NCBI GenBank assembly: GCA_045637985.1
Contig: JAZUAM010000020.1
Span: 184 to 64,183, forward strand
Reading direction: 5' to 3'
From: Alphaproteobacteria bacterium
GTDB taxonomy: Bacteria; Pseudomonadota; Alphaproteobacteria; RF32; CAG-239
Length of the DNA: 64,000 bases
Part shown: positions 1 through 64,000 of the stretch, piece after piece
How the letters are laid out: each line of letters starts with the position of its first letter
Numbering within the stretch: the stretch's first letter is position 1
Translations under genes and position numbers: made by a program
The notes under the pieces: generated by a model
Seen by the model: only the letters and a program-made list of their open reading frames with translations
Told to the model about the DNA's origin: nothing
Database searches by the model: none

Positions 1-2
1 GT

Positions 3-839
3 TATCTCCACAAAGACGGATATCCGGAACTTTATAAAAAGATAAGTATGATTGGTAGCGTTGATGATTTATTCAAAGTTCCAGATTATAGCGGTGACTT
101 TGTTCGCGTTTATGGTGGAGATTCTGCTGCTGTAAATGCTCGACAAGAGGAAAGTTTGCCTGATTTTACTTTTTCCAGAGATATAGGTTGGACCGGGCAA
201 TATGGAACTGGATGGCCTAAAGAATCTGCAGATAGAACCACAGCAGGAACTGCAAACTCTTATGCTGTAACGACTCAAAAGATAAACCTTTCTTTTAGGG
301 CATCGGATGCTAATAGTATTTATTCTGGATCTCATGTTACACCTGTAAATACAGCTGTTCATGCTTATATTTATGCCGGAAAAATTAATACCTCAAAAGC
401 TTCAATAAAAGATCTCCCCAAGGATTGTAAAGCAAATTATTTCTACTACGCAGATGGAACATGTTCACAAACACGTAATACATCAAAAGGCTTAAAAGGT
501 ATTGTAATGACCGTATCTTCTTCAGCAACAGCGCAAATCGTACAATATATTACAGGCGGAAAAAATTATGAAAACTCTTATGAACGAGCAAATGCTAAAT
601 GTAGATCGTTGTATCAAACAGGTAGATTAATTGATCCAACTTCGGCAGCAACGTATATTGGCAACAAAATAACGGCTACAGTTAATGAAGTAGCTCCTAT
701 TTCAACCTCACGACAATATTGGAATAATTATGGAACCATTCATGCATGTACATCAACAACATCGTGTCATACAAACGGGGCAGCTGCTTCCGGTCAATAC
801 TATTATTATTATTGTCAAGGGAAAGATTATTTCTATTAA
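3..839 (+). CDS. Secreted phage-tail-collar-like domain protein, paralogue 1 (5' end outside the window)
   Basis: The track ORF starts at 48, but the same frame stays open to the window edge. It reads YLHKDGYPELY, which aligns with FLHKDAYPELY of the 2568-3647 paralogue, so the gene is cut by the window. It shares FKVPDYSGDFVRVYGG, HVTPVNTAVHAYIYAGK, DGTCSQTRNTSK and the C-terminal YYYYYCxGxDYFY end with the two other paralogues. Confidence 0.7.
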   Translation, partial: YLHKDGYPELYKKISMIGSVDDLFKVPDYSGDFVRVYGGDSAAVNARQEESLPDFTFSRDIGWTGQYGTGWPKESADRTTAGTANSYAVTTQKINLSFRASDANSIYSGSHVTPVNTAVHAYIYAGKINTSKASIKDLPKDCKANYFYYADGTCSQTRNTSKGLKGIVMTVSSSATAQIVQYITGGKNYENSYERANAKCRSLYQTGRLIDPTSAATYIGNKITATVNEVAPISTSRQYWNNYGTIHACTSTTSCHTNGAAASGQYYYYYCQGKDYFY

Positions 840-853
840 TCATAGGTTAGAAT

Positions 854-886
854 TACCAACCCCCCCTTTGCAAAGCGGGGGTGGTA
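854..886. terminator. GC-rich hairpin between convergent paralogues (probable bidirectional terminator, no clear U-tract)
   Basis: The sequence taccaaccccccc-tttgcaaagc-gggggtggta forms a ~10-bp stem. It sits between the stop at 839 (+) and the stop at 902 (-). It is related in sequence to the hairpin at 3667-3692. Confidence 0.4.
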
Positions 887-901
887 GACGTTATTCTATG
901 A

Positions 902-1981
902 CTAATAGAAGTAATCAGTGTTCATGCAGTAATAATAGTAGTATGTGCCGATTGTAGGGCTTCCGGCTGATGAACATGATGTGGTTGATGAGCACTTATA
1001 AACATTTCCAGAACCCTCCCAATATGTTTTTGAAGTCGAAATAGGATAAACTCTACCCGTTACAGATGTTATCTTAATGTAAGATTTAGCTGCGCTAACA
1101 CCTAAGACGCCACCATTCGCACCGTTTTTTTTGCACTCTGCTTCAGCTTCCACATAAGACTTAGCGGAAGACCCACCACCACTATAGTAAAATATAGTAT
1201 TGGAACCTGCACTATTTACAATACCTTTTAATGTTTTTGAGGTATTTAAGGATGAAGAGCAGGTTCCATCGGTATAATAGTATGAATTTGTTGTACAACC
1301 TGCAATCAAGTCTCTAGCTGATCCCTTAGATGTATCTACTTTACCTGCATAAATATAGGCGTTAACAGCTGTATTTACCGGTGTTACATGTGAACTGGCT
1401 CCATAGATAGAGCTGGATCTAGAAGCATCAAATTTCATTGTTATAAACCATCCCTCATCACCATCCACACCATCTCCGGTTTTTGACCCTTCATAAAATG
1501 CGCCGGTCGGAGCTACATATGATTGGTTTTCGGCTGAAGCTACCCATGTTCCGGTAATATTCGGCAAACTTTCTTTTTGACGTTGTGTTAAAGACCCTGA
1601 GTTTGTACCATAAACACGTACAAAGTCTCCGGCATAATCAGGAACTCTAAAAGTATTTCCGCTACCGCCAAATCTGGTTGAAAGTACCGCAAAAAGATCC
1701 GGATAAGCATTTTTGTGAAGATAGCGACCATCACATTTTACCCATTTTGAATCCGTTACGTCATAGGGAAAATACCCGATTTGGCCTACTGTAGCACTAG
1801 ATCCGATGCATTTACCTTTTGTTGTATCAAAAGGGCATTTAATAGAATCACTGCAACTCGCAACCGTATCGGTATAGCCCAGTTCTGCGCAAGTCGGCGG
1901 TGTAGCACAATTTATGGCGGCATAAGCTGAAGTGCTGGCTAGTAATGTGATTGTTAATGTAGCTAGATAGGCTCTGTTCAT
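902..1981 (-). CDS. Secreted phage-tail-collar-like domain protein, paralogue 2
   Basis: The track ORF is 902-2011. I prefer the ATG at 1981 (MNRAYLATLTITLLASTSAYA, a signal peptide ending AYA), which has GAGGAG 8 nt upstream. The mature part has a Cys-rich CATPPTCAELGYTD..CSDSIKCPFDTTKGKC module. It then shows GQIGYFP..KWVKCDGRYL..YPDLF..FGGSGNTFRVPDYAGDFVRVYG, a pattern I recognise as phage tail collar / MdpB-like. The C-terminus is Cys/Tyr-rich and ends YYYYYCMNTDYFY. Confidence 0.75.
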   Translation of the reverse strand: MNRAYLATLTITLLASTSAYAAINCATPPTCAELGYTDTVASCSDSIKCPFDTTKGKCIGSSATVGQIGYFPYDVTDSKWVKCDGRYLHKNAYPDLFAVLSTRFGGSGNTFRVPDYAGDFVRVYGTNSGSLTQRQKESLPNITGTWVASAENQSYVAPTGAFYEGSKTGDGVDGDEGWFITMKFDASRSSSIYGASSHVTPVNTAVNAYIYAGKVDTSKGSARDLIAGCTTNSYYYTDGTCSSSLNTSKTLKGIVNSAGSNTIFYYSGGGSSAKSYVEAEAECKKNGANGGVLGVSAAKSYIKITSVTGRVYPISTSKTYWEGSGNVYKCSSTTSCSSAGSPTIGTYYYYYCMNTDYFY

Positions 1982-2001
1982 GGGTAGTACTCCTCGTAAT
2001 G

Positions 2002-2037
2002 AATAGTGCATTTAAACCACCGTTTAAATGCACTATT
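2002..2037. repeat. 36-bp perfect palindrome (16-bp arms, 4-bp asymmetric centre CACC), left copy
   Basis: The sequence is aatagtgcatttaaac-cacc-gtttaaatgcactatt and the arms are exact reverse complements. It lies 20 nt upstream of the ATG of the minus-strand paralogue. A 33-nt block (1999-2031) is identical, in inverted orientation, to 2517-2549. Confidence 0.9.
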
Positions 2038-2172
2038 TTTTTGCCTGTTTTTTGAGGGAAGTTTTAACTCCCTTGATTTTGATGAATAATGCCTCATAAA
2101 AAAGGATGATATTTCTATTTGTTATCATGAAGTAATTTGTTGTTGAAGCAATCCTGTATTTTATGTATTCCT

Positions 2173-2300
2173 TCGTCGCTATCGCTCCTCGGAATGACTG
2201 AGGTGGTGAAGGTGGATTGCTTCAGCGCAAAGCGCTTCACAATGACAGAAAAAATAAAAAAATTGTCATCGCTTGAGCGAGGAACGAGCGATACCAGCGA
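2173..2300. repeat. REP/MITE-like nested palindromic element, GC-richer than its surroundings
   Basis: Imperfect terminal inverted repeats are present (tcgtcgctatcgctcctc at 2173-2190 versus the reverse complement of gaggaacgagcgataccagcga at 2279-2300). Internal hairpins include agcgc-aaa-gcgct and tgaca-gaaaaaataaaaaaat-tgtca. Related half-copies (ggagggatgact, ctcggagggaac on the reverse strand) occur at about 2347-2363 and 2391-2412. Confidence 0.6.
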
Positions 2301-2475
2301 TCTTCAATATTTGAATATAGAAGATCCCGTGACCAAATCTGGCGATTTGGAGGGATGACTTGATAGAGAAAGAGGCTTGACATCGTTCGCATTGTTCCCT
2401 CCGAGCTATGATATTTTTTGCAGCTATTTAATGTTACAAAAATATGAAAAACTGGCAAAAAATATCAAATCTTAA

Positions 2476-2504
2476 TTGTCTTTTTACCCTTTTTATTGTA
2501 TACT
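2476..2504 (+). promoter_or_regulatory. Sigma70-type promoter for paralogue 3 (TTGTCT-N17-TATACT)
   Basis: The -35 ttgtct is at 2476-2481, followed by an exactly 17-nt spacer and the -10 tatact at 2499-2504. The predicted transcription start falls at the edge of the palindrome 2511-2546. Confidence 0.5.
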
Positions 2505-2510
2505 GGTATC

Positions 2511-2546
2511 AATAAAGCATTTAAACGGTGGTTTAAATGCACTATT
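2511..2546. repeat. 36-bp palindrome (centre GGTG), right copy, inverted relative to the left copy
   Basis: The sequence is aataaagcatttaaac-ggtg-gtttaaatgcactatt, with 14 of 16 arm positions complementary. It lies 21 nt upstream of the ATG at 2568. Its centre GGTG is the reverse complement of the left-copy centre CACC. Confidence 0.9.
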
Positions 2547-2567
2547 CATCACGAGGAGACAATACCC

Positions 2568-3647
2568 ATGAAAAAAGCCTGTTTAACTTCAATAGCAACC
2601 ACCTTATTAACAGCGACCTCTGCTTATGCCTTGGATTGTGCTACACCACCTAGTTGTGCAGATTTGGGATATACAGATGAGGCTGCAAGTTGCAGTGATT
2701 CTATCAAATGCCCATTTGACACAACAAAAGGTAAATGTATCGGTTCTGGCGCCACCGTCGGACAAATCGGGTATTTCCCTTATACGGTAAACGATCCAAA
2801 ATGGGTAAAATGTGATGGGCGTTTTCTTCACAAAGATGCTTATCCGGAGCTTTATAATGTATTAAAATATTCATTTGGCGGTAGCGGAAATGCTTTTAGA
2901 GTTCCTGATTATGCCGGAGACTTTGTACGTGTTTATGGGGGGAATTCTAATAGCGTAACAACACGTCAGTCAGAAGGTTTGCCTAACATTTATGGCTCAC
3001 TTATTGCTGTAACACAGGACCATGCGCCGTCGGGGGCGTTTACAAAAAATTCAACCGCGAACTCAGGAATCCGCGGAGGAGGAGATTCAGATACTTGGAG
3101 GTGGAATATGAGCTTTAACGCTTCTAGCTATAACCCGATTTATGGAGCAAGCTTGCACGTTACACCGGTAAATACGGCTGTTAATGCCTATGTTTATGCC
3201 GGTAAGGTTGATACATCTGCAGGATCTGCAAAAAATTTACCGACAGATTGTGCTGAAGGTTATTACTATTATACCGATGGAACTTGTTCTTCGACGCGCA
3301 ATACATCCAAAACACAACGTGGTATTATTACATATGTATCCAAAGGAACAAGTCAAACCAGTGTTTCGTTTATCTGGGGAGGATCATATACAGCTTCTAC
3401 TTATGCAGTAGCTGAATCGCAGTGCAAAAGTAATTACAATGGATGGGTTAGAAGCGTGTATGATGCAAAAGTTATTCCAACATCAGCAACCGGAAATACA
3501 TATCCGATTACAGCAGGACGTTCTTATTGGTCTTACAGCACCTCTGTCTATAAATGTACCGGAACAACAACATCAACATGTACATCAACCTCAACTTTGC
3601 CAACGTCTGCTTACTATTGGTGTGGCGGATCTGACTACTATTACTAG
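2568..3647 (+). CDS. Secreted phage-tail-collar-like domain protein, paralogue 3
   Basis: The track ORF begins at a TTG at 2496, which lies inside the promoter and palindrome. I prefer the ATG at 2568 (MKKACLTSIATTLLTATSAYA, a signal peptide), which has GAGGAG upstream. Its architecture matches paralogue 2. A 62-nt DNA block (2877-2938) matches 1608-1669 on the opposite strand with one mismatch. Confidence 0.75.
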   Translation: MKKACLTSIATTLLTATSAYALDCATPPSCADLGYTDEAASCSDSIKCPFDTTKGKCIGSGATVGQIGYFPYTVNDPKWVKCDGRFLHKDAYPELYNVLKYSFGGSGNAFRVPDYAGDFVRVYGGNSNSVTTRQSEGLPNIYGSLIAVTQDHAPSGAFTKNSTANSGIRGGGDSDTWRWNMSFNASSYNPIYGASLHVTPVNTAVNAYVYAGKVDTSAGSAKNLPTDCAEGYYYYTDGTCSSTRNTSKTQRGIITYVSKGTSQTSVSFIWGGSYTASTYAVAESQCKSNYNGWVRSVYDAKVIPTSATGNTYPITAGRSYWSYSTSVYKCTGTTTSTCTSTSTLPTSAYYWCGGSDYYY

Positions 3648-3666
3648 TTATACAGATAATTATGTA

Positions 3667-3692
3667 AACCCCCGTTTTGCAAAACGGGGGTT
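3667..3692 (+). terminator. Perfect GC-rich hairpin after paralogue 3 (probable terminator, weak U-tract)
   Basis: The sequence aacccccgtttt-gc-aaaacgggggtt is a perfect palindrome located 20 nt after the stop codon. Confidence 0.45.
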
Positions 3693-3895
3693 AAAATTAT
3701 GTAAGGCAAAATAATCATTGTTATTGAATGGCACAAAAACACTATTTTCTTGTGAAGTTGTTAATATCTTAAATAAATGGTTAACTAAACAATATTTTTA
3801 AGTTAAATGATAGATAAATGGGGAAAATGATTCGCACAGATTTTTGGTTGTGCGTGTCAGTGTGTTTATATTTTTTATTATAGATTGGGGAATCT

Positions 3896-5527
3896 ATGAA
3901 TAATAGTATTTTGCAGGCTATCAAAAATATGTCGCCGTCCAAGATGGCATCTATTGCGGCAATTATAATCTTTTTAATCAGCTTTTTTGTTTATGTCGCT
4001 GTTCAGATGAGCGGTAGCGATTACGATGTTTTGTATTCCGATTTAGAACTTGAAGATGCAAAACAAATTACCGATCGTCTGGATTCTGCAAATATTGACT
4101 ATCGCCTCGAAAAAAACGGAACAGAGATTTTGGTTCCTGTTGAAGATGTCAACAAGTTGCGTATCGATACAGCAGATTTAGCTTTGGGGTCGGGGCGTGC
4201 ACATGTCGGGTACGAGGTTTTTGATAATGCCGATGCCTTAGGTTCTACCAATTTTGTTCAAAATGTAAATCTGTTACGCGCTTTAGAGGGCGAATTGGCT
4301 CGTACCGTTATGTCTGTTGACAATATTCGCTCAGCCAGAGTTCATCTGGTTATGCCCAAGCGAGAACTCTTTTCTCGTGAAGAGCAGGTTCCGACAGCAT
4401 CAGTGGTTATCAAGACCAAAGAAGGAGCGCTAAGTCAACACAGTATTCGTTCAATCCAAAAGCTTATATCAGCGGCTGTGCCAAAATTAATGGTTGAAAA
4501 TGTTTCAATAGTCGATTCGGACGGTAACCTTTTGACAGAGGTTGGTGAAGAAGAAACCGAGTTATTGAAAAAAAGTTCTAACGAAGCTATGCGTTTAGAG
4601 CAAGAATATAAAATGAATCAACGTTTGCAACAGGTTTTAGAAAAAAGTTTGGGTGTAGGCAAAGCTCAAGTTCAAGTCAATCTTGAAATGGATTTCGATG
4701 AAGTTGTAACCAACGAAGAAATATACGATCCCGATAGTCAGGTCGTTCGTTCTCAGGCCAGTATGACTGAGGAAGGAACTTCCGGACAAGAGGCCGGACA
4801 GCCGGTAACCGTAGGGCAAAATATTCCAAACGGTGACAGTTCATTTCCTACATATGGAAACGGTTTTGGTACAATGTCAAAAACCGAAGAAACCATAAAT
4901 TATGAGATTTCCAAAGTTGTCCGCAACAAGGTCAAAACAACCGGTACAGTCAGTCGTGTGACTGCCGCTGTTTCTGTTGACGGAACATACAAACGCAATG
5001 CTAAAGGACGTTTGGTTTATCAACCACGCACTCCTGAAGAAATGGAACGGTTAACTAATTTGGTTAAAGCTGCTGTCGGCTATGATGCAAATCGCGGCGA
5101 TTTGGTGCAAGTGGAAAATATACGTTTTTCATCATTTGTTGACGATTCTGAAGAAATTGTTGAAACATTGTATATGGGCTTTAGTAAAGCTGAGTTAATG
5201 CGGATGGCCGAAGGTCTTGGTGTTGCAATTATAGCAATATTGGTTATTTTATTGGTTATCAGACCTCTTATCAACAATGCCTTCGAGGTATCAAGTTCAA
5301 ATTCTGCCGAAAAACTTATTTCTTCCGGTGAAGAAGGTGATAATCTGTTGTTGTCAAACTTCTTGAGCGACAGTTTTGATGAGACGGCTGAAGAGCTTGT
5401 TAATATGAATAAGGTTGATGGCAGAATTAAAGTATCATCACTGAAAAAACTCAATGCAACAGTTGAGAAGAATCCTGATGCAGCCGTAAATGTCATTCGC
5501 ACATGGTTATATAATAACGAAGGTTAA
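3896..5527 (+). CDS. fliF: Flagellar M-ring protein FliF
   Basis: It has an N-terminal TM segment and the YscJ/FliF-type ring region ([25 protein letters not shown]). A second TM segment ([14 protein letters not shown]) lies near the C-terminus. It is the first gene of a fliF-fliG-fliH-fliN run. Confidence 0.9.
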
Positions 5528-5532
5528 GAACA

Positions 5533-6561
5533 ATGGCTATAAAACAAAACGTTATTGATGATTACAATTTATTATCCGGTCAGCAAAAAGCAGCGATTTT
5601 GATGCTGTCTTTAGATGAGGAACGTTCATCAAGCTTGTTTGCTTTGATGGATGATGAAGAGATTAAAGAATTGTCTGTAATTATGGCATCTTTAGGTAAA
5701 ATTAATTCCAGTGTTATAGAACAGCTCATTTTGGAATTTAATGACAAAATATCATCTACCGGAAGTTTGGTCGGTACATATGAAAGCACGGAGCGTCTAT
5801 TGGCAAAAGCGCTCGATAAAGATAGAGTTTCCGTAATTATGGAAGAAATACGCGGTCCTGCCGGAAGAACAATGTGGGATAAATTGGGCAATGTTAACGA
5901 ACATGTTTTGGCAAATTATTTGAAAAATGAATACCCTCAAACCATTGCCGTAATTCTATCTAAGATTAAAGCTGAACATGCCGCAAAAGTTATTGCACTT
6001 TTTCCAGAAAATTTTGCAATGGAAATTGTTATGCGTATGTTGCGGATGGATTCGGTTCAAAAAGAGGTTTTAGACAGTTTGGAAAAAACTTTGCGTAAAG
6101 AATTTATGAGTAATTTGTCAAAATCAACCAGACGTGATGCTCACGAACTTATTGCCGATATATTTAACTCGCTTGATCGTAATACCGAAAATCGTTTTAT
6201 GGATGCATTGGAAGAACGTAACCGCGAAAGTGCCGAACGTGTCAAGTCTTTGATGTTTACATTTGAAGACCTCACACGTATCGATTCTCAAGGTATTCAA
6301 ATATTGTTGCGTAATATTGATAAAGATAAGTTAGCAATAGCCTTAAAAGGCGCTTCAGATACGGTTAAAGATTTGTTCTTTAACAATATGTCTACACGTG
6401 CCGGAAAAATTATCAAAGAAGACATGGATGCGATGGGACCGGTTCGTATGCGCGATGTTGAAGAAGCTCAACAATACATTGTGGCTACAGCGAAAGATCT
6501 TTCCAATAGTGGCGAAATTGTTGTTTCTGAAGGCAATGGTAGCGACGAATTGGTATATTAG
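5533..6561 (+). CDS. fliG: Flagellar motor switch protein FliG
   Basis: It contains [17 protein letters not shown] and a C-terminal region with [13 protein letters not shown]. It starts 5 nt after fliF, and its length of 342 aa is typical. Confidence 0.9.
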
Positions 6562-6579
6562 TAAAGGATATAATTACAA

Positions 6580-7461
6580 GTGGCGGAATATCAGAAATAT
6601 ATGTTTGATAACTTTGTTGTTGAAATCAACAAGGACAAAGATATTGAAACTGAAATGCTGCCTGAATCAGAAGAAGAGAGACTTGCTGATTGTGAAACCT
6701 TTGATGAAAATAGCTCAGATGTTGTTAGCGAAACAAATATGGGTGATTTGCCTATTGAAAACTTTGATACCCCAACAGATGAGCTGACAGAAGAACAATC
6801 AGAAACAGCATCTCTTTCAGATACTGAGACAACAATCGATTCTGAAAAAATGACTGACGTAATGCCTGTTTCGGAAAGCGAGCCGGAAAAAACTTTTGAA
6901 GAAGAACATGTTGACAATACTCCGGAAATTATTGAGCCGTCTTATTCTGAAGAAGAACTCAAAGAGGCTGTAAAACAAGCCGAGGAAGTTGCTTATAGCA
7001 AAGGTTTTCAAGCTGCATCAGATGACATAAGCGAAAAACATAATTTGTTGTTAGGTGATATCAAAAATCAATTAATGGCTATTTATGCAGAAATAGAAAA
7101 CAAGAAATCGGAAATAGAAACTTCTTCGCTCAAGTTTGCGTTGGGTGTAATTCGAAAAGTTTTACCAACTCTTGAACGTGAACGAGCAGAGGCCGAAGTT
7201 AAAAGTTTTTTGGCGGATAATTTTGCTAATTTTGCCACTCAAGAAAGCTTGTCGTTTTCATTTAATCCCGAAACAGTATCGTTGGTTGCAGAAAGTATAG
7301 GACGACTTGCCGAACAAAATGATTTTGAGGGAAAAATAGCCGTTCATAAAGACGCATCTTTGGGTGTATCTGATTGTCGTGTAGAATGGAAATCCGGTGG
7401 AGTAGAACGCAGTATGACAAAAACACTGGATAAGATAGAAAACTTGATTGGAAATAATTAA
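6580..7461 (+). CDS. fliH: Probable flagellar assembly protein FliH
   Basis: The call rests mainly on its position between fliG and fliN, as in alphaproteobacterial clusters. The N-terminal half is very acidic and the C-terminal half is FliH-sized. The track start is a GTG, and an in-frame ATG at 6601 is an alternative. Confidence 0.55.
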   Translation: MAEYQKYMFDNFVVEINKDKDIETEMLPESEEERLADCETFDENSSDVVSETNMGDLPIENFDTPTDELTEEQSETASLSDTETTIDSEKMTDVMPVSESEPEKTFEEEHVDNTPEIIEPSYSEEELKEAVKQAEEVAYSKGFQAASDDISEKHNLLLGDIKNQLMAIYAEIENKKSEIETSSLKFALGVIRKVLPTLERERAEAEVKSFLADNFANFATQESLSFSFNPETVSLVAESIGRLAEQNDFEGKIAVHKDASLGVSDCRVEWKSGGVERSMTKTLDKIENLIGNN

Positions 7462-7472
7462 AGAGAGGGAAA

Positions 7473-7829
7473 ATGGATAAAAATTTAGAACTTGATGAAA
7501 TGAGCGAATCTTCTGTTTTGGATGATGAGCCTATTTTGCGTAAGGATATAGGTGTTGAGGATTTTGATATTCCTACATCTACGTCGGATCTTGAAGCTGT
7601 TTATAATATTCCGGTAAAAGTTTCGGCAGTACTTGGTAAAACAAGTATGAAGGTAAGTCAATTAATGAAACTTAACAAAGGAGCCATCATCGAACTTGAT
7701 CGCAAAGTCGGCGAAGCTATAGACATCTACGTTAACAACAGTTTGGTTGCTCGCGGAGAGGTTGTTGTTGTTGATGAAAAACTTGGTATTACAATGACCG
7801 AAATTGTTAAGGCCAGCAACAATAAATAA
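7473..7829 (+). CDS. fliN: Flagellar motor switch protein FliN
   Basis: It has a C-terminal SpoA/FliN domain: IPVKVSAVLGKTSMKVSQLMKLNKGAIIELD...VARGEVVVVDEKLGITMTEI. Confidence 0.85.
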   Translation: MDKNLELDEMSESSVLDDEPILRKDIGVEDFDIPTSTSDLEAVYNIPVKVSAVLGKTSMKVSQLMKLNKGAIIELDRKVGEAIDIYVNNSLVARGEVVVVDEKLGITMTEIVKASNNK

Positions 7830-7840
7830 GGTTTACAAAA

Positions 7841-9160
7841 ATGGAATTGCTTATTGTCGGAACATTAAACGGTCAAATCGGAGCTGCAAGTAAGATTGCC
7901 ATATCCAAAGGTGGGCAGGTATCTTTGGCTGATAGCATTGAAAAAGCTCTTGATATTTTGCGTTCCGGAAAATCTGTCGAGCTTATTATGGTTGATGTAA
8001 CTCTCGATGTTTATAAGCTTATTTCATCATTGGAAAAAGAACGAATTAATGTATTGGTTGTTGCTTGCGGAGTAGCAAATGATACATCATTAGCGGTAAA
8101 AGCAATCAAAGCCGGAGCCAGAGAGTATATCCCTCTACCTCCTGATCCCGAGCTTATAGGTGCTGTTTTGGCCGCAGCCACAAGAGAAAATCATGCTCTG
8201 ATATATGGCGACAAAAAAACCGAAGCAATTTTAAAAATGGCCAAGCAAATAGCTCCTTCAGAAGCTAGTGTTTTGCTGACAGGTTCATCAGGTACCGGGA
8301 AAGAAATTTTTTCACGTTTTATTCACGACAATTCCAAGAGAGCAAATCAAAAATTTGTAGCTGTTAACTGCGCCGCAATTCCCGAAGCTTTATTAGAATC
8401 AGAACTTTTTGGTTATGAAAAAGGAGCATTTACAGGCGCCGTTGCTCGTCGTATAGGTAAATTTGAAGAAGCCTCTAACGGTACATTGCTTCTTGATGAA
8501 ATATCGGAAATGGACATCGGTTTACAAGCTAAGTTGCTGCGTGCAATACAAGAAAAAGAAATAGACAGGTTGGGCGGAAAATCTCCAATTAAGGTTGATA
8601 CACGTATTATTGCTACCTCAAATCGCAATTTGGAACAATGTGTAGCTGACGGGACATTTCGTCAAGATTTATACTACCGATTGAATGTTATCAATTTAAA
8701 TATTCCTGATCTCAAAGATAGAACAGGCGATATTATTGTTTTAGCCAAACATTTTATTAAAAAATATTCGGAATTAAATGGTCTTCCGATGAAAGATATA
8801 TCGGCCAAAGCCGAAGCAATGTTGTTAAATTATTTATGGCCGGGTAATGTTCGTGAACTTGAAAATACAATGCATAGAGCAGTTTTGTTGTCTACCGGAG
8901 ACGAGATTGACGAAAATGCAATTATTTTACAAACACCATCGGCTGTAAAAGAAAAAACAGAACCCAAAACTGAAGAAAGTCAAGTCGGACAAACAGTGGC
9001 ATCAGTTGAAAGAAAGTTGATTTTGGATACGTTGGAAAGTACTTCTTGGAATCGTTCTACCGCGGCGACAATTTTGGGGATATCAATACGCACTCTTCGC
9101 AATAAACTGAAACAATATCAAGAAGAAGGGTTTGAAATTCCTTCATCAAATCAAGGATAG
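7841..9160 (+). CDS. flbD: Sigma54-dependent flagellar transcriptional activator FlbD
   Basis: It has a receiver-like N-domain and an AAA+ sigma54-interaction domain (GSSGTGKE, ESELFGYEKGAFTGA). A C-terminal HTH (ILGISIRTLRNKLK) is present. From memory it is collinear with Caulobacter FlbD (VVACGV...AIKAGAREYIPLPPDPELIGAVLAA). Confidence 0.85.
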   Translation: MELLIVGTLNGQIGAASKIAISKGGQVSLADSIEKALDILRSGKSVELIMVDVTLDVYKLISSLEKERINVLVVACGVANDTSLAVKAIKAGAREYIPLPPDPELIGAVLAAATRENHALIYGDKKTEAILKMAKQIAPSEASVLLTGSSGTGKEIFSRFIHDNSKRANQKFVAVNCAAIPEALLESELFGYEKGAFTGAVARRIGKFEEASNGTLLLDEISEMDIGLQAKLLRAIQEKEIDRLGGKSPIKVDTRIIATSNRNLEQCVADGTFRQDLYYRLNVINLNIPDLKDRTGDIIVLAKHFIKKYSELNGLPMKDISAKAEAMLLNYLWPGNVRELENTMHRAVLLSTGDEIDENAIILQTPSAVKEKTEPKTEESQVGQTVASVERKLILDTLESTSWNRSTAATILGISIRTLRNKLKQYQEEGFEIPSSNQG

Positions 9161-9169
9161 TAAACAGTT

Positions 9170-11284
9170 ATGGCAAAAAATAAGACTACAAATGTTTTTG
9201 GTGCATCTTTCAGAGAAATGTTTTTGAATTCGGCAAAACGAGGTGATTTGCTGTTTGCCGTTGCCATTATTTTGATGTTGGTAATTTTGATTATGCCTAT
9301 GCCAACATGGCTGCTTGATGTTTCTTTGGCATTATCAATTACAATGTCTTGCGTTGTTTTAATGATGGCGATTTTTATCGATAAGCCTATAGAATTCAGT
9401 TCATTTCCTCTTGTTCTGTTAATTACGACAATTTATCGGTTAGCACTGAATCTCGCCTCAACACGTCTTATTTTATCTCGCGGGTACTTAGGTCCTGATG
9501 CAGCGGGTGAGGTAATCAAAGCTTTTGGCGGTTTCATAATGGGCAATAATTTCGTCATAGGTGTTATTGTATTTGCCATTTTAGTGTTAGTAAATTTTAT
9601 TGTTATTACCAAAGGTTCCGGACGTATTGCTGAAGTTGCCGCCCGTTTTGCTTTAGATGCAATGCCCGGAAAACAAATGGCAATTGATGCTGATTTATCA
9701 TCTGGGTTAATTAATGAAGAAGAAGCCAAAAAACGTCGCGAAGATTTATCCAAAGAAAGCTCTTTCTACGGAGCCATGGACGGTGCTTCTAAATTTGTTC
9801 GAGGCGATGCCATAGCCGGTCTTTTGATAACTTTTATTAATATCGTTGCCGGTATTATAATCGGTATGGTTCAAAATAATATGGGATTTTCCGCCGCCGG
9901 AGAAACATATACTCGTTTGACGGTTGGTGATGGTTTGGTAAGTCAAGTTCCTGCTCTTATTGTTTCTGTTGCCGCCGGTATTATGGTATCAAAAGCCGGT
10001 ATGACTGAATCTACGGATAAAGTATTATTTGAACAGTTGGCTAATTATCCTAAAGCTCTTGGTATGAGTTCAGGTTTAGCGATTGCTCTAGGATTGCTTC
10101 CGGGAACACCGGCTATTCCTTTTTTGGTATTGGCTATTTTGACCGGAAGCAGTGCATATTACCTTTCAAAACGTCAACAAGAAGAAATGGCGCATGCGCA
10201 AGCCGTAATGGAGCAAGAACAAAAACAAAGTGCTATCAGTAAAATGTCTGATGAACCGATAGCCAACGTTTTAAAAGTAGATTTGATTCGTTTGGAAATA
10301 GGTTATGGTTTACTTCCATTAATCAATGAAGAAAGTAATCGAAAGCTTACAGATCAAATTAAGGCTTTGCGTCGAGCATTGGCTGCAGAGTTAGGTTTTG
10401 TTATGCCGTCTATAAGAATACAAGACAATATGCAACTTGAAGCTAACGAATATAACATATACATAAAAGAAGTTAAATCCGGACGAGGAGAATTACGTCC
10501 GACACAACTTTTGGTTATGGATCCGCAAGGCAGTAAAATAAATCTTCCCGGCGAAGATACTACAGAACCTACTTTTGGTTTAAAGGCTATGTGGGTAGAT
10601 CCGTCATACAGAGAAGAAGCAATGTTTAGAGGATATACCGTCGTTGATCCTGCTACAGTAGTAACCACACATATAACAGAACTTGTAAAAGAAAATATGC
10701 CTGAGCTTATGTCTTATGCCGAAACACAAAAACTGCTTGATGAGTTAGATAAAGAACACCAGAAATTAGTTAAAGATTTAATTCCCAACAAAATTAGTCT
10801 TGCTGCCGTACAAAGGATTCTTAAGAATCTTCTTCAAGAACGCGTTTCTATTCGTGATTTGCCGACAATACTTGAAGGAATTTCAGAAGCTGTTACATCA
10901 ACTCATAGCTTGTTATTAATAACTGAACATGTCAGAAGCAGATTATCTCGTCAATTATCAAATGCATATGCCAACGAGTTTGGAATTATATCTCTGGTCC
11001 CGCTATCACCCGAATGGGAACAAAATTTTGCACAAGCAATAGTCGGAGAAGGTGATGAAAAACAATTGGCAATGGCTCCATCCACCTTGCAGGCATTTAT
11101 TACTAAGGTTCGTAATGTTTTGGAAGAACTCGCTCTGAAGGGTGAAACTCCCGTTTTGTTAACCAGTCCGAATATAAGACCTTTTGTTCGCTCAATTATT
11201 GAGAGATTCAGACCTTTGAGTGTTGTTATGTCGCAAAACGAAATTCATCCGAAAGCTAAAATAAAAACGGTAGGTCAAATATAA
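9170..11284 (+). CDS. flhA: Flagellar export apparatus protein FlhA
   Basis: It has a polytopic FHIPEP N-domain (FYGAMDGASKFVRGDA) and a large cytoplasmic C-domain, 704 aa in total. Confidence 0.95.
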   Translation: MAKNKTTNVFGASFREMFLNSAKRGDLLFAVAIILMLVILIMPMPTWLLDVSLALSITMSCVVLMMAIFIDKPIEFSSFPLVLLITTIYRLALNLASTRLILSRGYLGPDAAGEVIKAFGGFIMGNNFVIGVIVFAILVLVNFIVITKGSGRIAEVAARFALDAMPGKQMAIDADLSSGLINEEEAKKRREDLSKESSFYGAMDGASKFVRGDAIAGLLITFINIVAGIIIGMVQNNMGFSAAGETYTRLTVGDGLVSQVPALIVSVAAGIMVSKAGMTESTDKVLFEQLANYPKALGMSSGLAIALGLLPGTPAIPFLVLAILTGSSAYYLSKRQQEEMAHAQAVMEQEQKQSAISKMSDEPIANVLKVDLIRLEIGYGLLPLINEESNRKLTDQIKALRRALAAELGFVMPSIRIQDNMQLEANEYNIYIKEVKSGRGELRPTQLLVMDPQGSKINLPGEDTTEPTFGLKAMWVDPSYREEAMFRGYTVVDPATVVTTHITELVKENMPELMSYAETQKLLDELDKEHQKLVKDLIPNKISLAAVQRILKNLLQERVSIRDLPTILEGISEAVTSTHSLLLITEHVRSRLSRQLSNAYANEFGIISLVPLSPEWEQNFAQAIVGEGDEKQLAMAPSTLQAFITKVRNVLEELALKGETPVLLTSPNIRPFVRSIIERFRPLSVVMSQNEIHPKAKIKTVGQI

Positions 11285-11289
11285 AAAAC

Positions 11290-12099
11290 ATGGTTGAAGA
11301 GCTTTTAAATTCCGCTATTTTTGCCGAAGAAGCATCATCGCTTAAAGGAAAGAATATGTTGGCGTTGGTTTCCGGAAGACGAAATAGTGGAAAAACATGG
11401 CTATCGGTTAATTTGGCTCAAGCTCTGAGTTCGTTTAAACAAAAAGTTATATTGTTTGATGGTGATAGCGGAATAAATAATGCTAAAGCTCAATTGGGAG
11501 TAAATTATGTTAATGATTTGGATACCGTAATTTATGGAACAAATACCTTGAATCAAGCAATCCATTCTTATGATAAGGGCCGTTTTGATATAATTGCAAG
11601 TCGTTCGGGGTCGGTAGGTATTACAACAATGTCAATAGGTCGTTTGCAAATATTGGGAGACGATTTAAGTATTATTGCCCAAAATTATGATAAGATGATA
11701 TTGGATATAAGTCCGGGTATGTGCAAATCATCCAAGGTTTTGACGGGAATGTCCCAAAATGCTTTTATCGTTTGTACGGATGCTCCTCAATCTATAACGG
11801 ACAATTATGAACTTATAAAGCTTATACAATCTTGTTTTCCGAAAACAAATGTTCAAATTATAATAAATCAAGTCAACTCAATAGAAGAAGGCTTGCGTAC
11901 ATATAAAATGCTGGAAAAAGCATGTAATGATTTTTTGGGACTAAAACCTCCTCTGTTGGGTATAGTTCGTCAAGATACACGAGTTAGAGATTCTATAAGG
12001 AATCAAAGCACCATCATAAGTAGATATCCTCAATCAGAGGCAAGCATAGATATCATGTCATTGGCTCAAAGGATTATAAAAAATGAACAATTTAATTAA
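11290..12099 (+). CDS. MinD/ParA-family flagellar regulator (FlhG/FleN/MotR-like)
   Basis: The fold is MinD/ParA-like and the gene sits immediately after flhA. The P-loop reads SGRRNSGKT. GxxxxGKT is therefore kept, but the usual deviant Walker A KGGxxGKT signature has R in place of K and no GG. Confidence 0.6.
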   Translation: MVEELLNSAIFAEEASSLKGKNMLALVSGRRNSGKTWLSVNLAQALSSFKQKVILFDGDSGINNAKAQLGVNYVNDLDTVIYGTNTLNQAIHSYDKGRFDIIASRSGSVGITTMSIGRLQILGDDLSIIAQNYDKMILDISPGMCKSSKVLTGMSQNAFIVCTDAPQSITDNYELIKLIQSCFPKTNVQIIINQVNSIEEGLRTYKMLEKACNDFLGLKPPLLGIVRQDTRVRDSIRNQSTIISRYPQSEASIDIMSLAQRIIKNEQFN

Positions 12100-13576
12100 T
12101 CTGATTAGTTCAGGATTTTTTACAAAGATTACAGAAACACCAAGCTTACAATTATCGGAAATTCCGGTCGAATTGCAAAACATCTTAAAACCGGGACAAC
12201 TTGCAATTCTTAATATTCTTTCTGAAGCTGGAAAGACACTTATGGGAAATTTGGAGATAGACGGACAATTTTTTGATGTTTCCATAAAAAATAATTTTTC
12301 CCTTAAAATACCGGAAGGAGAGACAATAACACTTAATGTAAAAGTCGGGTCGGCAGGAAAGCTATTACCATACGTGCCTCAAAAAACATCGTTTGAAACA
12401 ACCGGATATGGTCCTACAACCATTTTTGAAAATAAAAGTATTGTTCCGGATATTGAAATATCCCCGCTGAAACCGACCGATTTTATAACTCAAATAATAA
12501 AAGATTACCCGAGTTTAGAGGGTATAAAACAACAGATAGCTGATATAATAGGGAGCATAAAGCTTGATTTAAACCAAATTGGAAATATTAACAATACAGA
12601 TAATTCTTTATTACAACCGTTAAAAAACGTTTTATTTAAAATAGCTCAAAATCCTCAAGAGTTTTCAAGTTTTAAAGCAGAATTAAATTCAGTATTAAAT
12701 AATTTGACTGGTAAGCAAATTGAAGGCGAGATACTTACGAATGATAACAATCAAACGATTGTTAAAACAATATTAGGCGAGGCATATCTTGTTTCAAAGG
12801 CAAAAATTCCGACATCAGAAAAAATATTACTTGATATAACAGGAAGAATAAATAATGAAGAGCATATAAAATTGTTACAAGATTTAGTAAAAATAATATC
12901 TTCGGACAATAAAGAAGCATTAAAACAAGAAAATGTATTAAAAGCAAAAGGAATTGAACCGCTGAAAGAATTATTGCCAAAGATAGAAACTTCGTTACTT
13001 CAACAAATTATAAACACTCTTCCTGTAAAAAATGATAATATCGTTGAGAGTATTTATAATTTTTATAAAGCCGTAACCGATAAAGATATAACAAGAATAT
13101 TTTCTTCAACAGCTTATAAAGATATTGTCAGCGATAAAAACCTAAACTCTAATGAATTGGCTGAAGTTAATAATTTCCTGGCAAAGTCTGTAAGAGAAAC
13201 AATATCTTGGCGAGTTGTTGAAATGCCACTATTTGATGGTACTCGATTTTTCCCGTTAAAAATAGCCATAAAAAAAGATAATGAAAAAGAAAAAAATGAT
13301 AATACAAAAAAAGGAACAAGATTTTTAGTAGAAACAGAATTTTCAAAGCTTGGAAGCTTTCAGTTTGATGGATTTTCTTCCGTAGAGCGTCGAAGTTTAG
13401 ACTTAATTATTCGTACATCAAAACATCTTGATGATGATTTTTGTTCTTGTATTATCAATTTATTTAAGAAATCACTTTATGATGTACATTATTCCGGCAC
13501 CATAAAGATTAATTGCCAACAAAACTTTATAAAGATTCCGGATAAAGAAATTACCAATAAAGGGGTTTATATCTGA
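12083..13576 (+). CDS. Hypothetical protein, translationally coupled to flhG (497 aa)
   Basis: The ATG at 12083 lies 17 nt inside the end of flhG, with AAGGA upstream. The product is Asn/Lys/Ile-rich with no TM segment or recognisable motif. Its stop overlaps the next start (TGATG). Confidence 0.6.
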   Translation: MNNLINLISSGFFTKITETPSLQLSEIPVELQNILKPGQLAILNILSEAGKTLMGNLEIDGQFFDVSIKNNFSLKIPEGETITLNVKVGSAGKLLPYVPQKTSFETTGYGPTTIFENKSIVPDIEISPLKPTDFITQIIKDYPSLEGIKQQIADIIGSIKLDLNQIGNINNTDNSLLQPLKNVLFKIAQNPQEFSSFKAELNSVLNNLTGKQIEGEILTNDNNQTIVKTILGEAYLVSKAKIPTSEKILLDITGRINNEEHIKLLQDLVKIISSDNKEALKQENVLKAKGIEPLKELLPKIETSLLQQIINTLPVKNDNIVESIYNFYKAVTDKDITRIFSSTAYKDIVSDKNLNSNELAEVNNFLAKSVRETISWRVVEMPLFDGTRFFPLKIAIKKDNEKEKNDNTKKGTRFLVETEFSKLGSFQFDGFSSVERRSLDLIIRTSKHLDDDFCSCIINLFKKSLYDVHYSGTIKINCQQNFIKIPDKEITNKGVYI

Positions 13577-14715
13577 TGAAAGATGCACTGGGATATTACC
13601 ATATATTACAAGTTGAAAAAAACGCAGACAACGAAACCGTTAAACAGTCATATCGTGAACTGGCAAAAATATGGCATCCTGACAACAATCGAGACAAAGA
13701 TACAACAGATATGTTTCAAAAAATATCCGTCGCTTACGAGATATTAGGTAGTACAGAAAACAGACTGACATATGATATATTATCATTAGTTTACTCTGAA
13801 CACGATTATCCTGATTTGGAATGTATTACACCATATGAAGAAGACCACGAAGGGGTGAAAATAGCAGTTGTTAAGCTAAATGAAGTAAAATCATGGCTCG
13901 TTGGGTACCGACACGAATGTAAGAAAAGCATCTTAACGCTTTCAAACGCTCTAAAGTCTTCTGTTAAAATATCTTTGATAAATTGGATATTAGGTTGGTG
14001 GCATCCCAAAGCATTTTTTCTCAATTTAAAAGCCATAAAAAACAATTTCAGAGAACCCGTATCTGAAACCGAGAGCTTAAAAGTATGGATACACAATATG
14101 ATAGCATATCATAAATCAGGACAAAATCTGCTTTCGGCACGATGTGGTTTTCAAGCCATAAATTATTTAAATGACGATGATAAAAAATATATTGATAAAT
14201 TTATTTCACAGCTAAATGTAAGGGTATCTCGTCCTCAAAAAATTAATATTTTACCCTTTAAAGTATCACAATTTATATTTCCGTTAAGTTTGATAGCCAT
14301 ATTATTTATCATAAATATCAGTAAATATACGCTACCAAACAATAATGAATTTTGGTCAATATTTTCCAATAAAAAAGAAATTGATTATTACCAAAAGGTG
14401 GACTTTGGCAGTAGAGGCGAAAGTGTTGACGATGTTGTGGTAGGCAAAGTACTGAGCATTCCTGTAGACAAGTCCGATAATTCAAAACTATATCACTTAA
14501 ATAAAGAAACAAAAGTGATGTATGGACCATCATCAGATTTTGATATTGTAAAAACATTAGCAGAAGGAACGACGGTTCGTCTGACCGGATATACTCCGGA
14601 CAATATTTGGGGACGAGTACTTATTGATAATGGCGAAAGCGGATTTGTTAAGCTTTCTGATATAGAGCAAGGAAAGGGGAATGATATTCCTTTCGGTAGT
14701 GCAATTATAGAGTAA
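13576..14715 (+). CDS. J-domain membrane protein with C-terminal SH3b-like domain
   Basis: The N-terminal J domain carries the HPD motif (YYHILQV...YRELAKIWHPDNN...AYEILG). One clear TM segment (FIFPLSLIAILFIINI) is present. The C-terminus looks SH3b-like (VMYGPSSDFDIVKTLAEGTTVRLTGYTPDNIWGRVLIDNGESGFV). Confidence 0.7.
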   Translation: MKDALGYYHILQVEKNADNETVKQSYRELAKIWHPDNNRDKDTTDMFQKISVAYEILGSTENRLTYDILSLVYSEHDYPDLECITPYEEDHEGVKIAVVKLNEVKSWLVGYRHECKKSILTLSNALKSSVKISLINWILGWWHPKAFFLNLKAIKNNFREPVSETESLKVWIHNMIAYHKSGQNLLSARCGFQAINYLNDDDKKYIDKFISQLNVRVSRPQKINILPFKVSQFIFPLSLIAILFIINISKYTLPNNNEFWSIFSNKKEIDYYQKVDFGSRGESVDDVVVGKVLSIPVDKSDNSKLYHLNKETKVMYGPSSDFDIVKTLAEGTTVRLTGYTPDNIWGRVLIDNGESGFVKLSDIEQGKGNDIPFGSAIIE

Positions 14716-15493
14716 TTTTTATTGTTTCGATTTTGATTGCAAGTCCTGTGGCATCATCAATTTCTACAAACGTACCGCAAACAGTTCCTTTTCCCGTAGC
14801 CGGTTCCAGTCTGTGAGGTGAAAATTTATCTTTTAGTCTTTCTATGGGAGCTTTCGGATCAAATCCTATTACACTATTATAATCTCCGCACATCCCCGCA
14901 TCTGTTTGATACGCTGTTCCGTTAGGTAAAATACATGCATCGGCGGTGGGAACATGAGTATGCGATCCGATAATCGCCGAAACTCTGCCGTCAAAATACC
15001 TTGCAAACGATTGTTTTTCAGCGGTTGCTTCGGCATGAATATCAACAAAAATAGCATCAACATTTTTTGTCAGAGTATAGTTATGCAACAAGTTATCTAA
15101 AGCTTGCAAAGGGCAATCGACAGCCTCCATAAAAACACGCCCGACAACTTCTGCAACCAATATTTTTTTTCCGTTATCCATAGGAATGATTCTTGCCCCG
15201 ACACCCGCCAGATTTGATGAATGGTTAAGAGGTCTTACAATACGATTATTGCTGTCTAAAAATGTTATTATATCTTTCTGATTCCAAACATGATCACCGG
15301 TAACAATTGCCGATACACCTGCATCTAACAATTGGTTACATATCTTTGGCGTACAACCAAATCCGTGAGCCGCATTATCAACATTAGCAATCAATGCATT
15401 AAAATGATAATTTTCTTTCAATATCGGAATTGCATTTTTTACAGCCTCACGACCTGATTTTGCAACAATATCACCCAAATATATTATTTTCAC
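14705..15493 (-). CDS. ymdB: YmdB-family metallophosphoesterase (2',3'-cyclic-nucleotide phosphodiesterase-like)
   Basis: It contains KIIYLGDIVAKSGREAV...NVDNAAHGFG...GDHVWNQKD...GSHTHVPTAD. The track start is a TTG at 15514. I prefer the GTG at 15493 (MKIIYLGD), which has AGGTGG 6 nt upstream. Confidence 0.8.
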   Translation of the reverse strand: MKIIYLGDIVAKSGREAVKNAIPILKENYHFNALIANVDNAAHGFGCTPKICNQLLDAGVSAIVTGDHVWNQKDIITFLDSNNRIVRPLNHSSNLAGVGARIIPMDNGKKILVAEVVGRVFMEAVDCPLQALDNLLHNYTLTKNVDAIFVDIHAEATAEKQSFARYFDGRVSAIIGSHTHVPTADACILPNGTAYQTDAGMCGDYNSVIGFDPKAPIERLKDKFSPHRLEPATGKGTVCGTFVEIDDATGLAIKIETIKITL

Positions 15494-15511
15494 GTTTACC
15501 ACCTGTTCATT

Positions 15512-15542
15512 CAATAAAACCCCGTTGGATTCAACGGGGTTT
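15512..15542 (-). terminator. Rho-independent terminator (minus strand) ending the zapA-downstream transcript
   Basis: The hairpin aaaccccgttg-aatc-caacggggttt has an 11-bp perfect stem. On the minus strand it is followed by TTTTATT. Confidence 0.7.
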
Positions 15543-15559
15543 ATAATTCATATCCATAA

Positions 15560-15725
15560 AATAATCAGAAACCGTTTAGCCGTATACTACATTCTTGAAA
15601 CGAACCGCGGGTCAATAAGTGGGTGCCATATAAATAAACCTCGATTTATCCAGCGACAGCTCCCTAATAAGTAATGTTGGCTCGGAAGACCTGCTAAACT
15701 ACGCACTACGCAGTCTCCAATTCAA
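15560..15725 (-). ncRNA. ssrS: Candidate 6S RNA (ssrS)
   Basis: A 225-bp non-coding gap lies directly downstream of zapA on the same strand, which is the conserved ssrS position. Distal segments can pair (GGAGACUG from 15711-15718 with CGGUUUCU from 15567-15574; GUUUAGC with GCUAAAC). A terminator follows. The fold was done by eye only and is not clean. Confidence 0.45.
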
Positions 15726-15739
15726 TTTATGATTAAATG

Positions 15740-16084
15740 CTATAACATATTTATCTCTTTTGCAAGAGTTTTTATCTTTTCATCCAAAATTTTTATTGAG
15801 TTAGCTAATTCATCATCGATTCGTTTAAGATTATCTATGTTGTTTATATTGTCCTGATTATTTTGAATATTGTTTGGATTTTTCTTTAATTCACTCAATT
15901 CATCAGCCAACAACAAACCAACCATTGCCAATAACATACTTTCACTTATTTGATTAGTGCCGTTTGTTAAAAGTTTTGCTTTTTCATCCAACAATCTTGA
16001 TAGTTGTAGGATTCGCAACTCTTGTCCGTCTTCGCAAGCAATAGCATATTCACGTGAATTTATACTGATTGTAACCTGAGCCAT
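15740..16084 (-). CDS. zapA: Cell division protein ZapA
   Basis: The N-terminus MAQVTISINSREYAIACEDGQE is typical of ZapA and is followed by a coiled coil. Total length is 114 aa. Confidence 0.75.
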   Translation of the reverse strand: MAQVTISINSREYAIACEDGQELRILQLSRLLDEKAKLLTNGTNQISESMLLAMVGLLLADELSELKKNPNNIQNNQDNINNIDNLKRIDDELANSIKILDEKIKTLAKEINML

Positions 16085-16086
16085 TT

Positions 16087-16344
16087 TTATAATACCTCAT
16101 CAATATAACTGTTTATATTTTCAATTTTATCCAAAGCAATTTGAGTAATATTCTTCAGCTCAGTAATTTTTTGCTCTTTTTCAGCCAAAACAGTTTCATT
16201 TTTTTCTTTTTCGGCAACTAATCGAGAATTTCTTATCTTTATTGACGATTCCAACTCAATTAAACTGGTTGACAATTGTCCGAGAGCATCACGCGTTTTG
16301 GCAAAATCAAAAATTTTGTCTTCCATTGTTGTTTTTTCTTCCAC
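16087..16344 (-). CDS. Small coiled-coil protein upstream of zapA (ZauP/DUF4164-like)
   Basis: This 85-aa all-coiled-coil protein ends 2 nt before zapA. Its position matches the alphaproteobacterial ZapA-upstream protein. The call is positional. Confidence 0.4.
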   Translation of the reverse strand: MEEKTTMEDKIFDFAKTRDALGQLSTSLIELESSIKIRNSRLVAEKEKNETVLAEKEQKITELKNITQIALDKIENINSYIDEVL

Positions 16345-16417
16345 TTTTTAAAAATTTACCATATTATTGAAGCAATAATAATCATCTGTTTAACTTTTAC
16401 AAGAGATAATACGAATT

Positions 16418-16924
16418 ATGCCACAGATAATACTTTTTGTTGAAAATAACGAAGACAATATTTATCAATGTGACAACATAAGTTGCTACATTTTGTCTGA
16501 TACGATATCAAATGCCAAATTTAACCAAGCTGTTGCAACCGGAAAAATGGTTTTAAGTTATGGTGATAACGCGCTGGAAAAATGCAAAGAATTACGTTTG
16601 GACGGGGTAGTAAAGAAGATAGATGTTTCAAAGCCTGTAAAAATACAGTTAAAAAATTTAAGAGAAAATCTAAAACATAAAACGCTTGGTGTTATAATTC
16701 CCGCACGTCGCCACGAAGCAATGTTGGCAGGTGAGGTTGAACCTGAGTTTATGGCATTCAGCTCTAACGAAAAAGGGACAGATTGTGAAATAATAGATTG
16801 GTATAACGAGTTGTTTTTGATTCCGCTTGCGTGGATTGGTGCAAATAACATTACGGAAATTCCGAAAGCTGATGTTGATTTTGTAATTGTTAATTCAAAA
16901 AATTTTGAAAATTTTGGTTGCTAA
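16418..16924 (+). CDS. Hypothetical protein, possibly ThiE/TenI-fold
   Basis: The evidence is loose pattern similarity only (LDGV..., LGVIIPARRHEAMLAGEVEPEFMAFS, IPLAWIGANN). Confidence 0.3.
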   Translation: MPQIILFVENNEDNIYQCDNISCYILSDTISNAKFNQAVATGKMVLSYGDNALEKCKELRLDGVVKKIDVSKPVKIQLKNLRENLKHKTLGVIIPARRHEAMLAGEVEPEFMAFSSNEKGTDCEIIDWYNELFLIPLAWIGANNITEIPKADVDFVIVNSKNFENFGC

Positions 16925-16988
16925 AAAAATAAGTTTATATTAGTTTGCTAGATAAAATGGTATTAAGTATTTTAACGGGAGTAAATAA

Positions 16989-17552
16989 ATGAAACAACAA
17001 GCTGGTTCAATTCGTATCGGTTGGGTTATTGAATACAAAGGAAAACCTTGGACAGTTATCAAAACAAATTTTGTAAAACCCGGTAAGGGTGGTGCATTTA
17101 TGCAAGTTGAAATGAAGGCCGTAGAAGAAGGTACAAAAACAAATGAACGTTTCCGTACGGAAGATATGGTCGAAAAATTGATGGTTGAAACAAAAGACTG
17201 TCAGTTCTTATATGAAGATGCCACCGGCCTTACTTTCATGGAAAGCGACACATATGAACAATTTGCAATGCCTTCGGATATATTGGGTGATTCTCGTCCG
17301 TTCCTTACAGATGGCATGGAAGTTAAAGTAAGTGTGATTGATGGTAAGCCTATTTCTGTAGAATTACCTCTCCAAGTTGTATGTGAAGTGGTCGAAACAG
17401 AACCTGTTATTAAAGGGCAAACAGTTTCTTCTTCATATAAACCGGCGATTTTAGATAATGGTGTTAGAACAACTGTTCCGCCATTTGTGGGTGTAGGTGA
17501 TAAAATCGTTGTTGCAACAGCAGATGCATCTTATGTAGAAAGAGCCAAATAA
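16989..17552 (+). CDS. efp: Elongation factor P
   Basis: It contains IRIGWVIEYKGKPWTVIKTNFVKPGKGGAFMQVEMK and is 187 aa long. Confidence 0.95.
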   Translation: MKQQAGSIRIGWVIEYKGKPWTVIKTNFVKPGKGGAFMQVEMKAVEEGTKTNERFRTEDMVEKLMVETKDCQFLYEDATGLTFMESDTYEQFAMPSDILGDSRPFLTDGMEVKVSVIDGKPISVELPLQVVCEVVETEPVIKGQTVSSSYKPAILDNGVRTTVPPFVGVGDKIVVATADASYVERAK

Positions 17553-18310
17553 TGTCATATATATCAACAAATTTAAATTTATTGATGACGATTGCCAAAA
17601 AAGCATCGAGCGGTTTATCTCGAGATTTTAGCGAAATTGAAAAACTGCAAACATCAATAAAAGGTCATGTTGAATTTACCAAAGCTGCCACAGACCGTAC
17701 TTTAAAGATACTTCGTACGGAATTACAAAAGGCTCGTCCTCAACATGCCGTTATAAGTAAGGGTGATAAAGTGCCTAATACTCCTCATTTTTTGGTTTCT
17801 CCGTTAGATGGTGAGATAAACTTTATCCATGGTGTTCCTTATTTTGCTGTAAGTATTGCTGAAATAGAAAATGGTTCGGTTATTTCTGCCGTAATATACA
17901 ATCCGGCCACGTCGGATATGTTCTTTGCGGAAAAAGGTAATGGCGCATTCAAAGAAGGATATCGCAATCATGAGCGTTTGCGTGTTTCTGCGCGCAAAGA
18001 TTTGGCTATGGCTTTGGTTGCAGGCAGTGATTCCATTGCTTCTTCTGTGTCTTCCGTACGCAATTTTGGATGTATAAGTTTAGATTTGGCTAATTTAGCT
18101 TCCGGTAAACTGGACGGGGTTGTTTCCTTTGGTAACGATTCCGCAGATATTGCTGCCGGTATGTTGTTGGTAAAAGAGGCCGGAGGGCAGGTTCTGGCAA
18201 AAGAACAAAAAGATATTCGTACGGCTGATTTGGGATTGGTTCTTGCATCGGGCAATATTATTGCATCAAATGCAGAATTAAGCAAAAAATTATTTGATTT
18301 GGTAAAATAG
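17552..18310 (+). CDS. suhB: Inositol monophosphatase family protein (SuhB-like)
   Basis: IMPase motifs are present: VSPLDGEINFIHGVPYFAVSIA and ADIAAGMLLVKEAGG. Confidence 0.8.
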   Translation: MSYISTNLNLLMTIAKKASSGLSRDFSEIEKLQTSIKGHVEFTKAATDRTLKILRTELQKARPQHAVISKGDKVPNTPHFLVSPLDGEINFIHGVPYFAVSIAEIENGSVISAVIYNPATSDMFFAEKGNGAFKEGYRNHERLRVSARKDLAMALVAGSDSIASSVSSVRNFGCISLDLANLASGKLDGVVSFGNDSADIAAGMLLVKEAGGQVLAKEQKDIRTADLGLVLASGNIIASNAELSKKLFDLVK

Positions 18311-18327
18311 TAAAAAAGGGGAAAACA

Positions 18328-19224
18328 ATGCGTCTGGGAAAAGTTGCTTTTGTTGTTGCGTTGGGAATATGTTCAATGGGTAGAGCTGAAGATAGCGTTG
18401 TCGTTGATTTATCGGTTTTAGACAACCTCAATACAACATACATTGCTCCCGCTGAACCGTTGTTTCCCGTTTTACCGAAACAAAATAAGTTAAAAACAAA
18501 CAATATCAAAAAAGCCAAAAAAACAAATAACAGCAAAAAGGTAGAAAAAGCACAGGTAAAAGAAAAGATTGTTGTCAAAACAGAACCTTTAGTTGAAGTT
18601 GTTGACAAGAAATCTGAAATCTCGGTTACAGATAAAGAATCCTTTGTGGAGGTTGTTGATAAAGAGCCTGTTGTTGTCGTTGATGTCGAACCTGTTTCGG
18701 CAGTTTTACCTTCCAAAGCGGAAGAGCCGACAATTTCTCAGCAACAGGAAATCAGTTCTCCGAATATGGTCGAAACTATGCAAAATGATAGTATCGAGCA
18801 AATTGAAGATATAAACAGCAATCAAAAAGCACCATCATTGATTGAACCGTCTCAAGAAACAATAATTTCTAATCAAGATGAAATTCCGGCATTATTAATT
18901 GAGGAAACAACCTCGGAAGCAAAAGCTGTTGATAATAGTATAATTTTTGCTGACGATGTTGATGAACTTAATCCCGAGCAAATGTCAAAAATAGATGCAA
19001 TTATCAGTGGTTTTAAAAATACCGATACTAAAAAAATAGCAATCTATTCATACAATCTTGATGATGGGGTTGATAGTTTCAAGAAAAAACGCATAAGCTT
19101 AAATCGCGCCGTAGAAGTAAGAAGCTATCTTATTAAGCAAGGATATAAGAACTTTAGTATTAAGGTTATAAATATTAATACCGGTTCAGACAAGATAAAT
19201 ACTGTAGAATTAGAAGAAATTTAA
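18328..19224 (+). CDS. Secreted protein with OmpA-like C-terminal domain
   Basis: It has a signal peptide (MRLGKVAFVVALGICSMGRAED) and a K/E/V-rich linker with short EVVDK repeats. The C-terminus matches an OmpA_C pattern (IAIYSYNLDDG...ISLNRAVEVRSYLIKQG). Confidence 0.5.
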   Translation: MRLGKVAFVVALGICSMGRAEDSVVVDLSVLDNLNTTYIAPAEPLFPVLPKQNKLKTNNIKKAKKTNNSKKVEKAQVKEKIVVKTEPLVEVVDKKSEISVTDKESFVEVVDKEPVVVVDVEPVSAVLPSKAEEPTISQQQEISSPNMVETMQNDSIEQIEDINSNQKAPSLIEPSQETIISNQDEIPALLIEETTSEAKAVDNSIIFADDVDELNPEQMSKIDAIISGFKNTDTKKIAIYSYNLDDGVDSFKKKRISLNRAVEVRSYLIKQGYKNFSIKVININTGSDKINTVELEEI

Positions 19225-19243
19225 AAAAATATTTAAATAATGC

Positions 19244-19272
19244 TTGCGTTATTTAATTCCTTAATGTATAAA
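19244..19272 (+). promoter_or_regulatory. Sigma70-type promoter of rpmE (TTGCGT-N17-TATAAA)
   Basis: The -35 ttgcgt is at 19244-19249, followed by a 17-nt spacer and the -10 tataaa at 19267-19272. Confidence 0.5.
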
Positions 19273-19330
19273 GAGCGCAAAATGTCGCGTTTAACGCAGA
19301 ATCAATGTTTAAAACTGGGAGTTTTTTAAG

Positions 19331-19567
19331 ATGAAAAAAGGTATTCATCCTGATTATCATGAGATTACATATGTAATGACAGATGGTCAAAAATATACTA
19401 CTCGTTCTACAATGGGTAAAGCTGGTGACGTAATCAACTTGGAAGTAGATCCTAAGTCTCATCCGGTATGGACAGGTGTTCGTCGTTTGGTCGATACAGG
19501 CGGACAACTTTCTAAGTTTAAGAATAAATTTGGTGCATTTGGTATCAAAACCGGTGATGCTGAGTAG
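19331..19567 (+). CDS. rpmE: 50S ribosomal protein L31
   Basis: It begins [19 protein letters not shown] and contains HPVWTG. It is 78 aa and has no Cys motif. Confidence 0.9.
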
Positions 19568-19595
19568 TATTTAGCGATAAAGCTTACGATTTATT

Positions 19596-19630
19596 AACCT
19601 GCGCTTGATATTATGAGCGCAGGTTTTTTA
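19596..19630 (+). terminator. rpmE terminator
   Basis: The hairpin aacctgcgct-tgatattatg-agcgcaggtt is followed by TTTTT. It overlaps the track start (19613) of the next ORF, which argues for the later start. Confidence 0.8.
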
Positions 19631-19648
19631 TATCTGAGGATTATCACA

Positions 19649-21268
19649 ATGACAAAAATTGCCCATTATGAGGTCTATATAGACAATGGCAGTGGTTGGC
19701 AACTTATGGAACGTTTTGCAACAGAACAACGTCATGAGGCTTATCAACTTGCAAAAGAACAAGAAGCATCAAATGCCAAAGTTAAAATAATCAAAGAAAC
19801 ATTTGAGATATCGGACAACAGTTATGTCGAGGCTGTAGAGTATATTAGTACCGGAAGCACCAAAAAAGGCAGCAAAAAATCATTAAGCAAAATAGATTAC
19901 CAAAAATCATCCAATGAAGTGGTACAAGACATTGCAGATAGTCGTCGTAACATATACAAAGCAATGATAAAATTTTTTGCATTGATACTGGTAAGTTTAA
20001 TATTTGCCAATATTTTTGTAAGCTTAATGTTTCCGTTGTTAGAAAATTTTGTCGGTGAAGACAACAATAACTCTCTTATGTTTTTTATTTTCTTTGCGGT
20101 ATTTTTGGCAATGGCAGTACCTTTGGTACTAAAAAACATTCCTTGGTATATATTTGTTAATCAAGAAGATAACGAAAAAAAAGATATAACGGAAGAAAAG
20201 TTTTTTGAAAAGGCTCAAAGTCTGGTTAAAGCCTACAATATTAATTCCGATTTAAAAAATTTAAAAACCAGTGCTTATCCGGAGGCACCTTTAGAATATA
20301 AACAATATCTTGTGTATTTTCTAAGTGAAATTTTATCAAACCTGAATGTACGTTCAGCGTTACAAAACAGTTTTTCCAGAATGGGGGTTAAATTGTTGGT
20401 ATTTGGCGGTTGTTTAGAACTTGCACGATATGGCGGCTTAAAAATGAGTGAAGCCAATTCCATATTGTTTGATGCATTTAAGATAACTGATGGGGATAAA
20501 GCTGATTTAGAAGAATTTTATGAGGCAAAACAAACCTATAGTGATAATAAAATAGCAATATATCTTACAGGAGTCGGTGCTTTTCTGATGCATCAAATAA
20601 TAAGCGATCAAAAACTTTATACCAAAGTCTTAAATCAGGCATTTGACAAATGGGAAGCTCAAAGGAACCCGGCAGTTCGTTCTCCCAACATCTCAAATGA
20701 AACTCCTTCTCAAAAAAAGGCCGTTGTTGAAACCGAAACAACTAAAGAGCCAATCACGCCGGCAATTGAAGAAAAATCAATAGTTTGTCGAGTTAACATC
20801 AAAAGCGATTTGAAGTTTTTAGATGCTTCAATTCCCAATCAAGATGAAATCGCAACCAAAATTAGCGAGGCAATCAGAATAATTGTTTCAAATTTATCTG
20901 AAAAATATCATGGCTACAATGTATATGAAATCGATGGAATATCAACAGTTGATTTTAACAAAATAAGAGACGGAGCCAAATTTGCTATCGAATATCTCAA
21001 GGATATTGCCATATATATTGATGAAAACAGTGATGAAAGAATGATATTACGCAACTGTTGCACATTAATAAAAGCAGAAGGCAATTTTGAGATGAATCAA
21101 AAACAATATGTTTTGGACATTTTTGAACACATATACAACAATGAAATTGTTGCAGTAAAAGATATTGCAATAATTTTAGAAGGAGAAGGATACGAAGTCG
21201 AATTTTTAGGCGATAAACTGCTTAAAGAGACATCTTCAACCGAAGAACTTTATAAACTAAAATATTAA
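19649..21268 (+). CDS. Hypothetical membrane protein
   Basis: The ATG at 19649 (MTKIAHYEV) has GAGGA 8 nt upstream. Two TM segments lie in the first third (FFALILVSLIFANIFVSLMF, FFIFFAVFLAMAVPLVL). I recognise no motif. Confidence 0.6.
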   Translation: MTKIAHYEVYIDNGSGWQLMERFATEQRHEAYQLAKEQEASNAKVKIIKETFEISDNSYVEAVEYISTGSTKKGSKKSLSKIDYQKSSNEVVQDIADSRRNIYKAMIKFFALILVSLIFANIFVSLMFPLLENFVGEDNNNSLMFFIFFAVFLAMAVPLVLKNIPWYIFVNQEDNEKKDITEEKFFEKAQSLVKAYNINSDLKNLKTSAYPEAPLEYKQYLVYFLSEILSNLNVRSALQNSFSRMGVKLLVFGGCLELARYGGLKMSEANSILFDAFKITDGDKADLEEFYEAKQTYSDNKIAIYLTGVGAFLMHQIISDQKLYTKVLNQAFDKWEAQRNPAVRSPNISNETPSQKKAVVETETTKEPITPAIEEKSIVCRVNIKSDLKFLDASIPNQDEIATKISEAIRIIVSNLSEKYHGYNVYEIDGISTVDFNKIRDGAKFAIEYLKDIAIYIDENSDERMILRNCCTLIKAEGNFEMNQKQYVLDIFEHIYNNEIVAVKDIAIILEGEGYEVEFLGDKLLKETSSTEELYKLKY

Positions 21269-21367
21269 CTGCGTTAAAGCTTTAAAAAAAACTTGTATAT
21301 TTTAAATAAAAAAACTATTCTCTAAGCAGTTTTTTAAAGTTACATATTTGTAGAAAGGATTTTTGAT

Positions 21368-22072
21368 ATGACAGCACCTTTAATGCCTCGCGCAACAGCT
21401 GTGTGGTTAGTTGAAAACACAACACTTACATTTCGTCAGATAGCTGTATTTTGTGAGATACACGAACTTGAAATCCAAGCTATGGCAGACGGCGATGTTT
21501 CCGGTAATATTCGAGGCCTTTCGCCAATAGATAATGGTCAATTGACTTGGGATGAAATACATCGTTGCGAAGCCGACAAAAAAGCTAATTTGCAGGCGAA
21601 CGAAATGGAGCGTAATGTTAAGCTTCGTAATCTGAAAGCTAAAAAGGTATTGTCACCTTCTCAACGTCAGGATAAACCTAATGCTATTGCATGGGTAATC
21701 AAAAATTATCCTGAAATAAAAGACACATTAGTCTGTAAGTTAATTGGTACTACCAAATCAACAATTAATTCAATTCGCGATGGTTCACATAAAGATGCCG
21801 CCAACATTCGTCCTAAGAACCCTGTAACCATAGGATTGTGTTCGGAGGCAGACATTGAAAAAGCTTTACAGGCATCAAAGCCTAAGGTTAAAGCAGAAAA
21901 GAAAGCAAAACCGGCTAAAAAGGTTAAAGCAACCAAAAAGGATACGGTAAAAAAAGAAAAAGCTCCTAAAAAAGCTACAGCCAAAAAGGTTGCAACTAAA
22001 AAGAAACCGGTTAAGAAAGCAGCCAAAAAAACAACTAAAAAGACAACCAAAAAAGTTGTGGCAAAAAAGTAA
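21368..22072 (+). CDS. DUF1013 / TrcR-like protein with Lys-rich histone-H1-like C-terminal tail
   Basis: The N-terminal ~165 aa match the DUF1013 pattern as I remember it (PLMPRATAVWLVENTTLTFRQIA..., QRQDKPNAIAWVIKNYPEIKD...GTTKSTINSIRDGSH...PVTIGLCSE). The last ~65 aa are KKxxxKK repeats. Confidence 0.65.
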   Translation: MTAPLMPRATAVWLVENTTLTFRQIAVFCEIHELEIQAMADGDVSGNIRGLSPIDNGQLTWDEIHRCEADKKANLQANEMERNVKLRNLKAKKVLSPSQRQDKPNAIAWVIKNYPEIKDTLVCKLIGTTKSTINSIRDGSHKDAANIRPKNPVTIGLCSEADIEKALQASKPKVKAEKKAKPAKKVKATKKDTVKKEKAPKKATAKKVATKKKPVKKAAKKTTKKTTKKVVAKK

Positions 22073-22093
22073 TTTTTTTACAGTCCTTGAATC

Positions 22094-22119
22094 AAAGCCC
22101 CTTTGTACAAAGGGGCTTT
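22094..22119. terminator. Bidirectional terminator between the trcR-like gene and alr
   Basis: The sequence aaagcccctttg-ta-caaaggggcttt is a perfect palindrome with A/T runs on both sides. Confidence 0.75.
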
Positions 22120-22123
22120 ATTT

Positions 22124-23212
22124 CTATATATATTTTACATCAAAACGTTTATTTTTTCCTACGCGCGACATTATTTCATAAGATATTGTTTCTGCAGAGC
22201 GCGCCATATCATCTAAAGTATAAAAATCAGATGCCAAATATCCCCAATCACCGCATTTTATTCCATCTATATTGGAAACATCACAAATGATGTTATCCAT
22301 AGACACTCTGCCGATAATATTTGCCTCATGTATTTTTTCGTTAATACAGAAAAATACTTTTCCGATATTAGACAAAGATCTTGGTATGCCATCTCCATAA
22401 CCGATTGATACAATTGCTATTTTTTTATCTGAGCTAGCCCTATATGTTGCAGAATATCCGACAAAATCTCCTTTGGGTAAATCAGCTATTTGTAAAATGG
22501 GAGCTTTAATGCTGACAACGTTTTTCATCTGATTAAGTCTGTAAGGCGCGGTATTGATTCCATACATTGCAGCACCCAACCTGACCATATCATAATGAAA
22601 ATCATTTCCGAGAAACACACCGTCCGATGCCGATAAACTTGCCGGCAAATCACTAAAATATTTCTTTCTTAATCGATCAAAAGTTTCGATTTGATGTTTA
22701 TTCATAAAATGTTCTTTTTCGTCCCCGCATGCTAAATGAGACATAACCAAAGAAAACATTTTGCGCTCATCATCCGTCAATTTTTCTATTTCATTTTCTC
22801 TAAAACCGAGTCTGTTTAATCCTGTTTCAATTTGTATAGCAATTTTACCTTTTTTTACTTTATTTGTTTTCCAAAATTCAAACATTTGCGGAGAACTTAT
22901 TACAGGTACAAGTTGTGGTATGCTGTTAAAAACATCCAAGGAATCTTCACCGATACCTTGCAAAACATAAATGGTAACATCATTAAGTATCTTAGCTATT
23001 TTTTCGCCCTCGACGGCATGAGCCACAAAAAAATTATGACATCCGCCCTTATCATAAAGCATTTTTGCAATTTTTTCAGCACCCAGACCATACGCATCAT
23101 CTTTTACAACCGCTGCCGCCATAGCATTATTTGCAATATTTTTTAATGTAATATAATTATCTAATAAATTATTTAAATTGATTTCCAAAACTGGTCTTGT
23201 TAAGATAGTCAT
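22124..23212 (-). CDS. alr: Alanine racemase
   Basis: It contains AAVVKDDAYGLG (the PLP lysine context), is 362 aa long, and has a typical C-terminal beta domain. Confidence 0.85.
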   Translation of the reverse strand: MTILTRPVLEINLNNLLDNYITLKNIANNAMAAAVVKDDAYGLGAEKIAKMLYDKGGCHNFFVAHAVEGEKIAKILNDVTIYVLQGIGEDSLDVFNSIPQLVPVISSPQMFEFWKTNKVKKGKIAIQIETGLNRLGFRENEIEKLTDDERKMFSLVMSHLACGDEKEHFMNKHQIETFDRLRKKYFSDLPASLSASDGVFLGNDFHYDMVRLGAAMYGINTAPYRLNQMKNVVSIKAPILQIADLPKGDFVGYSATYRASSDKKIAIVSIGYGDGIPRSLSNIGKVFFCINEKIHEANIIGRVSMDNIICDVSNIDGIKCGDWGYLASDFYTLDDMARSAETISYEIMSRVGKNKRFDVKYI

Positions 23213-23255
23213 AATATTATCCCGCCATCAACAACGATTAAACAAAGTAACAATA

Positions 23256-23981
23256 ATGCAATTTACCGATTCTCACATCCATTTGCAAGACTATAAATCA
23301 AAGAATGCTCAGCAAATTATAACAGATATGAAAAAATATGGTTTTGCTAAAGTTATATGTGTCTCATCAAGACCTGATGATTGGCAAAAAGTTGCTGATT
23401 TGGCGGTTATATACCCTGATTTCATAATTCCGTCATTTGGTCTGCATCCGTGGTATATCAATGAAAAAGATGATGATTGGCTATCAGATATCCGAAAATA
23501 TTTGCATAAATTTTCTTTTTCATGTGTTGGAGAGTGTGGTTTGGATCGATTAAAAGCTCCAACCGAAGAAGGACAATACGATATTTTTGTAAAACAACTT
23601 GCTCTGGCAAAAGAATTGAATCGTCCGATAAATATTCACGCTCTGAAAGCTGAAGCATTACTTAATGATTTGTGGCAAGAAATGCCACCAAAATTTTTAC
23701 TTCATTCCTTTGGCGGAAGTTTAGATTTCTTAAAACAGGCTTTGAAATACGGGGCATATATTTCATTATCGCCGTCTGTTTTAAAACGAAAAAATGCTTT
23801 TGATATTATAAAAGAAATTCCATCCGAGAGAATACTTTCGGAAAGTGATGCTCCTTATCAGTCATCATATGAACAAATTCCGGAATTTATATCGGCAGTG
23901 GCTCAAATAAAAAACATTTCTCAACAACAACTAACATCAATTATTTATAATAATTTTCAGGAGTTTTGCAATGTCAGATAA
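23256..23981 (+). CDS. tatD: TatD-family metal-dependent hydrolase
   Basis: The ATG at 23256 gives MQFTDSHIHLQDY (HxH motif). GECGLD and HSFGGS are present. The track start at 23178 overlaps alr. Confidence 0.85.
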   Translation: MQFTDSHIHLQDYKSKNAQQIITDMKKYGFAKVICVSSRPDDWQKVADLAVIYPDFIIPSFGLHPWYINEKDDDWLSDIRKYLHKFSFSCVGECGLDRLKAPTEEGQYDIFVKQLALAKELNRPINIHALKAEALLNDLWQEMPPKFLLHSFGGSLDFLKQALKYGAYISLSPSVLKRKNAFDIIKEIPSERILSESDAPYQSSYEQIPEFISAVAQIKNISQQQLTSIIYNNFQEFCNVR

Positions 23982-24714
23982 ACGTTTTTCTCGGACAAGT
24001 ATGTTATTAGGCAAAGACAAAATGCAAAAATTAAGAGATAAAAAAATTATGATAATCGGCATGGGGGCTGTAGGCGGATACGTTTTAGAAGGTTTGTCCC
24101 GAGCCGGTATTAACAATTTTATTTTGGTTGATTTTGATTGTTTTGACGAAACAAATATAAATCGTCAAATATTAGCAACAACCGAAACTATCGGTCAAAA
24201 AAAAGTCGAGGTTGCCAAAGCAAGAGTCTTAAGCATAAATCCTCAGGCCTCTGTTAAAATAAAAGATATTTTTATAAATTCAGAAAATATTTCAGAGATA
24301 CTATCAGAATGCCCGGATATGGTTATCGATGCTATTGATTCATTAAATCCGAAGTGCGATTTGATAGAAGCGCTGTACAAACACTCAATTCCTTTTATTT
24401 CCTCAATGGGTGCAGCCCTAAAAACTGATGTCTCAAAAATAAAATATGGCAATTTGAGTAACAGCAAAAATTGTTCATTAGCCAAATTTGTTCGCAAACG
24501 ACTTCGCAAACGAGGCGTAGATATAAGCAACATAAAATGCGTTTGGTCAGAAGAACAAACAATACTTCCTGAAGGTGCGTTAGAGCTTTCTGATGAGATT
24601 TCAATCTCCGGTCGTGTTCGTCACACTTTAGGCTCTCTTCCAACTATTACGGCGATATTCGGTTTGACAATAGCCAACCAAGTTATTTTATGGCTTTCTG
24701 ATTGTAATAATTAA
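23971..24714 (+). CDS. tcdA: ThiF/HesA-family protein, probable tRNA threonylcarbamoyladenosine dehydratase
   Basis: It has the motif IIGMGAVGGYVLEGLSRAGINNFILVDFDCFDETNINRQ, is ~247 aa, and has no C-terminal rhodanese domain. Confidence 0.65.
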   Translation: MSDKRFSRTSMLLGKDKMQKLRDKKIMIIGMGAVGGYVLEGLSRAGINNFILVDFDCFDETNINRQILATTETIGQKKVEVAKARVLSINPQASVKIKDIFINSENISEILSECPDMVIDAIDSLNPKCDLIEALYKHSIPFISSMGAALKTDVSKIKYGNLSNSKNCSLAKFVRKRLRKRGVDISNIKCVWSEEQTILPEGALELSDEISISGRVRHTLGSLPTITAIFGLTIANQVILWLSDCNN

Positions 24715-24794
24715 TTTTTTTAACTTGTTTTTAAGCTAAAATCCATATAATCTGTAAAAAAATATACTTGGTTACAAAAAAAGGATTTTTTACA

Positions 24795-25655
24795 ATGAAA
24801 ATGATAAAGCCTATTGTTAATATCTCAAAGATAGCAGACGATTACGATACTTTTGTATTTGGCTTTAATGGTGTATTATCTGATGGTGCGCGAATTATGT
24901 CAGATGTGGCAAATTGCCTCAAAAATTTAGCATCTTTAAATAAAAAAATAGTTATTGTAAGTAATTCTCATTTAAGAGTGGCCGAAGTTGTATCTTTTTT
25001 ACAGGATAATGGTGTTTCTGTAGATATTTTCAGCAACATAGTTACTGCAGGAGAGATTTTACATTACAAATTAAAAAATCCTCAACATGAATATTCGGCA
25101 ATAGGTCACAAATACTATCATCTGGGAGCTAAAGACGGAAAGGGTATTTTTGCCGGACTTCCTTTTGAAGAAACAAATTCCATCGAAACAGCTCATTTTT
25201 TGTATATGAGTGCAGTTTCATCCGCAGATGATTCAATAGACAAATATCGTCCCCTACTAGAGCAAGCCGTAAGTTTTGGCCTTCCGTTTGTATGTGCCGG
25301 AAACGACACATCATGTTTTTCTGCCGGAAAACTATGTCTTGCATCCGGAGCTATAGCGGAAACATATGCTATTTTGGGCGGCCGCATAATTACTTTGGGC
25401 AAGCCGGATGTTCGTATTATACAATATGCTTTAGAAGGCATATCGGATATAGGGCGAGTTGTTGTTATTGGTGATAATGTTGCAACAGATATCAAATCTG
25501 CGACATTATTAGGGTATGATTCCATACTTATCTCAAAAGGACGTCATGTTAACTTTTTGGGTGAGGGCTATATTCCCGACGTTGCCAAAACACGGGAATT
25601 ATCAAACAATTATGATGTGTCACCAAATTGTGTAATTTCCGCAATGAGGTGGTAA
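24795..25655 (+). CDS. HAD-superfamily class IIA-like hydrolase
   Basis: The ATG at 24795 has AAGGA upstream. VIVSNS and VVIGDNVATDI match HAD motifs II and IV. Motif I reads FGFNGVL, with no Asp at the expected nucleophile position. Confidence 0.55.
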   Translation: MKMIKPIVNISKIADDYDTFVFGFNGVLSDGARIMSDVANCLKNLASLNKKIVIVSNSHLRVAEVVSFLQDNGVSVDIFSNIVTAGEILHYKLKNPQHEYSAIGHKYYHLGAKDGKGIFAGLPFEETNSIETAHFLYMSAVSSADDSIDKYRPLLEQAVSFGLPFVCAGNDTSCFSAGKLCLASGAIAETYAILGGRIITLGKPDVRIIQYALEGISDIGRVVVIGDNVATDIKSATLLGYDSILISKGRHVNFLGEGYIPDVAKTRELSNNYDVSPNCVISAMRW

Positions 25656-25656
25656 T

Positions 25657-26181
25657 ATGAAACTTAAAATAAAAATTCCGATACTAATTATCATAATATG
25701 GTTTTTCAGTTGGTTATTGTTTGAACCTATCTCTCAAATCGGTCTAAAAGGATCATACACCAATCCTCCGGAAGCGGGGCAAAAAATTACGGCATCGGAA
25801 TTAAAATCATTTTTGGATTTATGGTCAAGGATGCAACAAAGCGAACTAAAAGATATACTGGGACAAATGTCCCTTCGTTCAAACAACGAATATCCTGTTG
25901 TTTTAGTCAAATGGCTTGAAGCTCAACAATGGAATGTCGAAAGATTTTTTTACAATGAACAACGTTTGCTCGGGTTAGTAGACTATGTAAATCTCAACAA
26001 TAGTCTGAAAAGCAACATTGCCTTATCTAAAACTACAGGGGCAAATTTAAAAGAAGTAATTGAAAATCAACAACAACGAATGTCATCTTGTCCGTATGAC
26101 GAAGATGAAATGATGTTGATTAATAATAATCTTTATCAAATAACCGAAATATTTGCAGGTCGTGCCGTATTATCAAAATAA
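25657..26181 (+). CDS. Hypothetical protein with N-terminal TM/signal anchor
   Basis: It starts 1 nt after the HAD gene stop and begins MKLKIKIPILIIIIWFFSWLLF. I recognise no domain. Confidence 0.5.
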   Translation: MKLKIKIPILIIIIWFFSWLLFEPISQIGLKGSYTNPPEAGQKITASELKSFLDLWSRMQQSELKDILGQMSLRSNNEYPVVLVKWLEAQQWNVERFFYNEQRLLGLVDYVNLNNSLKSNIALSKTTGANLKEVIENQQQRMSSCPYDEDEMMLINNNLYQITEIFAGRAVLSK

Positions 26182-26205
26182 AGTATAATTTTAAGGAGTA
26201 GAGCT

Positions 26206-27174
26206 ATGGTCACAATAACGGAAACCAAATTTTCAGATATCTATATTATGGCAAAAGAAAGAAAAGCCTACATCCCTGATAAGCGTACGTTAAATGCATT
26301 GATGTTATTTGAGCCAGATGATTTTGATGCCTTTTTCAAATTAGTTGAAGAGAGTTGGGATGGTGCAAATCCGAGTTATTCCGTTAATTATGAAAATATA
26401 TTTTATCGAGTTGAGCGAAGCGAAGCAATCTCAGGTATCCAATATTGTATCAGAAGAATGCCGTCTTCCGTGCCTTCTATCCGAGTTCTCGGATATCCGA
26501 CCGAACTTATCAATTATTTAATGGGATTACGGCGTTCTTCCGGTCTTATTTTGTGTTCCGGTCCTACCGGCGCCGGAAAAACAACGACAATATCAAGTTT
26601 CTTAAAGGAATATCTGATAAAAGAAGGTGGTTTTGCCTATACGATAGAAGATCCTACCGAGCAACCGCTTGACGGAGTATACAATGTAGAAAATGGTGGT
26701 TTGGGTATATGCAAACAAACTTTGCCGATTGGCGGAAATTGGGGCGAAAGCTTAAAATCGGCTCTTCGTTCAAAACCTCGTTATATTATGGTGGGAGAGA
26801 TTCGTACTCCCGATGCTGCCAGTGAGGTTTTGCGAGCAGCCACTTCCGGTCACTTGGTTTTTTCGACAATTCACGCCAACAATGTTACCGATGCCATTAA
26901 CTCTGTAGTTAAGTACGCCGCAGCAAGCGAAATGAGTGAAGATCTTGCCTATGACTTGTTTTCTCGTGGGATGTTGGGGGTTATTCATCAAAATCTCATT
27001 GGCAAAGGCATCAAAAAACCGCAAGTTTCATTTTTGTTTGCTAATCCCAATTCTGAAGCAGGTGATCAGGTTCGAGGGATAATCAAATCCGGAAAACTAA
27101 ATTTGGGTACAGCCATAGAAACACAAATGACCAGAATGTCTAAGGGTTTGAGCTTGTTCCCTGAAAACGATTAA
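26206..27174 (+). CDS. PilT/VirB11/GspE-superfamily secretion-type ATPase (orphan)
   Basis: Walker A is SGPTGAGKTTT, Walker B/Asp box is RYIMVGEIR, and the His box is GHLVFSTIHAN. The N-terminal pattern FYRVERS...IRRMP is PilT-like. AAGGAG lies 7 nt upstream of the ATG. Confidence 0.75.
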   Translation: MVTITETKFSDIYIMAKERKAYIPDKRTLNALMLFEPDDFDAFFKLVEESWDGANPSYSVNYENIFYRVERSEAISGIQYCIRRMPSSVPSIRVLGYPTELINYLMGLRRSSGLILCSGPTGAGKTTTISSFLKEYLIKEGGFAYTIEDPTEQPLDGVYNVENGGLGICKQTLPIGGNWGESLKSALRSKPRYIMVGEIRTPDAASEVLRAATSGHLVFSTIHANNVTDAINSVVKYAAASEMSEDLAYDLFSRGMLGVIHQNLIGKGIKKPQVSFLFANPNSEAGDQVRGIIKSGKLNLGTAIETQMTRMSKGLSLFPEND

Positions 27175-28976
27175 CCGTTAATTTCGTCTGCCAATATTTG
27201 TAATTCCAACCAAGCCTCTTCTTTAGAGGCTTTTTCTTGTTGTTTTGCTTCCAGTTCCGATGAAGCCTTATCAAATCGGTCGGGATTTTGTTGGTACAAA
27301 TCAGGATTTGACAATTCTTTTGTCAAAAGTTCTATATCTTTTTCAAGTTCTTCTATCTCAACCGGCAAAACTTCCAATAGGCGTTTTTGATTATAGCTTA
27401 ACTTTTTGTTATTTTTAGGTGCTGAATTTTCTTCTTTTTTGGCAGGTTGTTTAGAAATGGGTTTAACTGATTTATTTTCTGTTTCTTTAATCTTTTCAAG
27501 AAGATCGGTATAACTTCCGGCGTGCTCATATGCTGTTCCGTCACCTTTAAGATATATAATAGAACTTGCGACTCTGTCCAAAAAGTCACGATCATGGCTT
27601 ACAATCAAAATTGTGCCGGCATATTCATCCAAAACTTCTTGCAATAAATCCAAAGTATCCATATCCAAATCATTTGTCGGCTCATCCAATACCAAAAAGT
27701 TGGACGGTTGTGCCAAAGATTTTGCTAACATCAATCGATTTTTTTCGCCTCCCGAAAGAGCCGCAACCGGAGTATGTGCTTGAGCCGGTTTAAACAAAAA
27801 ATCTTTCAAATATGCGACAACATGGCGCCAATGTCCCTGAACCATAATATGGTCGCCCTTATCACAAAGAGTCTGCCACAAAGTTTTTTTAGGATCCAAT
27901 GTTAGTCTGTTTTGATCAAAATACGCTTCTTCCAAATTCTTTCCTATACGAACAAAACCGCTATCCGGCTCCAAACGTTTGGTAAGCATTTTTATCAGTG
28001 TTGTTTTACCTGCGCCATTCGGCCCGACAATACCTATTTTATTTCCTCGAATAATTCTGGTCGAAAAATCTTTAATAATATCCCGTCCGTCAAAATTTTT
28101 GCAGATATGTTTAGCCTCAATAACCAGTTTAGATCGAAAATCGCCTTCATCAATATTAATATTTATATTTCCGATTTGTTTAATTTGTTCACGACGTTCA
28201 CGTCTAAGTTCGATTAACCGGCGTAATCTTCCCATATTGCGGCGACGTCTTGCCGTAACACCTTTATGCAACCATTCGGTTTCTTCGGCAATTTTTTTAT
28301 TAAGGTTGTTTTGGGCAATAATTTCTTGATTAATTATTTGTTCTTGCCATTCCTCAAAATTAGCAAACCCTTTGTTATTCATATGCATAACACCGCGATC
28401 AAGCCAAAATGTTGACTTTGATACATGGCTTAAAAACATTCTGTCATGAGATATAACAACCACGGCACCGCGAAAATCCTTAATAATTTCTTCCAATGTT
28501 TCAATGGTGGCAATATCCAAATGGTTGGTAGGCTCATCAAGCAACAATATATCCGGATTACTGATTAAAGCTTGAGCCAATGCTGCTTTTCTACATTCTC
28601 CGCCCGATGCTTTTTTAGGCGATAAACTCCCGTCTATATTAAGTTTTTCAAGCCAAATATCAGCCATATATCCGTTATTTTGCTCTTCTTTGGGAAGCCC
28701 GTATAAAATTGCATCTTTCAATGTATCAAAAGCAGAAAGGTTTGGTTCTTGAGGCATATAAGAAATTTGTGTCCCCGGCTGAACAAAAATTTCTCCTCCA
28801 TCGGCCTCAATAACTCCGGCAATAACTTTCAGCAGAGTCGATTTTCCCGAGCCGTTACGTCCCACCAGACAAATTTTGTCACCTTTAGAAATATAGAGTT
28901 CTACATTTTCAAACAGATGATTATCGCCAAATGCTAAGTGGATGTTCTTTAATGTATAAATAGGAGCTTCAGCCAT
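27171..28976 (-). CDS. ABC-F family ATPase (Uup/EttA-like)
   Basis: It has two ABC cassettes (GRNGSGKST, GPNGAGKTT; two LSGGE signatures) with no TM domain. The C-terminus is a coiled coil. Confidence 0.85.
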   Translation of the reverse strand: MAEAPIYTLKNIHLAFGDNHLFENVELYISKGDKICLVGRNGSGKSTLLKVIAGVIEADGGEIFVQPGTQISYMPQEPNLSAFDTLKDAILYGLPKEEQNNGYMADIWLEKLNIDGSLSPKKASGGECRKAALAQALISNPDILLLDEPTNHLDIATIETLEEIIKDFRGAVVVISHDRMFLSHVSKSTFWLDRGVMHMNNKGFANFEEWQEQIINQEIIAQNNLNKKIAEETEWLHKGVTARRRRNMGRLRRLIELRRERREQIKQIGNININIDEGDFRSKLVIEAKHICKNFDGRDIIKDFSTRIIRGNKIGIVGPNGAGKTTLIKMLTKRLEPDSGFVRIGKNLEEAYFDQNRLTLDPKKTLWQTLCDKGDHIMVQGHWRHVVAYLKDFLFKPAQAHTPVAALSGGEKNRLMLAKSLAQPSNFLVLDEPTNDLDMDTLDLLQEVLDEYAGTILIVSHDRDFLDRVASSIIYLKGDGTAYEHAGSYTDLLEKIKETENKSVKPISKQPAKKEENSAPKNNKKLSYNQKRLLEVLPVEIEELEKDIELLTKELSNPDLYQQNPDRFDKASSELEAKQQEKASKEEAWLELQILADEING

Positions 28977-29119
28977 TTTTTTTCTTCAAAATATTTTTTT
29001 ACGACTCGTTACTTGCAAGCTCTTATATTATAGTTATGCACAATATACAATTAAATATTTACAATTTATTAATAAATACATATCCTTACCGTGAAAACAG
29101 CAAGTAAAAGGAGAACTTT

Positions 29120-29521
29120 ATGCCTTTAAAAATAGAACTCAAACCACACGAAAGCATCATTATCGGTGAGGCTTTAATCACCAATGATAACGACAGAATT
29201 CGCTTTTATATTGATGGTAACGTGCCGATATTGCGCGAAAAGTTCATATTAAGAGAGCGTGAAGCAAATACTCCGGCAAAGCGTGTTTATTTCATTGCTC
29301 AGCAAATGTATTTAACCAAAGGCAATGATGAATTGCAAAAATTGTTTGTCGAATACGTAAAGGACTTACAGGGAGCCGCTCCCAGTTTGCGCCCATATGT
29401 GGCGCCGGTGGCAGAAGCCATGATTGTTAATGATTACTATACCGCGATTAAAGAGGCTGCAAAGCTCGTTGAACAAGAAGACAAATTGTTCGGCGCAGCC
29501 TTGAAAGGTGATAACGAATAA
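29120..29521 (+). CDS. flbT: Flagellin synthesis regulator FlbT
   Basis: MPLKIELKPHESIIIGEALITNDNDR...PILREKFIL...TPAKRVYFIAQQMYL matches the FlbT family pattern. The gene lies directly upstream of the flagellins. Confidence 0.8.
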   Translation: MPLKIELKPHESIIIGEALITNDNDRIRFYIDGNVPILREKFILREREANTPAKRVYFIAQQMYLTKGNDELQKLFVEYVKDLQGAAPSLRPYVAPVAEAMIVNDYYTAIKEAAKLVEQEDKLFGAALKGDNE

Positions 29522-29594
29522 TTATTTGGTTTAACAACAGGTTTTTAAAGAAAAAAATGATTTCTGCCACAGCAGTTATAAAAGGAGAAAGTAT

Positions 29595-30659
29595 ATGGCT
29601 CAATCAATTACATTAACAGCAAGTATGCGTTCTAATCTGGCATCGTTGAAGTCAATCCAAAAACAAATGGATACCACTCAAGAAAGATTATCTACAGGTA
29701 AGAAAGTAAACTCTGCTATTGATAATGCTTCAAGTTTTTATCAATCACGTGCATTAACCAATCGTGCTGGCGATTTAGATGCTCTATTAGATAGCATGGG
29801 ACAGGGTATTCAAACAATTCAAGCTGCTAACGAGGGTATTGAAGGTGTTACATCTTTCGTTGAACAATTAAAATCAATCGCTAATTCGGCCTATGCTTTG
29901 GATCCGACATTGGATACATATGAAGACACAATCAATAGCTACAAAGAACAGTTTGAGACAATTCAAACCGAAATCAGCAAATTAGTAAAAGACTCTTCTT
30001 ACCAAGGTATCAATTTGTTGACTGCCGGTAAATTGACCGTTACTTTTAACGAGTCGCGTTCTCACCGCTTTGTTGTTCAAGGTGATGATATTGTTGCCGA
30101 AATGGCAATTTCATCTGCTAACGATTGGAAAATGATTGCAAATAAGACCTTGGATGCGGATTTAACTAATACCGCAGGTGATGTAGTTGCTAAAGAAGGT
30201 GCTTTACAATACTCTGTTATCGGTGCTAACGGCAATCCAACAGGAGTAACTGTTGCTTTAGGTGTTGATGATAATTACTATGATGTTGGTGGTGATGGTG
30301 ATACAGCATACACACTTCAAACCGGCGAAACACTTAAGCTCTTGACAGAAGAAGTTACCGAAGGTGGTAGCTATGCTGAAGATATTGATAAGACATTGAC
30401 TGAACTTTCAGTAGCAATCGATTATTTGCGTGCATATTCTACAGAACTCGGTAACAACTTTACCATCATCGAGACACGTCAAAACTTTACCGATGCTTTG
30501 ATTGATGTTTTGGAAACAGGTTCAGACAATCTTGTATTGGCCGATATGAACGAAGAATCTGCAAACTACTTAGCATTGCAAACACGCCAACAGTTGGCAA
30601 CCAATTCTTTGTCTTTGGCTTCTCAGTCAGCACAATCAATTTTGAGCTTGTTCAATTAA
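29595..30659 (+). CDS. Flagellin (copy 1, 354 aa)
   Basis: It shares the conserved N-terminus (ITLTASMRSNLASLKSIQKQMDTTQERLSTGKKVNSAIDNAS) and C-terminus (LADMNEESANYLALQTRQQLA.NSLSLASQSAQS) with the two following genes. The centre is variable. Confidence 0.9.
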   Translation: MAQSITLTASMRSNLASLKSIQKQMDTTQERLSTGKKVNSAIDNASSFYQSRALTNRAGDLDALLDSMGQGIQTIQAANEGIEGVTSFVEQLKSIANSAYALDPTLDTYEDTINSYKEQFETIQTEISKLVKDSSYQGINLLTAGKLTVTFNESRSHRFVVQGDDIVAEMAISSANDWKMIANKTLDADLTNTAGDVVAKEGALQYSVIGANGNPTGVTVALGVDDNYYDVGGDGDTAYTLQTGETLKLLTEEVTEGGSYAEDIDKTLTELSVAIDYLRAYSTELGNNFTIIETRQNFTDALIDVLETGSDNLVLADMNEESANYLALQTRQQLATNSLSLASQSAQSILSLFN

Positions 30660-30686
30660 TTTGTTGGGCTACGCTTATTTACAAGA

Positions 30687-30716
30687 AAAGACGGCTTCTG
30701 CCGTCTTTTTTTTTTG
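30687..30716 (+). terminator. Flagellin-1 terminator
   Basis: The hairpin aaaagacggc-ttct-gccgtctttt is followed by a T-run. Confidence 0.85.
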
Positions 30717-30817
30717 TATTTATATAATTTGTTTACTTTTTATTAATATTTGTTTGTGAAAATGACATCAGCTTAAAAGAACTTAAGCTCTATGCAAATT
30801 TATTTAGGAGAAATAAA

Positions 30818-31861
30818 ATGGCTCAGACCAGTATTACATTGACAGCAAGTATGCGTTCTAACTTGTCTTCATTAAAATCAATTCAAAAACAAATGGATAC
30901 AACACAAGAGAGACTTTCTACAGGTAAGAAAGTAAACTCTGCTATTGATAATGCATCAAGCTACTATCAGTCTCGCGCTTTGACTAACCGTGCCGCAGAT
31001 TTGGAAGGCTTGTTGGATAATATGGGACAAGGTATTCAAACAATTCAAGCTGCCAACGAAGGTATTGAAGCAGTAACAGCTTATGTTGATCAATTAAAAT
31101 CAATCGCAAACTCTGCTTATGCTTTGGATGCTAACGCTTCTACATATAACGAATCTATGGCTAGCTACAAAGAACAATATGACGAAATTTTAACAGAAAT
31201 TGGTAAATTAGTAAAAGACTCATCTTACCAAGGTGTTAATTTGTTGACCGGTGGTAAGTTGACAGTTACTTTCAACGAATCTCGTTCTCACAGCTTTGAA
31301 GTTCAAGGTGATGATGTTGTTGCTAAAATGGCATTGACCAAAGGTACAGCATGGACAACAGCTCCACTTCAAGTTCCTGAAAAAGCTGATCAGGAATATG
31401 ATACAGCGACTACAGATGTCAAAATTGCTGAAGGTGCTGAAGTTTTGATTAACGAGGGTGGTGATAAAATTGCCAAAGCATCTGATGGAAAATATTATGA
31501 ATTACAAGATTCCGGTGCTGAAGTTGCAGACATCAGCGGATACAAAACATCTATGGTTGATGGTGACGTTGATAGCTATGCTGCTGCAATTGATAATTCT
31601 TTGACTGAATTGTCAAAGGCTGTTGATTACTTGCGTTCTTACTCAACAGAACTCGGTAATAACTTTTCTGTAATCGAAACACGTCAAGACTTCACTGAAG
31701 CAATGATTGATGTTTTGGAAACAGGTTCAGACAACCTTGTATTGGCCGACATGAACGAAGAATCTGCAAACTACTTGGCATTGCAGACACGTCAGCAATT
31801 GGCCGTCAACTCTTTGTCTTTGGCTTCTCAATCTGCACAGTCAGTATTGAGCTTGTTCTAA
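30818..31861 (+). CDS. Flagellin (copy 2, 347 aa)
   Basis: It has the same conserved termini as copy 1 and a different central domain. Confidence 0.9.
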   Translation: MAQTSITLTASMRSNLSSLKSIQKQMDTTQERLSTGKKVNSAIDNASSYYQSRALTNRAADLEGLLDNMGQGIQTIQAANEGIEAVTAYVDQLKSIANSAYALDANASTYNESMASYKEQYDEILTEIGKLVKDSSYQGVNLLTGGKLTVTFNESRSHSFEVQGDDVVAKMALTKGTAWTTAPLQVPEKADQEYDTATTDVKIAEGAEVLINEGGDKIAKASDGKYYELQDSGAEVADISGYKTSMVDGDVDSYAAAIDNSLTELSKAVDYLRSYSTELGNNFSVIETRQDFTEAMIDVLETGSDNLVLADMNEESANYLALQTRQQLAVNSLSLASQSAQSVLSLF

Positions 31862-31890
31862 GCCTCAAGACTTACGGTTACCAAAAATAT

Positions 31891-31920
31891 AGCGAGGGTT
31901 TTAGAATCCTCGCTTTTCTT
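31891..31920 (+). terminator. Flagellin-2 terminator
   Basis: The hairpin agcgagg-gttttagaat-cctcgct is followed by TTTCTT. Confidence 0.75.
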
Positions 31921-32132
31921 ATATCCATAACAAAAGAATCGTTCTATTAATCAAAATTTATCGAAAATCGCAATATCGCGGTATTATAATACCCGGCGCA
32001 TCCAAAAGTTTACCTGATTTTCCCCCTTTTTTTCCGATTCGAATCCCGAGTCGCAATAAAAAATGTTTCACATAAAATCATATATAAATCAATGCGTTAA
32101 TCTACGTGAAACCATTTTTTGCTGTTTTCGTA

Positions 32133-32161
32133 TTGTTTGGGGTTGCGAAATATGATATACT
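32133..32161 (+). promoter_or_regulatory. Sigma70-like promoter upstream of flagellin 3 (TTGTTT-N17-TATACT)
   Basis: The -35 is at 32133-32138, followed by a 17-nt spacer and the -10 at 32156-32161. This would give a ~65-nt leader. Confidence 0.4.
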
Positions 32162-32228
32162 GAACCTGTAGTGTTAGTAGAAGCACCACAAGTAATGTGA
32201 AAACCTTTTATTTTATGGGAGAAAAGCC

Positions 32229-33083
32229 ATGACTGCTATTACATTAACCGCAAGTATGCGTTCTAATTTATCTTCATTGAAAACAATTCAAGCTCAAATG
32301 GATAAAACACAAGAGAGACTTTCTACAGGTAAGAAAGTAAACTCTGCTATTGATAATGCTTCAAGCTTCTATCAATCAAGAGCTTTAACTAACCGTGCAT
32401 CAGACCTTGATGGTTTGTTGGATAGCATGGGCCAGGGTATTCAAACAATTCAGGCTGCCAACGAAGGTATTGAAGCTGTAACAGCATTCGTTGATCAGTT
32501 AAAATCAATTGCAAACTCAGCTGTTGCACTTGATCCTACAGCAGAAACATATGATACAACAATTGCCAGCTACAAAGAGCAATTTGATGCAATCATCGGT
32601 GAAATCGGAAAAGTTGTAAAAGATGCTTCTTACCAAGGTGTAAACTTGTTGACCGGTGGTAAATTGTCAGTTACTTTCAACGAATCTCGTTCTCACAGTT
32701 TTGAAGTTCAAGGTGATGATGTTGTTGCCAAAATGGGTATTACCGCTGCGGCCACAAAGTGGGTTGCTGACGAAGATGCAGGCACAACTATTGCCGATGC
32801 TATCGGTGGAGAAGATGGAACATTGGATCAAATTTCAAAAGCTGTTGATTATTTACGTTCATACTCAACCAAATTAGGTAACAACTTTACCATTATCGAA
32901 ACACGTCAAGACTTTACAGAAGCTATGATTAACGTGTTAGAAACCGGTTCAGACAACCTTGTATTGGCCGATATGAACGAAGAATCTGCAAACTACCTTG
33001 CTTTGCAAACTCGTCAACAATTGGCTGTCAACTCGTTGTCTTTGGCTGCTCAGTCTGCACAATCAGTATTGAGTTTGTTCTAA
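32229..33083 (+). CDS. Flagellin (copy 3, 284 aa, shortest central domain)
   Basis: It has the same conserved termini as copies 1 and 2. Confidence 0.9.
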   Translation: MTAITLTASMRSNLSSLKTIQAQMDKTQERLSTGKKVNSAIDNASSFYQSRALTNRASDLDGLLDSMGQGIQTIQAANEGIEAVTAFVDQLKSIANSAVALDPTAETYDTTIASYKEQFDAIIGEIGKVVKDASYQGVNLLTGGKLSVTFNESRSHSFEVQGDDVVAKMGITAAATKWVADEDAGTTIADAIGGEDGTLDQISKAVDYLRSYSTKLGNNFTIIETRQDFTEAMINVLETGSDNLVLADMNEESANYLALQTRQQLAVNSLSLAAQSAQSVLSLF

Positions 33084-33111
33084 AACATCGAATTAATGCT
33101 AAAACATTAGC

Positions 33112-33140
33112 GGAGGCGGTTTTATACCGCCTCTTTTTTA
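33112..33140 (+). terminator. Flagellin-3 terminator
   Basis: The hairpin gaggcgg-ttttata-ccgcctc is followed by TTTTTT. Confidence 0.8.
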
Positions 33141-33199
33141 TGCAAAATTAACTTTATTGTTTTACAATATAATAATAAAAATCTTTATCGGAGCAAAAA

Positions 33200-34270
33200 A
33201 TGATAAAAAAAATAGTCATTATAACATTACTTTTATGCACTGCCCTAAGTAATAATCTGTTTGCTAATGACGAAGCTGTTGTATCTTTGTTTGACGGAAC
33301 TCCTGAAGCTCAAACAACCAAACCGTCAGAAGAAGAAAGTGGGCTATTTTCATTTTTAAATTTCAAAATGCCCGAAGGTTTGAAAAAATCTGCTGATAAA
33401 AAATCGGACAAACCGGAAACCATTGAAGAGACCATAAAATTAGCCGATAAAGGAAACCTTGAAGCTCAATTAGCTTTAGGATATTCATATTTATATGGCG
33501 AAAACGGATTAACTCCAGATTATGACAAGGCTTTTGAATATTATAGTAAGGCCGCATTACAAAATGATGCAACCGGTCTCAATAATCTAGGAAGCTTATA
33601 TTATAGCGGAATAGGGGTTAGTCGCAGTCCGGCTAAAGCAGCCATTTTATTCGAAAAATCTGCTGATTTAGGTAATCCTGATGCGGCATTAAATCTCGGA
33701 TTTATGCTGATTAGCGGCAAAGGAGCAAAACAAGATACGGCAAAGGCTCTGAACTATTTTGAAAAAGCTTCATCGTCAGAAAACCCTGTTGCCAAATTTA
33801 TGATCGGCTATGCATACTACACCGGAACAATGCGTTCTGTCGACTTTGTTAAGGCAGCTCCTCTGATAAAAAATGCTGCCGATGCCGGCTTTGACGAAGC
33901 CCAATTCGTATTAGCTGATATATATATAAACGGACGAGGTTTTCCGCAAAATTATAATAACGCTGTCAAATATTTGCGCCTTTCCGCAGGGCAGGGTAAT
34001 ACAGAAGCAATGATGAAATTAGCAGATATTCTGGCCGTCGGTGAAAAATTTAACAAAGATATAGAATTTGCTCACGTTTTATATAACTTGGCTTCTGTTC
34101 GAGGTGTTGCTGAGGCGCCGGCAAGACGTCAGGCCATTGAATCAAAAATGAAAATCAACGATGTCTTGCAAGCGCAAATTCGTGCCGAAAATTTCCAAGA
34201 AAAACAAACGCAAATGACAAGCTATATCAGACAAACTTTTGGTACAAATGTTCGTTCATACATAAAGTAA
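33200..34270 (+). CDS. Secreted Sel1-repeat (TPR-like) protein
   Basis: A signal peptide is followed by about 7 Sel1-type repeats (e.g. AQLALGYSYLYGENGLTPDYDKAFEYYSKAA, GLNNLGSLYYSGIGVSRSPAKAAILFEKSA). Confidence 0.8.
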   Translation: MIKKIVIITLLLCTALSNNLFANDEAVVSLFDGTPEAQTTKPSEEESGLFSFLNFKMPEGLKKSADKKSDKPETIEETIKLADKGNLEAQLALGYSYLYGENGLTPDYDKAFEYYSKAALQNDATGLNNLGSLYYSGIGVSRSPAKAAILFEKSADLGNPDAALNLGFMLISGKGAKQDTAKALNYFEKASSSENPVAKFMIGYAYYTGTMRSVDFVKAAPLIKNAADAGFDEAQFVLADIYINGRGFPQNYNNAVKYLRLSAGQGNTEAMMKLADILAVGEKFNKDIEFAHVLYNLASVRGVAEAPARRQAIESKMKINDVLQAQIRAENFQEKQTQMTSYIRQTFGTNVRSYIK

Positions 34271-34304
34271 AAAAAAAGCGCTCATTTTTTCGAGCGCTTT
34301 TTCA
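34271..34304. terminator. Bidirectional terminator (Sel1 gene / accC)
   Basis: The hairpin is aaagcgctc-attttttc-gagcgcttt, with an A-run on the left and a T-run on the right. Confidence 0.8.
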
Positions 34305-35639
34305 TTATTTGTTTAACAAATCTTCCAACCAATGAATATTATACATCCCGTCAATATAATCCGGACGAGAAATTATTTTTTGGTGTAACGGAATTGTTGT
34401 TTTTACACCATCAATAACAAACTCTTCCAATGCTCGGTGCAATCTCATCAGTGCGGCATTTCTGGTTTTTCCGCTTACAATAAGTTTTGCAATCATACTA
34501 TCATAAAACGGAGGAATGCTATATCCGGAATAAATCTCAGAATCAACTCTGATTCCAAGCCCGCCCGGAGCATGCCATTCTGTTATTTTTCCCGGATTTG
34601 GCGCAAAACTTGTCGGATCTTCGGCATTAATTCTGCACTCTATAGCACAACCGCTAAAAGAAATATCTTCTTGTGAATATCCAAGCTTTGCTCCGTTTGC
34701 AATCCTAATTTGTTCACGAACAATATCTATTCCCGTAACCGCTTCGGTAATAGGGTGTTCAACCTGCAAACGTGTGTTCATTTCCAAGAAATAAAATTTT
34801 CCGTCTTCAAACAAAAATTCCAACGTTCCCGCACTTGAATAGCCGATTTTTTCAACTGCTGAACGAGCTATTTCTCCTATTTCTGCTCGTTGTTGTTGAT
34901 TCAATGCCGGCGAAGGAGTTTCTTCAATAACTTTTTGGTTCTTACGTTGTATTGAACAGTCCCTCTCTCCTAAATGAACAACATTGCCGTAAGTATCGGC
35001 CAAAACCTGAATTTCTATATGACGAGGTTTTTGCAAATACTTTTCCATATACACTTCATCACTGGTAAAAGATGCTTTTGCCTCAGCTCTGGCCATGGTA
35101 TAGGCTGTTTCGATTTCGGTTTCATTAAATGCAACCTTCATCCCTTTACCGCCACCACCGGCTTTGGCCTTTATTATAATAGGATATCCGATTTCATTAG
35201 CCCATTTTTTTGCTTCATCAACCGAAGCCAATGCAGGAGATCCCGGAATAACCGGCAATCCCGAACTTATTGCAGCTTCACGCGCCTTAAGCTTGTCACC
35301 CATCATACGAATTTGTTCAGGTTTCGGGCCAATAAAAGTAATTCCGTGTTCTTCTACCATCTCTGCAAAATCAGCATTTTCTGAAAGAAATCCGAAGCCG
35401 GGATGAATGGCATCAGCTCCGGTAATAATTGCTGCAGATATAATTGCCGATTTATTAAGATAAGAATCAGCCGAACGGGCAGGGCCTATGCAGACCGCCT
35501 CATCAGCCAAACGAACATGCATGGCATTTGCATCGGCTTCCGAATGAACTGCAACGGTTTTTATTCCCATCTCTCTACAAGCGCGATGAATACGCAAGGC
35601 AACTTCACCACGATTTGCAATCAATACTTTTTCAAACAT
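34305..35639 (-). CDS. accC: Acetyl-CoA carboxylase biotin carboxylase subunit
   Basis: It begins MFEKVLIANRGEVALRIHRACREMGI and has an ATP-grasp core. Length is 444 aa. Confidence 0.95.
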   Translation of the reverse strand: MFEKVLIANRGEVALRIHRACREMGIKTVAVHSEADANAMHVRLADEAVCIGPARSADSYLNKSAIISAAIITGADAIHPGFGFLSENADFAEMVEEHGITFIGPKPEQIRMMGDKLKAREAAISSGLPVIPGSPALASVDEAKKWANEIGYPIIIKAKAGGGGKGMKVAFNETEIETAYTMARAEAKASFTSDEVYMEKYLQKPRHIEIQVLADTYGNVVHLGERDCSIQRKNQKVIEETPSPALNQQQRAEIGEIARSAVEKIGYSSAGTLEFLFEDGKFYFLEMNTRLQVEHPITEAVTGIDIVREQIRIANGAKLGYSQEDISFSGCAIECRINAEDPTSFAPNPGKITEWHAPGGLGIRVDSEIYSGYSIPPFYDSMIAKLIVSGKTRNAALMRLHRALEEFVIDGVKTTIPLHQKIISRPDYIDGMYNIHWLEDLLNK

Positions 35640-35651
35640 AGGTTCACCACC

Positions 35652-36125
35652 TTATTCAATTACCAACAGAGACTCGCCATACTCTACCGGATCACCGGAT
35701 TCTACCAAAATTTTAGCAACCGTTCCTGAACGATGAGCTTTAACAGGGTTAAAAGTTTTCATTGCTTCTATAAGACAAACAATATCACCTTCTTTAACAG
35801 TGTCGCCAACCCCGACATAATCCGGTTTTGTCGGATCCGGAGATAAATAAACCACACCTACAATCGGAGATTTAACTGTTCCCGGATTGTTGGCATAATC
35901 ATCTGTAGCAAATATTTCACTTTTTTCTTGAGAAGTATTTTGAACAACGTTTTGTACAACGGGAGCCGGTTGCTGAGCAACAATGGTTTGGGCTACAGTA
36001 CCCGCGGTTACACCTTTAAGTTTAATGCGACATGTTTCGTCTTCGTATTCAAGTTCACTCAAATTATTTTTATTTAAAACATCTGCCAATTTACCGATTA
36101 TTTTAGTGTCAATAGTGTTTGTCAT
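35652..36125 (-). CDS. accB: Acetyl-CoA carboxylase biotin carboxyl carrier protein
   Basis: The C-terminal biotinyl domain carries the EAMK motif (CLIEAMKTFNPV). The gene lies directly upstream of accC. Confidence 0.9.
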   Translation of the reverse strand: MTNTIDTKIIGKLADVLNKNNLSELEYEDETCRIKLKGVTAGTVAQTIVAQQPAPVVQNVVQNTSQEKSEIFATDDYANNPGTVKSPIVGVVYLSPDPTKPDYVGVGDTVKEGDIVCLIEAMKTFNPVKAHRSGTVAKILVESGDPVEYGESLLVIE

Positions 36126-36304
36126 CGTTTTTTCTCACTTTTCTTATAATTAACACAACTGAGTAAAAAATATCAAATTTTGAGCAAAATACAACAAAAA
36201 ATGCACGTTTTTGCATAAAAATGAGTGAAAACGCTAAAAAAACAAAAATCTAAGTATGATAGAATTTTTATATTAAAAAGATAAAAATATATCAAACAGA
36301 AAAA

Positions 36305-36320
36305 TGGCACGCTATTTGCA
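36305..36320 (+). promoter_or_regulatory. Sigma54 (-24/-12) promoter for fliK-flgD-flgE
   Basis: TGGCAC-gctat-TTGCA (36305-36310 and 36316-36320) is an exact match to the TGGCAC-N5-TTGCW consensus. It lies 49 nt upstream of the fliK ATG, and the sigma54 activator FlbD is encoded in the same window. Confidence 0.75.
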
Positions 36321-36369
36321 TATAGTAATCCGAATAAAATTTGTTTTTTTGCAAAAAGGGTGCTGACCA

Positions 36370-37920
36370 ATGGAAATACAAGATAGAAACAGTTTGTTGC
36401 AAATGTTTTTTTCAAACAAAGAAAACGGTAACGTTGCAGTGCAAAACGACGTTGTTAACAGTGTTTTTGCTGAAATGATACACTCAAATCAAGGTGGTTC
36501 GGTATCTGAAAAAAATGATGAAAATTTAAGTCGTGATATCAAGGTTAATACTAATAAAAAAGATAAAGACGTACCTGTTAAAACAGAGGTCAAAAAAGAT
36601 AAAAAAATATCCGATGATAAAACGGAAGTAAAAGATCATAAAGAACAGATTGAAAATAAAAAAGAAACAGCTGTTGATGAAGAAAATTCTGTGGCTGTTA
36701 ATGAAACGGAAGCAGATAAGACACAACCGGCTAAAGAAAAAGCATCAACAGATACGGAAACTGTCGAAAAAAGTGATATCGTCGAAGGAGAAGTTGAAAC
36801 AGCAGACAATACAATGGGCATTAGTGACAAAAATATAACTGCACTTGTATCGGATGCTTCATTAGATTCTATACTTAACATCGTTGCTCCTGTATCGACG
36901 ACACCGACTATTGAAGAGGCAAGTATTGTAACTCAATTATCCGAAGTTATAGATGTGGTAAATATTGAAACTGTTTCCGCTGCAAATGAAATAAAACAAA
37001 ATGCGGAAGTTGTTACGGATGATGCAGTATATCAGATGCAACCGCTGACAGAAGAAGAGAGTTTGTTAATGGAACAAGCAAAAATGTTGGATGAAAAATT
37101 GGGTTCAGATAAAAAAATAAAAGTTGAAGTTAATGTTAAAGAGGCAAAAATTGCCGACACAATAGTTAAGGATGTTTTGCAAAATCGTTTCGAAGTTGAC
37201 ACCCTTTTTCAAAATATAACTGAAAACCAACCCGTTAATGATGTTGAAATTGAGGTTGTTGACACAGAAAGTTCACAAACACCGGTTACCGCAACAAAAG
37301 TTGTTGATACTCAAATCCAAGCAAAAGGCATTGCATTTGCAGAAGGGCAGAGTTCGGTCGAAAATGTTGTCAAAACAGTATCATCTGATGCCCAAGTATT
37401 AAGTGTTGCCGGTAAGGAATCTGCTTTTGATAATGCGAATGTTGCCAAAACAGAAACATTTGCGCGTATCAACGAAGCATCATCCAAAGATGTTTTCAAA
37501 GGTATGGGAAAAGAAGTTATTGAACAAATAAAAGTCAACATCACAAAATCAGCAATAAAAGGTGTTGATACCATTGATATTCAGTTAAAACCGGAAGATT
37601 TAGGAAAAATTCAAATCAAAATGCATATCAGCAAGGATGGCAAATTGCAGGCTGAAATTATTTCCGGCCGTCCGGAAACATTAGATATTTTACAAAAAGA
37701 CGTATCAGCATTGAGTAAAGCATTTAACGATGCCGGATACGATACTGACAGCAGAAGCTTTAGCTTTAGTTTTCAGAATGAAAATCAAACCCAAGAACAA
37801 CAGAAAGATGATTCAGGGTTGCTGAAATTTATCGGTGATACCTTAGAACAAGAAGCAGACATCGCCGGTAATGATAACCTCGGATATGATCCGACTTTGG
37901 GACTAAACATTAGAGTTTAG
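36370..37920 (+). CDS. fliK: Flagellar hook-length control protein FliK
   Basis: It has a low-complexity charged N-terminal half. The C-terminal Flg_hook-type domain reads IDIQLKPEDLGKIQIKMHISKDGKLQAEIISGRPETLDILQKDVSALSKAFNDAGY. The gene precedes flgD-flgE. Confidence 0.7.
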   Translation: MEIQDRNSLLQMFFSNKENGNVAVQNDVVNSVFAEMIHSNQGGSVSEKNDENLSRDIKVNTNKKDKDVPVKTEVKKDKKISDDKTEVKDHKEQIENKKETAVDEENSVAVNETEADKTQPAKEKASTDTETVEKSDIVEGEVETADNTMGISDKNITALVSDASLDSILNIVAPVSTTPTIEEASIVTQLSEVIDVVNIETVSAANEIKQNAEVVTDDAVYQMQPLTEEESLLMEQAKMLDEKLGSDKKIKVEVNVKEAKIADTIVKDVLQNRFEVDTLFQNITENQPVNDVEIEVVDTESSQTPVTATKVVDTQIQAKGIAFAEGQSSVENVVKTVSSDAQVLSVAGKESAFDNANVAKTETFARINEASSKDVFKGMGKEVIEQIKVNITKSAIKGVDTIDIQLKPEDLGKIQIKMHISKDGKLQAEIISGRPETLDILQKDVSALSKAFNDAGYDTDSRSFSFSFQNENQTQEQQKDDSGLLKFIGDTLEQEADIAGNDNLGYDPTLGLNIRV

Positions 37921-37941
37921 GATTAACAAGGAGGTAGAGCA

Positions 37942-38715
37942 ATGACAGACTTAAGTTCAATTATAAGTTCAATGAATACAAGTAGCACGACAACTTCAGG
38001 TTCAAGCCAGACGTTATCTGCAGATATGAATACATTTTTGACAATGTTAACTACACAATTGCAATATCAAGATCCGCTTGATCCTATGGATACAGCCGAA
38101 TATACCAATCAGCTCGTCCAATATTCTAGTGTTGAACAAGCAATTCAGACCAATAAGAAATTGGACAATTTGCTCAATTTATCAATTTACAATCTTGGGG
38201 TTCAAGCAACAGGATATGTTGGTAAAACCGTTCAAGTATTAGGAAATACGATGCCATTGGAAGGTGGTGTTGGCAAAGCAACTTATACTTTGAGCAAAAA
38301 CGTACAAGAATGTACAATTTTGGTCAGAGATCTTGACGGCAATGTTGTTTATTCTGAAGCAGGAAGCAAATCTGCCGGCACATACGATTTTGTATGGAAT
38401 GGTAAGGATACCTCCGGCAAACAACTTGCTGACGGAGCATATCAGATTACGGTAACAACAAGCGTACCTAACGGTGAAACAGCCGCTGATGTAACAACCA
38501 CGGTTTTTGGCAAAGTAACAGGTGTTGCCAGTGACGAAAGTGGAATTTACATTGGTTTAGGTAATGCGGTAACCGCCACATTAGATAATGTTGTAACATC
38601 CCGTGATGAAAAATATTGGGATGAATTAATCGCCTCTATCAAGAATGACAGTGGTTCGTCATCAGAAGACGAAAATAATACGGACAGTATTCTGGAAAAA
38701 GCGCTATCTGCGTAA
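37942..38715 (+). CDS. flgD: Flagellar hook capping/assembly protein FlgD
   Basis: It has the FLTMLTTQLQYQDPLDPMD motif and an Ig-like/FlgD C-terminal region (GTYDFVWNGKDTSGKQLADGAYQI). Confidence 0.85.
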   Translation: MTDLSSIISSMNTSSTTTSGSSQTLSADMNTFLTMLTTQLQYQDPLDPMDTAEYTNQLVQYSSVEQAIQTNKKLDNLLNLSIYNLGVQATGYVGKTVQVLGNTMPLEGGVGKATYTLSKNVQECTILVRDLDGNVVYSEAGSKSAGTYDFVWNGKDTSGKQLADGAYQITVTTSVPNGETAADVTTTVFGKVTGVASDESGIYIGLGNAVTATLDNVVTSRDEKYWDELIASIKNDSGSSSEDENNTDSILEKALSA

Positions 38716-38740
38716 ATAAAGAAGTTTTAGGAGAAAGAAA

Positions 38741-40888
38741 ATGAGTATTTTAGGTGCATTACAAGCCGGTGTTTCAGCTCTTGGCGCTCAGTCTACAGCA
38801 ATGGCTGCTGTATCAGACAATATCGCCAATATGAACACAACCGGATACAAAACCAATAATGTGTCTTTTTCAACCTTGGTAACAAAGCAAATATCATCAA
38901 ACAAATATTCTGCAGGTGGTGTACAGGCTGTATCATCACAAAGCGTTGATGCTCAAGGCTTGTTATCATCGGTTTCATCAAGCACGGCATTGGCAATCAG
39001 CGGACAAGGATATTTTGTCGTAAATTCATCATACAATGGTCAAGGAACATGGGCTTATACTCGTGCCGGTGATTTTTCAACAGATGAAACAGGCCATTTA
39101 GTTAATACCGGCGGTTATTATGTTCAAGGTTGGTCTTTGATGCCTTGGGATGGTACCGCAGGAGCTGCTACTGTTGATATTAATGGTATTACATATATGA
39201 AGGCTTACAAAAACAATGCCGGTGAAACAGTATATATTAACGATAACATCGTTGATGAAAACAATCTTAAAGGAATCAATTTATCTAACATCGGTGGTAC
39301 GGCAACCCCGACAACGCAAATTGCTTTTGGTGCCAATTTGCCTTCCGGTGCAAATATGGGAAGTACATATTCTGTTTCAACACTTATTTACGACAGTTTA
39401 GGAAATCCAAGCAATATCAGTTTAGAATACACTAAAGAATCTGCCAACAGTTGGGGATTAGCAACATCAATTCCTTCCGGTGCAGCAGCAATAAATATGT
39501 ATACTGACAAGAATTTGGTTTTCTCGTCTATTGCCCAGATGGAATTCACGGACATTCCTGCTATCGGTTCCACAATTACCATTACCGGTGATGCCGGAGC
39601 TGTTACTTTTGAGTTTACCAATGGCAATCAACCGGCTGCAGGAAATATTGCTGTTGATATGTCTACATCAAATTCAGTAAAAGATGTTCTTACGGAATTT
39701 GTGTCTGTAATCGGTAACAATATCAGAGACGGCGGACGTTTTACCGTTGATGCCAACAGAATTGTCGTTGAACAGTCTTTAACCGGTGATAAATTACAAT
39801 TTGATTGTAGCGGTACATTAGCTTGCGTTCAATCATCGGCGAACATAGATCAAGCATCGGGTCTTCCCAGCGGAACATTTACATTAGATGCTATTAATAA
39901 TTCCATCAAAAATTGTGCATATGTAGATTTTAATCAAATATCCGAAGATGATACAATCGTAATTGACGGAATTACATTCATTTTTGACAATGAAGCAAAC
40001 GATCCTAATGTTCCCAATGTTATACACGTTGGCTACGATGCAGCTAACAGTGTTTCAACCAATGTCAAAAACTTAGTCAGAGCAATGCAGGATTCAGGCG
40101 TGGCTGAGCCGGAAAGATTTGTTGCCAGTGGTAAAACATTACAAATAATTCCGACATCTACAGGCGAAGATATATCTTTAGATTTAGATGGAATGACGGG
40201 TGTTGCCGCATCAAAATATATCAGCGCCGGTTTTGAAAATCCGATTACCGATGCTACGGCAATTACCAACAAATTTTCTTATGACGGAGTTGATCAATTA
40301 GGCGCTCAAATACCTGCAGTAATGTTTAATGCAGATGGAACACCAAAAGAAATTAATGTTCAGGATATGGAAATATACTGGGCCAACGGCGCACAAGATA
40401 TGACAGGCGAGGTTAAACTTGGTGATGGTGTTCGTATTTCCATTAATATGGGTGAAGAAAATGTATCAACCGGATTAACCAATTTGTCGGGTGATTTTTC
40501 AACAAGTTATATTAATCAAGACGGTGCAACATTCGGAAGTTATTCAGGTGTTTCTGTCGGTGAAGATGGTGTTGTTACCGCGGTATTTTCAAATGGTGAA
40601 ACACGTCCGATAGCCATTATTCCTTTGGCAATGTTCACCAGTCCGAATGGTATGGAAGCGCTTAATAACAATGTTTGGATTGCAACCACAGAATCTGGTA
40701 ATCCGTTGTTAACCAAAGCCAGTACCGGAGGTGCCGGAGAGATTGTATCAAGCTCTCTTGAAAGCTCAACCGTTGATTTGGCAACAGAGTTTTCTAATAT
40801 GATTGTTGTTCAAAGAGCATACTCGGCAGCAGGAAAAATTATAACCACTTCTGACGAGATGTTACAAGAATTAACCAATCTCATCTAA
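38741..40888 (+). CDS. flgE: Flagellar hook protein FlgE (long form, 715 aa)
   Basis: The N-terminus is MSILGALQAGVSALGAQSTAMAAVSDNIANMNTTGYK and the C-terminus is VDLATEFSNMIVVQRAYSAAGKIITTSDEMLQEL. A large central insertion separates them. Confidence 0.9.
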   Translation: MSILGALQAGVSALGAQSTAMAAVSDNIANMNTTGYKTNNVSFSTLVTKQISSNKYSAGGVQAVSSQSVDAQGLLSSVSSSTALAISGQGYFVVNSSYNGQGTWAYTRAGDFSTDETGHLVNTGGYYVQGWSLMPWDGTAGAATVDINGITYMKAYKNNAGETVYINDNIVDENNLKGINLSNIGGTATPTTQIAFGANLPSGANMGSTYSVSTLIYDSLGNPSNISLEYTKESANSWGLATSIPSGAAAINMYTDKNLVFSSIAQMEFTDIPAIGSTITITGDAGAVTFEFTNGNQPAAGNIAVDMSTSNSVKDVLTEFVSVIGNNIRDGGRFTVDANRIVVEQSLTGDKLQFDCSGTLACVQSSANIDQASGLPSGTFTLDAINNSIKNCAYVDFNQISEDDTIVIDGITFIFDNEANDPNVPNVIHVGYDAANSVSTNVKNLVRAMQDSGVAEPERFVASGKTLQIIPTSTGEDISLDLDGMTGVAASKYISAGFENPITDATAITNKFSYDGVDQLGAQIPAVMFNADGTPKEINVQDMEIYWANGAQDMTGEVKLGDGVRISINMGEENVSTGLTNLSGDFSTSYINQDGATFGSYSGVSVGEDGVVTAVFSNGETRPIAIIPLAMFTSPNGMEALNNNVWIATTESGNPLLTKASTGGAGEIVSSSLESSTVDLATEFSNMIVVQRAYSAAGKIITTSDEMLQELTNLI

Positions 40889-40910
40889 TTATTAAAAATT
40901 TTCCTAAAAC

Positions 40911-40951
40911 TAAAAAAAAGAGGAACCTATTACAACGGGTTCCTCTTTTTT
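40911..40951. terminator. Bidirectional terminator (flgE / ftsI)
   Basis: The hairpin is agaggaacc-tattacaacg-ggttcctct, with an A-run on the left and a T-run on the right. Confidence 0.8.
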
Positions 40952-40952
40952 C

Positions 40953-42701
40953 TTATCTGCCAAAAGCAGCATCAATTATTTTTGTATTACGTTTTTCTTC
41001 CAGGTCATAATTTGCCGGAATATTAAGTTGAGGTGCAACTGCAGATATTATTTCAGATGCTGTCGGAACAGAATTCCACCCTGCCGTAGAAAAACCAAAA
41101 GTTTCTTTGGTTGCCTTAGGTTCATCCATCATAACAAGAAGAGCATATTGAGGATCAGATATCGGAAAAGCCGATATAAAAGTTGTACGAACCTTTTTTT
41201 GCATATATTTGCCATCTTCACCAAGTTTATTTGCTGTTCCTGTTTTTCCTCCGACTTCGTATCCCAAAACATTTGCTCGTTTTCCGGATCCTTCCGTCAC
41301 CACCGAACGCATTAATTTTCGCATTTGCTTAGACGTGCTGTCAGACAAAATACGCTGTCCTTGACGTGCATTATCGCCATTAGCCAAAATCGAAGGAGAG
41401 TAATAAATTCCACCATTAACAACGGCGGCATAAGCGGCAATTATGTGCATCGGAGAAACAGATATACCATAACCATACCCGATAGTTGCTACTTTGGAAT
41501 CAGATTGTTTCCAACGATTTTTTTCCGGTACTAAAGGTTTTGCCGTTTCAACAAGTTCCATGTCGAGTTTTTCAAGAAACCGAATTTTTTTCAAAAAATT
41601 ATATTGTTCTTCAAAACCTGATTGCAGAGCAATTTTAGCAGAACCGATGTTTGAAGAATACACCAACACTTCTTCAACAGACAACCATCTGTTTTCACCC
41701 CTGTAATCATAAACAGTATTATATTTAAACTTCAACGGCTGTGTGGCATCAAATTTTTCCGTAACTTTCACTTTTCCGCTTTCCAAAGCCATAGCCGTAT
41801 TAAATACTTTCAACACCGATCCCGGTTCATATATTCTGGCTGTTGCCGTATTAAATTGAGCAGATTGATCATTTTTAGAAATATCATTCGGATTATAATC
41901 CGGCAACGATACCATCGACACAACTTCACCATTGCGGACATCTAACAGAATTGCCGTAGCGCTTATAGCATAATAACGCTTCATATTTTTATACAAAATA
42001 TCTCTGATTGTATCCTGAACTCCCAAATCTAAAGACAACATAACAGGAATTTCCGATTGAGTAATCCTCTCATCCAATCCTTTTTCAATACCGGAAACGC
42101 CAATGTTATCAATATCTGCGGTTCCGGTTACATGAGCCATCAAATTTTTATGCGGATAAACTCTTTTTTCACTGGCAACAAATTCCAATCCCGGATCACC
42201 CAAAGCAATAACCATTGATTGTTGATGGGGTGATAAGTTACGTTTCAGCGTAAAATTTTTATTACGACGTTTCAATTTTTTATATATATCATCAAATTTC
42301 AAATCGGGAAATATTTCAACAAGTTTAAGAGCCGTATCTCGGGGACTGAGAATATTTCTTGTATTAACATTTAAGTCTTGAGTAGGCAAAGATGTTGCAA
42401 TAATAGCTCCGTTACGATCAACTATATCAGCTCTGTGAATTTCTTTACGAGCCGAACTGTTGTAACTTTTTTCATCTTTTTCATATAAATTCGGTAATAC
42501 ACATGTACCGAACAATCTGAGTGCCACTATAAAATAAGCAACAGCACAACAAGCAATTCCAAAAGAGATTCTTCCTCTACAACTATATCCGCCCCCTCTG
42601 TTATCCCAATCGGCAAACATATTTTTTTGGATAACATTTATCTCTTCACCGGGAAGATAAAAATTAGCATTCTTCTTTTTTTTCAATAACTTATTACGCA
42701 T
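40953..42701 (-). CDS. ftsI: Peptidoglycan D,D-transpeptidase FtsI (class B PBP)
   Basis: It has an N-terminal TM segment, a PBP dimerisation region, and the transpeptidase motifs SVLK, SSN and KTGT. The gene follows ftsL. Confidence 0.85.
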   Translation of the reverse strand: MRNKLLKKKKNANFYLPGEEINVIQKNMFADWDNRGGGYSCRGRISFGIACCAVAYFIVALRLFGTCVLPNLYEKDEKSYNSSARKEIHRADIVDRNGAIIATSLPTQDLNVNTRNILSPRDTALKLVEIFPDLKFDDIYKKLKRRNKNFTLKRNLSPHQQSMVIALGDPGLEFVASEKRVYPHKNLMAHVTGTADIDNIGVSGIEKGLDERITQSEIPVMLSLDLGVQDTIRDILYKNMKRYYAISATAILLDVRNGEVVSMVSLPDYNPNDISKNDQSAQFNTATARIYEPGSVLKVFNTAMALESGKVKVTEKFDATQPLKFKYNTVYDYRGENRWLSVEEVLVYSSNIGSAKIALQSGFEEQYNFLKKIRFLEKLDMELVETAKPLVPEKNRWKQSDSKVATIGYGYGISVSPMHIIAAYAAVVNGGIYYSPSILANGDNARQGQRILSDSTSKQMRKLMRSVVTEGSGKRANVLGYEVGGKTGTANKLGEDGKYMQKKVRTTFISAFPISDPQYALLVMMDEPKATKETFGFSTAGWNSVPTASEIISAVAPQLNIPANYDLEEKRNTKIIDAAFGR

Positions 42702-42735
42702 CTGCTTTCTGCATCCAAACTTTTAAAACTTCTTA

Positions 42736-43119
42736 TTAACGTCTGGAATTTGCCAATTTTTTCAAATTCCTATTATTTTGTGCATATACAGCAATATTTT
42801 TACGAGCAATATCTTTTCTCGATTCTGCTGTCTCATGATTGAATGGTAACGCAGAATAGTTAATAATTTGTTCAGCCTTCACCGGATTTAATGCAATATG
42901 ATTTTTTACCAGTTTGCGTAATCTGGAAGGATTATTCAGTTTTGACCACTCGGCATTCAAAACATGTATTGTTGTCATATCATTTTTTATATTACGATTT
43001 ATTTCTTTCAATTCATCTTCCAGTCTGTAAACTGAATTTTTCATATGAGTAGAAACCGTTATTGAAAAAATAATTATAGCCAAGCATAAAGCAAACTGTG
43101 TTAATCTGTTAATATTCAT
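42736..43119 (-). CDS. ftsL: Cell division protein FtsL-like
   Basis: This small bitopic protein (TM segment FALCLAIIIFSITV, then a coiled coil) lies between rsmH and ftsI. Confidence 0.55.
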   Translation of the reverse strand: MNINRLTQFALCLAIIIFSITVSTHMKNSVYRLEDELKEINRNIKNDMTTIHVLNAEWSKLNNPSRLRKLVKNHIALNPVKAEQIINYSALPFNHETAESRKDIARKNIAVYAQNNRNLKKLANSRR

Positions 43120-43146
43120 TTCTAATCAACTCCTTCTGGAAATTGG

Positions 43147-44064
43147 TTAATTTTTTATTGCATAACGCAATTTAGCTGAGCGTGAGCGACTGTTGAGTTC
43201 CAGTTCTTGAGCTGTTGGCACAATCGCTTTGGATGCAAAGCTGAAAATAGCGTTACTTTTTGTTGGTTCCTGAGTGCGATAACGAGAAATATGCACGTTT
43301 TTATCGCTGTTGTTTTTAAAAAAGCTTTTTACAATACGATCTTCCAAAGAATGAAAATCAACAACCACCAAACGGCCACCTTTTTTCAATCGAAGAGATG
43401 CATTCATCAAACCTTTTTGCAGTTCATTAAGTTCATCGTTAACGGCAATACGTAATGCCTGAAAACTGCGGGTAGCAGGATCAATCGTCTGATTAAAAGA
43501 ACGTCTGATTACCTGATAAATAATATTGGCAAGCTCTATTGTTGTTTCAATAGGCTTTGCTTTACGAGCTTCAATAATTTTTTTTGCAATTTGACGAGAT
43601 TTTTTTTCTTCGCCGTAATTATACAAAATGTCAGCCAAGTCACTTTCAGATAAATTATTAACTAAATCATACGCAGAAATACCTTCTTGGGACATCCTCA
43701 TATCAAGAGGAGCATCTTTTGCAAATGAAAAACCGCGTTCAGCTTGATCCAACTGCATAGATGACACACCGATATCAAAAACGGCTCCGTCAATATCTTC
43801 ACTGACAAGAGTGTCAAAATTGCCGAAACAACCTTGTCTAAATTCAAAACGATTACCGTAGATTTGCTTTATTTCCCTAGCTCTTGCCAGAACATTTGCA
43901 TCTCTGTCCAATGCAATAACTTTGCAGTCGGCTTTGTTAAGGATAGCTTCTGAATATCCGCCATTTCCAAAAGTTGCATCAACATATATTTTGCCATTGG
44001 CAACATCTAAGTTTTCCAGAACCTCATTAAGCATAACCGGATAATGGATCTTATAATCAGCCAT
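43147..44064 (-). CDS. rsmH: 16S rRNA (cytosine1402-N4)-methyltransferase RsmH
   Basis: The ATG at 44064 (MADYKIHYPVMLNEV) overlaps the mraZ stop by 1 nt. YVDATFGNGGYS and FDIGVSSMQLD motifs are present. The track start at 44145 lies inside mraZ. Confidence 0.9.
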   Translation of the reverse strand: MADYKIHYPVMLNEVLENLDVANGKIYVDATFGNGGYSEAILNKADCKVIALDRDANVLARAREIKQIYGNRFEFRQGCFGNFDTLVSEDIDGAVFDIGVSSMQLDQAERGFSFAKDAPLDMRMSQEGISAYDLVNNLSESDLADILYNYGEEKKSRQIAKKIIEARKAKPIETTIELANIIYQVIRRSFNQTIDPATRSFQALRIAVNDELNELQKGLMNASLRLKKGGRLVVVDFHSLEDRIVKSFFKNNSDKNVHISRYRTQEPTKSNAIFSFASKAIVPTAQELELNSRSRSAKLRYAIKN

Positions 44065-44531
44065 TATTTCATATCCTCCGGTTGTCTGATAGAAGGTCTT
44101 TTTTTCATAACTTCGGCACGGATACGCGCTTCTTCTTTTTCCCAATTTTTAGGACTCCAAATTTGAAACTTGCGCCCCTTGCCGACAAAAACGGCACTGT
44201 CCTTAATTTGAGCATGTTTCAACAACTTTTCAGACAACATAATCCGTCCGGTCGAATCAAAAGAATAGCGTTTGGCATCACCAAACACTAAATTAGTCAA
44301 ATCATCTTGAGTTTCAGAGAAAAAGTCTAAAGCATCTTCCATTTCGGAAGCCAATCTGTCAAGCAAATCTTCCAAACATCCTTCAATGCACGGCGATGTA
44401 AGGCTGCGGTAACAAACAATCTCAGATTCTTTGGTTTTAACTATTGCGCGATAATCGGCGGGCAAGGAAACTCTGCCTTTGGCATCAACCTTGTTTACTA
44501 CCGTATCCATAAATAAAAATGTTTTACGCAA
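44064..44531 (-). CDS. mraZ: Transcriptional regulator MraZ
   Basis: It has two MraZ half-domains (VDAKGRVSLP and DSTGRIMLS). The TTG start at 44531 has GAGGA 9 nt upstream. The ATG at 44510 is an alternative start. Confidence 0.85.
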   Translation of the reverse strand: MRKTFLFMDTVVNKVDAKGRVSLPADYRAIVKTKESEIVCYRSLTSPCIEGCLEDLLDRLASEMEDALDFFSETQDDLTNLVFGDAKRYSFDSTGRIMLSEKLLKHAQIKDSAVFVGKGRKFQIWSPKNWEKEEARIRAEVMKKRPSIRQPEDMK

Positions 44532-44575
44532 TTTTAAGAATCCTCATTTCTTGACTTTACAGTTATGGTATATCA

Positions 44576-44600
44576 CGGGATTTTATGGGAATCAATGGGA
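44576..44600. promoter_or_regulatory. Probable MraZ operator: three direct (C/T)GGGA repeats at 10-bp phasing
   Basis: The repeats are cggga (44576-80), tggga (44586-90) and tggga (44596-600). They lie 45-70 nt upstream of the mraZ start and overlap a possible minus-strand promoter (TTGATT-N17-TATACC). This matches the known MraZ operator architecture of TGGGN repeats with 5-nt spacers. Confidence 0.6.
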
Positions 44601-45029
44601 ATTTTTAGTAAAAAATTAAGATGTTCTGGTAATGTTCTTGGTGTTTTGGTGCGTTATTTAAGCACAACAACACTTTGCGCCGAATAAAAATTTTGCACAT
44701 TTTTTTAATATTTTTTTGAGGGCTGTTTATATCTTGAAATTATTATTTTTTAGCTAAACATTGCAAAAAACGGTACATTTAAATTCAATATACAATTAGC
44801 TATCTAAGGTATTGTTTTCATTGAAAATTAATTTACTTGCAAAGGGTTGAAAAAAATGGTACAATTAACTTATACAAAAAGTTATTGTGTTCTATTATTT
44901 GATAAAGTGTTTCATAGTTGTAATTTGAGGATTATTCTTCATTTTATGGTTATTGTTGCTCTTTTCAAATAGTAGAACACTTTTGCTTTTTGAAATAAAA
45001 CAAACAATTAACTATAAAAAATTACAATT

Positions 45030-45785
45030 ATGACAACATTTAACAAAGTTTTCCGCACAGCGGAGGGTACAGTTTTCACAAAGATCAACGCATCTGAATC
45101 TGCAACATTTTTAGGTAACTACATTACTGTTATTGACAACAAAGCTATTGCTGTCGTTGATGGACTGGAAGTTCCAATGCCGGAGGTTCTCTATAACGAG
45201 ATTGGTGTAGAGTATCATTTCGTGGATTTCTACGCACATGGCGAGAAAATGGCAAAGAAGCACGGTGTGTATTTCGCTGTGAAGCAGGAACCTATCCGCG
45301 TATGGAAGAACGTGAAGCCGGGAGAAACAATCCGCACAGTGATTGATGGCTACGAGGAGCATTCTGTTGCACTCGATGAGAACAGTGTCGCTGCTCAGAA
45401 CGTGGTTAAGAACGAGTTCTATGCCATTCCTAAGAAGGTTTTGGAAGAAAAGTATCGTTATGACCATTCAGAGTTCGATTACGATCTCTATGTGCCTAAG
45501 TCAGATGCGGTTTCTCAGTGGGTGTATTCGGATGTTAACGTGTTTGGTGTTCTTTGGGGCGGCCTTGAGTTCTTGACTACTCCGATGATTAACATTACCA
45601 ACCCGGATGATTGTTACGGATGTAACTATGTCGTATGGTGGGGAAATGACGGACGCCTTTCAAGTTATCGTGTTTTGGGATACTTCCGCGCTTGTGGAAC
45701 CAAGTTCTACGAACTTCCTTGCGGAGAGCCGGTCAAAGTGGCTTTGGCTAGTTTCGAGCCACCAAGAGTATTGGTTTGTTGCTAA
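45030..45785 (+). CDS. Orphan hypothetical protein (251 aa) with foreign codon usage
   Basis: This is a long clean ORF followed by a strong terminator. Its codon choice is visibly different from its neighbours (AAG, GAG, TTC, AAC, GTG preferred over AAA, GAA, TTT, AAT, GTT). No Shine-Dalgarno sequence precedes the ATG, and I recognise no motif. Confidence 0.6.
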   Translation: MTTFNKVFRTAEGTVFTKINASESATFLGNYITVIDNKAIAVVDGLEVPMPEVLYNEIGVEYHFVDFYAHGEKMAKKHGVYFAVKQEPIRVWKNVKPGETIRTVIDGYEEHSVALDENSVAAQNVVKNEFYAIPKKVLEEKYRYDHSEFDYDLYVPKSDAVSQWVYSDVNVFGVLWGGLEFLTTPMINITNPDDCYGCNYVVWWGNDGRLSSYRVLGYFRACGTKFYELPCGEPVKVALASFEPPRVLVCC

Positions 45786-45803
45786 TATTTTTGAAAAAAA
45801 TAA

Positions 45804-45840
45804 AAAAGTCTTGCACCTTTATGGGTGCGGGGCTTTTTTT
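45804..45840 (+). terminator. Terminator of the orphan gene
   Basis: The hairpin aaaagtcttgcacc-tttat-ggtgcggggctttt has a ~14-bp stem including G-U pairs and is followed by a T-run. Confidence 0.75.
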
Positions 45841-45865
45841 ATCCATACAATTTCAAACAAATTTC

Positions 45866-45894
45866 TTGCAATCATTCGGATATAAGTTTATTCT
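45866..45894 (+). promoter_or_regulatory. Sigma70-type promoter of rnpB (TTGCAA-N17-TATTCT)
   Basis: The -35 is at 45866-45871 and the -10 at 45889-45894. The predicted start is a few nt before the RNase P RNA P1 stem. Confidence 0.5.
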
Positions 45895-45905
45895 TCAATA
45901 CTGAC

Positions 45906-46308
45906 AGATAAGATAGTCGGACAGTCGCGCCATAGCTTATGCCTATGGTGAGGAAAGTCCGGGCTTCAAGGGAACACGATACCGGATAACGTCCGGCTGG
46001 GGGAACCCAAGGGAAAGTGCCACAGAGATATACCGCCGTACTATATGTTCGGTAAGGCTGAAAAGGCGAGGTAAGAGCTCACCGCGGTGGTGGTAACATC
46101 ATCGGTCCAGGTAAACCCTATCGGATGCAAGACCAAGTTAGGAGCGCATAGGTGTTATTTTTTTATAGCAAACCATGTGATATGGAGCGTTCTCTCTCCA
46201 CTCCAGAGGTAGGTCGCGACGAGCCGTTTGGTAACAATCGGCCCAGATGAATGGCTGTCGATTTGAGCTTGCTCAAATTACAGAACCCGGCTTATAGACT
46301 GTCTTATT
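45906..46308 (+). ncRNA. rnpB: RNase P RNA, bacterial type A
   Basis: The universal P4 strands GAGGAAAGTCCGGGCT (45950s) and ACAGAACCCGGCTTAT (46280s) are present, as are GGTAAGAGCTCACCG and CCAGATGAATGGCTGTC. P1 pairing is ataagatagtc with gactgtcttat. By eye the sequence is collinear with E. coli M1 RNA. Confidence 0.93.
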
Positions 46309-46333
46309 TGTTTTTTTGCAATGAGGGATAAAT

Positions 46334-47182
46334 ATGCAACAAACTATTGCCAGAGAAATAACTATTACGGGGGTTGGTCTTCATTCCGGAGCAAATTCAA
46401 CCATCATCTTTAAACCGGCTTCCGAAAATACCGGAATCATATTTAAGCGTACTGATATCAAAAACACAGATTTGATAAAGGGTACATATAACAATGTTGT
46501 TGATACAAAAAATTGTACATGTCTTGGTGATAAATCCGGAAATATTATTTCAACAATTGAACATCTTATGGCGGCATTGGCAGTACTGCAAATTGATAAT
46601 CTTCAGGTTGAAATAAATTCTCCGGAAATGCCGATAATGGACGGATCAGCAACAATCTTTTTTACAGAATTGGAAAAAGCCGGTATAAAAAAACAAAACT
46701 CTCTTCGTCGCCGTATTAAAGTGCTGAAAGAAGTAAAATTTTCAGATGACAAAGGTAATACAATTTCGTTATCTCCGGATAATGATTTTTCTGTTCATTT
46801 TACAATAGAATTTCCATCTAAAATTGTCGGACATCAAGAGTTTGATAATATAATAACCAAAGATATTTTTGCCAAAGAGATTGCTCCGTGTCGCACTTTT
46901 TGCGAAAAATACCAAATTGACTATCTTCGTTCTATAGGACTAATCAAGGGTGGAAGTTTGGATAATGCGGTTGTTCTTGATGGTGAAAAAATAATGAACC
47001 CCGATGGTTTTAAGGTGCCGAATGAATGTGTGAATCACAAAGTTTTAGATGCTATCGGTGATATGTACACTGCAGGTTTGCCGATAATCGGACGTCTAAA
47101 GGCTGCCAAAACGGGACATTTTCACAATAATCAAATACTAAAATTATTGTTTGCAGATGAAACAAATTATGAAATTATATAA
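46334..47182 (+). CDS. lpxC: UDP-3-O-acyl-N-acetylglucosamine deacetylase
   Basis: It contains QQTIAREITITGVGLHSG...TIEHLMAALA...PIMDGSA...HKVLDAIGD. Confidence 0.9.
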   Translation: MQQTIAREITITGVGLHSGANSTIIFKPASENTGIIFKRTDIKNTDLIKGTYNNVVDTKNCTCLGDKSGNIISTIEHLMAALAVLQIDNLQVEINSPEMPIMDGSATIFFTELEKAGIKKQNSLRRRIKVLKEVKFSDDKGNTISLSPDNDFSVHFTIEFPSKIVGHQEFDNIITKDIFAKEIAPCRTFCEKYQIDYLRSIGLIKGGSLDNAVVLDGEKIMNPDGFKVPNECVNHKVLDAIGDMYTAGLPIIGRLKAAKTGHFHNNQILKLLFADETNYEII

Positions 47183-47194
47183 GGGAAAACACAA

Positions 47195-47920
47195 ATGAAA
47201 AAACTTGCTTTAGGACTTTTGCTTTTAACAGCGGCTTGTGCATCAACAACAGTTGAAAAATCAAACTTATCAGCCGAAGAATTATACAATATGGGATATG
47301 CGGAGATGGAACAAACCGCATGGGCAAAAGCCGCAACATCATTTGAAACCATTGAGTTGGAACATCCTTATTCCAAATGGGCAACCAAGGCAAAATTAAT
47401 GGCTGCATATTCATATTACAATGATGAAAAATATGATGATGCCATTTTAAGTTTAGACAGATTTATTCACTATCACCCCGGTAACCAAGACATTGATTAC
47501 GCATACTACATGAAAGGGCTGTGCTATTATGATCAGATAGTAAGCTCAGAAAAAGACCAAGATATCACAGCTAAAGCTCAAGAAGCATTTGAACAAGTTA
47601 TTGTTCGTTTTCCGGATTCAAAATATGCCAAAGATGCAAAAGGTAAAATGGCATTAATACGTGATCATCTGGCCGGACAAGAGATGGCAGTAGGTCGTTA
47701 TTATCTGGAGCAAAAAAATTATTTATCGGCATTAAACCGTTTTTCAACAGTTGTAAAAGATTATCAATCAACACCGCAAATTGAAGAAGCTCTTTATCGT
47801 CAAATTGAAATTTATACAATTTTAGGATTAAAACAAGAGGCAGCTCAAACCATAAGGATATTAGGTCATAATTATCCTGACAGCAAATGGTATAAAATGT
47901 CCAAAGAGCTAGAGGGGTAA
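47195..47920 (+). CDS. bamD: Outer membrane protein assembly factor BamD
   Basis: It has a lipoprotein signal (LLLLTAACAS) and TPR-like repeats (YfiO pattern: YYNDEKYDDAI, HPGNQDIDYAYYMKGLCYY, YPDSKYAKDA). Confidence 0.8.
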   Translation: MKKLALGLLLLTAACASTTVEKSNLSAEELYNMGYAEMEQTAWAKAATSFETIELEHPYSKWATKAKLMAAYSYYNDEKYDDAILSLDRFIHYHPGNQDIDYAYYMKGLCYYDQIVSSEKDQDITAKAQEAFEQVIVRFPDSKYAKDAKGKMALIRDHLAGQEMAVGRYYLEQKNYLSALNRFSTVVKDYQSTPQIEEALYRQIEIYTILGLKQEAAQTIRILGHNYPDSKWYKMSKELEG

Positions 47921-47929
47921 GACAAAATT

Positions 47930-49588
47930 ATGTTGCGCTCGCTCAGTATCAGCAACGTTGTTTTGATTGATCGGTTGGATATTGATTTTGAAGCCGGTTT
48001 TGGTGTTTTAACCGGTGAAACCGGAGCCGGTAAATCAATTCTGTTAGATTCTCTCGGTTTGGTATTAGGTAAACGAGCCGAAACCTCAATGATACGAAAA
48101 GGCGCAGAAAAACTTTCTGTAACTGCTGTTTTTGACAATATTTCGGATGCTGATTTTCAAAAACTTTTGTCTGATAATGAACTTGAATCAGATACCGAAA
48201 TTATGATTAAACGAACACTAACATCAACCGGTAGCGGTAAAATATTTTTTAACGATCAACCAATTTCCGCAAAGCTATTAAAAGAAATAGGCAAATATTT
48301 AGTCGAGATACATGGTCAGTTTGATAATCAAGGATTGTTAAATCCTGCAAATCACATATCTGTTTTGGATGAATTTGGAGGATATGATGACATTTTGTTA
48401 GCTTGTTATCAAAGTTATCATGCGTATACTCACGCATCAAAAACACTTTTAGAGGCCGAATCAAACATAGCTAAAGCCAAAGAAGATGAAGAAAACCTTC
48501 GTCATTGGATAAAAGAGCTTGAACAAATATCACCCTGTAAAGGAGAATTTGAAAAACTCCAACAACGCCGACAAGAATTGATGCATGCCGAAAAGATAAT
48601 TGAAAATTTAAACTATGCATATTTAGCGCTTACTCAAGGAAAAGATATTTCTTCTTCAATCAGAAGCGCTCAAAGCGGAATAGACAAAGCTAATTCATAT
48701 GTCGATGGTAAATACGATGAAATATATTCAGCTTTGGACAGAGCCTTAATCGAAATAACCGATGTTGTTGATCGCATAGAAAGCGCATCAATCGACATAG
48801 GAGTTGACACAGGCGAGCAAGAAAGTATCGACAGTCGTATTTTTGCATTAAAAGATATTGCTCGCAAACACAATGTAACGGTTGATGAGTTACCTGAAAC
48901 ATTAGAAAAATTCAAACAACAGCTATCATCAATCGAACTTGGCGAAGATGGTCTCAGTGTTTTACGCCAAGAAGAACAAAAAACACGTCTTGCATATATA
49001 GAAGCATCAAATAATCTGCATAAAGCTCGTTGCAATAGTGCTAAAGAACTTGACAATCTGGTTATGAAAGAACTTCCTCCGCTTAAGATGGAAAAAGCCA
49101 AATTTATCACTATCATTGAACAAAAAGGAGAAACAGGTTGGTCGGCAAAAGGATGTGATGATGTTTGTTTCACTGTCGCAACCAATCCTAATTCGCCTCA
49201 AGGCCCCATAAATAAAATAGCATCCGGTGGCGAACTTTCACGCTTTATGTTGGCTCTTAAAGTCAATTTGGCGCAAACATCAAGCATTCCTACAATGATT
49301 TTTGATGAGGTTGATGCCGGAATTGGCGGAGCAGTTGCCCAAGCCGTAGGCGAAAGACTTGCTCGTCTGGGAAAAGGAGTTCAGGTTTTGGTAGTAACAC
49401 ATGCTCCTCAAGTTGCCGCTCTTGGTTCATATCATTTTAAAGTTGCCAAACATACTCAGGATGATATAACAACAACAACGGTCTATCAATTATCACAAAC
49501 CGATCGCCAAGAAGAAATTGCTCGAATGTTGGCCGGTGAAATAATAACCGATGAGGCTCGTGCCGCAGCCCTAAAACTAATGAAATAA
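47930..49588 (+). CDS. recN: DNA repair protein RecN
   Basis: It begins MLRSLSISNVVLIDRLDIDFEAGFGVLTGETGAGKSIL, has a long coiled coil, and has C-terminal ASGGELSRFMLALK and IFDEVDAGIGG motifs. Confidence 0.9.
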   Translation: MLRSLSISNVVLIDRLDIDFEAGFGVLTGETGAGKSILLDSLGLVLGKRAETSMIRKGAEKLSVTAVFDNISDADFQKLLSDNELESDTEIMIKRTLTSTGSGKIFFNDQPISAKLLKEIGKYLVEIHGQFDNQGLLNPANHISVLDEFGGYDDILLACYQSYHAYTHASKTLLEAESNIAKAKEDEENLRHWIKELEQISPCKGEFEKLQQRRQELMHAEKIIENLNYAYLALTQGKDISSSIRSAQSGIDKANSYVDGKYDEIYSALDRALIEITDVVDRIESASIDIGVDTGEQESIDSRIFALKDIARKHNVTVDELPETLEKFKQQLSSIELGEDGLSVLRQEEQKTRLAYIEASNNLHKARCNSAKELDNLVMKELPPLKMEKAKFITIIEQKGETGWSAKGCDDVCFTVATNPNSPQGPINKIASGGELSRFMLALKVNLAQTSSIPTMIFDEVDAGIGGAVAQAVGERLARLGKGVQVLVVTHAPQVAALGSYHFKVAKHTQDDITTTTVYQLSQTDRQEEIARMLAGEIITDEARAAALKLMK

Positions 49589-49604
49589 TAAAAGGAATAA
49601 AATT

Positions 49605-51035
49605 ATGAAAACACGTACACGTTTTGCCCCCAGCCCGACAGGATATATGCATATCGGAAACTTGCGTACGGCATTATACGAATATTTGATAGCAAAAGCA
49701 CAAGGGGGAGATTTCTTGTTGCGTATAGAAGATACAGATCAAAAACGTTATGTTGAAGGGGCAACCGATATTATTTATTCAACCTTAAAAATGGTCGGGA
49801 TGAATTGGGATGAAGGTCCTGATATCGGAGGAGATTTCGGACCATATGTTCAATCCGAACGCAAAGATTTATATGCTCCTTATGCCCATAAATTAGTCGA
49901 ACTTGGTGGCGCACACTATTGTTTTTGTGCTGAACGAGAAAAACAAGTTGATGATGAAGGCAACGAAATTATCGCCAAATTTGAAGATCCTTGCAAACAT
50001 ATTTCTTTAGAAGAGGCAAAAAAACGTGTTGCTGCCGGCGAACCTTATGTTATTCGCCAAACCATTAACAAAAAAGGCAAATCACAATACGAAGACAAAG
50101 TTTACGGTACAATCGAGATTGACTATGACGAATTAGATGAGGGCGTATTACTAAAAAGCGACGGTTTTCCGACATATAACTTTGCCAATGTTATTGATGA
50201 TCATTTGATGAATGTAACGCATGTTGTCAGAGGAAGCGAATATTTACCGTCAACTCCTAAATATAATTTGATGTATGATACATTCGGTTGGGAAAGACCT
50301 GTGTATGTTCATTTACCTCCGGTAATGAAAGATGCCCAACATAAATTATCTAAACGCAATGGCGATGCCTCGTTTCAAGATTTGGTTGCCAAAGGCTATT
50401 TGCCGGAAGCTATCATCAATTATATAGCCCTTCTTGGTTGGAATCCCGGAACCGAAGAAGAAATTTTTTCAATCAAAGAGTTAGAAAAAATCTTTTCGGT
50501 AGAAAGATTAAACAAATCACCATCGATTTTTGATATTGTAAAATTGACTTGGATGAATGGTGTTTATATTCGTAATTTAAGTGAAGAAGATTTTTATGAA
50601 AAAGCTTTGCCGTATTTTGTTGATTTGCCGAATGGTGTTGATACTCACGCATTGGCTCGCGCACTTCAACCGCGTATTGAAACTTTGGCACAAATAGCCG
50701 AGCAAATTGCTTTTGTAAAAGAAGTTCCCGAATATTCAACCGAGCTTTACATTAACAAAAAGATGAAAACAGACATTGAAGTTGCCAAAAAAGCTCTGCC
50801 GTTGATTAAAGACGTTTTGTTAACTCAAACCGAGTGGAACAATGATGCTTTGTTTGCATCATTAAAATCTTTGGCTGAAGCTAATGAGATGAAAAACGGT
50901 CAGATTTTATATCCTGCCCGTATTGCTTTTTCCGGTCTTGAAACCACCCCCGGAGGCGCAACGGAATTAGCCGTTGTTTTAGGCAAAGAAGAATGCTTAA
51001 AACGCATTGACGATACCATCAAAAAATTAAGCTGA
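49605..51035 (+). CDS. gltX: Glutamate--tRNA ligase
   Basis: It contains RFAPSPTGYMHIGNLRTALYEYL (HIGH region) and a KLSKR (KMSKS-type) motif. Confidence 0.95.
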   Translation: MKTRTRFAPSPTGYMHIGNLRTALYEYLIAKAQGGDFLLRIEDTDQKRYVEGATDIIYSTLKMVGMNWDEGPDIGGDFGPYVQSERKDLYAPYAHKLVELGGAHYCFCAEREKQVDDEGNEIIAKFEDPCKHISLEEAKKRVAAGEPYVIRQTINKKGKSQYEDKVYGTIEIDYDELDEGVLLKSDGFPTYNFANVIDDHLMNVTHVVRGSEYLPSTPKYNLMYDTFGWERPVYVHLPPVMKDAQHKLSKRNGDASFQDLVAKGYLPEAIINYIALLGWNPGTEEEIFSIKELEKIFSVERLNKSPSIFDIVKLTWMNGVYIRNLSEEDFYEKALPYFVDLPNGVDTHALARALQPRIETLAQIAEQIAFVKEVPEYSTELYINKKMKTDIEVAKKALPLIKDVLLTQTEWNNDALFASLKSLAEANEMKNGQILYPARIAFSGLETTPGGATELAVVLGKEECLKRIDDTIKKLS

Positions 51036-51041
51036 TATTAC

Positions 51042-51075
51042 AAAAAAAGCTCCGAAAATTCGGAGCTTTACTTTA
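51042..51075. terminator. Bidirectional terminator (gltX / argS)
   Basis: The hairpin aaagctccg-aaaatt-cggagcttt has flanking A and T runs. Confidence 0.8.
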
Positions 51076-51076
51076 C

Positions 51077-52816
51077 TTAAGCTTTTTTAAGCATAACTTC
51101 CGGTGCTTCTATACCCAGAAGATATAACAATTTAACCAAGATATCTCTGACAAGTTTAGCCAAGGCTAATCGAGACTGAGCAATATCCGTACTTTCTGCA
51201 CTCATAATCGGTGAAGCGTTATAAAAACCGGAAAATACTTGAGCTAATGTATATGCATAATCTGCAATTATACTAGGTTCTTTTTCATTATGCGCTCTCA
51301 TAACCACGGCATTAAGCTGAGCCACTTTCAAGGCTAAATCACGTTCTTCTTTATTTGATATTATAATATCTGCCGGCTTCATATTTTTTTCGGTAGCTTT
51401 ACGCAAAATAGAATTAATTCTGGCAACGGCATATTGAATATATGGTCCTGTTTTGCCTTCAAACTTAGCAAAATCATCCAAATCAAAAACATATCCCGAA
51501 GCCGTATTGTTTTTCAAATCCTGAAATTTTATAGCGCCGATAGCAACTTGGTTTACCAATTTTTCAATTTCTTTTTCGCCATATCCTTCAACTTCTCCGG
51601 CAGCAGGAATAGATTCTCTGACCTTATCTTTTGACATCTTAATCAAGTTTTCCAAAGTCATAACACCACCGTCACGGGTCTTAAACGGTTTTCCGTCCTT
51701 GCCGTTTACCGTGCCGAAACCATAGTGTTTCATTACTAAATTAGGTGCAAATTTCAACTTTTTAACCGATTGGAAAACTTGTTCAAAATGAAGTGATTGC
51801 CGTTGATCAACAAAATAATAGACTTCATCAGCTTTCAAATCTTCAACACGCATTTTAATTGTCGCAATATCGGTAATCTGATAACCGAAACCTCCGTCTC
51901 TTTTAATCAAAATTGTCGGGGGCATAGGTTTGTTTGTTTCTTCCAAACGCATAATAAGTGCGCCGTCATCCATTTCAGCCAACCCCATATTTTTTGCCAT
52001 ATCGACAACTTCATCGCTTGCCGTGTGAGCATCACTTTCGCCGAGCCACAAATCAAAATTGACATCCAAAGCTTCATAATTTTGCTTAACCGCATCAACA
52101 GAAATATCTCTGATATAGCGCCAAGCTTTACGATATTCCTTAACACCGTCTTGCAATTTTGCAGTAATAACACGAGCTGTTTCTTTTGCTGTTTCGTCTT
52201 CTTTGCAACGGATGTTGGCTTTTTTATAAAATTCGGTAATTTCATCAACATTATAGCTCGTTGCTTTACTCAAATCACCATCATGATTGATAATTTCAGC
52301 CAAAATCATACCCATCGGAGTACCCCAATCACCGAAGTGTACATCAGAAATTACCTTGTTACCCAAAAAGCGTTCGATTCTCGAAACCGCTTCGCCGATA
52401 ACTCCTGAACGCAAATGACCGACATGCATGGCTTTGGCTACATTTGGTCCGCCATAATCCAAAACGACTGTTTTGGGGTTTTTAATTTTTTCAATACCAA
52501 GCATTTCATCTTGCATCATATCTTGCATATTTTGGGCAATATATTCATTGGCAATCGAGATATTCAAAAATCCCGGTCCGTCAACAGAAACTTTTGCCAA
52601 ATCAGCATCATCAGCCAAAGCATTGGCAATCAGTGTTGCAATTTCACGAGGATTTTTTCTTTCACTCTTAGCCAGAGCCAAAGCACCATTACATTGAAAA
52701 TCACTAAGATCCGGTCTGTCAGAAACTTTGACGATTGCATATTTTTTATCAATGTTCAATTTTGCAAATACATTTTGCATTTTTTCACTGACTAAATTTT
52801 CTAAAGACAAATTCAT
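51077..52816 (-). CDS. argS: Arginine--tRNA ligase
   Basis: It has the HVGHLRS (HIGH) motif, is 579 aa long, and has a C-terminal DALR-type anticodon-binding region. Confidence 0.95.
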   Translation of the reverse strand: MNLSLENLVSEKMQNVFAKLNIDKKYAIVKVSDRPDLSDFQCNGALALAKSERKNPREIATLIANALADDADLAKVSVDGPGFLNISIANEYIAQNMQDMMQDEMLGIEKIKNPKTVVLDYGGPNVAKAMHVGHLRSGVIGEAVSRIERFLGNKVISDVHFGDWGTPMGMILAEIINHDGDLSKATSYNVDEITEFYKKANIRCKEDETAKETARVITAKLQDGVKEYRKAWRYIRDISVDAVKQNYEALDVNFDLWLGESDAHTASDEVVDMAKNMGLAEMDDGALIMRLEETNKPMPPTILIKRDGGFGYQITDIATIKMRVEDLKADEVYYFVDQRQSLHFEQVFQSVKKLKFAPNLVMKHYGFGTVNGKDGKPFKTRDGGVMTLENLIKMSKDKVRESIPAAGEVEGYGEKEIEKLVNQVAIGAIKFQDLKNNTASGYVFDLDDFAKFEGKTGPYIQYAVARINSILRKATEKNMKPADIIISNKEERDLALKVAQLNAVVMRAHNEKEPSIIADYAYTLAQVFSGFYNASPIMSAESTDIAQSRLALAKLVRDILVKLLYLLGIEAPEVMLKKA

Positions 52817-52829
52817 TTTTTATGATTCC

Positions 52830-53147
52830 TTATTTTTCACACTTAAAATAAAAATGGTTCGGAACAAGCAATCTGCACGTAAATATTGTTTGTTTAATCG
52901 GCGTTGCTTTTGTTCCTGTTTTATGTTTTTTGCATTCATCATCGGCCAGAGTTTGAACTTCGGTAAAATCTGTCAACAAACGATTATAACAAATTGCCGG
53001 CTCTTGAGGTGTTGATTCTCCGACATATAATCCGCCTTCAGCCAAACCTCCGGCCTCCCTTCGTCGATCAACAAATGGTCCTAATTGCGCACATCCGCAA
53101 AGAATTGATATCAAAACAACAATATTAATAAATTTCACTCTTGCCAA
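52830..53147 (-). CDS. Small putative lipoprotein
   Basis: It begins (M)KFINIVVLISILCGCAQ with a lipobox-like LCGC. The GTG at 53138 is a more likely start than the TTG at 53147. The gene lies 13 nt upstream of argS. Confidence 0.4.
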   Translation of the reverse strand: MARVKFINIVVLISILCGCAQLGPFVDRRREAGGLAEGGLYVGESTPQEPAICYNRLLTDFTEVQTLADDECKKHKTGTKATPIKQTIFTCRLLVPNHFYFKCEK

Positions 53148-53213
53148 TTTTACAAAACTCCCTATACTCTCCTCTTATAAAATATTTGACAACTATAGCA
53201 AGAAGAACAAAAA

Positions 53214-53798
53214 ATGCAAGCAAACAAATATATCGGAGATGAGAGTTTTCTTAAAATGTTGGATCATTATTCCTGTCCAACCCCTCTAAATGTAATCAAG
53301 ATGCGCTTTGCCGGTGCGATTTGTTCGCCAAACTTAAATTTGCGTCCGACCGACGTAATATCATCTTTTTGGGAAGAGGGCAGAGTTCCTCGTCTTCAAA
53401 CCAAAGAAGAAGCTGATTTATTTTTCAAATTTTTTATGGGGCTTTGGGATGAAGTTTTTGCCAATGTCAAAGACATCAAAATAAGACTTTCTGCCATCAA
53501 AGAAAAAGACGTACTCAGATATTGCCTAAAGCGCTATGATGAAATTGAACATGGTTATGTCGAAGGATTTTTTGGCGGACAAGAAAACATAAATGTTCCG
53601 GGGTATCTGGCTCAAATTGTCGATTCTCTTTCTGAGATGGCTGTATTATATCAAAAAATTGCTACCAAAGGTGAAGATAATCAGGCTGTTTGGGATGCCC
53701 TTAAACATACCGATAAGGTAGTCGAACGTTCAATATCGTTCATTATTGAAAACTCGGTTTTGCCTCGCATAGAAGATATCAAAAGAACCGTAAACTAA
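53214..53798 (+). CDS. Hypothetical protein (possibly UPF0149/YgfB-like)
   Basis: The evidence is weak pattern resemblance only. The ORF is clean with host-like composition. Confidence 0.3.
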   Translation: MQANKYIGDESFLKMLDHYSCPTPLNVIKMRFAGAICSPNLNLRPTDVISSFWEEGRVPRLQTKEEADLFFKFFMGLWDEVFANVKDIKIRLSAIKEKDVLRYCLKRYDEIEHGYVEGFFGGQENINVPGYLAQIVDSLSEMAVLYQKIATKGEDNQAVWDALKHTDKVVERSISFIIENSVLPRIEDIKRTVN

Positions 53799-53810
53799 AA
53801 AACAGCTAAG

Positions 53811-54461
53811 CTAAACCAACACGCAAGAATACAACACGGCAAAAAAATGCATTATCGTTCCGGTCAAAACAAAAAAGTGCCAGATTGCATGCGTATATTT
53901 ACGACTTTTCCAAATATAAAACAAAACCCCGAAAGTATAAAACAATCCACCCAAAATCAAAAACAACAATCCCAAATCAGGAACAGCTTTTGCCAAAGAT
54001 TTTGAAGCAAACACAATCAGCCATCCCATTGCCAAATAAAGGCTTATCGACCAAATTTTTGTTCCGCTTCCTGACGTTGTAAGTTTTAATACTGTCCCCA
54101 ATACAGCCAACCCCCAAACAATTCCGAACAAAACCCAACCGACAACGCCACGCATACTGACTAACAAAAATGGTGTATATGTTCCGGCAATAAGATAATA
54201 AATTGAAATATGATCAAATTTTTTTAAACAGCGTTTTACTCGTTCATCATTAAATGCATGATAAAGTGTCGATGCCGTATACAAAACCGTCATACTAACC
54301 CCAAAAATTATTGTTGAAACAATAACCCAAGCATCACCGTAAATTGATGAAAACACTGCCAACAAAACAAGTCCGGCAACACTCAGCCCGATACCCGTTC
54401 CATGAATAATACAATTCCAAAGTTCTTCTTTCGGAGTATATTTGGTTAAAGACACATTCAT
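53811..54461 (-). CDS. Hemolysin III / PAQR family membrane protein
   Basis: It has seven TM segments with conserved His positions (NCIIHGTG, YHAF, HISIYYLIAGTYTPF, HAIWHFFV). Confidence 0.85.
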   Translation of the reverse strand: MNVSLTKYTPKEELWNCIIHGTGIGLSVAGLVLLAVFSSIYGDAWVIVSTIIFGVSMTVLYTASTLYHAFNDERVKRCLKKFDHISIYYLIAGTYTPFLLVSMRGVVGWVLFGIVWGLAVLGTVLKLTTSGSGTKIWSISLYLAMGWLIVFASKSLAKAVPDLGLLFLILGGLFYTFGVLFYIWKSRKYTHAIWHFFVLTGTIMHFFAVLYSCVLV

Positions 54462-54537
54462 TATGCTCCTCCTTTTATTTCATAAATTTTATATTCTGGA
54501 CTAACATCCGTCAAGAAGGTACTTTTTTGTGCTTTAG

Positions 54538-55683
<1,146 letters not shown>

Positions 55684-55695
55684 TATTTTTGATTA

Positions 55696-55736
55696 AAAAC
55701 CCCTATCTTTTGATTAGGTAGGGGTTTTGTTTTTTA
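55696..55736 (+). terminator. gap terminator
   Basis: The hairpin aaaacccctat-...-taggggtttt is followed by a T-run. It overlaps the spurious track start of pgk. Confidence 0.75.
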
Positions 55737-55759
55737 TCATAAAATTTAAGGAATATAAA

Positions 55760-56968
55760 ATGGAATATAAAACAATAGATGATTTGGGCGATTTAAACGG
55801 CAAAGTTGTTATGTTGCGTGCTGATTTAAACGTACCTATGAACGAAAAGTTCGAAGTAACCAACACCGCCCGTATTGATCGTACGGTTCCGACTATCAAA
55901 GAATTAATGTCTAAAGGTGCCAAGGTTGTTGTTACGTCTCACTTAGGTCGCCCCGAAGGCAAAGGTGATATGGCTAATTCTTTGACTCATATTGTTAAAG
56001 ACTTGGAAAAAGCTTTGGGTAAACACGTTGTGTTTGTTGCTGATTGTATCGGACCTGAAGTTGAAACTGCAATCAAAAATATGTCTGCTGACGAAGTTTT
56101 GTTGCTTGAAAATCTTCGTTTTTACAAAGAAGAAAAGAAAGGCGATGAAAACTTTGCCAAAAAATTAGTTGCTCATGTCGATGCGTATGTAACTGATGCT
56201 TTTTCAACAGCTCACCGTGACCATGCTTCTATGGTTGCCGCTGTTAAAATGCGCCCGTCAGCTTTTGGTCGTTTAATGGAAGAAGAAGTCAATGCATTAT
56301 CACAAGGTCTTAACGATCCGAAACGTCCGTTGATTGCTATTGTCGGAGGTTCAAAAGTTTCTACTAAATTGGATTTGTTAAACAACTTGGTTAAAAAGGT
56401 TGACAAATTGGTAATTTCCGGCGGTATGGCTCATACATTTATGAAAGCCAGCGGAATTGACACTGTTAATGAAGCAAACTCTTTAGTTCAAATGGATATG
56501 CTTGACACAGCCAAAGAAATTATGGCAACAGCCCAAGCAAACAATTGTAAAATTGTATTGCCTGTTGATGTTGTTGTTTCCAAAGAATTTAAGCCTATGG
56601 CCGAACACAAAACCGTATCCTTAGACGAAATTCCGGCTGAAGGATGGAGCTTGTTGGATGTTGGCGCCAAAACTATTACAGCAATCAATGCTGAGTTAGA
56701 TGAATGCAAAACCCTTGTTTGGAACGGACCTTTAGGTGTATTTGAAATGAAACCTTTTGATACAGCTACTAATGCCGTTGCCGAACATGCTGCAGAGTTA
56801 ACTCAAGCAGGCAAATTGATGTCTGTTGCCGGTGGTGGAGATACTGTTTCCGCTTTGGCTAATGCCGGTGTAGAAAAGAAATTTTCTTACATTTCAACGG
56901 CTGGCGGTGCTTTCCTTGAATGGATGGAAGGTAAAGAATTACCGGGTGTTGTTGTTTTGAAAAAATAA
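55760..56968 (+). CDS. pgk: Phosphoglycerate kinase
   Basis: The ATG at 55760 gives MEYKTIDDLGDLNGKVVMLRADLNVP. TSHLGRP and GGGDT motifs are present. Confidence 0.95.
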   Translation: MEYKTIDDLGDLNGKVVMLRADLNVPMNEKFEVTNTARIDRTVPTIKELMSKGAKVVVTSHLGRPEGKGDMANSLTHIVKDLEKALGKHVVFVADCIGPEVETAIKNMSADEVLLLENLRFYKEEKKGDENFAKKLVAHVDAYVTDAFSTAHRDHASMVAAVKMRPSAFGRLMEEEVNALSQGLNDPKRPLIAIVGGSKVSTKLDLLNNLVKKVDKLVISGGMAHTFMKASGIDTVNEANSLVQMDMLDTAKEIMATAQANNCKIVLPVDVVVSKEFKPMAEHKTVSLDEIPAEGWSLLDVGAKTITAINAELDECKTLVWNGPLGVFEMKPFDTATNAVAEHAAELTQAGKLMSVAGGGDTVSALANAGVEKKFSYISTAGGAFLEWMEGKELPGVVVLKK

Positions 56969-56987
56969 TCAATACTCTATTTGCATT

Positions 56988-57025
56988 AAAAAGCCTCGCT
57001 TTATTAAAAGTGAGGCTTTTTACAA
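56988..57025 (+). terminator. pgk terminator
   Basis: The hairpin aaaaagcctc-gctttattaaaagt-gaggcttttt is present. Confidence 0.75.
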
Positions 57026-57110
57026 TTTTTTAAAAAAATAGACAAAAGAGGTTGGTTTACCCCTCGAAATATGATATTTTGTCCAAAAATTTATTTTTTG
57101 GGGAATACAT

Positions 57111-58382
57111 ATGAACATCAGAAAATATATAGACTATATGAAATCTATCCGCGGAGACAGAAGTTTTGCCTTTCTTGCCGAACGTTGTGAAACGTCTCCG
57201 GAGAATCCTTACCGCATTCGTCCGACAGGTAAAATAGGTCCTGACGAAGTTCTTGTATGTATGCTTTGTGGTTCAAGCAATGACAATGGAGATTATATAA
57301 GAGAATATAACGGATATTTAAAACAAGTTGACGAATTTGTTAAATCTTCTCCAAAATTAAAGGACAAAAAAGTAAGAGTATGTGTAGCTATATGCAATTT
57401 TGGCAAATATCATGATACCGATATGGCACGTTATCTTCAACACATAAAACACAGCAATCCGCAAGAATACACATCAATAATCGACAGTATGTTGCCTGAA
57501 ACAAAAGAGGAAATGACCAATCCGGCCTATATTCAAGATATTTTTGATGCAACAATAAAGCCTCGTATTTCTCACAACGATACAATTCGCCAAAGTCAAG
57601 GTCGCGCATTGCGCAATATGCGCCGTCTTAATTTTGTAACTCACTGTCATGGAGCTTTTACAGCTATAGAATTGGAAGATAAGATATTGTCCACGACTAA
57701 GGCTTTAGGTTTTTCACCTAAAGAACAAGATCAGATTTTTGCAAATCAAATGATATTAAATTTTAGTCCCGAAGGTGCAAAAAATCATTCTCGTTCCAAA
57801 TTTATTACCATCCAATCAGCATCAGATACTCACAATCCTCATACCAATTTTATGGAAGAATATCTGCTTATGCGGCCGAGAGATTTCGGTTTTATGTATT
57901 ATTCGTCAAAAAATATCAATACGCTGATGTGCGCTCAAGTCGATAAAGCCGGAATCGAAGGCAATCCGCCACGTGTATATATTGCCAGACCAATTGAAGA
58001 AGTTATGGAAGAGGCCGCCCGTGCAAGAGCTGATGCTATCAAAAATGAAACCAAAGAACCGGAAGAAGAAAAATATGTCGGTGAACATTCTTTTATGGGC
58101 TTTACTCCCAAACCGAATATGAGCCAAGGAGCAATCAAAATACAAAAACTTGCCGGCAATATTTTGGAAAATGCAGTTTATAATTCAACCGAACAAACTA
58201 TTGAAGAATTTGTACCACTACCATCATTTATGAATTTGGCGGCCAACGACAGAAACGAACGTTTCGAAATTGCCAAAGCTTATCTTAAGGGGTGGCAAAT
58301 TACCGGAGAATTGATGATTACCAGTTCTAAAAAGGTTGCTGCTCATAATGCACATCGTAGAAGATATACTGTCGAATTATAA
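57111..58382 (+). CDS. Orphan hypothetical protein (423 aa)
   Basis: This is a clean ORF with host-like AT-rich composition and no signal peptide or TM segment. The segment RRLNFVTHCHGAFTAIE resembles a nucleophile elbow with Cys. Confidence 0.6.
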   Translation: MNIRKYIDYMKSIRGDRSFAFLAERCETSPENPYRIRPTGKIGPDEVLVCMLCGSSNDNGDYIREYNGYLKQVDEFVKSSPKLKDKKVRVCVAICNFGKYHDTDMARYLQHIKHSNPQEYTSIIDSMLPETKEEMTNPAYIQDIFDATIKPRISHNDTIRQSQGRALRNMRRLNFVTHCHGAFTAIELEDKILSTTKALGFSPKEQDQIFANQMILNFSPEGAKNHSRSKFITIQSASDTHNPHTNFMEEYLLMRPRDFGFMYYSSKNINTLMCAQVDKAGIEGNPPRVYIARPIEEVMEEAARARADAIKNETKEPEEEKYVGEHSFMGFTPKPNMSQGAIKIQKLAGNILENAVYNSTEQTIEEFVPLPSFMNLAANDRNERFEIAKAYLKGWQITGELMITSSKKVAAHNAHRRRYTVEL

Positions 58383-58630
58383 TATAGTTATTTAGTATAA
58401 TCCATATTCAAAATCCGCTAATTGAAAACTATATCAAAATTGTTCATGATGGTGGCAATAATAAGTCAGTTTATTTTATTTTCAGAAAAAACTTTCTTTC
58501 GCCAAGATGAGTGAACAATATAGAAGTTCCTTATTACTCTAACAAATGAAATTAGAGCAATTGGCAAAAGAAAATTTTTTTCAGCTGCTTTTTTGACATT
58601 TCATAAAAAAAGAGATAGGAATTTTTAGGA

Positions 58631-58662
58631 AGGAAGTCTTTTTATAAGGCTTCCTTTTTTTT
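58631..58662 (+). terminator. Orphan rho-independent terminator in the 416-bp spacer
   Basis: The hairpin aggaagtc-tttttataa-ggcttcct has an 8-bp stem including one G-U pair and is followed by TTTTTTT. It lies 250 nt after the preceding stop codon. Confidence 0.55.
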
Positions 58663-58798
58663 AATTTTTTATCAATAATTGTGTAATAAAATCGGATGTA
58701 ACAAATATTTAACCATATTTTAGACAAAAATGTTTTGTTTTTTATCTAAAATGTGCTATCATATATAAAAGTTAACCCTAATAATAAGGTTTGATCCG

Positions 58799-61345
58799 AT
58801 GGCAGATACCGAAAATACTCCTCAGTTTTTTATGTTTACTACCCGAAAAAAGGTCGAAAGAGAAAAACGTTTCGAAAACTTAAAAAAACGTTTCACTATG
58901 ACGCAGATTTTGAAATATTTAAATGGTAGCGAAGACATTGAAGAGGGAACCGAAGAGGAAATAGCCGCTCGTATTGAACGTAGCATTATGCTTGAAAATG
59001 CGGCTCTTGTGGCCGCAGCAAATACGGAAGATGCTGAAAAGAAGAAAGCTTATGAAGAAAAACTTAAAGCAGAAGGAGACGATAGAAGTAAGGGGATTTT
59101 TGAAGACTATTTTGAGGCATTAGAAGAATGGAAAAAACAAGAGAATGATTATGAAGAATTCGTGCAAGAAAAGGAGCGATTAAATCGAGAAGATCCTAAT
59201 AATACTCAAGCACGATTAACCAATATGGATAATCATAAAGCATCAATAGATGCAAAGAATAAATATGATGATGAGTTAAAAGACTACTTGGGGTGGCAAT
59301 ATGAACTTAGCGAGTTATCTCCGTCGGGACAAGCTACAAGATTTATAGATACCGGTCTGATAAAAACATACAAAGACATTAAGGATATGCACGATGGAGA
59401 AGATAAAAAGAAACTTTCCGGCCAATTTAATCAAATATTTGAAGAATACTTAAATGATGAAAAATTCCGTCCGGCAGCAGATAGTAGTACTGGAAAAGAA
59501 ATAAATAAACACAGTTTTTCATTAGCTGAAGACAAGAATAAAGGCCAAAAATATATACGCCACACTATTACAAATCTTGATAATACCGGTCTTAACTTAG
59601 CCATGTTAGCTGATGGTATTGATATTACTTATCATACCGACCCAATGACCGAAGGTCAATTAAAAGCTTTGGCTCAATATTGTTATCATCACAACTTAAA
59701 AATTGAAGATTTTCTCAAACTTCGCGATGTTAATGTAGAGGATGAAATTGGTAATCCTATAGGAACTGTTCCGGAACAATTTGACGAAAAGACCAAAGAG
59801 CTTGAAGCAAACGGTGGTGAATACAAAAAAGAAAACAATATCAAAATAAACGAAGAAGAACATGCCCGTGTCAAATCAGATGTGTTAAAAGATAATGAAA
59901 TTATAAGTTTTGGAGCTTACGATCCTAACGAGCCAAGTCCTAAAGATGCTATTGGTGTTCGTTCCAAAATGGTTGATAAAGCGATGGCACGTCTTGGTAT
60001 TATAGGATATCCTAATCCGGCTTTGATGAATGTTTCTCACGGAATGAATTCTACTATCATCAGCGTATACAACAATGAAAACGATAAATTGGTAGACGGA
60101 CAAACCGATAAAGATGGCAAACGTCAACATACTAAAGCATTTGCTGTAGAATTGCTTCCGACAACTCCGCCGTCTGCCAAATTTTATATTCCGGCAACAA
60201 AAGATTTTAATGACAAGCATGCTCGTGTTATATTAGAAAGTTTCAAAGCTTGTGGAAGTGAATACTTTACAATCCCTAATGCTAACGAAATTGGCGGTCC
60301 GGCCTTCGGTCATTTTATGACCGCCGCCGGTAAAGCTTTGATGGTTCCTATGTGCAAACGTGGCAAAAATCAGCCGGGTGTTGATCTTGATAATGACCAT
60401 ATTGCTGCCATATTAGAAGTTATTAAAAAAGAAAACAAATTTGATGCGGATAAAGTCATCCAATTTAAACAAAAATTGTTGCGTGAACTGGAAGCTCAAG
60501 AAAACGGACGGGTACAAGACAATAATGCAGAAATAGAAAAAGCCGACAAAGAAGGTAAAACTAAACCGAAAAAATACAAAACCAATTCAACCCTTAGGAC
60601 TACCATGGCAACAATTGAAGGTGATATCAGGTTTGGCAAATTTCGTAGTTCATATCTCGGACAACTACAAAAGTTTGTTAACGAAGGTATTGCAAACGGT
60701 TATGGTAATCCTCCGCAAAAATGGGATGGTGTTGACAGAGCAGCGGCCTGTCTTGCAATGTTAGATATTGCTAAGCAATTAGCCAAAGGATCTCTTGATG
60801 GCAAAAAATTTGATCCTCTTGATAAAGAGGGGAAAAATTTTAAACTTTTGCAGACAGAACTCGCAAAACGTATGGCTGTACATAAGCCTAATATTGTTGA
60901 AGATATTAAAGAAAGATTTGTAACCGTTAACAAAGAAGACACCAAAGAATCAAAATGGCAACAATCTGCTCGTGCAATTTTCAGCGAAGCCGAAAATAAA
61001 ATGCGAGAATATTATACAAATGATTTGAATGACGAGTTCGGAATCGAAAAAATGGTACCTTCATTCAACAAGATAGATTTGTATGATATGGACAAATACA
61101 AAAACGGTATTCCGCCAACCCAATTTGGTAATGAGGCTTTAGATAATGCACACAATAACTCAACCAAAGAAGAAAGATCTTTTGATATAACTCAAGATTC
61201 TCGTGAAAAACAAGAACAAAGAGAATTTTTCAAAGCAAGAGAAGAGGCGAGAGAGAAAGGACGAACTCTAAGTCTTGAAGAATGGCGCAAACAAAAAGCC
61301 AGAGAACAGGCCGCACGGGCAGCCCAAACAAGTAGGAGCTATTAA
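58799..61345 (+). CDS. Orphan large hypothetical protein (848 aa), charged coiled-coil termini
   Basis: This is a clean ORF with host-like composition. Both termini are K/E-rich, and the last ~60 aa are strongly basic/charged. It has no P-loop, signal peptide or TM segment. Confidence 0.6.
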   Translation: MADTENTPQFFMFTTRKKVEREKRFENLKKRFTMTQILKYLNGSEDIEEGTEEEIAARIERSIMLENAALVAAANTEDAEKKKAYEEKLKAEGDDRSKGIFEDYFEALEEWKKQENDYEEFVQEKERLNREDPNNTQARLTNMDNHKASIDAKNKYDDELKDYLGWQYELSELSPSGQATRFIDTGLIKTYKDIKDMHDGEDKKKLSGQFNQIFEEYLNDEKFRPAADSSTGKEINKHSFSLAEDKNKGQKYIRHTITNLDNTGLNLAMLADGIDITYHTDPMTEGQLKALAQYCYHHNLKIEDFLKLRDVNVEDEIGNPIGTVPEQFDEKTKELEANGGEYKKENNIKINEEEHARVKSDVLKDNEIISFGAYDPNEPSPKDAIGVRSKMVDKAMARLGIIGYPNPALMNVSHGMNSTIISVYNNENDKLVDGQTDKDGKRQHTKAFAVELLPTTPPSAKFYIPATKDFNDKHARVILESFKACGSEYFTIPNANEIGGPAFGHFMTAAGKALMVPMCKRGKNQPGVDLDNDHIAAILEVIKKENKFDADKVIQFKQKLLRELEAQENGRVQDNNAEIEKADKEGKTKPKKYKTNSTLRTTMATIEGDIRFGKFRSSYLGQLQKFVNEGIANGYGNPPQKWDGVDRAAACLAMLDIAKQLAKGSLDGKKFDPLDKEGKNFKLLQTELAKRMAVHKPNIVEDIKERFVTVNKEDTKESKWQQSARAIFSEAENKMREYYTNDLNDEFGIEKMVPSFNKIDLYDMDKYKNGIPPTQFGNEALDNAHNNSTKEERSFDITQDSREKQEQREFFKAREEAREKGRTLSLEEWRKQKAREQAARAAQTSRSY

Positions 61346-61357
61346 AACTACATTTAC

Positions 61358-61394
61358 AAAAAATCCCCTTACAGGTAACTGTGAGGGGATTTTG
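61358..61394. terminator. Bidirectional terminator (orphan 848-aa gene / glgP)
   Basis: The hairpin aatccccttaca-ggtaac-tgtgaggggatt has a 12-bp stem with one G-U pair, with an A-run on the left and a T-run on the right. Confidence 0.8.
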
Positions 61395-61411
61395 GTTTGC
61401 CACACACCATG

Positions 61412-63889
61412 CTAACAAGGCTTAATATTCCAAATCCTTTTTGCATATTCACTGATAGATCTGTCAGAAGAAAATTTTCCGATTCTCGCAACATTAAGAA
61501 TAGCTTTTTTGTTCCAAACATCCCTGTTAAGAAAATCTTTCTCGACTTCTTCCATTTTCTTATCAAAGGCTTCCAAATCAGCTAAAACAAAGTAATAATC
61601 ACGATTTATCAGTTCTTCAAAAATCGGCTTAAACAATAACACAAAATCTTTTTCACAGAACATATTTGAATTAATCGCATTCATAATACGTTTGATATAA
61701 TTATTGCTTTCATAAATACCGCGAGGATTGTAATTGTTGCGACGAGCCTGTACTTCTTGTTCGGTCAAACCGAATAAATAGAAATTATCCTCGCCGACTT
61801 CTTCACGTATTTCAATATTTGCTCCATCCAGTGTTCCGAGCGTCAAAGCTCCGTTCAGAGCAAACTTCATATTTCCGGTACCGGAAGCCTCAAAACCTGC
61901 TGTTGATGATTGAATACTCAAATCAGCCGCCGGTATCAAAACTTCTGCCAACGAAACTTTATAATCAGGCAAAAATACTACTTTAAGCATATCATTAACA
62001 CGAGGATCATTATTAACAACATCTGCAACATTATTTATCAACTTGATAATCAATTTTGCAAAATTGTATGAAGGTGCAGCTTTTCCGGCAAAAATATACG
62101 TCTTAGCAACAGCCGGTTTTTTATTGTCCTTTATAATATCCAAGTAATCACCGATAACTTGCAAAATAGTCATCAGTTGACGTTTGTATTCATGAATACG
62201 TTTAGCATGAACAATAAACATACTTTCAGGATTAACAATAACACCGGTTGTTTTTTGAATAATCTTAGTCAATCTTTGTTTATTAGCGACCTTAACCTCA
62301 TCAAAAGTTTTAACAAAATTTTTGTCTTTAACAAATGGTTCCAGCTTTTTCAACTCTTCCAGATTAATAACCCAATCATTACCTATTTTAGAATTAATCA
62401 ATGATGTCAAAGCAGTATTTGCATGCAACAACCAACGACGAGGAGTAATACCGTTTGTAACATTGGTAAATTTCTCCGGCCACAATTCATAAAATTCCGG
62501 TACAAGTTTAGAGGTTATCAGGTTAGAGTGAATTTGTGCAACACCATTAACCGAGAACGAACCGACAATCGACAGATTAGCCATTCTGATTATTTGGTTA
62601 TCACCTGTTCCCGAAACAATAGAAACCTTACTCAGTTTAGCTTCATTTTCACCAAATTTAGATCGTGCAAATTCCATAAATCGCCTGTTTATTTCATATA
62701 TAATTTGCAAGTGGCGCGGCAACATTCTGCCGATAATTCTGGCAGGCCATGTTTCTAATGCTTCCGGCAACAATGTATGGTTTGTATAAGCAAAACATTT
62801 TGTCGTAATATCCCATGCATCGTCCCATTCTTGCCCATGCACATCCACCAAGATTCTCATCATTTCGGCAATCGCAATTGCCGGATGGGTGTCATTGAGC
62901 TGAATAACGACTTTATCCGGCAATTTTTGAAAATCATCGCTCTTTTCCAAAAAGCGTCTGACAATATCTTGTATTGCACATGAAACAAAGAAATATTGTT
63001 GTTTTAAACGAAGCTCTTTTCCGGATTCTACGGCATCAGACGGATACAATACCTTTGAAATTGTTTCCGTTTCAATTTTTTCTTTCATTGCTTCAATATA
63101 ACCGCCGTCGTTAAACACATTAATGTCTAACTCATCATCGGTTTTTGCAGAAAATAAGCGCAAATAGTTAACCGATTTTCCTTTATAGCCGACAATCGGA
63201 AAATCGAAAGGAACACCGTAAATTGTTTTGGTGTTCATCCACAAAAAGTCTTTTGTTCCATCTGCATTATCCAAAACTTCAACATTTCCGTATATAGGAA
63301 TTTTAACAATTCGGTCTCTTCTTGCAAACTGCCACGGCGATTCTTCACCCTGCCAAGAATCTGCTTGTTCGATTTGATATCCGTTTTCGAATTTCTGTTT
63401 AAACAATCCGAACTTATAGTTTATACCATAACCGAAACCGGCCAAACCGAGTGATGCCATTGAATCCAAAAAGCAAGCGGCCAATCGTCCTAATCCTCCG
63501 TTACCCAAAGCCGGATCATATTCGGTATCAAATATTTCTTGCAGATTCAAATCCGGAAAACCGTCTATTTTAATATCTTTCAAAATATCAAACAAACCCA
63601 ACGAATGCAGATTATTTTCAAGCGAACGCCCAAGCAAATATTCAATCGACAAATAATAAACACGTTTTGAATTACATTTGTTATAACGAGCGATAGACTG
63701 ATACATTTTATCCATGGCAAATTCTCTGACAGCCAATGCAATAGCTTCCAAAGCTTCGTCTTTAGTAACTTCACATACCCGTTTGCCGATAAAATACTGA
63801 ATATAATGTTCAATTGAAAACTTCAATCTGGCTTTATCAATTTCGCTGATAATAACTGATTTCTGTTTCACGGTCATCACTCCCCCCAT
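61412..63889 (-). CDS. glgP: Glycogen/alpha-glucan phosphorylase
   Basis: It has the signature EASGTGNMKFALNGALTLGTLDGANIEI (PLP lysine region) and is ~820 aa. The start is either 63889 or 63877 (MTVKQ), the latter preceded by GGGGGAG. Confidence 0.95.
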   Translation of the reverse strand: MGGVMTVKQKSVIISEIDKARLKFSIEHYIQYFIGKRVCEVTKDEALEAIALAVREFAMDKMYQSIARYNKCNSKRVYYLSIEYLLGRSLENNLHSLGLFDILKDIKIDGFPDLNLQEIFDTEYDPALGNGGLGRLAACFLDSMASLGLAGFGYGINYKFGLFKQKFENGYQIEQADSWQGEESPWQFARRDRIVKIPIYGNVEVLDNADGTKDFLWMNTKTIYGVPFDFPIVGYKGKSVNYLRLFSAKTDDELDINVFNDGGYIEAMKEKIETETISKVLYPSDAVESGKELRLKQQYFFVSCAIQDIVRRFLEKSDDFQKLPDKVVIQLNDTHPAIAIAEMMRILVDVHGQEWDDAWDITTKCFAYTNHTLLPEALETWPARIIGRMLPRHLQIIYEINRRFMEFARSKFGENEAKLSKVSIVSGTGDNQIIRMANLSIVGSFSVNGVAQIHSNLITSKLVPEFYELWPEKFTNVTNGITPRRWLLHANTALTSLINSKIGNDWVINLEELKKLEPFVKDKNFVKTFDEVKVANKQRLTKIIQKTTGVIVNPESMFIVHAKRIHEYKRQLMTILQVIGDYLDIIKDNKKPAVAKTYIFAGKAAPSYNFAKLIIKLINNVADVVNNDPRVNDMLKVVFLPDYKVSLAEVLIPAADLSIQSSTAGFEASGTGNMKFALNGALTLGTLDGANIEIREEVGEDNFYLFGLTEQEVQARRNNYNPRGIYESNNYIKRIMNAINSNMFCEKDFVLLFKPIFEELINRDYYFVLADLEAFDKKMEEVEKDFLNRDVWNKKAILNVARIGKFSSDRSISEYAKRIWNIKPC

Positions 63890-64000
63890 AAAAATTATAA
63901 TATACCAAGTTATCCCAAGTCTATTTCCAATTGTTTGAGATATAGTTAATAAGCTACATCTTTTTTAGGGTAAAAAAGTAAAAAAAATCACAATTTTTTA

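Follow-up and report, generated by a model that had tools for sequence, protein, structure and literature searches.

The closest described counterparts of the locus analysed here are three mycoplasma systems, vpma of Mycoplasma agalactiae, vsp of M. bovis and vsa of M. pulmonis, which are rearranged by the tyrosine recombinases Xer1, Mbr and HvsR, respectively (PMC2268961). Each comprises a family of surface-protein genes with a conserved 5' untranslated region and signal peptide, a recombination site in every 5' UTR and a single promoter, behind which silent genes are brought by site-specific inversions (PMC2268961). Another design is found in mpl of M. penetrans, whose dispersed genes each have their own small invertible promoter, mostly OFF, with Mpi as the invertase (PMC2268961). 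In Bacteroides fragilis, unlinked master invertases (Tsr0667, Tsr19) act at many distant sites, and Tsr0667 serves shufflon-type loci as well as simple invertons (PMC4747536). Patrick et al. (2003; cited in PMC3090145) reportedly describe the B. fragilis inverted repeats as hin-like, and gene-altering programmed inversions include a PilV/tail-collar fusion gene among their targets (PMC9881135).

Here we describe an alphaproteobacterial locus in which two divergent genes for paralogous proteins are each preceded by a palindrome. The stretch of DNA analysed, 64 kb in length, is referred to below as the window. The layout of vpma, vsp and vsa is shared by the window, by a sister species designated X, and by the related contigs L038 and L059. 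Judging from sequence, the palindromes are likely to be crossover sites of programmed DNA inversion, working as a single-promoter switch of the vpma/vsa type with an unlinked recombinase, and the cell can probably switch which copy of the paralogue is made.

Two further types of system bear on the comparison. Work on Campylobacter fetus by Dworkin and Blaser in 1996-97 reportedly placed the sapA promoter on a segment between oppositely oriented surface-protein homologues, the inversion of which switches expression. Larger inversions at sap bring in further cassettes; the process requires RecA and takes place in conserved stretches of 5' coding sequence, several hundred bp long. The Hin/hix, Gin/gix and Cin/cix systems employ ~26-bp sites of two-fold symmetry (12-2-12) with an asymmetric central dinucleotide and invert promoter or tail-fibre segments.

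Organisation of the locus

The features of the locus are collected in Table 1. The gene products are tail-fibre-like secreted proteins, and the target family as a whole consists of secreted, Cys-rich, Collar-domain proteins. Searches of NCBIfam and PDB sequences with the product of gene C found nothing, its AF2 model (pLDDT 76) gave weak tail-fibre matches only, and an exact-protein look-up of genes B and C in the contig index returned no record. Within the paralogue family the first 70 residues are 62-99% identical, compared with 34-83% for the bodies, and mosaics occur (e.g., P0003 and P0016); therefore, homologous exchange in the 5' coding region also takes place. Genes B and C further contain a 66-nt inverted tract of 98% identity.

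Table 1. Features of the locus and their positions in the window
Feature	Position	Strand	Remarks
Paralogue A	3..839	+	5' end cut by the window start, so that any leader site would fall outside the window; convergent with B
GC-rich palindrome between convergent A and B	855..888	.	Likely bidirectional terminator closing the cassette
Paralogue B, 359 aa	902..1981	-	Signal peptide, Collar domain (PF07484); adjoins the non-promoter end, predicted OFF in the present orientation
Leader of B, RBS GAGGAG	1982..2001	-	Within the 48-nt inverted repeat
Left recombination site (candidate)	2002..2037	.	On the + strand, core 2008-2031 is GCATTTAAAC-CACC-GTTTAAATGC; its flanks prolong it into a perfect palindrome of 36 bp
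Candidate invertible segment between the cores, 485 bp	2032..2516	.	Ends conserved, middle variable in alignment
Non-promoter end (U2)	2038..2082	+	T-run right after the left palindrome; second hairpin GGGAAGTTTTAACTCCC, then TTGATTTTG; conserved in L038, L059 and L028
GC-rich insertion	2256..2403	.	Missing from L038, L059, L028 and L044; variable filler akin to a dispersed repeat
Promoter module, 77 nt upstream of the core	2440..2516	+	Invariant in three species, the adjacent proteins being merely 70-74% identical
Sigma70-type promoter TTGTCT-N17-TATACT	2476..2504	+	9/12 matches; 12 nt from the core; start predicted at ~2511, at the foot of the right-site hairpin
Right recombination site (candidate)	2511..2546	.	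Core 2517-2540 with GGTG at its centre, facing the opposite way to the left site; left arm imperfect in its outer portion (AA replaces GT)
Leader of C, RBS GAGGAG	2547..2567	+	Within the 48-nt inverted repeat
Paralogue C, 359 aa	2568..3647	+	Collar domain; 57-59% identity to B; adjoins the promoter, predicted ON
Hairpin AAACCCCCGTTTTGCAAAACGGGGGTT 3' of gene C	3666..3692	+	Likely terminator ahead of fliF

The candidate recombination sites

The putative crossover core is a 24-bp sequence, GCATTTAAAC-GGTG-GTTTAAATGC, composed of two 10-bp inverted arms and an asymmetric 4-bp centre (GGTG/CACC) that confers polarity. It occurs exactly twice in the 64 kb (0 expected, from 100 shuffles), the two copies lying 509 bp apart start to start, with opposite polarity and with all 24 consensus positions matched in each. 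The cores sit 26-27 nt 5' of the ATGs of the two divergent Collar-domain paralogues. Both copies belong to an inverted gene duplication of ~1.1 kb, a context that the original prediction did not mention. They are its outermost and most strongly conserved part, and their opposite orientation is not independent evidence because it is set by the gene arrangement. The inverted repeat around the sites reaches 48 nt at 94% identity, with a perfect part of only 33 nt, and this 33-nt block is the one anticipated by the original prediction (1999-2031 is the reverse complement of 2517-2549).

That prediction had placed the same 36-bp element ahead of both paralogues. The left copy is indeed a perfect palindrome of 16+4+16 with the centre CACC, and the distances from palindrome end to start codon agree with the claim, being 20 nt on the left (ATG 1981) and 21 nt on the right (ATG 2568). 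The right copy was wrongly credited with the same arms. Its left arm is aataAAgcatttaaac, so that the 36 bp do not make up a perfect palindrome, and perfect pairing is confined to the inner 10 bp of each arm. Folding predicts stable hairpins at the two sites (-18.4 and -12 kcal/mol, z-scores -11.8 and -5.3), both of which score as terminator-like toward inward transcription. Rfam, at gathering as well as permissive thresholds, returned no real match, only chance-level eukaryotic hairpins with E-values of at least 0.16, far under the gathering scores.

Further copies of the site, a search for which had been suggested at the outset, do exist. A scan of a genome collection for the core found 27 loci, nearly all in metagenome-assembled genomes (MAGs) of gut Alphaproteobacteria. 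The core sequence was not found in the literature searched; the class of mechanism is well known, and the site family and the bacterial group are undescribed. Some copies are unlike a simple inversion site, three having palindromic GTAC centres (L002, L013, L018) and one locus carrying a direct pair (L001). In other MAGs, large secreted proteins are preceded by copies with a GTAC centre.

Promoter and intervening segment

The promoter at 2476-2504 reads outward through the right site and was identified by consensus match only. It agrees with the original prediction in sequence and position, and the lack of an equivalent promoter toward the left gene was likewise confirmed, the best outward-reading match no more than 20 nt from the left site scoring 7/12. 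Within reach of the locus it is the sole sigma70 promoter with 9/12 matches. Promoter-like matches in the region show no excess (15 found, 10.1 expected in shuffles), and weak minus-strand matches lie at 2408-2468. The promoter is homologous to the TTGCTT-N17-TATAAT promoter of the short invertons of the related MAG SIG59, described below, with a gap of 12-13 nt to the core in both, and the 77-nt promoter module adjoins genes with differing bodies (C-like, P0020/P0016-like, P0005 and P0007).

The segment is without a long open reading frame; two 73-aa ORFs, one on each strand, overlap each other and take in the variable insertion. At its non-promoter end, both U2 structures look like terminators for transcription running into the segment, to judge by their sequence. 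A metagenome scan for the junction of promoter and half-site gave no matches, the nearest relative (L044) differing by one base.

Rearrangements in related genomes

Inversion of the inter-site segment, as originally proposed, is supported by comparison with relatives, namely by the two orientations in SIG59, the inverted cassette of species X, the difference between L038 and L059, and the homologous promoter module. Scattered over SIG59 are 12 pairs of sites with a spacing of 153 bp, and every pair encloses a 129-nt segment that bears the promoter. Relative to the flanking secreted-protein gene, the promoter faces the gene at two loci (L012, L022) and faces away at ten, where the segment is 84-98% identical to the reverse complement versus 64-70% in the forward direction, with unchanged flanks. 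At the gene-proximal site, partner identity comprises the core and ~5 nt only, which places the exchange within ~29 bp. The repeats measure only ~30 nt, each inverton lies between unique flanks, and the distal copies of the site adjoin no gene.

The sister lineage L066 retains the 10-4-10 design with other arms, inverted centres GAAC/GTTC, a distance of 120 bp and a homologous promoter. The other short pairs are spaced at 122, 132, 133 and 153 bp, distances that agree in helical phase, and the short-spaced inner segments measure 98-129 nt. All short-spaced loci sampled from the ERZ1026981/OZSH01 human-gut lineage (122-133 bp pairs) and from the L066 lineage (120 bp) are OFF, which speaks against the inversion reading. 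A candidate case of the same locus being ON in one sample and OFF in another within a short-inverton lineage, P0013 (L064, L065), was rejected, its orientation being OFF in both samples.

The samples of species X agree in their DNA at 100% identity, and two arrangements occur among them. Seven contigs hold state 1, fliF-[site]-G0>-<G1-[site]-segment-[site]-G2, and in two others (state 2; L031, L042) the 2.4-kb two-gene cassette G0-G1 is turned round precisely from one of its sites to the other; junctions of both states are present in a single contig of 2.4 kb (L033=L041). The promoter adjoins G2 in every contig that spans it, a point against the inversion reading. The perfect repeat here is 115 nt, shorter than the k=141 of the ENA contigs, all of which are in state 1, and for the state-2 contigs it is shorter than k only if JGI's usual top k of 127 applies.

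The closest relative, represented by L038 and L059, has the same fliF-linked architecture. These two loci have 4,591 nt of fliF flank in common, with 99.9% identity. Their 365-nt orthologous segment is 100% identical and stands in opposite orientation relative to this flank, so that gene P0020/G4 has the promoter end as its neighbour in L059 but, in L038, the non-promoter end; on its left, the exchange stops at the core edge. Among loci of the window type, this is the only pair in which the promoter segment itself is flipped. The L059 repeat is 53 nt, in a 48-kb contig assembled at k141, and the orientation in L038 is given across a perfect inverted repeat of 202 nt, by scaffolding with paired ends. 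As in species X, every complete gene of L038 carries a site. The junctions of states 1 and 2 and of L038/L059 come from the JGI samples 3300029305, 3300018475 and 3300024270 and the ENA samples ERZ28593768 and ERZ27317802. A further comparison, L049 with L056, had been considered as an inter-locus exchange, as the two share flank and segment and differ in the genes beyond; it was set aside as a possible low-coverage chimera (2-4x coverage).

Search for a recombinase

The original prediction had called for a search for a nearby or distant recombinase, and none was found within the window. Motifs of serine and tyrosine recombinases, sought with regular expressions in ORFs of at least 100 aa, are absent from the window's 53 large ORFs and from loci L001-L027, and reading the translations of the window's ORFs by eye revealed no recombinase. 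The motif YxRVSTxxQ occurs nowhere in the window. A Pfam scan of ten unassigned ORFs beside the SIG59 invertons found no recombinase domain. No integrase-like ORF lies in the 62 kb downstream of the locus. For the opposite side, syntenic relatives show ~4-5 kb without one, encoding ferritin, rpe, a response regulator and tgt.

Alternative explanations

The inversions could be real and still be the work of RecA, acting in the manner of C. fetus sap by homologous recombination between the 5' parts (leader, signal peptide and N-terminal domain) of the inverted paralogues, with the palindrome as merely their best-conserved part. This explanation draws on the perfect inverted repeats around the sites of species X and L038 (115 and 202 nt), on the homogenised, mosaic N-termini and the nearly identical 66-nt tract inside genes B and C, on the lack of a recombinase gene in all the neighbourhoods searched, and on the crossovers of species X and L038/L059, which can be placed no finer than the core plus 81-178 nt. 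However, at the 12 SIG59 loci the exchange is confined to ~24-29 bp, and the perfect repeat of the window is only 33 nt, both short substrates for RecA. The core, including its asymmetric centre, is identical across lineages with diverged flanks, which implies sequence-specific recognition, something homologous recombination does not need. The sister lineage moreover keeps the 10-4-10 design with other letters, and the short pairs keep to one helical phase. We consider RecA-driven inversion unlikely.

The palindrome might instead be a duplicated leader element and nothing more, either the operator of a dimeric regulator or a 5' stem-loop or terminator in the mRNA, with a fixed segment and both genes conventionally regulated. 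Duplication alone would give the sites the same orientation relative to each gene, and the stable hairpins, the terminator-like scores toward inward transcription, the symmetric GTAC-centre copies ahead of large secreted proteins and the weak minus-strand promoter-like matches all speak for it. Yet the distal copies in SIG59 adjoin no gene and bracket segments of both orientations, near-identical strains with the window architecture differ by site-bounded rearrangements, both window cores match the consensus in full with opposite polarity, and the promoter-like matches are no commoner than in shuffled sequence. A leader element in place of inversion seems quite improbable; an mRNA hairpin, also raised by the original prediction, and a terminator function are probably true as secondary properties of the site. 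As for the contigs themselves, the alternative arrangements could be artefacts of assembly at repeated sites, which would leave the inverted repeats as the only evidence: many contigs stop at a site or ~20-40 nt from one (L033, L036, L039, L040, L043), the L038 repeat is beyond k-mer resolution, and L049 and L056 run from a common flank and segment into different genes, at 2-4x coverage. Population heterogeneity would, however, also break contigs at the sites, while the SIG59 repeats are short and lie between unique flanks, the species X repeat is shorter than a k of 127 or 141, with state 2 assembled independently in two samples, and the L059 repeat spans 53 nt, against the k of 141 used for its 48-kb contig. 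We regard an artefact as very improbable indeed.

Proposed mechanism

Site-specific inversion is the preferred reading. As sequenced, the promoter would read through the right site into paralogue C. A site-specific recombinase encoded elsewhere would swap strands inside the cores, flipping the segment so that the promoter faces paralogue B. The window copy may flip at present, and expression of the two genes would be mutually exclusive. The promoter-flipped junction is expected to read CGTAATGAATAGT-core-TTTATTGATACCAGTATAC. Genes appear to be arranged in convergent pairs with a leader site each; for A such a site may be assumed from the cassettes G0-G1 and G2-G3, convergent as well and provided with a site at both 5' ends, and inversion of the putative A-B cassette would let A reach the promoter. 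With a site in the leaders of B and C and presumably in that of A, the third paralogue, which is cut by the window start, the system would have more than two sites and so resemble a single-promoter shufflon more closely than a plain two-state switch. When transcribed, the palindrome probably forms a 5' stem-loop of the mRNA, and when followed by a T-run, it probably acts as a terminator that insulates the silent side.

A more comprehensive scheme can be put forward tentatively, and we rate it as less likely than not. One unlinked master invertase would act on one palindromic 24-bp site in two architectures, a dozen or more dispersed mini-invertons and the fliF-linked single-promoter shufflons. 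The site would be of dual use, a crossover in DNA and, in RNA, a structure with two roles: on the gene side a stem-loop that stabilises the 5' end, on the non-gene side an intrinsic terminator made up of hairpin and U-run. The genes switched by it would encode tail-fibre-like adhesins.

Comparison with described inversion systems

The window shares with vpma, vsp and vsa a family of at least the three paralogues A, B and C and a conserved leader repeat (48 nt at 94%); of these genes, B and C each carry a site in the 5' UTR. Site-bounded inversions that exchange the promoter-adjacent gene are found in its relatives, in species X and between L038 and L059. The mycoplasma loci contain or adjoin their recombinase gene, whereas none was found at the window locus over 62 kb on one side and, in syntenic relatives, ~4-5 kb on the other; without an adjacent tyrosine recombinase, the window resembles these systems in its working but is not to be counted as a homologue of them. 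It differs further in its site sequence, unrelated as far as tested, in its host, one of the Alphaproteobacteria, and in its products, which are Collar-domain proteins and not lipoproteins. The layout of mpl and of the B. fragilis invertons is matched by SIG59 (two loci ON, ten OFF) and the ERZ1026981 loci, with the same core serving both architectures here; the phylum, the promoter type (here sigma70-like) and the target genes differ, and the segments here are very short (98-129 nt).

Likeness to sap lies in the promoter segment between opposed homologues and in the conserved 5' regions. By contrast, the 24-bp core is conserved across genera here and is the only sequence shared in SIG59. The 33-nt repeat of the window and the ~29 bp of SIG59 argue against long 5' crossovers of the sap type, which the repeats of 115-202 nt and the mosaics in relatives would allow. 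The core can also be read as 11-2-11 with a central GT/AC, and it may resemble the hix sequence, ...TTTAAACC-AC-CGTTTAAA... here against ...AAAACC-AA-GGTTTT..., both with A/T-rich arms ending in AAAC(C/G). Neither an invertase gene in or beside the segment nor a Fis-dependent enhancer was identified, and the H, G and C segments are far longer than the 98-129 nt segments here. Several sites in alternating orientation, allowing multiple inversions per locus, recall the R64 shufflon (Rci). In the R64 shufflon and the gene-altering inversions, however, the 5' part of the gene stays in place and receives alternative 3' coding segments (PMC9881135), whereas the sites described here precede complete genes, and it is the promoter or whole genes that move.

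Implications

The advance is one of scope and detail and not of principle, as the class of mechanism is well established. One site family serves both classical designs, an invertible promoter per gene and a promoter common to several invertible genes, and a programmed inversion system is, as part of the model that we favour as likely, present in several lineages of uncultured gut Alphaproteobacteria. The recognition site, GCATTTAAAC-GGTG-GTTTAAATGC with its variants with GTAC or GAAC/GTTC centres, is searchable, explains assembly breaks at these places in the organisms concerned, and lets PhaseFinder-type tools score ON and OFF states in gut metagenomes. If the adhesin reading is true, switching would alter what the bacterium binds and be a cellular counterpart of the host-range switch of the phage Mu G segment. 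The system would give these poorly known, uncultured gut Alphaproteobacteria a phase-variation regulon.

Paired elements and genes in the window

The two divergent 359-aa genes B and C flank a candidate invertible segment bounded by paired palindromic elements (table). The left element is the perfect palindrome described in the original prediction, and the 33 nt said to be identical between the copies are indeed so, within a 94% match over 48 nt. The palindromes stop 20 and 21 nt before the two ATGs, also as proposed. The right element has the predicted inverted centre, GGTG, but not the same arms: its left arm reads aataAAgc rather than aataGTgc, and pairing is confined to the inner 10 bp of each arm. 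The 24-bp core, GCATTTAAACGGTGGTTTAAATGC, occurs exactly twice in the 64 kb, with 0 occurrences expected in shuffles, and Rfam returned no family match in the paired-element region. Since an inverted gene duplication of ~1.1 kb has the two copies at its outer edge, their opposite orientation is automatic and by itself no evidence. The promoter asymmetry suggested earlier holds: one end of the segment carries the promoter, and the best outward-reading candidate toward the left gene, within 20 nt of the left site, scores 7/12.

Proteins B and C (57-59% identity) each combine a signal peptide, a Cys-rich N-terminal region and a Pfam Collar domain. A third paralogue, A, truncated by the window start, is convergent with B, and fliF followed by a flagellar cluster lies downstream of C. 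The family is rare (45 database clusters) and has no match in NCBIfam or PDB sequence searches; an AF2 model of C (pLDDT 76) resembles phage tail fibres only, and weakly (T4 gp12, probability 0.95, E=0.047). The JAZODJ MAG and the sister species X have an intact site upstream of fliF, placed between a Collar gene and the homologue of the window from 3735 onward, so the window locus may have arisen from such an arrangement by deletion.

Coordinates of features in the window and in fetched loci of relatives (L numbers)
Feature	Location	Remarks
Gene A	window 3-839 (+)	
Gene B	window 902-1981 (-)	
Gene C	window 2568-3647 (+)	
Left element; core	window 2002-2037; 2008-2031	16+4+16, centre CACC
Right element; core	window 2511-2546; 2517-2540	
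Candidate invertible segment	window 2032-2516	
Promoter	window 2476-2504	TTGTCT-N17-TATACT
Non-promoter end	window 2038-2082	T-run and second hairpin
Inner inverted repeat	window 2037-2052, 2447-2462	TTTTTTGCCTGTTTTT / AAAAACTGGCAAAAAA; kept in L038 and L028; motif GGCAAAAAA resembles a half-site of the L066 sister family (GCAAAAAAAC-GAAC-GTTTTTTTGC); perhaps a vestigial site or an accessory one
GC-rich insertion	window 2256-2403	mid-segment; missing in close relatives
Part of insertion	window 2257-2320	resembles dispersed repeat beside SIG59 invertons
Copies of window 2310-2380	L015 460-717	three in tandem
66-nt inverted repeat	window 1608-1673 (in B), 2873-2938 (in C)	FRVPDYAGDFVRVYG region; 98% identical, far above the 55% of the protein bodies; possibly a tract of gene conversion, or else an alternative point of crossover
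AAAAACACTATTTTCTTG	window 3735-3752	downstream of C; resembles site arm plus its flank
Intact site region, JAZODJ	L025 2039-2115	
Flagellin paralogues	window 29595-33083	three in tandem; potentially another variable surface family
6S RNA	window 15565-15719 (-)	
Bacterial RNase P RNA	window 45909-46310	
Left of left site	L059 1-113	leader and ATG, then 84 nt of non-Collar sequence (no match in other fetched sequences), stop after 6 codons; either gene remnant or contig-end artefact
Inverton before membrane protein gene	L003 3628-3804; L027 7947-7970	two MAGs; 308-aa protein, weak DUF6/EamA-like match, next to dnaE
Direct site pair	L001 5281-5304, 5463-5486	182 bp apart; second site has 2 mismatches; upstream of 828-aa ORF; TTGATT-N17-TATCAT 12 nt before second site
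Palindromic GTAC centre, or GTTG centre	L002 909; L013 2749; L018 4539, 4647; L020 1213	other alphaproteobacterial MAGs; some in pairs at 108-125 bp, ahead of genes for large secreted proteins

Site pairs in other genomes

Among 185,579 species-representative genomes, the pattern GCATTTAAAC-N4-GTTTAAATGC matched at 27 loci, nearly all in gut Alphaproteobacteria MAGs. One MAG, SIG59, holds 12 site pairs (L019 and L026 possibly being one locus split across contig ends), of opposite polarity and each exactly 153 bp start to start. They enclose 129 nt with a promoter, TTGCTT-N17-TATAAT, homologous to that of the window and 13 nt from one core; on one side lies a gene for a small secreted protein with a common N-terminal motif (...AYAALDCATPPTC), on the other a conserved non-coding flank. 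With the gene as reference, L012 and L022 hold the inner segment in forward orientation and the other ten loci hold its reverse complement; these ten show 84-98% identity in that orientation versus 64-70% forward, and the flanks are unchanged. At the gene-proximal site, the sequence beyond the core (ACGATTCGG) is unlike either segment end, which places the exchange within the core plus ~5 nt. On the outward side of the distal site, TTTTTGTTTT comes after the palindrome and the whole scores as a terminator; the gene-facing side lacks a T-run.

A human-gut lineage (ERZ1026981/OZSH01 with L064 and L065) shares this design at 122-133 bp spacing, with the promoter facing away from the gene at all sampled loci. 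In the L066 lineage the design is kept in different letters, GCAAAAAAAC-GAAC-GTTTTTTTGC and GCAAAAAAAC-GTTC-CTTTTTTTGC, 120 bp apart. The short-pair spacings of 122, 132, 133 and 153 bp start to start (L007-L026, L045-L056, L064-L066) follow n x 10.5 + ~6.5 bp, the 120 bp of L066 being slightly off, and weakly suggest a helical-phase constraint on a small synaptic loop. The same inverton is also found ahead of a membrane protein gene (L003, L027), so the switch is not restricted to Collar-like genes.

The site thus collected consists of two 10-bp inverted arms around an asymmetric 4-bp centre and, on sequence grounds, looks like the target of a site-specific recombinase. Its core is identical across lineages with differing flanks; similarity to the core was the criterion for gathering the instances, which leaves the difference between core and flanks as the telling observation. 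Opposite centres are found in nearly all pairs; only the direct pair of L001 and the GTAC-centred copies, whose symmetric centre would confer no polarity, depart from this. The arms end AAAC(C/G) around a central GT/AC, and hix and gix sites have similar arm ends around their centre, a weak lead on the recombinase type.

Rearrangements at window-type loci

Species X, represented by JGI and ENA samples with DNA 100% identical in the compared parts, carries four paralogues, G0 to G3. State 1, seen in seven contigs, is fliF(-)-site(+)-G0(+)-G1(-)-site(-)-segment-site(+)-G2(+)-G3(-), with a 491-bp segment and the promoter at its right end. Contigs L031 and L042, from other samples, read G1(+)-G0(-)-site(-)-segment-site(+)-G2 (state 2): the 2.4-kb convergent cassette runs the other way round, exactly from one of its sites to the other. 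A 2,443-nt contig (L033, identical to L041) extends 22 nt beyond each site; one of its ends shows the junction of state 2 and the other that of state 1, which a mixed population would produce. The contig end at the G3 site shares an exact 19-nt stretch with the fliF-side flank, a hint of further states.

L038 and L059, both from the closest relative of the window (93% identity in flagellar genes), agree with each other at 99.9% over 4,591 nt (fliF to G4/P0020) and at 100% in the 365-nt segment. In L038 the non-promoter end adjoins G4 and the promoter faces G5, whereas in L059 the promoter end adjoins the same G4/P0020 gene; differences at the junction are limited to two bases just outside the core. 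A promoter module of 77 nt is invariant in three species, and the genes that follow it in other assemblies differ in their bodies (P0016, P0005, P0007).

Discussion

Where an inverted repeat exceeds the assembler's k, assembly does not fix which way the DNA between its copies runs. The perfect repeat at the species X cassette (115 nt) is below the k=141 of the ENA contigs, all in state 1, and below the top k of the state-2 contigs, presumably the 127 usual at JGI; those of SIG59 (~30 nt), the window (33 nt) and L059 (53 nt, in a k141 contig) are likewise safe, and that of L038 is 202 nt, so that its orientation rests on read pairs. Because their perfect repeats are shorter than k, the evidence from SIG59 and species X is solid; the comparison of L038 with L059, the only direct example at a window-type locus of a promoter segment in flipped orientation, is weaker. 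Assembly artefacts do not explain all rearrangements, as they leave SIG59 unaccounted for and state 2 was assembled independently. Nor does a pure leader hairpin or operator explain everything, since distal, gene-less copies of the palindrome surround flipped segments.

RecA-type inversion, as in C. fetus sap, may operate alongside a site-specific process. It is favoured by long repeats in some strains and by N-terminal mosaics among the paralogues: in P0003 a C-type body carries a B-type N-terminus, and in P0016 a P0020-type body carries a C-type signal peptide. Among P0003, P0016, P0008/P0020, B and C, proteins with bodies only 34-54% identical reach 88-99% identity in their N-terminal 70 residues, so the 5' coding region evolves in concert or is exchanged apart from the body. 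Against RecA-type inversion stand the exchange window of 24-29 bp in SIG59 and the conservation of a specific asymmetric sequence across lineages.

Under site-specific inversion, the promoter of the window as sequenced would transcribe through the right site and switch gene C on, giving an mRNA with a 5' stem-loop (predicted -12 kcal/mol). If strands were exchanged between the cores, the segment would flip and gene B would be switched on; the T-run and hairpin at the non-promoter end would stop transcription from the silent side. Expression of gene A would take an inversion of the A-B cassette, requiring a site upstream of A beyond the window start, and then a segment flip. No ORF of the 64-kb window resembles a recombinase; the enzyme would be encoded elsewhere in the genome. 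In B. fragilis, master invertases are unlinked, and one of them acts on shufflons as well as on simple invertons (PMC4747536).

In function, the window corresponds to the vpma/vsp/vsa design, whose counterpart for the SIG59 loci is that of M. penetrans mpl and Bacteroides (PMC2268961). The site sequence was not found in the literature searched, and none of the consulted surveys of invertons and gene-altering inversions describes it. As the recombinase is not adjacent and the site is absent from that literature, membership in any of those families is not demonstrable. Of interest are the host group, the target proteins, the dual architecture and a possible double use of the site, as DNA and as RNA.
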